A stretch of DNA of 63,972 bases, filler included, from Reclinomonas americana ATCC 50394 (GCA_048213135.1; 21 parts of 21 records of this genome joined end to end with filler, not necessarily neighbours in it); one strand, 5' to 3'. Shown: positions 1 through 63,972, counted from the whole stretch's first letter. A program made the numbers and translations. The notes: generated by a model not told the origin, from the sequence alone.

Positions 1-12000: not shown

Positions 12001-15000
12001 GCGACTCGTACTGTCTGTGCAGTGCCAGCACGGTTTCGTTCTTCGTGGCTCCCTGCTCGTCGCCGATGAAGCCGTCGACGCGCTTGCCACTCAGAGTCTG
12101 TGGGGNNNNNNNNNNNNNNNNNNNNNNNNNNNNNNNNNNNNNNNNNNNNTTAATTAATTAANNNNNNNNNNNNNNNNNNNNNNNNNNNNNNNNNNNNNNN
12201 NNNNNAAGAGGGAGGAGAGGGAGAAGAGGGAGGAGAGGGAGGAGAGGGAGAAGAGGGAGAAGAGGGAGAAGAGGGAGAAGAGGGAGAAGAGAGGGGGAGG
12301 GGAGGGGATGAGGGAAAGACAAGCATGACAAGAGTATGTGATGAGGAAGAAAATGGAGCAGGGCGAAAGGGAAAGAAGCGCAAGGGAGAGAGGCAAGGAA
12401 AAGAAAGGAGAGAGAGCGAAGAATCGGAGAAAGTCGAGAGGATATGTAGAGATGCAAGGAAAACAAGATGTGAGAGCAAAGACGAGAGAGGAACAATGTG
12501 AGGAGAGGAAGAAAAGAACGGGAGAGAGGACAAGACGAGCGGTGGAAGACGACGAGAAGGGAAATGGAGTACGGCGCAGAGTAAGAGAAGAACGAAAAGG
12601 GAGAAAAGGGGAGACAAGGAAGACGAAGCGAGTAGCATGACGAGAGAAACTTGATACGAGAGAGAGAACAGACGTGCGTCGCAGGGGGAAAGAGAACGAT
12701 CAGTGACACTTCTACTCACCGCCACCAACTCGTACAAGCCACGGCCGTTGCCCGAGGTAAAGTCGGCGATAATGTCGTGCACGGGGGACTTGGTGGCGCA
12801 GGCGTTGAGGTAGTTGCGCAGACGCGTCAAGGAGCTCTTGGAGAACACCTTGCGACTGTGCGGCAAGACAAAATGAGAAAAGAGACGAGGACGAGTCCCG
12901 TTGGCACTTGCGACTAACCGTTGGCGCTCAGACTGCGCGTACGTGGAGCTGCCACTCTCGCTCGCACCAAAGCTGTGCATGCTCATGCGTCCAGAGAACG
13001 ACTCATCGTCGTCGGGTTTCTGCAGCAGCAGCATCACTCGATCAGCACACACACACACATCGTCAGTGGAGGGAGCACCCACAAACCTCCAAGCGCTCGG
13101 TCAGCAAAATCGGATCGTTCGGATCGGCCGGCACCGCCAGTCGATGCGTGGTGCGATTGCTCGTGAGGAACGGGAAATTCGTCAGCAAGCAGTTGTCGGC
13201 CGTGCCCGTGATCGGCAGCGAGAATCGGTTGCCGTCCGTGTCGAAAAAGTCCACCATGGCCGTGAAGCTCATGGGCTTGGTCGACTTGAAGGTGACATGC
13301 ACCGGCACACTCTTCTTGGCACGTGAGACCACCTGACCCTCGGGGAACTCGAGCGACAGTGGCACATGCTCCGTGTCAGCAGGCAGTCGGTACCGCAGTT
13401 CCAGGTTCTCGTATCCTGGATTCAGAAAGCACCAAAAGTGAGTGTGAAGCGCAAGATGGTTTTCTACAAAGCACACACACACACACCCTCGTTGATGACA
13501 CAGAATGTGCCGGAGCACGGAACGCCGAGGGGCACCACCGGCAGCACCAGCTCACGGAGATCGAATGTCAGCATGGGGAAGATGCCGCGACCCTTGACCG
13601 TCAGCTCAATGTACGCCTCCTCCACGTTGCCGTCGAGGTGCAGTGGGATGAATGCCTGGTACGCACGAGTCTCGCGGGGAATGAAGGTCACCTGCGGGTG
13701 ATTGGATTAGAGACAAGGGAAAGACAGAAAGGCAAGTTGCACGAATCAAAAACACACCGACACATCGACCGACTGAGCAACGGCGAGCTGGCCACTGGCC
13801 GGGTGCACGCGGAAGAACTCGGCGTCAGCATTCTCTGAAAAGTCACCAAACTCCCACAAGAGCGCCCTCTCGTCGTCGTTGGTGAGGGTGATGATCATGG
13901 TCGGCGGCTGATCGGCATCCCGCTGCAGCACGACACGGTTGCGGAAATCGCACTCGGTCTGCGAGAGCGAGATGCGCGCATGCAGGCCCTTGGCGCGTAC
14001 GCGGCGGCGGAGTTGCACCACGGACGATGCAATGCCCGCCAGCGTGAGCGGCAGATCAAAGTCGTGCTCCGATTCCTGTGCGTGCGGAAGGGTGGGGTGA
14101 GTGCATGCCAATCGAGACCGTTGCGTGAGCGAGGTGAGTACCTCGGTGGGCGCAAACGACAACAGGCATTCCAGCTGGCGTCTGGGGGGCACCACCAAGC
14201 GGTACCGCGGTCCCTGCAGATCCGACATTGGGTCCTCGTCCTCGCTCAACTCGTCCTCCTCCTCGTCCGAATTGACCTCCAGCAAGCCCACATCGCCTTC
14301 CTCTGCAACAGAGTGTGAGGAAAAGCAACGCGCACCAACACCGGCAACGAATCGCGCTCACCGTGCGAAGTGACGAGAGTGATTGGACCATCGGCGCTGT
14401 CATCGATCGCATCGCCCTCCTGCGTCAGCAACGAGTACTCCATGTAGTCGCCAAAATCAATGTACAGCGTGGCGCTGAAGGAGCTCTTGTTGGTGAACGA
14501 CAGCGGCAGAGTGGCGTTGGAGCCAATGTACACGGCTGTGTGGTAAAGATAAAAGCCACCAGAAATCAGTAACACTGCGGGAGAAGCGCCATCCTTGACA
14601 AACAGAAGAGAACGCACATCCGAAATCCAGCGGATCCTGCGCCGACTCCACCTGCGGGATCTGTGCCTCGGCACGCACCGGCATGCGGATCGACTTGCCA
14701 CCACGAATGTGGATAAAGATAAACGAATCGTAGATTTGTGGCATCGGCGGCTTGAGGGTGATGGTGAACTCTTGCGTCGACTCGATGTTGACACGTCCAC
14801 GCACTGGTGCCACAATAATGCCCGAGATGGGCGGCTCCACCCAGAACACGGCCGGGTTCTCGCCAATGTTGCGCACCAGCACCTTTTTCTCCTTTTGCAA
14901 GCCTGCCAGTCACAAGGAAAGTGAGAGTCACACACAGACACGCACACACACATATGCACGCGCACTCTTCTCTCCCTCTCACTCACTCACTTACACACAC

Positions 15001-15078
15001 ACGCACTCTGTCACACAATCACTCACACACACTCACTCGCTCACTAACACACACACACACACACACACTGACTAATTA

Positions 15079-15119
<41 letters not shown>

Positions 15120-18100
15120 ATTCCACAAACCGACAGCCACCACGCCGAAATCAATGCGCTTCTCCTTGAACTCGAGCTTGGCCTCGGGCACCGAGCCAGT
15201 GCAGCGCAGAATCTTGTCGTTGCCGCCCTCCACTTGCATCACCAGCGGCACGTCAGCCTCGGTGGTCGACCCCGGTCGATACGACACCACCAGTGAGCAG
15301 CGCTCGTCCGGCTCCAGAGTGCCCTCCATCGGCTCCACTGTGAACAGGGAGTTGGCCGGCGGCTCTACAAAGTGCCAGCGCGCCGTGGTGTTGGCCACGT
15401 TTTGCACCACCACGCTCTCGGTGGTGAACGGGTCGAGCACCATGTCGTTGAAGCGGAAGGCCAGGTGGTCTTTCGAGAAGCGAAGCTCGATGGGAACGAC
15501 CTGGGAAGGGGGAAGAGAGAGGGGAAGGGGTGAGAGGGGGAAGAGATGGGGNNNNNNNNNNNNNNNNNNNNNNNNNNNNNNNNNNNNNNNNNNNNTTAAT
15601 TAATTAANNNNNNNNNNNNNNNNNNNNNNNNNNNNNNNNNNNNNNNNNNNNAAGAGAGGGGGAAGAGAGGGGGAAGAGAGGGGGAAGAGAGGGGAAGAGA
15701 GGGAGAGACGGGAAAGAGAAGGGGGAAGAGAAGGGGAAGAGAGCGAAGGGGAAAACGAAGGGGTGAAGAATGAAGAGGGAAGAGAGGGGCAGAGAGATGG
15801 TGAACGAAAGAGAGAGAGAAAATGATGGAAGATGGAAACAAGTGAAAGAACGAGGGTGAAGGTGGGCGAGTGAATATGCTCACTCACCTCCGCGTACACC
15901 AACAGCTTCATGGTGTGGTACTCGTTAATGGTGAAGAACACCGTCGTCTGGAAGTTCTCCGGCGTCTCGGCGTACAAGTGAATGTCGAACGCGGCAGTGG
16001 CACCAGCCGGAATCACCTGGCTTGGCGGGCCACTCTGGTTCAGCTCCTGGCGACCGTCTTGGAATGGGAAGCGGGCAATGACGATCTGGCCGAGGTCATT
16101 GGAGACGTAGAAGCTCTTGACGTTGTGCGAGAAGACGCTGACGCGGCCAAAGTCGAGCACGCGAGGGCCTGCAAATACGGGGGGAAGGGGATTGAGAAAC
16201 AAGGAAAGAGAAGAGGAATAGGAGAAGAAAATGAGAGACGTCGACTCACCAGTGACCACATTCAGCAACTGCTTCGGCGTCAACTCGAGCTTGCACTCGC
16301 GCATCTCGGTCGGCGTGTGCGGCTCGCGCTTGAATTTCTTCTTGACGATGCGGTTCTCGTCGTGCACATGTGTCTTCTTCTTCACCGACTGCGAGGCCAG
16401 CAGGCTCTCCGAGGCCAGCACGCCCGCAATTGGCTTGTCCAAGAACACCGGTGGGTACTCGTCGATGCGAATGTCGAGGCGCGGACTGCGCAAGCCGCTG
16501 GCAGGCTCCATGCCCAGGTCCGTGTCGTTCTCGTACTTGCTCACCAGCTCCCTCTCGCGCTGCGCGCGTACCTTTTCAGGCGACGGGCCACTGCGGATGA
16601 ACGAGTTGTAGTGCTGTTCGTGCTCCTTGCGTGCGACCAACTGCGTGAGCGCCACTTTCTCGGCCTCGGCCTCCTCCGGGGCGCGCATCGACGCACTGAG
16701 AATGTCGCTGGCGGCACGCACTACATAGACACACAGAGTCAGTCGAAGTGGAAACACAAGAAAGAAACCTCTTCCCTTCGCAGAGGACGCAACGTGGCGA
16801 CTGTCGCACAAACGGCCTCTTGGCGGTGGCGGTGGTGGTGCGGAACTGCGCTGGCTGCAAAAAGTTGAGCTTGGGCTGGAAATCCTCCGGCACCTTGTCG
16901 GGTCCGCCCACGAGTTTGCGTCGCTGGCCGACCTCCTCACAGGTGCCGGAGACGCGCAGCGGGAGCACCACGGTGCCGTCGCAGATGCGCAGTTCCAGGG
17001 TGCCGGTGAAGCGGCCGAGCTGGGAGGGGGGGAAGGAGAAGGGTGAGGGGAAGGGGAAGGGGAAGGGGGAGAGAAGGGGGAGGGGAAGAGGAGANNNNNN
17101 NNNNNNNNNNNNNNNNNNNNNNNNNNNNNNNNNNNNNNTTAATTAATTAANNNNNNNNNNNNNNNNNNNNNNNNNNNNNNNNNNNNNNNNNNNNCTCCAC
17201 GTGCGCCGGCACCACCTGCGCGCTCACGTCGAGCAGCCGCGACGGTGCACCCTCCAAATCCACCTGGCAGATGCAGCGCAAAATGCCGAGCTCCGACGGG
17301 TTGATCTCCACCGCCACTGTCGTCTCGCTGTTGGCCTTGACGACGCCAGTCGGCGGCTTGATGCGCACCGGCAAGTCGTCGTCGTACAGAAAGGTGAAAC
17401 GGCCGTCGCGTGAGCCGCGGTTGCGAATGCACACTTCGCGACGGGCCATTTGCTCCGGTACGACCACCCCGAAATCGGTGACAGTGTCCAACTCGTAGTG
17501 CGGGGCGGGCATGGTGCCGGAGAGTGGGATCTCCACCTGGCCCTCCTCGACTTGCACGAGGAGGCGGTCGTACATGTCTTGTTCCTCGGTGCATTTGAAT
17601 TCGAGGGTGATGCGCTCCTCCATGCCTGTGGGGGGATGAGGGGGAAGGGATGAGGGGAAAGGACGGGGAAGGGAAAGGGGGGAAGGGAGAATGAGGGAGA
17701 AGGGGATGAGGGAGAAGGGAGGAGGGAGAAGAGCAAGAGGGGGAAGGGAAAGGGGAGAAGGGATGAGAAGAAGAAGGGAGGAGAGGAAGAAGGGAAAGGG
17801 GAGAAGGGTTGAGGGCAAGAGGGAAAGAGGGGGGAGGGAGAAGGAGACAAGTCGGGAGAGAGGATGTGCTGAGGATAGAGAGAAGCACGAGAAGAAGAGA
17901 CACGAGAGCATAGGTGGAGATAGAAAGTGAAAAGGAAATGGGAGAAGGGCAAGAGGGAGAAGGGAAGAGAGTGAAAACGGAAATGGGAGAAGGGCAACAG
18001 GGAGAAGGGAAGAAAGGGAGAAAGAATAGAGGGAGAAGGGAAAGGGGGGAATGGAGAAGGCGTGGGCCTGACGAGAGAAATGAAAGAGCGTACACACCTG

Positions 18101-18242
18101 GAGCAATGATCTTGCTGGCCGTTCCCTTCACCGAAAAGTAGCGAGTGATTGGGTTGAAGAGGCGGTAGCGCAGCGGCTTGCCGCTGATGTTCTGCACCAG
18201 TAGGGTGGTCGAGTAGGTCCTGCCGACTTCCACGTCTTGGAA
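6087..18242 (-). CDS. CFAP47: Cilia- and flagella-associated protein 47 (Ig-like/ASH repeats plus CH domain); about 30 exons across three gaps, extreme 5' end missing
   Basis: Frame-consistent spliced exons contain FQDVEVGRTY...IAPGMEERI, GPRVLDFGRVSVFS, VDFFDTDGNRFSLPITGTADNCLLT, the CH domain ENVLLTWMTHHF...VTNFDTDLRDCTVFAALFVSHVP, GSITFTNEVVGEFWYNL, LLLRKQSGGVWRF, and the C-terminal KYGKPLVGNLVIDTDEMQWRYEVRGQLPQYKAP. Confidence 0.92.
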
Positions 18243-18402
18243 CTGAGGAGGCGGAGAAGAGCAGGTGAGCAATGATCACAAAAGTAGAAGGTGCGTGTGT
18301 GAGAGATGTGCATGCAGCGATCCAAAGCGACTATCGGGGACAACAGTTAAGTCTGCACTCACGGCATTCTCGTACACACAGAGAGAAAGAGCAAGAGTGC
18401 GT

Positions 18403-18516
<114 letters not shown>

Positions 18517-18621
18517 NNNNNNNNNNNNNNNNNNNNNNNNNNNNNNNNNNNNNNNNNNNNTTAATTAATTAANNNNNNNNNNNNNNNNNNNNNNNNNNNN
18601 NNNNNNNNNNNNNNNNCCCCT

Positions 18622-18815
18622 TGTCACAGGCTTCGCACACTCCCCCCCTTGATTGCCTTATATGAGGTCTCCCATTGCAAGGGTCAAGGGTAACGGGTTA
18701 AGGATCACGTACCCGAGGGTCAAGAACAAAGGGTCAAGGAGCAGAAGCTATGAAAAGCATATATAAGGGGGGTATAAATGGCATGTAAGGGGGGGAGTGT
18801 GCGAAGCACGTAACA
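18622..18815. mobile_element. 194-bp element with a perfect 21-bp inverted repeat (MITE-like, or a solo LTR with TG...CA ends)
   Basis: gcttcgcacactccccccctt (18630-18650) is the exact reverse complement of 18787-18807. The outer ends read TGTCAC...GTAACA. ccttg occurs at 18619-18623 and 18816-18820. Confidence 0.5.
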
Positions 18816-18874
18816 CCTTGCTGCAAAGTGCGGATTGGTGTCCCTGAGTCCCCGAAGTCTCTGCGGAGATGCGA

Positions 18875-19563
18875 GTGACGGACTGCATGCCACCGACCGT
18901 CGTCACACTGCCGCCGCCGGAAGCTGATCAGGGTGAATGAGCTGACGGTCACAGACTGCATGCCGCCAACCGCCGGCACACTGCCGCCGCCGGAAGCTGA
19001 TCAAGGTGAACGAGCTGATGGTCACAGACTGCATGCCACCAACCGTCGTCACACTGCCGCCGCCGGAAGCTGATCAAGGTGAACGAGCTGACGGTCACAG
19101 ACTGCATGTCATCACACTGCCGCCGCCGGAAGCTGATCAAGGTGAACGAGCTGACGGTCACAGACTGCATGCCACCAACCGTCGTCACACTGCCGCCGCC
19201 GCGAACTGATCAAGGTGAATGAGCTGACAGTCACAGACTGCATGCCACCAACCGTCGTCACACTGCCGCCGCCGCGAACTGATCAAGGTGAACGAGCTGT
19301 CGGTCACAGACTGCATGCCACCAACCGTCGTCACACTGCCGCCGCCGGAAGCTGATCAAGGTGAACGAGCTGACGGTCACGGACTGCATGCCACCAACCG
19401 TCGTCACACTGCCGCAAACAGATCAAGGTGGACGAGCTGACGGTCACAGACTGCATGCCACCAACCGTCGTCACACTGCCGCCGCCGGAAGCTGATCAAG
19501 GTGAACGAGCTGACAGTCACAGACTGCATGCCACCAACCGTCGTCACACCGCCGCAAGCTGAT
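18875..19563. repeat. Minisatellite of about 9 copies of a 73-bp unit
   Basis: Unit gacggtcacagactgcatgccaccaaccgtcgtcacactgccgccgccggaagctgatcaaggtgaacgagct, with starts at 18944 and 19017 (period 73); some copies are shortened. The period is not a multiple of 3. Confidence 0.92.
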
Positions 19564-19647
19564 CTGCAACACTCGGCGGTGGATCGTTGATGGTGGCCGT
19601 CGATCTGTCCACCCGGTGGCAGAGGAGGAAGAGCAAGAAGCCCACAG

Positions 19648-19893
19648 TTACGTCGTTGACGTACGCTGGACAGTGAACAGGCGAGTGTGACGCCCAGACA
19701 CGTTGCAGGAAATCGTTGTTGAGGTCAGCCGAAGATCGCGCGCACACAGAAGACTTGCAGGGCAGCCGAGAGTGACGCATGCGACACAATAGAAGGAGTT
19801 GCCGACCCGGGTGCGACACCTGATGCGCGCGGCCCTCATCGGTTGAAGTCTGAGTACAGCTGTCCTCCATAGTAGCACTGCGTGCGGGCTCAC
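19648..19893 (-). pseudogene. Possible WRKY/FAR1-like zinc-finger remnant, as found in Mutator-type transposases
   Basis: FYCVACVTLGCPASLLCARD...ISCNVSGRHTR resembles the C-x4-C...V-x-G-x-H-x-H pattern with the last His lost. Short and isolated. Confidence 0.3.
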
Positions 19894-20935
19894 AACTGTC
19901 AGCGGATTGCACGCTCGCAGCGAGGCGGTAGAGATCGTGTGTGCGTGCGTGTACTATCGCAAGCGTATTCGCACCTTATTGTGCGGGCAATCGGGATCAA
20001 GTAGCGTCGTCCGCCGATAAGCTCCGGGCAGGTAGAGTGTGCAGCCCCCGTAAGGAGACGTACCGGCAAAGTCAGGCCAACACAAGCCTCCAGCGACGGA
20101 GAAACATGGCGAGTCGTGAGACTGTGGTGGCTTGCAGTGGACGGCCTGGGGTGTGTCGGTGAGAGTTGTATGAAACAGCCANNNNNNNNNNNNNNNNNNN
20201 NNNNNNNNNNNNNNNNNNNNNNNNNTTAATTAATTAANNNNNNNNNNNNNNNNNNNNNNNNNNNNNNNNNNNNNNNNNNNNTGGTTGTGTTGCAGTGGAC
20301 GAATGCCGGGAGGTCGGCCTCAGTCCACTATGACGAGGTTGCATCACCGCAAGACGCTTCTCCACACCTGCAGTGCGGAGCACATTGTGTTGGCGTTGGT
20401 CATCGTTCAGTGACTGCTGGCGTGAGCGAATAGCCGCCATTGGATCGCACACGTACCACTCATGCAGGCCATCTGTTTGCTCGCCCAGTGGCGTGCACTG
20501 AGTTGAGTTTTCCGCGCGAGTTGAGTCGCGCACATTGCGCTGCGGCGAGAAAGCTGGGTGAGTAATTCGAGATTGGCAGGTGACTGTGGCCGTGCGACGA
20601 ACCAGGCTTCTCGTTGGAGTCGGGCTGCCTGGCACACGCGTAACTAGCAGTATCACCTGGCTCTCGGTCAATGTTGAGTTGTGGCAGAGCGTGCGCATCA
20701 CAGAGCACCAGCCAACTCTGTGAGAAGTCAAGGTGATCAATGTGAGATTGATTGATGAACACGTGAGGATCTTGGTGCATGCATTTGCTTGTGCGTGTGA
20801 GTGTAAGAAATGCATGGAGAGAGAAAGAGAGAGGGAGAGGGAGGGAGAGAGAGGGAGGGAGAGACAGTGAAAGAGTGCGTGCGTGAGTGAGTTGCTCTTT
20901 GATTGGGAACGCACCACCTGTTGAGCATGACCGAG

Positions 20936-20969
<34 letters not shown>

Positions 20970-21678
20970 ACCACTTGTGGCCTCTCGTGTACCTCTTGGT
21001 CAGCATGGGGACGGCCATGCAGTCGCCTCCAGCGTCTTGGTTTGATCACGAGCTGAAGAGCCACTCCTGCACGAGAGATCGGCTCACGGAAACAGAGTTC
21101 ACCCGCAGCTGTGGGACTGGATGAAGAAGCAACAAGATGCGCACACGTGGGGCAAGCAGGAAACACAGACGGCCACAGGCAGAAGAAGGAAACCTGTCAT
21201 CCGGAGAAATCGTGAAAAATGAACTTTCGTGACAGGTTGCACCTCCATTCCCGGCGGATTTCAGTAATATGCTTCCTGTGCCCGATGCCCAGGTCCGTTC
21301 AGCGTGCCAGCTCACCATTCGATGGCCACAGACCTGCTCTACCGAATGCCGATCATAAACAGCGGGTTACTTTCAACTTCCATCGAGCTAGAGGCTTCAC
21401 GAAATTTGGACCAAAAACCCGCCTGGGGACCCCGTATGCCGGGTTCCGTAATTCCCCCGGTCAGTCCGATCCTGCTGCCCGTTCACCCGTCATCCACACA
21501 CCCGGCGGGTGCAATGGCTGGGTGGACAATTGCGCTCGCACTGCACACAGGCAGGCAGGCAAGCTTAAGCACGGATACGCACACACACTCGGCCGCAGGC
21601 GGGGGGTTTTATTGAAGACCCTTAACAAGCGATGTCCAGGTGAAGCATGGCATGACTAGCCATCAGAGCGCAGAGTTG

Positions 21679-22784
21679 CTACTTGTCGTGGTGCTTGTCG
21701 AGCTTGAGATTTTGCATCTGCGCTACCACATCGCCCATGGCCGCTCCGCGACCACCAGCTCCGCGACCGCCAGCTCCACCACCGCTAGCTCCACCACCGC
21801 TAGCTCCACCACCGCCAGCTCCGCGACCGCCAGCTCCACCACCGCCAGCTCCGCGACCGCCAGCTCCACCACCGCCAGCTCCACCACCGCCAGCTCCACC
21901 ACCGCCAGCTCCACCACCGCCAGCTCCGCGACCGCCAGCTCCACCACCGCCAGCTCCGCGACCGCCACCTCCGCGACCGCCACCTCCGCCACCGTCGCCA
22001 ATTGCAATCGGCGGCGCCGGCGGGACCAACTTGAACGCAACATACACAACCTGTGCATCGTGATCCGGTGCCGTATTTCCACCTCCCACACCGTCGAATT
22101 CGTAATGGACATTCGCGTCATCAGCGACAAACTTGGCCGTGAGCGTGGCCTCCAGGCACTGCACATACTCTAGAGCGCGGGCACCAGCTGCTGCACCGGC
22201 AACGCGCGGAAATACTCGAAGTGGAATGGTGGCATCGGTAACAGCAAGCACCACCACGACGCCAGAGTACCCTCGACGCAGATACTTATCGCTGAAGCGA
22301 TTCCTGGGGCCATTGATGTTGGCCGGGTTGTGGGGATATCCAGCCGGTGCATGCGCTGGAGTCCACGCCCACGTCTGCGGATTATTTACGTCAAAGACTG
22401 CAGCTGCGCAGCGGCCGCGGGCCGAATAAATTGGGCAAGATGTACCAACTAAATAGATTTAAAGCAAGCACAGTGTTACACACCACCTCTGCCGTTCAAA
22501 TATGTTCGTCCGATCATGAATTTGTCGATAGCTCGGCCAGAGTGCGCCGTGGCGTCCAAAAGGACTTGCGCGACAGTGGCATAGACCGCTTGGACCTCGC
22601 CATTGTAGTTGCCGGCAGCAGCCACGGCAGCGTTGCAAATGCCGACATACGTAGCATCAAAGAAAACTCTGTGCGATAGGATGTCGTTGGCAAAGCTGTC
22701 ACTAGTGAGAGCCCTAGTGGTATAATGGGTGAATGAACACAGCGATACGCAGGGGAACGAGATTGCATTCATAATCACTTACAT
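21679..22784 (-). CDS. GIY-YIG-like nuclease-fold protein with a Gly-rich C-terminal tail
   Basis: Exons 22784-22783, 22713-22484 and 22448-21679 splice (GT-AG) into one open frame: MALTSDSF...SGRAIDKFMIGRTY...FDVNNPQTW...GPRNRFSDKY...GYSGVVVVLAVT...EYVQCLEATL...GGGN...VVYVAFK, then (GGGGA/GGRGA)n. Confidence 0.55.
21745..21995. repeat. 15-bp coding minisatellite (accgccagctccacc / accgccagctccgcg) encoding the Gly-rich tail
   Basis: About 16 tandem 15-mers directly visible; they read GGGGA/GGRGA on the minus strand. Confidence 0.9.
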
Positions 22785-25700
22785 TTTCTGACGCTCGTGC
22801 GGAACCGGTACCGGTGTATGCTAGCGCTCTCGCTCGCTGCGGTACGAACAAACAATCAAAAGCTTCGCAGGCGCCAAGGGCGAAAAACACATGCACGAAT
22901 CTGCGGTAGAAATGCACTGAAAACGCGACAGATACGCATGGAAACTGCGAGTTAGTCATTGACGAGTGCGTTTCCGACGTCGCAACGACCGCTGCGCATG
23001 CGCAGCACATCATCCGATCCCTCTTGTAGGCTACTCAGTGGGTAACGTATTGTACGTGCACACGGCATCCTGTTTGGTGTGCAAGGCCCTCGAGCTCTCT
23101 CTATACTTCGATACCATCATTACCCTCACTGTGAGTCACAGTGTCTGTGAGCATGATGAGTGCGACCAAAAAAATCAGAAGAAGAGATCGCGCTGCGCTG
23201 CGCTGCGATCGAACGAATTCGAAATGCTGCACATGCGCGGCGTACGCGTCCCCCACCAAGTCAATAACTCGCCGCATTGTTGTTTGTTATTGTTAACGAT
23301 GTTGTTGTTGAGGTGAGCCCGCTTCCGCACACCACCGCACTCGATGCTGAACTGAACAGAGTCGACAACGTCGGTCAGCCACCACAACAGAAAACCAGAC
23401 TTGGCGATGAACAAGACAAGCAAGGGTGTCAAGACTGCCAGTATGATGATCAACTGCAACGGGCCTGAAGGCTTTGGTGTCACGCCGCTCAACCAGCACA
23501 ACGACGCCATGCGAATGAGCCACGTGCACTCTGCAGCTGTCTACATGATGGAAAAGGCCGCACCCAAGAGCCGGGCCATATACACCCCCACCGGCGCTTT
23601 CCTTGGGACGGTGTGTCCCGGTCAAAGCGGACCCGCAGACCACCGTCACGGTGAATTCCGGGCAAATCTAATCGGCCACGGTGTGTTGCGGGCGAAGAAA
23701 AACAGTTGACCGTCGGCGTCGACAGTTGGGTCTGTTCAGATAAGCGCGGGCTGTGCCGGCACCGGCATCGCGGCCTGTGCACACACCGCCTCGGCTTTGG
23801 CCAACCGCCCGATGCCGCCCAATGCCGCCGTCTCCACCGCACTGCACCGCGCGGCACCGATGCAAAACGAGACCACTTGCACCGTCTTTGGAGCCTCGTG
23901 TGCGTGTGCCCACTCAATAAACTCCCACGACCCGCGGGCCACACATTCTGTGTCATGGCAATACTTGTGTGACGTGCATGCAGTGAAGCATCTGAGTGGC
24001 GCACAGTGCGTTTGCGTTCTGGTGGCGACGCTGTTTTGCCGTGGAGATGATGAAACAAGCACGGGGAGCGCCCCGTGTGACTGTCTTTTTCTTCCATCCG
24101 TGTGCATGTGCGTGCGTTGCCGTGCGTGCTGGTTCACGAGTGAGACAAACAAGAACACAGTTGTCCCTCGCGAGTGCGGGCCCTCAACAAGTCGTTTGAT
24201 CTGCGCGCGCGACGGCAGTTCTTGTGGTCTCTCTCTGCTCATGCTTTGTGTGTCTGACTGTGTGGCGTCGTTCGTGCCGTCTTGATCACTGCTGTGATCT
24301 CAAGCACTTTGTGGTTGGTGAGTGAGCGTTTCGCGCGCGCGGGAAAAGTGTTGTTGTCGCTTGTGCTCTCACCAGCCTGTGTGCGTCTGCACAGGTTTCA
24401 AGCGCAACAAAGTCAGTGTGGCAACTTGCGCGGGTGTGTCGCGTCTGAGATGGTGCGTGTGTGTCTCTGTATGGGTGTGTGTGTGTTTGAGCTTTTCCCG
24501 CCCACTTCTGCGCGACTCGCCAAGGCCCTCCTCTCTCTCTCTGTGGCGACCACATTGGCCCGTGTGTTGACACTGACGTACCCATGCAGATGATTTCTTG
24601 GAGTGCGATAGTGACTGTCTGTGATCCTCTTGGCTGCGTGTTCACTGTGTGACGGCCATGCTGTGCTTCTCATCAGCACGAATCCGCTATCCGTGAACTG
24701 CGGGCCCTGTGTTCGACTCGTTGACGCACTCGTTGTTGCAGTTCCTACGCCCGCTGCCGCTGCTGTACTTCTGCATCTGTTGACGCTGTTGTTTTCCCTC
24801 TCCACACCATCGTTCTGTTTGCCATCGGTGGCCTCACTGTGCATGTCTTGGCGGCTGTGTCTGTTAATGGACTTGTGTCAAGCTCTCGCGGCCTCTGTTC
24901 TTGCAAGTCACGGTGTCGCTCACTGCCACTCACGCCGATCCGCTCAGCCGCTGGCAAGCTTGTCTCTCTTGATTGTGCCGTGGTGGAGCTGTGATACAGT
25001 GTCTGGCGACTTGGGCTGTGGCTGGTGGCTGACAGTTGGCGTTTGTGATCACTCTGTGGGTGTTGCCCGATGAATGCAGGTCTCCAGCTTTGGCGGTGTG
25101 TTCATGATTCGTTCTCTTGTTTTGTGAGTGGTGTGCTGTGGACGCTGAGGATTCGTGCTGTATCACTGTTGTGTCGGTTGTCTACAATGTGCGCCTTCAA
25201 CTTTGACGGTGTATGATGTCGGTCTCGGCGATGTGGACGTGTGCGGATCTGAGTGGGAGGGAACTGGATTGCTCAAGTTTGGCGCACTGTGATTGATTTT
25301 GTGGTGGAGCGCCTCTGTTGGAGGACTGATACTCTGCGCGCATTGTGTCTCGGACTTTGCAGTTTTTACTCGATCTTCTTTGTGCGAGCACAGTCAGAGT
25401 TGTCAGTGAAACTTGCGTGTTGAAACCTGTGGGGGGAAAGTGAGGTGGTGGGGTAGTAGGGGGTAGGCAGAGCGGAGAGTGGTGGGTACGGCGCGCGGGC
25501 CGCGCGAACCCAAAAGGAGCCCGCCGCGGCTTTGTGGCGGTGCCGAATCACACCGATTCTCGCGGTCCGTGGCGGGCCGTCATTTTCTTTGCCTTTTCTG
25601 GCGACCACCGTGGCGGTGTTGAAACAGCTAAGTGGGTTCGCGAAGTGAGGCGGTGCCGGGACAAGTTATTCACGGCATTGGCACAACAAACGGAGTCATT

Positions 25701-25962
25701 CCGATTTGTGAGGGCCCTGTTTACCGGGAGGTGCCGTACGGAACCGTGACCGGTGTGTCGCGGTACCGCCACTCGCTGGGGATACTGGCCGTGTACCTTC
25801 AGCAGTTCATTGACGTCGACATGCGTGATTCTCGCAGCGCGAGCTGCGACCAGTGGAGAAGGACAAGGACGACTGCTACGACGCGGTGATGGAACGCCCA
25901 CTACCTGACGTGCTCGGTCTGCCGCTGAGCTCGAGGATCGACCACAACAAAAAGATGGTGCC

Positions 25963-26910
25963 GTGCACGGATCTGATGAAGTGGTGTATTACGTCGGCCA
26001 GGGTGCCGAGCGCGTGGAGATCACGGAGAGCTCCAAGCTGTTCAAGACGATCAAAAAGAACAACCAACAGAAGATCAAGGACTCAGAGACTCAGGTGTGC
26101 ACAGCGAGGCAGTCTTCTACACCGAGAAAGTACCGCAGAATTTGTTGGCAGCAGGAGAANNNNNNNNNNNNNNNNNNNNNNNNNNNNNNNNNNNNNNNNN
26201 NNNTTAATTAATTAANNNNNNNNNNNNNNNNNNNNNNNNNNNNNNNNNNNNNNNNNNNNCGGGCGGACTATGCGATGTTCGCTTTCCGCTGTGCCGGTGG
26301 CAACAAGGCTCAAGCAAATAACCCCCCACCCGCAGCAGGTGCGCCGCAGCCTCAGGGCAACTAGATCCATCGCGTCGCTACTGCAGCACCCAGCTTCAAC
26401 GAGTTCAGCGTCGACGTCTGCGTACGGCTGCTGATAACAAAGCGCCACGAAATCCTTTTGAGGCCAACACGCGTTTGATTGGCTTTGTCTCCTGAAAGGA
26501 AAGATGACTTTTGGAGAAGATTTATCTATGTGTTTTATATTGTTGGTGTGCCAATGGTCATCGTCGGCAAGGGATTTGTGGTCATTTGTCGCTGCGCATT
26601 ATTGGAATGTGGTGAATGAAGTGTTTTGTTTGTTTTTTTGTTTAGCTGGAAGAAGCAGAAGTACACGGGTCACTGCCTCGACGTGTCTGGAGAGGAGAAG
26701 GCCAGTGGTTACTTCTTCAAGCGCGCGACTGGAGTGTCTGCAAAGGCGCTCAAGACGGCCATCCAAGTGCGCACCGACACACTGCCGACTGCTGCCAGAG
26801 TGCATGCGTACAGGCCTGCGGTCTCCAAGTACTGCCGACTGTGTGGTCTTCAACAGTCGGAGACGCCTATGCACGTCCTCAACAGCCGCACCGACGTTCA
26901 GTCGATTGTC
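25963..26910 (+). mobile_element. Remnant of an R2/NeSL-type (RLE clade) non-LTR retrotransposon: post-RT linker and zinc knuckle
   Basis: SKLFKTIKKNNQQKIKDS ... WKKQKYTGH...ASGYFF...ALKTAIQVRTDTLPT...CRLCG...ETPMHVLNSR matches the W..G..S....A..R...LPT..CR.CG..ET..H.L..C signature, with the final Cys changed to Arg. No RT or endonuclease domain is visible. Confidence 0.6.
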
Positions 26911-26979
26911 AGTGTCGCGAAATCGTCGACCGATGTGCCTTCTGTATGCTCAAACAGTACCACGTTGCACGTAAATCGT

Positions 26980-28851
26980 TCACTTTTTGCCCCTCGCTGA
27001 CTCACGTGGCGCAGCTGCTGTCGCGGGCTTGCGCCGAGCGGCAACAGCAGCACGTCGAGCACTGGAACGTGCACGGGCGTCCATCGCCGTATCCACAGGA
27101 ACCTGGCCCCACGCACCACCGCCGGCATGCCACGCATACAGTTCGTTGTCTTTGCGTGACTCCACCCAGTGCCGAAAGCCGATGCTCTTGGCCGCAGTGC
27201 CGCCTTGCGGAGCTCTTGAATCGTCTTTCGGCGCCTCCACGTCGTCATCCACCTCCTCCTCCTCCTCCACCACCTCATCCACCTTCCTCTCTCCATCCAC
27301 CTCTCGATCTTCGCTCTCCTTCTCCTCTTTGTCCTCTGCGCACGCAGCCACCTCGAGCTCGTCACCGCCGCCAACAGAGGCCGTGACGCTGTCACTCGCG
27401 CTCGACCGAGTCGCGAGTAGGTGGGTGTGCGAATGAGGAGCCGCCGCGCTTGCACTCGCCATTGATTCGTGGCTGTGGCGACTAGGACGTTGTTGCTGTC
27501 GCCGCGGTCGCAGACGTGCGAGGATCAACGCCTCCTCACCAGCAGTCGTTGAATTCCCGCAGTCGTCATCGTCGGCGTCGGGATTCTCCACGCCCCACGG
27601 CAGTGGGCCCCAGTCTTTCACCAGTACATCGAACTGAAAGCGCCGACCATCCAGTCGATTGTAGCGGTCGTGGAGGAAAAATCACCATCTTCTCCGGTGT
27701 AGCGGTGCTGTGCACACACATTTCACGCGCACGAATGCAGTAAGCAAGCAGAATCACACATGGCCACGGCAGATACAGTCGCGGCAACAAGGGAATTACC
27801 TTGATGGCGAAGCACCGATTACTGCCACTGCGCTTGCCAGCCACACGATGCACCGAGCATTCTCGGCACATGTGCCGGAACTGCGCAAAGCTGGAGGGGA
27901 ACAACACTTTCACGTCGTCGATGAGCACAGCATTCGCTAGGCGGTACCTGTGTCGCACGCGCAGAAGTACGTGAGACAACATGCGAAACATTCATCCTCG
28001 TCATCGACAACAGCACGACGCACACAAAGCAGCGTGTCAGTGGATCAAAGCGCGCCTCGCCTGCATCGTCGTACACTGGAATGTACGGACGGTACGCCAC
28101 CATGTACCGCTCGCGCTCGAGTGGCTCGGAGGCCCGCACGTGACGCCGTCGGCCAGTGTAAAACCCCTCGATCCGGCAGTGCAGCACCGGGAGACTCGCG
28201 GAGCCCACTGTCTCCTGCAGAGCTGACGGAGCGTCCTTGCACAACAGGCCGACCGACGCACCAGCGTTGATAAGACCGTGCTTGCCGAACCGGATGCGAC
28301 TGAACCGGGCCATCTGCAGCTTGCTGTGAACATTACAACGTAAGCAGATGGCGAGTCATCATGCACAACGAGCACAGCCACGTGCACGCACCGGCCGTCA
28401 CCAAAAAAGTATTCTCGGTCTGCCGCAACCGAAAACTTGATGTTCTCTTCTGGCACACCAGACGTGCTGCTCAGTTGCCGCAGTTGGTAGTCGGCCAGAC
28501 GCAACACCTTGTTTCGGTTCTGCCACTCAAACTTCGTTGACCGAACTGCCGGCGATCCGTCGGCGGCGGTCAGCGTTGCGAATACCGGCATCGTGCCCTC
28601 GCGTCGTTTGAGCCAGCAGGCAAACGCTGGGTTGTGTCGGATAGCCGCAAATTGAGCCCCGACAGTCACACCGTCAACACAGACGCCTCGAGCAAACAAG
28701 TCCACAAGATCGCCCGTTACATGGCGCTCCAGCACGGCAACATATTGGTTCTGGTGATTGCTCTGCTTCAAGTCGCGACGCTCCTCACTGTGCACACCGC
28801 CGACACGCTTGTTATCATGCGTACCCCAACAGTACAGCATCCAATGAGCCC
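26980..28851 (-). mobile_element. 3' half of an intron-containing CACTA/Plavaka-like transposase with one frameshift
   Basis: Three GT-AG introns join ...KQSNHQN..., RIRFGKHGLINAGASV...HCRIEGFY...DPLTRCFV|YRL...FAQFRHMCRECSV...FAIK|HRYTGEDGDF(F)LHDRY, then an acidic tail. A one-base shift is needed at the A-run 27677-27681. Confidence 0.45.
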
Positions 28852-28952
28852 NNNNNNNNNNNNNNNNNNNNNNNNNNNNNNNNNNNNNNNNNNNNTTAAT
28901 TAATTAANNNNNNNNNNNNNNNNNNNNNNNNNNNNNNNNNNNNNNNNNNNNG

Positions 28953-31649
28953 GGTGCAAATCGGCGGAAAGCCTCCTCCAGCAGCGTCTGGCGATTGAAT
29001 GTGTATTCGCGCTGCGCAACGGAGGAGCAGAGTGAGCCGAAAAGGGGGGTAAAGAGGAGCACACAGAGAATTACGAACTGCATCGGAGCGCTGCCGACCG
29101 CGGTACTGGCGCAGCTTGGTCTCATACTCACGCTTCTTTTCCTCAAACGGCGAGTTCTTGCCTGCACGATGCCGTGTACAAGTTAGTTACAGAGTGACAG
29201 GAAAGGATGTCTAACTCTCGACTTCCTGAAGCACACACGTACACTTCTCTCCCGTCTTTCCTCTCGCCAGTTCTCGTTTTCTCGTTCTTGTCTCCTTCCT
29301 ATCTTTCTCACACACACACACACTCGTCTCTGCACTCCCTCCCCTCTAATTCTCTTCTCACTCACCTTCCCCTTTGTCACTCTCCCCTCCCGCTCTGTTT
29401 CTCTCTCCTCACCTTTATTTCTTCTCTCCCACACTCTCGCTCACCCATCTCTATCCTCCTTCTCGTCCCTGCACTCCTTCCTCTTTAATTCTCTTCTCAC
29501 TCACCCACCTCTTTGTCACTCTCCCCTTCCTCTTTCTATTTCTCACTCCTCACCTTCGCTTCTATCTCCTTGCTGTCATTTATACTCTCTCCCCTTCCGC
29601 TCGCACTCTCTTCTCGTCACCTTTATTTCTTCTCTCTTCTCTTCTCCTCACCTTCATTTCTTTCTCCTCACTTTCATTTCTTCTCTTCTCTCTCCTTCCT
29701 CTCTCTCTGCTTCCTCTCTCCTTCGTCACTCTCCTCCCTCTCTCACTCCTCTCATTCATCTCCCTTCCCTCCTCTTCCTCCTCTTCTTCTGCCCCTTCTC
29801 CCTTTTCTCTCCCCCTTCCCCCCCTCTTCCCCCTTCCACGCTTACGCAACCCAGCGACACCACAAAGGTGAACGGCGATGCCTCGATCGAGACACCAAAC
29901 AATTGTACATCGACCAGATACCGATCGTGGCACGAGAGGTTTCCGAAGATCTCAAAAATGCCATTATTGCGCGGCTTGACGCCCGCCGAATCGCCCTCAG
30001 CCAGCGGACCCGCCGACCGCGTCAGCTTCACCGTCACCAGCGACGGATCAATGGCCTCGACCCAGTCCTGGAAGAACATGTCGCGCACCTTGATGTGGAA
30101 CGCGAACTTGCCGGCACCAATCTGCTTCCACGAACCCGCCGGATCGGCCACCGCCTGCATCACGTACGTCGTGGCGGCGCATGGTCCGGGCTCTGTGTAC
30201 AGGGGTGAGCGGGGAGGAGGAGGAATGGAGGAGGAGGTGGACAACAAGAGGACAACGTACCAAGGAGAGCCTTCAAAAACGACGCAATCGAGCGCGTGCC
30301 CTGCGGCAACACTGGCCTCTCAAACGCCTTTTGCAGCGGCACCGTCTCGAATGCATTGTCGTCCAATCTCAGCTCGCGCAGCTGTGTTGAGCGGATCTCG
30401 CTGAAACTCTCCGGGATGGAGCGGATGAGGTTCTTGTGCATGCGGAGGTACTCCAGCGACGGCATGACGGCGATTTCCTCCGGGATTTCACTGCGCGCAT
30501 GGGGGGAGAAGGTCAGCAAGAGGGGGAAGGAAATGGACAAGAGTGGGAAAGGGAGCGAGAAGGAGAGAGTGACGGGAAGGAGGAGAGTAGGGGCAGAGGG
30601 GAACAGAATGACGCGTGACAGCGAAAGATGTCACAATTGGAAACACAGGTGAGCAGCGGAGAATGCGCATGGGGAGAGCGAGGAACAGAGATGATATAGC
30701 CCCTCAACACAGAGAAAATGATTGTGTGCTATCACAGCAACCACTTTCCATTGTTATAATTCTCTCACTCAAAACACAACACCGAGAGAGACGTACACTC
30801 GCACCACACGCACAGAGACAACCAGATGCAGAGCAACACCCACAGGCTGTTCTTCTCTGCCTTGCCTCACTCACAGAGGGCTGAGAGAATAAAGAGAAAC
30901 CCAAACACCGCTCACTCTCTTCTCTCGGACAAGTATTCATCCTACAGTGTACGACATGCTCGGTATCCTCCCTCCACACAGTGAGAGGCACACAAGCACG
31001 CACCGCTCACGTCCTACAATTACCGTGTGCGCACTGCTCCACATCCTCCCTCCACACCATGTCTCTCACTCACACAAACTCAAAGGCATAGAGAGGAGAG
31101 AACGCAAACACCGCTCTCGGGCAATCCTGCAACACATACGCTTCTTGCTCCACAATCTTCATCACAGAATTCACAAACAAAGACGAGAGAGAAAGGAGAG
31201 CAAGGAGAGAGACGCACACACAAACACCACTCCTGCACTGTCTTCTCTCTGACAATAATCACACCTTGTCATCATCTGCCCTCCCTTCACCCCATCTCTG
31301 CCTCTCCCTCCCCCTTCTCTCTCCCTCCCTCTCTCTCTCCTCGCTGTACGGCCAAGGCGGATGTACGGTACAGCAGCACTCCCTCCCTCTAACTTCTCTT
31401 CTCACTCACCTTCCCTTCGTCTACTCTCCCTCCCGCTCNNNNNNNNNNNNNNNNNNNNNNNNNNNNNNNNNNNNNNNNNNNNTTAATTAATTAANNNNNN
31501 NNNNNNNNNNNNNNNNNNNNNNNNNNNNNNNNNNNNNNCTCTACTACTACTAACTAACTACTACCTACCTACTCTACTCTCCTCCTCCTCCCTCCCTACC
31601 CTCCTCCTCCTCCTCCTCCTCCTCCTCCTCCTCCTCCTCCTCTCTCCTC

Positions 31650-31701
<52 letters not shown>

Positions 31702-32637
31702 CCTTCCCCTTTCCCCTTCCCCTTCCCCCCTTCCCTTCCCCTTCCCCCCTTCCCTTCCCCTTCCCCTGCCTCACCGAATGCGATTGCTGGACACATCAAA
31801 CGTCCTCAACATCTTCAACCCCGAGATCCCCGTCGGCAGACTCGGAATCGCATTGTTGGCCAGCGACAACGACGTGAGCTGCGTGCACTGCAGCACACAC
31901 GGCGGAAACGCCTCCAGCTCATTCATCGACAAATCCAACACCGTCAGTCCCACCGGCAGCAACGTCAACGTCTTGACCTTGTTCCGCGAGAAATCCATGA
32001 ACTGCAGAGCCTCCAGCTGCGAAACCCACTCGGGAATGTCCTTGATGAAGTTGTCCGCCATGCCTATTCCAAATGCTCGTCAGCGACGTCTCCTTGGTGA
32101 GATGCGCTTACACATGCAGGTACGCAACAGAGCGACATTACAGTGCGATTGTTGCCACATCGGCTGAGCCGACTTGGCACCTGTGTGTGTGTGTGCACCA
32201 GTGAGGCAATCGAACATCTCTGTCTGCGTGTGTTTGTGAGGAACGCACCTGCTCAAGGAACTCGCCCGACAAGTCCACTGTGTGTGTGTGTTGTGACAAG
32301 ACACAGGGGGGAGTGTGAGAAGACGCGTGACGCCATGACACAAACAGACACTCTTGTTTTTTTCGCTCTCTCTCACACACACTCTGTGACGCACACGAAC
32401 TCGGAGGAGAAGAGGAGAGAATCGGAGCAGCTCCGAGAGAGGGTGGGCGGGGCTGCGGAGAGTTGACAGAAATAACGAAATCGCCAACGAAAAGCACGCG
32501 ACATCACGCGCAACAGAACCCTCACTCGCGCACACGCACACACGCAAAGAGGCAAGGAGAGAAAGGCGTGCATGCTCCTCATAGAGTGCGTGAGCAACAG
32601 GGAGGGGGCACTGACCGACGCTCGCCGAGCAGCCCAT
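28953..32637 (-). CDS. N-myristoylated LRR + filamin-Ig protein running into a pre-HECT segment (probable HECT E3 ligase); 3' end lost at the gap
   Basis: Exon 1 is MGCSASV. LRRs include LQFMDFSRNKV, LTVLDLSMNEL, LTSLSLANNAI, LEYLRMHKNLI and LRELRLDDNAF. The filamin repeat reads FHIKVRD...KPRNNGIFEI...YLVDVQLFGVSIEASPFTFVV. It then reads PFEEKKREY...FNRQTLLEEAF, typical of the region just before a HECT domain. Confidence 0.7.
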
Positions 32638-33111
32638 CGTCGATTTCGTGCTCCGTTCCGTCAATCGGAGCTAGAACGTCGACGTGATGCGATGTGCATT
32701 CTCTCTTTCTCAGTGAGCGAGACTGACCAGGTAGACCAGAAAGAAAGCCAGCGAGAGGCGAAACAAGAGAGAATAACAGGATTTTTTTGGTGGAGTTGCG
32801 AAGGTGACGTTTCGCGTTTTCGCTTCCGAGGCCTCTCGTGAGCATGAACAGCGGTGTGGCGTCGCTTGTGTTGCTGTACTTTTATTGTGTCCAAGCGACT
32901 GCGCACAGCGAACGACGCGCACTCGCGAAGCACACATCGACGTCGCATATTTCCACTCGCCGCGACCCGGGAAAAAAGGAACAAAGCAAGCAGACAACCC
33001 TGCACACATCACAGCACGCATTCACAGCCGCCGCAATCGCCGTTGCTGCTAGAGAGACAACAAAGTTACATGTCCGCCATGTTGTCCGCCGCACTCATTT
33101 CAATACAACAA

Positions 33112-33993
33112 ATGTCGTTCACAGAGCGCTCGGCGCGGCGCCCCAGCGCCGCCACGCTCATCCTCACCTCGTCGCCCGACAGCAGCGCCGCCGGCAGCTC
33201 ACCCTCCGTCCGCGCCGCCGTCGCCACCATCTTTGCCGCATGTGACTCACCCTCCACTCCACCCTCCGGCTCCTCTTCCTCCTCCTCACGCACACTCGGC
33301 GGCAGCCGCTGGCATCGCCGCTCCATGCGCACCGCACTCAGTCCATCCATGATCGCCGCCGGCATTGCAGCCGAGGCGGCGCTCATGGCAGAGGAGTCGT
33401 CATCGTTGTCCTCAGTAGCTGCGGCGTCATCATCGCCAATGCTGCCAAAGGACGAGGACGCGCCACGTTTGTTTGGCTCCAGCGGCGGCGGAGTGGAAAC
33501 GTCGCCACAAGCGTCGCCTCAAGGCTCGCCCGTGCTGACTGCTGCATCAGCTGCTTCCGCCGTCTCTGGTGCTGCTGCTGGTGCGCCGGGGAGCCCCGGA
33601 GATGAGCAGGCCATTGGTGCATCACCGCGTACGCAGAGAGCGCATTGGTCGTCGAGAGGTGAGATTCGCGCGCGCTGACACAAAAAGCAACAAGTGTTGT
33701 CTGGGTGTTGACATGGCGGGACTCTAACACACACGCACACACATACACACACACACACACTCTCTCTCTCTCACACACATACACACTCTCTCTCTCTCTC
33801 TCTCGCTCTTCCTCATACGCACACACACACACTCTTTCTCTCTCACTCTCACACTCTCACACGCACTCTCTCTCTCACACTGGNNNNNNNNNNNNNNNNN
33901 NNNNNNNNNNNNNNNNNNNNNNNNNNNTTAATTAATTAANNNNNNNNNNNNNNNNNNNNNNNNNNNNNNNNNNNNNNNNNNNNTCTCTCGTCC

Positions 33994-34056
<63 letters not shown>

Positions 34057-37000
34057 ACAAACACGCACCTCTCCGTCCCCCCCCCGCTTTCCTCTCCCTC
34101 GTTCGTAGTCTCGTTCTGCCGTCACTCCGTTTCCGCTCGTGCTTCGCGTCTTGTTCTTTTTTCTCTTCATGCATCTCAACCTTTCTCTCACACGCACTCC
34201 TTTGTCCCTCCCATCATTCCTGCTGTGTGCCTCTCGCTCTCTTCCCTTCTCCCCTTCCCTCTTCCCTCTCTCTTCTCTTTCCTCATCGCCCGTCACAGCG
34301 CATCGACTTGGAACACGCGTTGATCATGCTTCGCGAGGAGCACGACGACCTGCTGGCGGTACGCTACACCGTGCCTTTCCTCTCCCCCTTCTTCACCCGC
34401 TCTCTCCCTCACCCTCGACACCCATGCACTCACAGTCGCTCAACGAGACACGCTCGCAACTGAACAAGGCCTCCACGGAGTTGGAGTTGTCGATGACGCA
34501 TCAGGGCATGCTGGAGAAGTCCGCCAAGGATGCCGAGCACTTGGCCAAGGTCCGCCAGATGCAGCTGGATTCGGCGCGCCAGCGGTTACAGCTGCTGGAT
34601 CGCGAGGTCTCGTCGCTGCAATCGGCACTGGAGGAGGAACGGAAGCACAGCAAGGGTCTGTCGAGTCGTCTGGAGCGGCTGGCCGCCAAGCAGTCAGGTT
34701 GGATTTCCTCGCTCCTTGTTTGCGGCAGTTGCATGTCATCGACTCATCTCGTGTTGCAGCGGCCAAGAGTTCCGCTCAGGAGGCCGAGTCGGCAGCGGAT
34801 GCGAGGGAGCGATTCCGCCGTATGGGTGGTGCGTGTTTGTGTTTTTGTGCACGCAGGAGATGGCCTGCTGCTCATCCGTATGTCTGCAGGTCGCACGGAC
34901 TCGGTTCTCGACGAGTTCCGCTTGAAGGAATCGTCGTTGGCAGAGCTGGAGGAGAAGCTGCGTGTCGCTCGGCAGGAGTTGCACGCCAAGAATGAGAAGC
35001 TGGAGGAGGCGTCGCAGTACGGCCTCGAGCTGGCGCAACAGCTGGACTCGGTACGACAGCAGTTGGTGGACGAGGAGACACAGGTGATGAAGTGGTGCTG
35101 TTTTTGCTGTCGAGGTCTCCAGCTGTCCTGAACTTGTGTGCGATAAACACAGCGTGCGGAGGTGGAGAATGAGGCCACATTGCTGCGTGAGAATGTTCAC
35201 GAGCTGAGCGAGGTTTGTGGTTGTTTCTCTCTCTCCCAATTCTCTTCTTCTCTCGCTCTGTCTCTCGCTCCCTTGTTTCCCGTTGGATTCCTCGTTGAGT
35301 TGTTCGTCTGCTTTCCTCTCCTCTCTCTTTCTTTCCTTCCCCACGTCCCCTTTCGTGTGCTTCCCTCTTCGTTCTTTTGATTCGTTCTGTCCTATCTCTC
35401 CCGCTCTCTTCACTGCCTCACTCCCTTTCTCTGTCCTTCCCTTCCCTTTTTCCTTTCGCCCACTTCCCTTCACCCTCTCTCTCCACTTCGCAGCAACTCG
35501 CCGAGTACAAGACCCACGTCGTGGAGCTCGAAACCGCCAGCGAGACGGTGAACGAGCAGCTGCACGTCGTAGAAAGTCAACTCCACGAAGTGCAGAAGCA
35601 GGTGTTGGCCAAGGAATCAACTGTTGCGTCGACCACATGGCCTCTGGCAGTCCTCTTCTCGACTCACACACACGTGCAACAGTTGGAAGAGATGCGCACC
35701 AAGGCGACCAGCGACAAGGCCAAGATCGAGGAGCTGAACGGCAAGGTGGCCACGTTGCAAGGTTTGTTGGAGGCACGTAACTATCACGATGACCTGTGCC
35801 TGACCCGTCGCTGTGGGCAGGATCCTTGTTGGAGGCAGAAAAGACCATGATCAGCGCCGAAGAGGGTCAGCGGTTACGAAGCGAGATTACGGTGAGCATG
35901 AATGGTTGTAATCGTTTAGCTGCTCTGTCGTTTACAGAATTTCTCTCTCGCAGACGCTGAAGAGTCGCATCGTCGAGCTTGAGCAACTGGTGCAGGAGCT
36001 CCGCGAACAGATCGCCAAGATGCAGCATTCGGCGGCTCCTGCGCCTGCATCACCAGAGACGTTCAAGGTGCCGACTGTGACATTCGACAGGCGTGTACAC
36101 ACGAGAGAAGAGAGAGAGGAGATTGTGTTTCTGTTGTGCTCATGGCCCCGCCACAGCCCGCCGGAAGACGTCGTGCGACTTCAGTTGCCGCCGCCTGTGT
36201 CGTCGGGTATCACTCTCGAGGTGCGGTGGTTTTGTTGTTCTTCGTTGTTTGTACGTCAGTGTCTTACCCCGCCAAAGATTGGTCGCCGCGACATGGCCGT
36301 GGTCGAGGGATGGAATGTGGAGAACAAGTTTGCCAGCGAGACACTGTCTACCATTCGCTGGCTCTTCAACCAGTTCAACATTGACGCCGCTGGTTTCCTC
36401 CAGCTCGAGGAGTTTACGCACGTGCTGCAGAGCACGTATCCGTCGGTGGATGTGGAGACAGCCAAGGCCGTGGCCACGATTGCTGACTTTGACGACGACG
36501 AGGTCGATTGGTGGGATCTGTTGTCGGTGAGCAGTGGCGGAAGATAGTTGACTGGAATCTGATTCTGTTCGAAGGTTTTGCGACGTGGCTTTCCTTCTCT
36601 CCCTCTGCTTTCTTCCAGTCGGCGTTTGTTTTGTGCTCATGTGTCTCTCCCGTTTATTCTGTTTCCAGTTCTTGCCTTCCGACCTTGTCTCAAACTCCTC
36701 ACTTTGCCGCCCATGCCTTTCATTCCTTCCTTCCGTCTCTCTCCCTGTTCCTTCCCCCTGTTCCTTCCCCTTCTCCCCCCTGTTCCTTCCCTTTCTCTTC
36801 CCCCTTCTCCTTTTCCCCTTCTCCTTCCCCCTGGTCCTTCTCTCTGTTCCTTCCCCCTGTTCCTTCCCCCCTGTTCCTTCCCCNNNNNNNNNNNNNNNNN
36901 NNNNNNNNNNNNNNNNNNNNNNNNNNNTTAATTAATTAANNNNNNNNNNNNNNNNNNNNNNNNNNNNNNNNNNNNNNNNNNNNCCCCTTCCCCTTCCCCT

Positions 37001-39135
37001 ATCCCCTTACACGCTTGTCACTCAGACTCTTTACGCGGTGGATCACGTGGGCGTGGCCGACGCACACGCTTTCACCATGGCGCTGGAGGGCGACAAGATG
37101 GCCATTCAGAGCGAGGGTGCGTGTGCTGTCGTCTATCACACACCGTTCTTCTTTTTTCTTCTCACGCCTCTGCGTGCACCAGGCGTGCCGTCGGTCGAAC
37201 GCTGGGTGGTGGACGAAGAGTTGGAGGTGTACTGTCAATTTGTTAATGAGCGCCTGTCCAACTTGCCGCTGCTGGCCGGCCGTTTGCCAGTGACCGCCAG
37301 CACCTTTGTCGCCGCCTGCCACGACGGTGTCATCTTGTCGTTGCGTGACACGGCTCATCTCGGTCGTGCTTTCGTTAGCTGACACTCATTTCGTGTCTCG
37401 CAGTGCACTATTGAATTACTTTGTGCCGCATACCATCGACGACCGAGTGGTCATCACCTCGCGTCACATGGCGGTGACCGACCGGTATCAGAATCTGAAT
37501 CTGGTGCTCAACTCGGCCAAGGGCGTCGGATGCCGTCTGCGTGACAACATCACGGCGGCCGACATTTCCGAGGGCGCCGTGCAGCACGTGGTGGCCATTA
37601 TCTGGCAGCTGTTCATGGTACGTGGCGAGTGTCCACACAAAGAAAAGAGAACAATGGTCTCATGCTGCGTTTTTGTTTGTTGCGCAGGTGAACATGGGCA
37701 ATCACCTCAGTGGCAAGATGCACCCGGAGATCATCCACCTGGCGACGGCGGACGAGAATGTCGACGCACTGCTGAAGCTGCCGCCGCTGACATTGTTGAT
37801 GCGCTGGGTCAACCATTTGTTGAAGAGAGTTGGATATCCGTCCACCGTGCGCAACTGGAACACGGATTGGGTGAACGGAGAGGCGGCAACGGTGAGCTCG
37901 TTGTTTCCATTTATTCCTAGAGTGTGCCACACACTCATCTTTGTGGTGCAGTATCTGTTCCAAGCGGTCGCCGACTCTGGCACATTCGACGCTGCCAAGG
38001 TGCTGGCGGACACGCAGGATCCTGTCGAACGTCTGGAGCGAGTGCACGAGGCGGCAGCTTCGTCACGCGCCGGTCACCACTTGTTCCTAGTGCCGAGCGC
38101 GGTGGCGCACGGTCACAGTCGGCTAATTATCGGCTGGGTCGGTGTGCTCTTCCAGATCAACACTTGCTTGGCGCCTGTGAGCCCGGCAGAGAGCGCTCAG
38201 TACGCACAGCTGCTGGCACACGACGAGGAAGGCTCACGACAGGAACGAGGTGCGCCGATCACAATCTTCCCCCTTTTTTGGTCATTACTCACTGCGGTGG
38301 TGGTGGTGCAGCATATCGCTTCTGGTTGCAGAACCTCGGATTCCAAGTGAACAATCTGTACGAGGATGTGCGCGACGGCCTGCTGCTGCTCAAGGCCTTC
38401 GACTGCATCCACCCCGGCATCGTGCAGTGGAAGCGTATCAACCTCAACCCACGCAGTGTGTTCGCCATGAGCGGCAACTGCGACTGCGCGCTGTCGATTG
38501 GCCGCGATCTGCAGTTCTCTCTCGTCAACATTTCCGGCTCCGACATTGTCAACGGCAACAAGAAGCTGATTCTGGCGCTGGTGTGGCAGATGCTGCGTGA
38601 TCACATTGTGACCACGCTGCGCGCCATGTCCAAGACCTCGCAGGCGATCACCGAAGCCGAGATCTGCGCGTGGGCCAACAGCAAGGTGCAGCAGAGCGGC
38701 CGCGAGTCGCACATTACCAGTCTGCACGATCCGGTGCTGGCCACTGGCCGCTTCATTCTCGAGCTGTGCGATGCGGTGCGACCGCGCATCGTCAACTGGG
38801 ACAATGTGAAGCCGGGAACCACACGTTGCGTCGCCGTCGAGCTGGGACATGTGTGTCGTTGGGCGAAGGTGTCTGATCTGTGTCATGGCAGCCGACGAGC
38901 GCAAGTCCAACAGCCAGTACGCCATCTCTGTGGCAAGAGCGCTCGGAACGACGCTCTTTGGTTGCCTATGGGAGGACATTGTCGTTGCGTTGTACACACG
39001 CAGAGAGGCTTGTGTTGTGAAGCTGTGTTGCTCACTTTCCGCATTTCACAGGAGGTCAACTCGCGTGCGATCTTGCTCATCCTCGGCAACTTGTGGATGA
39101 TGGATCGTCCGGCGAATGCAAGACCTGTGCGCTGA
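33112..39135 (+). CDS. Fimbrin/plastin-family actin bundler with an added low-complexity and long coiled-coil N-terminus
   Basis: Spliced exons give a coiled coil (34299-~36020), an EF-hand pair (LFNQFNIDAAGFLQLEEF; ADFDDDEVDWWDL) and four CH domains (DGVILSALLN..PHTIDDR; LLKLPPLTLLMRWVNH; EGSRQERAYRFW..NNLYEDVRDG; ICAWANSKV). The link to exon 33112-33658 crosses a gap and needs at least one hidden exon. Confidence 0.85.
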
Positions 39136-39249
39136 CAGGAAGACTACTTGTCATCGCAATGACCTTTATCACACACAGCAGAAGAGAGGAAAGAAAGAGG
39201 ACCAATGAATAACGAAGTGTGTCCCGTCTGTCATCAGTCTGCAGACTGA

Positions 39250-42200
39250 ATGCAGTGCGAATGGGCTGCACTGGTGCACGCCTTGCAGTCTCCATTGACC
39301 TCTCGCGATGAGGAGGAACACCGGGCCACCGCAGTTCTCGCCTTTGCTCGGCGATTCCCAGTCTTTGCGACACGCACTGCTCGCCTTGTCATTGTGCGCG
39401 CAAACACACACAAACAGACAGAGAGCATGCAGCAGCAACGTTGCTCACACACACAGTGTGCACAGAGTCGACCTCCAGTGTCACCACAGCTCACTGATGT
39501 TGCGTCTGTCTGTGTATATGCACACAGCACTCTCTCACTCATTCCTCACAGGCTCTGTTCATTCTGTGTCTGGAGGGCCTGCTGGAGCCGCGAGCTGTGC
39601 ACTCTGTGATTACTGCGGGTGCACTGGAGGATGCAGAGCAGTGGCGCGTGTTTGCGCGCTTTGCCTTGCTGTGGATCACGTGCACGAGAAAGAAGAATGC
39701 AACGAGGAGTGTGGTGGAAGCGTGCTTGGCAGGCATGCAACGCGATGTGGCGGTGGTGCGAGCGCAGTGGGAGAGTGGTGCGTGCGGGAGGGAAGGATCG
39801 GGAGGATCGTTGAGCTCTCATGCTGGCAGTGCAGGATCGCCTTCTGTGCTGCGGTGGTGTTTGAGGTGGTTGTCGCCGGCGTGTTGTGAGCGTGTGACTG
39901 TGCTGGTGCGTGATGAGGTGCTGCTGGAGGCGTTGCTGCAGCAGGGTGTGGGTCGTGATGTCGTGACGCCAGTGCTGTCGGCCCTCGGTGCCTTGGCAGG
40001 TGATTAAGGAGTGCATGTCCATCTCTATTCGTTGCTCACTGTGCGCCCGCAGCCGCGTTGCTCTCGGCGTGGAACACCGCGCCAGTGCCTCTGTCTTCTG
40101 TTGCTGGCGGTGTGGATTGTGTGGAGTTGTCGTCGGAGGCCGATGTTGCACTGCAGGAGGCTGTTCGTGCGGCGGTGGCGCGTGGACGGCTCGGCCTGCG
40201 CGAGCGGGAGGAACTGGTGCGGCACACGACGGAAGCGTTGATGGGTGGCGCACGCGAACGACGGGTGTCGCAGGCGGTGTGCGGCTTTGTGGAGCGCACG
40301 TGGAGCAGAGTGGATGACGAAATGACCAAGCCGCCGTGGTGGTTGCTGAGTCGAGTGGTGGAGCATGACAAAGACTTGCTGGGTGCTCTGGAGTTGCATC
40401 GGCTGGCCTGGCACATTGGTGTGCAATGTTGGAGCGCTGCGCATGTGCACTGGGATTGTGCCTCACTGCTGTGCAGGGGGCGATGTGGGTGCTGCAAGCG
40501 GCGCCGTTCGTCGATTGGCGCTGTCGGTGCCTGCTGAAGAGCTTGCCGACACGATGCGTGCGTGCTTGACCGATGTGGGGATGGATGGGGCGGTGAGTGC
40601 CCTTTGTACAAAAAAGGACGAGAAGACAGTTGCTCATCGCGGTGTGGCACAGCGACGGGCTGGATTGGGCGAGATTGTAGCGGCGGTGATTGCTGTGAAT
40701 GATGGCAGCCGGCTCTTAACAGTCAAGGAGGCACTCGAGTGGCCTGCAGCCAGTGCGCAGTCGCCGTCCGTGCTGGTCGAAGCGGCCATGATCTGCTTGG
40801 AGAGCACGCCAGCGGGCTCGTCCATTGTGCAGGTACGTCGATGTTGATGCATGCTGATATCTGAACTTGCAAACCAAAGAACTCTCTCGTCGCAGCGCCT
40901 GTTGTCACCGCAACTGGTGAACTTGTGGGACTTTTTGATGACGATTCGGATTCACGACAAGGTCTCTCCCTCTTCGACGCTATGTGATGCAAGCATTGAC
41001 CTCATTGATCACTGTCTCGCCTCAACACAGTCGCTGTTCCACATATTAGCACCCCCGCATGCGAATCTGAGTGTCGCCCGAGTGGATGTGTTGGTCGAGT
41101 TGGCAATGCTGCTCGACACCCGGCTGCACTCGACGGCGGAGGACGACTCCAAGTCGCCGCTGTTTGAGATCAGCGAGTGGTTGATTCGTCTGGCGCACGC
41201 CAATCGGCAGCTGCTGGCGGCGGTGCAGTCGCGTTTGGTGCCGCAGTGTGAGGCCAGTGAGTTGTTGCGGAGGTTGTCAGTTGCGTGCAAGGGGGGAAGG
41301 GGGGTATAAAGGGAAAGGGAGGGGGCAAAGGGAAAGGGAGGGGGCGAAAGGGGAAGGGAGGGAGGGAGGCAAGAGAGAGAGAGAGAAAGGGACAAGGGAA
41401 GTAGGGAAACGAAGAGGGGAAGAGAGGGACAGGGAGCAGGGAAGGAGGCAAAGGGAGGAAGGGACAAGGCAAGAAGTGAAACGAAGAGGGAGGGAGAGTA
41501 GTCAGTTGCGTCGAAGGGGGAAGGGTGGGAAAGGGAGCGGGGAGGAGGCAAAGGGGGAGGAAGGGATGCGTGAAGAAGTGAAATGCGTAGGAAGGGGGAG
41601 GGAGAGGGAGGGGCAAAGGGAGGGAGGGAGGCGGAGAGTAGTCAGTTGCGTCGAAGGGGGAAGGGTGGGAAAGGGAGCACGGAAGGAGGCCAAGGGGGAG
41701 GAAGGGATTAGGAAAGAAGTGAAATGCGGAGGGAGAAGGGGGAGGGGTCGAAGGGAGAGGCAGTGAGGACATTGGAGAATTTAAAAGTTGTGAAGGTAGA
41801 TTGGACCTTGTCCACAGAGTACTTAGAGACTTCTGATGGATGAGATGTCCAGAATGCGTGCTGGCTGAGCGAGAGCGGGTGTTGTTTGAAGTGCATGGCG
41901 ATTCGCCGGATTGTGAAGACCTTTGGTGCAGAAGATAACCAGAAGTAGAGATGAGTGTTGTCTGTCCACCAAGACTTGATTAGAGACTCTGGCATTGCGT
42001 AATGTTATGAAAGAGTTGTTTGTCGACGGTCAAGCGCCAGAGAGCATGAGTGTTTTCTTTCCAATCACTTGCGTGAGTAGAGAGGCACTGCCCACGCATG
42101 CACGAGTGCGTGCTGTCTCGCCATGCCCATCGCATCAGTTGATATTGAACAGTCAGGCATGAGGTGCCTTCCCACCGTCTGTTGCTTGAGTGGGAACCAC

Positions 42201-45200
42201 GTTAGGGTATGTAGGCTATACACCATCGCTTGATTGAGTAGCGCTCAATCCTGTGCGAGTGTGTCTCCCACCATCTGTCGAGTGGGAATCATGCGAATGC
42301 GTGCTGTTTATGCACTGCAGTTTGCTTGAATGTAGAGACCTTGTCTTTTGCGAGAGAGTGTGTGTGTGTGCGTGTGTGTTGCTGCTGCAAGATATCTGTT
42401 GCTTGAGTCACTCGCTTTCACAAGTGTTGTATTGTCGCCACGCAGCATTCTTACCGCCAATTGTGACGCAGGATGTCAATCCATCACTGCGCACTCGTCT
42501 TGCTCGTGCTCTGCAGGTGTGCACGGAATGGGTTGTGTCGAGGTTTGTCGCCTTCCAACGCATCTTCTTTTGCGTTGTTGTGCCTGACTGCTCCATGCAG
42601 TGGATGGTCAGATATCGACATTGAGTGCATCCGCCGCACAAGTAGCGCAATTCTTGGTGAGTGCAACGCACACACTGCGAGGGGACGTGTTCTCTCTCTC
42701 TCTCTGTGTGTTTGTGTATGTGCCTCTCTTTCTCTCTCTGTCACTCTCCGTGTGTTCTCAACGAGTATCTTCGCATCTCCAGGCGATGCATCTGAGGACG
42801 GTGCACCGGCGGAAAAGCGTCGTCGCACTCTTCAATCTTCCTCGTCGTCGTCGGCTGCAGTCGCAGATGATGTGGCGGTATTGTACTTGAAGATGCTGAA
42901 GGTATCGACTGTGCAAAGGAGTGTGCTTCCTTCTCATTCTCACGTTCCTGTTATGGCAGTCTGACGTCGGAGCTGCGCGGTTGCTCTTTCGCTTCGCTCT
43001 CGGTCGTGGTGAAGGCGCATGGAGTGCGTATCTTCGTGACACGTTACTTGCCACTACACGAACTGCGGATGACACGGTGGCGGAGGTGGCGCAACGAGCA
43101 CGACACTTGCAGGCACTGCATCTGTGGACCCCTGACGGTATGCCGTCTGCGTGATATCGTCTGTGAGTTCTGCGCTCAAGAAGTAGAGGTTGCAGGATCC
43201 CGATTGGTTGCCCTCCGTCCACTCTCAACTCCACTGCCACCAGCACTCCTCAAACAAAGTCAATCGCTAACTGCGTCGTCATCCTCCAGGTCTGTCCTTG
43301 ATTTCCACTTGCTGTGGATGCAGTACTGATCGTTCGTTCGTCGCAGCCTCTACGCACAAGCAGAGACGATCTCGCAGATCGGTCGCCTCAGCGTGCACTA
43401 CATGCAGACGGCGCCGTTTCCGAATGGGGTTGCCCTCGGTACGTCTCGTGTGTGACTATCCATGTAGGCAGTGACTCATTCCTGTGTCACCCAGCTCGGT
43501 TTTTGTCCAACGTGCTGCGCAATTTGTCAACGAGTGCTGATGTATCGCGACTGGTGGAGGAGTTGCAGCGCTTGTTGCCGTTTCTGTTGGAAGACACTGT
43601 TGCTGGCTTGCTTCGGTGTGTGGAACAGTTAAGTCACAGCACCTATCCAACGCTAATGAGTGCATGCATCCGCGAGCGCAGTTCTGTCCTCCTCGACGCA
43701 CTGCAGCCAGGGTGTGAAGCTGATGAGGTGCATCGCTCTCGAGTCGCCGGCGTGATGCGACTTGCCACGCAGCAGCCGCAGCTTCCGTGGAGTGCAGTGT
43801 TCGATGGCGACGTTTGCGCTCGTCTCGTGTTCAGTCGCACGCAGGCAGTGCGCCGATCGCGATTGCAGACAGTCGCCAAGCCAGTGGCTGAGCAAGTGAT
43901 TGAGCTGCTGGAGACGGCGCGTGGTGGCACCGCTCGTCTCCTCGGCGAGTGCACGCTGCTGCGCAATCGGCTGTGGTGGTTTGCCACTCGATTCGCTCCA
44001 GCCACTGTGCAGGCACGAATGCTATCCTACGCATGTGGCGATGGAGGGCAGCAGCAGCAACGACAGCAACAGCACCAATGTGCAGATGTGACTGACGATG
44101 ACGAGGAGGATGGGCGGAAGGAGATGGACGATGAAGATGACATTGGTTTGTACGTCACGTTGAAAGGTACGGAGTAGCTCTTCTGACGATATGTGAATTG
44201 CGCAGCGTTGCTGGATGCTGGCAAAAGTGCCAGTGCACCTGCGTTGCCTCCGCCCCGGATGCTGCTGTACACTGAAGCAGGTGAGTGGGTGTGGCGACTT
44301 TCCCGTCTCGTAGTGTCACTGACAGCACTCTCCTGGTGCAGGCACGTTTGTGGACCCGGAGGTGAGCTCCGGAAGCGACAATGCATCGTTCATTGCTCAC
44401 ATACAGCGCAGATTTCGTGGTTTGAGCGGCTGGCGGCGCTGGTGTTTTCTGGCAACCGATGGACGCCAGTCGTTGAATCCGCTGTGCGATCCTGTGAGCG
44501 GTTTCCACGAGGTCCAACGCCCATGCCACCACTGCGTGATCTGCTGCTGTGGGAGTGGCAGCGCGACAGTGCATCTCCGTGGAGCGTCGGTGTGTATCTT
44601 CCGGATTTCAATCTAGCTGCCAGCGCTTCTGACCATGCACTTGTGCAGTGCCATTGCTTCGCACAATGGTGGACGTTCATCTGCCTGCAGTGTTTGGCGA
44701 TTCAGTGACGGATCTGGCACAGGAAGTGCTCGTCGAGGCAGGGAACTTGAGAGATCGGGTGCAAGAGTTTCGTGATGATTCAGCTACAGTCAGTCTTGTG
44801 CTAATGAGTTGCGACAGAGAGCGACGCATCGTGGACACTCTGCAGTGCTTGTTTCAGCGGCTTCACGAACATGCAGCTGCTCAAGGTGGCTCGCGCGATT
44901 GGGGCGAGGTGGTGAGCACTGCAATGCAGCGCGTGCCACTGTCGGCGCAGTCGAGAGTTGCTGAGCGACTGGTGGTACCCGTGGTCGTCTCGCTGCGTCC
45001 ACCACGTGACCAAGCATCGTCGATGGCGTATGCAGGACACCAGCTGCGCCAACTGGACCTGTGCATGTCAATACTCGGTGATGGAGACGCACTCCGTCGA
45101 TTTCTGCCGCATTTTCTGGTGCAGGCGTGCGAGGCTGGTCTTGTGGCCTCCGCGCTCCTCTCGCAGTGTCGGGCGGTGGCCTCGTGGTGTGGTCGAATGG

Positions 45201-45726
45201 GTGCTGAATACTGCCAGCAATTGATCGGCGATGCCTTGCAGTGCGCGGTGCTCTCCATGCGGTGTGTCTGCATGCTATGAGTGCGGTGGATGAGTGTCAA
45301 TACTGATAGCGCAGAGCTAGGGTGACCAAGGACGCGGCAGATGGCTTCGTGGCTGATCTGCGAGAGGCCATCATGTCGGCACTTCCGTCTTCAGTTGTGA
45401 CGACGGCTTCTGGAGAAATGTGCACGCAGCAGCCGAGGTCAGCGGGCAACAACTGTTGCTTGAGCACCTCGTCTGATCCTGATTGCTGGTTGTCGCAGAA
45501 CTCCATCGCCAGTCAGCATGCTGGTCGACACCGCAGTCTTCCAGCGCTCGCCTTCACCTCCTCCTCCACCGCCACCACCACCACCAGCACCACCTACTCG
45601 ACCGGCTGCAACACTCGCATTGCCTCTGCGATCCACCACACCAGCGAAACCAATGCTGGTGCGCAGAACAACGGTGCGACGATGAACGTGGATGACGCAG
45701 CGACTGCATTACATTCGGGAGTGTAG
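39250..45726 (+). CDS. Large multi-exon hypothetical protein, Leu-rich and probably alpha-helical
   Basis: Chain of exons with GT-AG borders from MQCEWAALV... to ...ALHSGV*. The junctions I checked preserve frame. No family recognised. Confidence 0.65.
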
Positions 45727-46000
45727 CTATTCTGACATGGCTTCGGGAGCCGCCTCCTCTTCTCGTGATGGTAGTGCAATGCCCCTGCAAAGAGAGAAAT
45801 GTGAGGGACGAGGATGAGAGGGATGGGGCGAGCCAAAGGCGAGCAAGGAAGGTGAAGGGAGACGAGCAACGGGTGAGGAAGAGCACGAAAGAATTAACCA
45901 ACAGCACCGAGATGAAGCACGACACAAGGCAGAGTGAGACAATCGCACACTATCGCTCCCTCAGAAATCACACTCTTCTCCCTTTCTCTCCCCCTTCTTC

Positions 46001-46502
46001 TCACCTCGCCTCCGCCGCACTCTTCGCGCGCTTCAACAACCGCTCCTCCACAATGTTGGCCTCCTGGATGCGCAGATTCTTCTCTGCCAGCTCATACATG
46101 GCGTTCTCCAGCATGGCCAGCGCCTCACTCGATCCCATCTGCGACGACTTGCGTTTCCTGTTCACATCGTCGACTTCGGCGCGTGTCGAATCCAGCCGCG
46201 CCGTCGCCTGCCGTCCATAGTCCTCCACCAACGTGTTGCTCTTGCGCCACGCGTTGGGTCCGTACTTTTTCGCCAGCTCCAGGTTGATGATGCGCGTGCT
46301 CTGGTGCTGCAGCANNNNNNNNNNNNNNNNNNNNNNNNNNNNNNNNNNNNNNNNNNNNTTAATTAATTAANNNNNNNNNNNNNNNNNNNNNNNNNNNNNN
46401 NNNNNNNNNNNNNNGCAGGCGAGCGGTGGCCACGGAGGATTCCCACTCGGCGGGGTCGTCCGAGGAGGGTCGGGGGAGTTTGTAGCGCGAGAGGTCGACG
46501 TC
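46001..46502 (-). CDS. BCAS2: Pre-mRNA splicing factor SPF27/BCAS2, last exon
   Basis: DVDLSRYKLP...EWESSVATARLLLQHQSTRIINLELAKKYGPNAW...VNRKRKSSQ are BCAS2 motifs. The exon is split by a linker. Confidence 0.9.
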
Positions 46503-47875
46503 CTAGGTGGGAAAGGGGGAAGGGGGCGAGGGAAAGGGGGGAAGGGGGTGAGGGAAAGGGGGGAAGGTGAGGGAAGGGGGTGAGGAGAGAGAAGGGGGTG
46601 AGGGAAAGGGGGAAAGGAGAGGGAAGGGGGTGAGGGAAAGGGGTGAGGAGAGAGAAGAGGGGGAGGGAAAGGGGGAAGGAGAGGGAAGGGCATGACATCA
46701 TGAAAGAGAGGCTTGCTATGTGCAGAGTGTGCAAGTCGAGCAGTCCTTGCAGACTCTCACCACGAGGTGTGTGAGGGAGAGAAGAGAGAAAGGAGAAGAG
46801 AGAAGACAGTCAGCACTGCTGCACTCGCAACCGTCACGCAGAGACGCAAGTGTGCATGAGCAAATGAGAGACTCGCATCCCTCGAGACTTTCAGCGCGCG
46901 GTGTGCAAAGGAGGGGGAAGTGAGAAGAGAGCAGAGGGAAACAGAGATGGAGAGCACGCCCTGTTGCACTTGCATGGCTTGCGCATGAAACAGAGGCTTT
47001 CTTTGTGGAGAGTGTACATGAACGAGTGAGAGACTCGCATCCATCGAGACTTTCAGCGAGTGGTGAGCAAAGGAGGGGGAAGAGAGAAGAGAGCAGAGAG
47101 CAAGTGAATAGAGAGCACGACATGTTTCGCTCTTCCATGGCTTGTGCATGAAAGAGATGCTTGCTCTGTACACGTCGAGCAGTAACGTTGCATCCCTCGA
47201 GAATCCAACCGCAAAGTGTGTGCGCGGTGTACAAAAGAGGAAGAGGAGAGCAGAGAGAAAGAGAGATGGACACCATACCCAGCGTCACTCTCGACTGCCA
47301 TGCAGCATGAATGAGTGAGAGACTTGCACTGCGCAGAGTGCAAGTGAGAGAAAGAGTAACTCAGCATCAACTTTTGTCTCTCACACACAGAACTCATGCT
47401 ACTCCCTTTCTCCCTCCCTCCCTCTCTCTNNNNNNNNNNNNNNNNNNNNNNNNNNNNNNNNNNNNNNNNNNNNTTAATTAATTAANNNNNNNNNNNNNNN
47501 NNNNNNNNNNNNNNNNNNNNNNNNNNNNNCTCTCTCTCTCTCTCTCTCTGTCACGCATTCAAGTCACGTGCATTCTCTGTGAGATTTCCCTTGCATTTCT
47601 GACAGATTGTGCGAGTTGTCTTGCATCTTTCTCTTTTTTCGCTCTCTCTCACACACACTCTCTTCTGTGCGCTGCTTTGAGCTCAGTATCTGCACCGTGC
47701 TTCAGTGTCTCTGCATAGCTGAGTCTCTCGTCAACATCCGCCTTGCATTTTCACTTATTGAGCGAGTTGTCTTGCCGCTCCTTCCCTCTCCTCCCCCCTT
47801 CTCCCTCCCCTCCATCTCCCTCTCCCTCTCCCTCCCCCTCTCCCTCCCCCCTCTCCTTCCCCCCTTCTCCCCCAG

Positions 47876-48886
47876 GCCCCCGTCGTGGACGTCGTCGTCG
47901 CGGTGGAGAACCCCGCCCTCTGGCATCATGAGAACATGCTGTTGAACCGACAAGACTACTCCACACTGGCAGTGCTCATGGGTTTGTCGTTTTATTTCGC
48001 GCCGACAGTGATCACCTTGATGCCGACGTGTGGCGCTGCAGGTGGTCGACTGGTGGGCGGAATCGCGCAGAGCTTTGGTGCACGAGTGTGGTACAATCCG
48101 TATGCTACTGTGGATGGAGTGGTGTGTTGTTGTATTGCTTGCTCCATCTCTCTTTGCCGCCTTTCCCTGCTCACCACCCTCCCCCAGCGCGTCAAATACG
48201 GCGTGGTGAGCATGTCAGCACTGGAGAACGACTTGCGGCACTGGGAAACACTATTCCTCGCCGGCCGGTTGCACAAGCCGGTGTGCACCACTCTTTGTCA
48301 TGCCCTTGCTTGCTTGTGCCCCCATGTGGCCTTACTTTGTCGGTAGGTCAAGTTCATTCACGGCGAAGCACCACTGCCGGAGCATCTGGAAGAGGCACTG
48401 CAGCAGAACCTGCGTAGTGCGGTGTACACGGCGCTGCTGATGCTGCCGACGCACTTTACTGTGGGCGACTTGTACCAAAAGATTACTGGCCTCTCGTACA
48501 CGGGTTTGTTTGCAGGCGTTTCTGCGGATACATCAGCTGTTCGCGACTGACGTCTGTGACGCAGGCGATCCACGCATGGGCATGGCAGAGAATCCCGACA
48601 AGGTGCACAACATCGTGCACGGTCACCTGCCACTCTTTGAAGAGCTCTACGCACCACTCCTGCCATCCATACGCGGTCTCCAAGCCAATGTCGACACTGG
48701 AAATTGCTCGGTGAGTGACTTCTCTCTCTCTCCTTTCCTGTCTCTTCATCTTGCGTGTGTGTACGAGTGCGTCTGTATGTCTCTCTGTCTCTCTATCTGT
48801 CTCTCTCTCTCTCACTCTGTGCGTGCGTGTCTGTGCGAGTGTGTGTCTGTCTGTCTCTCTCTATATGTCTGTCTGTCTGTCTCTCC

Positions 48887-48924
<38 letters not shown>

Positions 48925-49889
48925 TGTGTTTGTGTGTGTGTTTTTCTGCCCTTCCTCTCACCATTTTACAGTTTGACCACTCGCCCGAGTCCGTGGCGCA
49001 CGCGCTGAGTCAGCTCCCATGGTGGCTGCAGCAAGATGTGCTGGAGACGTGGCGCGGTGCCTCGCCACCAGAGCCACCGCGGGACGGTTTGTCGCGCTCT
49101 CCTCCTCGCCCCATTGTCAGCGCTGACGCAATCCCTGTACAGGCCTGCTGCGCATCACCTCGCTGGATCTGGTGGGCGAAACGGTCACCATCTCCAACGT
49201 CGGCTACCTGCCAGTGTCACTCGAGGGGCACGTGCTGATGGATCACCAAACACACATTGGTCAGGCGAAGCGCGGACGATACACCTTCCCCGCCGGTGTG
49301 TGACAAAAGGAACTGTGATACGATGACATCGGTGGACGACTAATATCTGTGCGTTGCGTGAACAGGAATGATGCTGGGTCCAGGCCGAGCGGTCACACTG
49401 CACAGCGGGCCGCGAGCCAAGCGCACACGACAGTACGTTTGTTGATGAGAGAGATGATCTCGTAGCCCGCTGATTCGCTTCTGCACAGAACATACGACGG
49501 CACCTCGCACATCAACTGGATGTACTATCGAGTGTGGAACAATGACGGTGACGTGGCGTATCTGCTGGACTCGCAGGGTGCCGAGGTGCACCGTTTGGGA
49601 CGTGGTCCGCGTGGTGAGCAGTCGTGCACACGCCGCGATCTTTCCCCCGCAACCGTTGTCTCACCTCATGGCAGGCAATGATCCACTCTACGAGATGGCA
49701 CTCCACGAGCACGATCGGGGGGCGTCACGCGTACCCTCACTGGTCGAGCAGGCCGTCAGTCGACGGGTGCGCTCGAGCATGAATGGTCAGTATTTCCTCG
49801 GTGTGCTGTCGGCGGGCCCACTCGGCGCCCTCCGATATGTGCGGGAGAAGGTGGAGAAGAACTGGCGAGTGCGTGCCACGCGGAGGTGA
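47876..49889 (+). CDS. TAM41: Mitochondrial phosphatidate cytidylyltransferase TAM41 with an inserted lamin-tail domain; 5' end missing
   Basis: VDVVVAVENPALWHHENMLLN, VKYGVVS...DLRHWETLFLAGRLHKP, NLRSAV, ITGLSYTGDPRMGMAENPDKVHNIV, and the C-terminal SS..QYFLGVLSAG...YVREKVEKNW. Confidence 0.93.

Positions 49890-63972: not shown

Follow-up and report, generated by a model that had tools for sequence, protein, structure and literature searches.

Tam41 is the gateway enzyme to cardiolipin. The structure of SpTam41 was reportedly described by Jiao et al. in 2019. According to passages of PMC7018664, SpTam41 is composed of a nucleotidyltransferase (NTase) part (residues 28-189), a winged-helix part (residues 190-319) and a C-terminal, positively charged helix of amphipathic character that binds the membrane, and the access of Tam41 to its membrane-bound substrate rests on this one helix.

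The lamin tail domain (LTD, PF00932) is named from nuclear lamins, with which protist lamin-like proteins share it; as stated in a part of PMC5630835 (Koreny and Field 2016), non-lamin LTD-like proteins are present in several eukaryotes. Passages of PMC6085458 that cite Mans et al. 2004 state that a membrane-directing role was proposed for prokaryotic LTDs that occur beside membrane-associated hydrolases; the partner families named there are metallo-beta-lactamase, synaptojanin and calcineurin-like phosphoesterase. The original prediction for the locus described here had likewise placed bacterial LTDs beside membrane-associated hydrolases, in agreement with these passages, but its example, phospholipase D, is not among the families that they name. 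In the nuclease ExeM of Shewanella, which carries an LTD together with nuclease domains, the LTD is dispensable for degradation of extracellular DNA in vivo and its removal lowers the in vitro activity; the same passages describe the role of LTDs as not elucidated (PMC6085458). The plasmid-encoded protein WP_227777985.1 of Haladaptatus pallidirubidus (NZ_CP085304.1, L002 578-3241) combines an SNase domain with four tandem LTD repeats, which score 271.5 bits in all. It represents another LTD-nuclease fusion of the ExeM kind, with very acidic repeats. Symmetric domain cassettes bounded by phase-1 introns on both sides are of the type associated with exon shuffling.

The window, i.e. the whole stretch of DNA that was analysed (63,972 nucleotides, filler included), belongs to an intron-rich organism with a GC content of about 55% and contains putative genes of cilium type. 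A gene model of ten exons was built on its + strand at 47876-49889, within a contig (47530-50450) that is a single uninterrupted stretch between two assembly gaps. The coding sequence of 1257 nt is open through to the stop codon. All nine introns are of GT-AG type, eight of them 56-70 nt long and one 261 nt long. The features of the locus are listed in Table 1.

Table 1. Predicted features of the TAM41 locus; positions are counted from the first letter of the window, and scores are those of single exons.
Feature	Position	Strand	Description
Assembly gap	47430-47529		two runs of 44 N around the TTAATTAATTAA linker
TAM41 exon A	47876-47981	+	PF09139 27.5 bits, profile 35-66; AG acceptor, GT donor
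TAM41 exon B	48042-48121 (alternative 3' end 48118)	+	PF09139 13.5 bits, profile 71-93
TAM41 exon C (KYGVV...AGRLHKP core)	48188-48280	+	PF09139 45.6 bits, profile 96-125; bears family-invariant residues
TAM41 exon D	48347-48503	+	PF09139 44.2 bits, profile 133-173
TAM41 exon E	48565-48710	+	PF09139 35.3 bits, profile 175-216
TAM41 exon F, winged-helix end with conserved LP motif	48972-49086	+	ends in phase 1; no Pfam match alone; matches the LP column in 22 homologues
Intron F/G	49087-49142	+	56 nt, phase 1, GT-AG, CTGAC 15 nt before the acceptor
LTD exon G	49143-49295	+	153 nt; PF00932 best Pfam match, 15.0-17.8 bits (higher value with the surrounding ORF), profile 8-55
LTD exon H, mid-domain	49366-49432	+	67 nt; required for the full profile score
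LTD exon I, WNNDGD...LLD..G motif	49489-49613	+	125 nt; PF00932 16.4 bits, profile 83-107
Intron I/J	49614-49674	+	61 nt, phase 1, GT-AG
TAM41 exon J, basic C-terminal region with conserved membrane-binding helix and stop (TGA)	49675-49889	+	PF09139 21.4 bits, profile 277-322; pI 10.81

An exon-by-exon Pfam scan placed exons A-E colinearly on the Tam41_Mmp37 profile (PF09139) at positions 35-216 and exon J at positions 277-322. Exons A, C, D and E each exceed the PF09139 cut-off of 24 bits, and exons B and J do not. In the A-C stretch, all 15 invariant columns of a 26-row TAM41 alignment are present, the missing 5' part of the gene lying outside this comparison. The spliced protein matched all 156 fetched TAM41 proteins at E <= 1e-3, and exon J could be aligned with the conserved Q..KG..(T/S)AG....Y...K..K segment of 22 homologues. 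By sequence, the host gene is thus TAM41/Mmp37, the mitochondrial CDP-diacylglycerol synthase, as had been predicted. The likeness to canonical Tam41/TAMM41 (yeast Tam41, SpTam41) covers the PF09139 profile, the invariant residues as far as these were compared, and the basic C-terminal helix, and the same reaction is expected. [quoted passage not shown] With the A-C stretch as query, HMMER returned 800 proteins at E <= 0.001 from 1.84 billion representatives; the best of them reached 70 bits at 46% identity, so that the records contain no close relative. Sources named for ten top TAM41 matches were an amoebozoan transcriptome, a fungus and unnamed metagenome proteins, which do not point to a lineage.

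In the assembly the gene is cut off at its 5' end, and its intactness cannot be claimed. The 5' exons, for PF09139 positions 1-34 and a presequence if there is one, are missing in the gap at 47430-47529 or beyond it. No N-terminal motif of the YGS type (YGSGV type in the consensus) was found in any + frame of 44000-47900; since this region includes the gap, the N-terminal part may have escaped assembly and need not be lacking from the gene.

Between exons F and J lie three exons (G, H and I) of 345 nt in total that are spliced to a block of 115 residues, each with an AG acceptor and a GT donor. The original prediction had given these exons with exact coordinates, lengths and phases, and the spliced peptide was identical to the predicted one. 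The spliced model also confirmed that the block is flanked by phase-1 introns on both sides and could be omitted without a frameshift: a direct join of F to J (49086 to 49675) keeps the frame. Exon G alone (153 nt) and exons H and I together (192 nt) are multiples of three as well. Inside the block, intron G/H is in phase 1 and intron H/I in phase 2. A CTRAY-like motif was read by eye 15-25 nt before the acceptor in several introns, including those around exons G-I. The frame of each LTD exon meets stop codons within a few codons of the splice sites, with the exception of the frame after exon I, which is open through intron I/J. As had been anticipated, the domain is hidden from a list of ORFs, since the ORFs around exons G, I and H measure only 58, 71 and 27 aa, respectively. 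At the 5' end of the model, a single frame stays open from exon A through exon B to exon C, across both intervening introns (60 and 66 nt; 47876-48283, +), and an ORF finder would therefore give an ORF of 194 residues containing two translated introns.

The identity of the block was assessed with two profiles. PF00932 was the best Pfam match of exon G, with 15.0 bits (profile 10-53), or 17.8 bits (profile 8-55) when the surrounding ORF was included, and also of exon I, with 16.4 bits (profile 83-107); both exons score below the PF00932 cut-off (gathering score) of 34.3 bits. Exon H (21 aa) alone had no Pfam match. The single-exon scores, G with its ORF plus I, sum to 34.2 bits with exon H left out, the Pfam scan being one of single exons and not of the spliced block itself. 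That two neighbouring exons would both choose PF00932 among 24,736 families, at colinear and complementary positions, by chance appears very unlikely.

A second LTD profile was built from the four repeats of the single H. pallidirubidus protein, each of which passes the Pfam cut-off (67.7-87.1 bits). This protein, whose gene is annotated as lamin tail domain-containing, had been selected through a tblastn search of plasmids with exon I, which gave two weak matches, the one to this protein at E = 8. The spliced block matched the four-repeat profile with 36.6 bits in one continuous alignment (block residues 9-106, profile 19-103) that runs through all three exons; as the protein was picked by a match of exon I, the share of exon I in this score is not fully independent. 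The parts contributed by G and H and the Pfam matches are independent of the choice of profile. None of 2001 controls (2000 shuffles and the reversed block) reached 10 bits, the maximum being 8.9, and the form of the protein without the block had no match to this profile. Partial joins scored 3.5 (G), 2.2 (H), 19.1 (I), 14.8 (G+H), 23.6 (H+I) and 21.9 bits (G+I without H). Every one of them remains below the whole, which indicates that the proposed splicing makes the domain whole.

Comparison of the block with the archaeal repeats revealed 26-34 identical residues among 86 aligned ones and the common motifs Y.FP, G..V.LH.G and WNN.GD..YL.D..G. In a protein atlas, used as a source of leads only, an LTD cluster was the third match of exon G (0.85) and the first named cluster of exon I was 'LTD domain-containing protein' (0.92), all of them bacterial; the look-alikes of the LTD are prokaryotic in type. 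Taken from these profile matches, the three exons are predicted to encode one complete LTD of about 100 residues, and the lamin tail identity proposed for the block was borne out. That they are real LTD exons within the TAM41 gene is held with high confidence. Antisense and off-frame ORFs over the block matched no Pfam family, and no second LTD was found within the window.

In an alignment of 22 TAM41 proteins, the block follows the conserved LP motif of the winged-helix part and precedes the conserved C-terminal segment. This is the position originally proposed, between the TAM41 core and the conserved C-terminal helix. The alignment columns filled by the block hold 0-50 residues in the 22 homologues, mostly of low complexity, as against the 115-residue block with a predicted LTD fold found here. 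The position of the block in this alignment, taken together with the domain layout of SpTam41, would place the LTD in a flexible linker adjoining the membrane anchor. The block is basic, with a pI of 9.76, and so is exon J; the pI of the core (exons A-F) is 5.69. In its composition the block resembles the rest of the gene: its GC3 is 0.722 compared with 0.714 in the rest of the coding sequence, and the preferred synonymous codons of the core are used at 54 of 109 positions in the block and at 155 of 288 positions in the core itself. GC content is 0.47-0.50 in introns G/H and H/I. The matching GC3 and codon use, together with the division of the block by two spliceosomal introns, exclude contamination or recent transfer.

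The prokaryotic LTD-enzyme fusions, i.e. WP_227777985.1 and ExeM, share with this protein the LTD family and its motifs. A further likeness, on the passages of PMC6085458, is the joining of the LTD to an enzyme whose substrates are phosphate esters or anhydrides and which works at a membrane or close to one. The differences lie in the arrangement and in the partner. Here the LTD is single, internal rather than terminal, and encoded on three spliced exons, and the enzyme is a eukaryotic nucleotidyltransferase of the mitochondrial matrix and not a secreted or surface hydrolase. Moreover, the block and the archaeal repeats differ in charge, with a basic pI of 9.8 and an acidic one of 4.05, respectively. 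Nuclear lamins and protist lamin-like proteins have the LTD family in common with the block, but the TAM41-LTD protein contains no coiled-coil rod and its context is not nuclear. The locus further resembles the phase 1-1 cassettes of exon shuffling in that the block is bounded by phase-1 introns and could be inserted or removed without a frameshift; unlike them, it contains two introns of its own (phases 1 and 2), and the domain would be intracellular and mitochondrial. We know of no donor gene with the same exon structure.

Searches for the same architecture elsewhere gave no second example. Among the best 150 of the 800 proteins from the HMMER search, PF00932 was absent from all (E <= 0.01) and PF09139 present in all. 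The block itself matched none of 156 TAM41 proteins (the best 150 and 6 further ones), the best E value being 0.36. In metagenome contigs, no LTD was found near TAM41 in 80 loci (the best 80 of 409 confirmed ones, with up to 6 kb on each side), where the archaeal profile gave a best E value of 2.9. One block match in a metagenome locus (L008, E = 0.0085) came from an ORF antisense to the TAM41 match itself and was rejected. A full-text literature search returned no Tam41 with a lamin tail domain and no lamin tail domain in connection with cardiolipin; the supplementary list of non-lamin LTD-like proteins in PMC5630835 may bear on the novelty. The earlier statement that no TAM41-LTD fusion is known thus stands over the proteins, loci and literature searched. 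TAM41 with a predicted LTD appears new among the TAM41 proteins and loci examined, none of which carries this domain.

The LTD exons were also searched for relatives independently of TAM41. Word-based searches yielded 18 candidates among longer proteins, none of them at E <= 1, and no candidate among proteins of similar length. In metagenome contigs, none of 593 pattern matches was confirmed, and in contigs of prokaryote genomes one of 353 was. This sole match, from a bacterial MAG, spans 20 residues, is partly intron-derived and was taken as chance; PF00932 was absent there as well as in 201 genomes of the phylum. A tblastn search of plasmids with the exon G ORF gave six records (best E = 0.5), none of them annotated as LTD. 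In a sequence search of the PDB, exon G had no match and exon I had five at E >= 0.06, none of which was an LTD.

The best explanation of these observations, which as a whole falls a little short of an even chance, is that real coding exons give TAM41 a complete LTD in its linker and that this LTD serves as a membrane-proximal accessory module. The LTD would have been inserted into a linker that is variable by nature and connects the catalytic core (nucleotidyltransferase and winged helix) with the C-terminal amphipathic helix, by which the enzyme would be attached to the inner membrane on the matrix side. As a basic module close to the membrane, it may add avidity for the acidic inner membrane or dock a partner, presumably with the chemistry of the enzyme unchanged. 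A membrane-proximal module is favoured because the block is basic, lies directly before the basic anchor helix and belongs to a family for whose prokaryotic members a membrane-directing role was proposed. The basic charge of the block is compatible with many roles. Given that the block is included, a targeting or binding role of the LTD appears about as probable as its absence. With regard to origin, insertion into a pre-existing phase-1 intron would explain the symmetric phases and exon shuffling is a plausible route; equal flanking phases are necessary for exon shuffling and are no proof of it.

Several other explanations were weighed against this one. The block could be an optional cassette that is alternatively spliced, so that the cell makes a canonical TAM41 along with an LTD-bearing isoform, perhaps in a regulated manner. 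In favour of this, skipping of G-I would keep the frame and leave a linker within the length range of the homologues, and the two smaller units (G alone, H+I) are in frame too. However, the splice sites of the block are like the constitutive ones, in that their donors (GTTTGT, GTGTGT and GTGAG) recur and the introns are of similar length, and partial skipping would break the domain, as the lower scores of the partial joins indicate; optional splicing is considered unlikely. Inclusion of the block in the main mRNA is considered probable. A single metatranscriptomic run covered 5% of the sampled words of 47877-49900, placed nothing on 48972-49900 and is silent on inclusion versus skipping. The lack of an expression signal on 48972-49900 in this run, as well as the occurrence of a longer intron (261 nt) in the gene, would also be compatible with exons that are dead or were never used, in which case F would always be spliced to J and the LTD pieces would be a relic in one intron of 588 nt. 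Against such a relic stand three open segments in register, with canonical splice sites exactly where the frame needs them and without a stop codon or frameshift, the full-length profile score, and a GC3 at coding level in contrast to the lower GC of the introns inside the block; this possibility is regarded as highly improbable. Even less can be said for an artefact by which misassembly or a contaminant put foreign LTD sequence inside the gene. The scaffold is indeed gapped on both sides (47430-47529 and 50451-50550), but the block is flanked by TAM41 exons within a single contig free of gaps, is split by two spliceosomal introns and shows the composition and frame of the gene, and a misassembly could have arisen only through two breakpoints less than 600 nt apart in continuous contig. 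An artefact is thus extremely unlikely.

If the exons are real and used, the function of the LTD can still be read differently. It is possible, at a rather low probability, that a folded domain landed in a permissive linker and persists there as a tolerated passenger without a specific binding role. The linkers of the 22 homologues, 0-50 residues long and mostly of low complexity, suggest that insertions are tolerated at this site, the block occurs in no other TAM41 examined, and the LTD of ExeM is dispensable for the main activity in vivo on the passages of PMC6085458. The intact frame over three exons, the kept motifs and the adapted codon use suggest maintenance instead, an argument that is weak without relatives. 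Binding of a phosphate-rich polymer or a nucleic acid in place of a membrane, for example as a tether near the mitochondrial nucleoid, would fit the basic charge of the block and the frequent occurrence of prokaryotic LTDs beside nucleases and phosphoesterases (the Haladaptatus SNase protein with four LTDs; ExeM, in passages of PMC6085458). Those passages show no LTD that binds DNA, however, and the site adjoining the membrane helix favours a role on the membrane side, so that only a very small chance is given to this reading. Returning to the accessory membrane module, a more far-reaching version was considered, in which a lineage of flagellated, little-sampled eukaryotes captured an LTD of prokaryotic type in a phase-1 intron of TAM41 and uses it as a second membrane anchor, specific for a lipid or a partner and possibly included or skipped on demand. 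This scenario is speculative and on balance doubtful. If true, it would be the first case of an LTD whose role at an intracellular membrane is defined, and mitochondrial lipid synthesis would gain its first example of a domain cassette under regulation. An inert LTD would amount to one more lineage-specific domain insertion. TAM41 with an LTD beside its membrane helix would offer a simple natural test case for the role of LTDs outside lamins. Moreover, the locus illustrates that domains at the level of exons escape ORF-based screening in unannotated protist genomes.

The surroundings of the gene were inspected as well. On either side of TAM41 (46690-47429 and 49915-50320) there are degenerate tandem repeats, spaced at about 117-163 nt and adjoined by G/A-rich or C/T-rich microsatellites. 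Between 40000 and 56000, the gaps at 46315-46414, 47430-47529, 50451-50550, 52404-52503 and 53756-53855 all consist of 44 N, TTAATTAATTAA and another 44 N. The linker TTAATTAATTAA places a stop codon in all frames and marks the scaffold as a chain of joined contigs, so that distances, and perhaps the order, across gaps are not given. Upstream of TAM41, on the - strand, pieces of an ORF at 46001-46502 belong to a gene interrupted by an assembly gap; we take them to resemble a splicing factor of the BCAS2/SPF27 type. A run of long, exon-like open segments extends over 6115-18330 on the - strand. These segments presumably resemble exons for a hydin/CFAP-type protein, very large and associated with cilia, which suggests a flagellated organism. 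Finally, an apparently intronless open frame of 372 residues at 59532-60650 on the + strand contains regular WD40-like repeats (VTPDG.H.VSGS.D.TVRVWSL).
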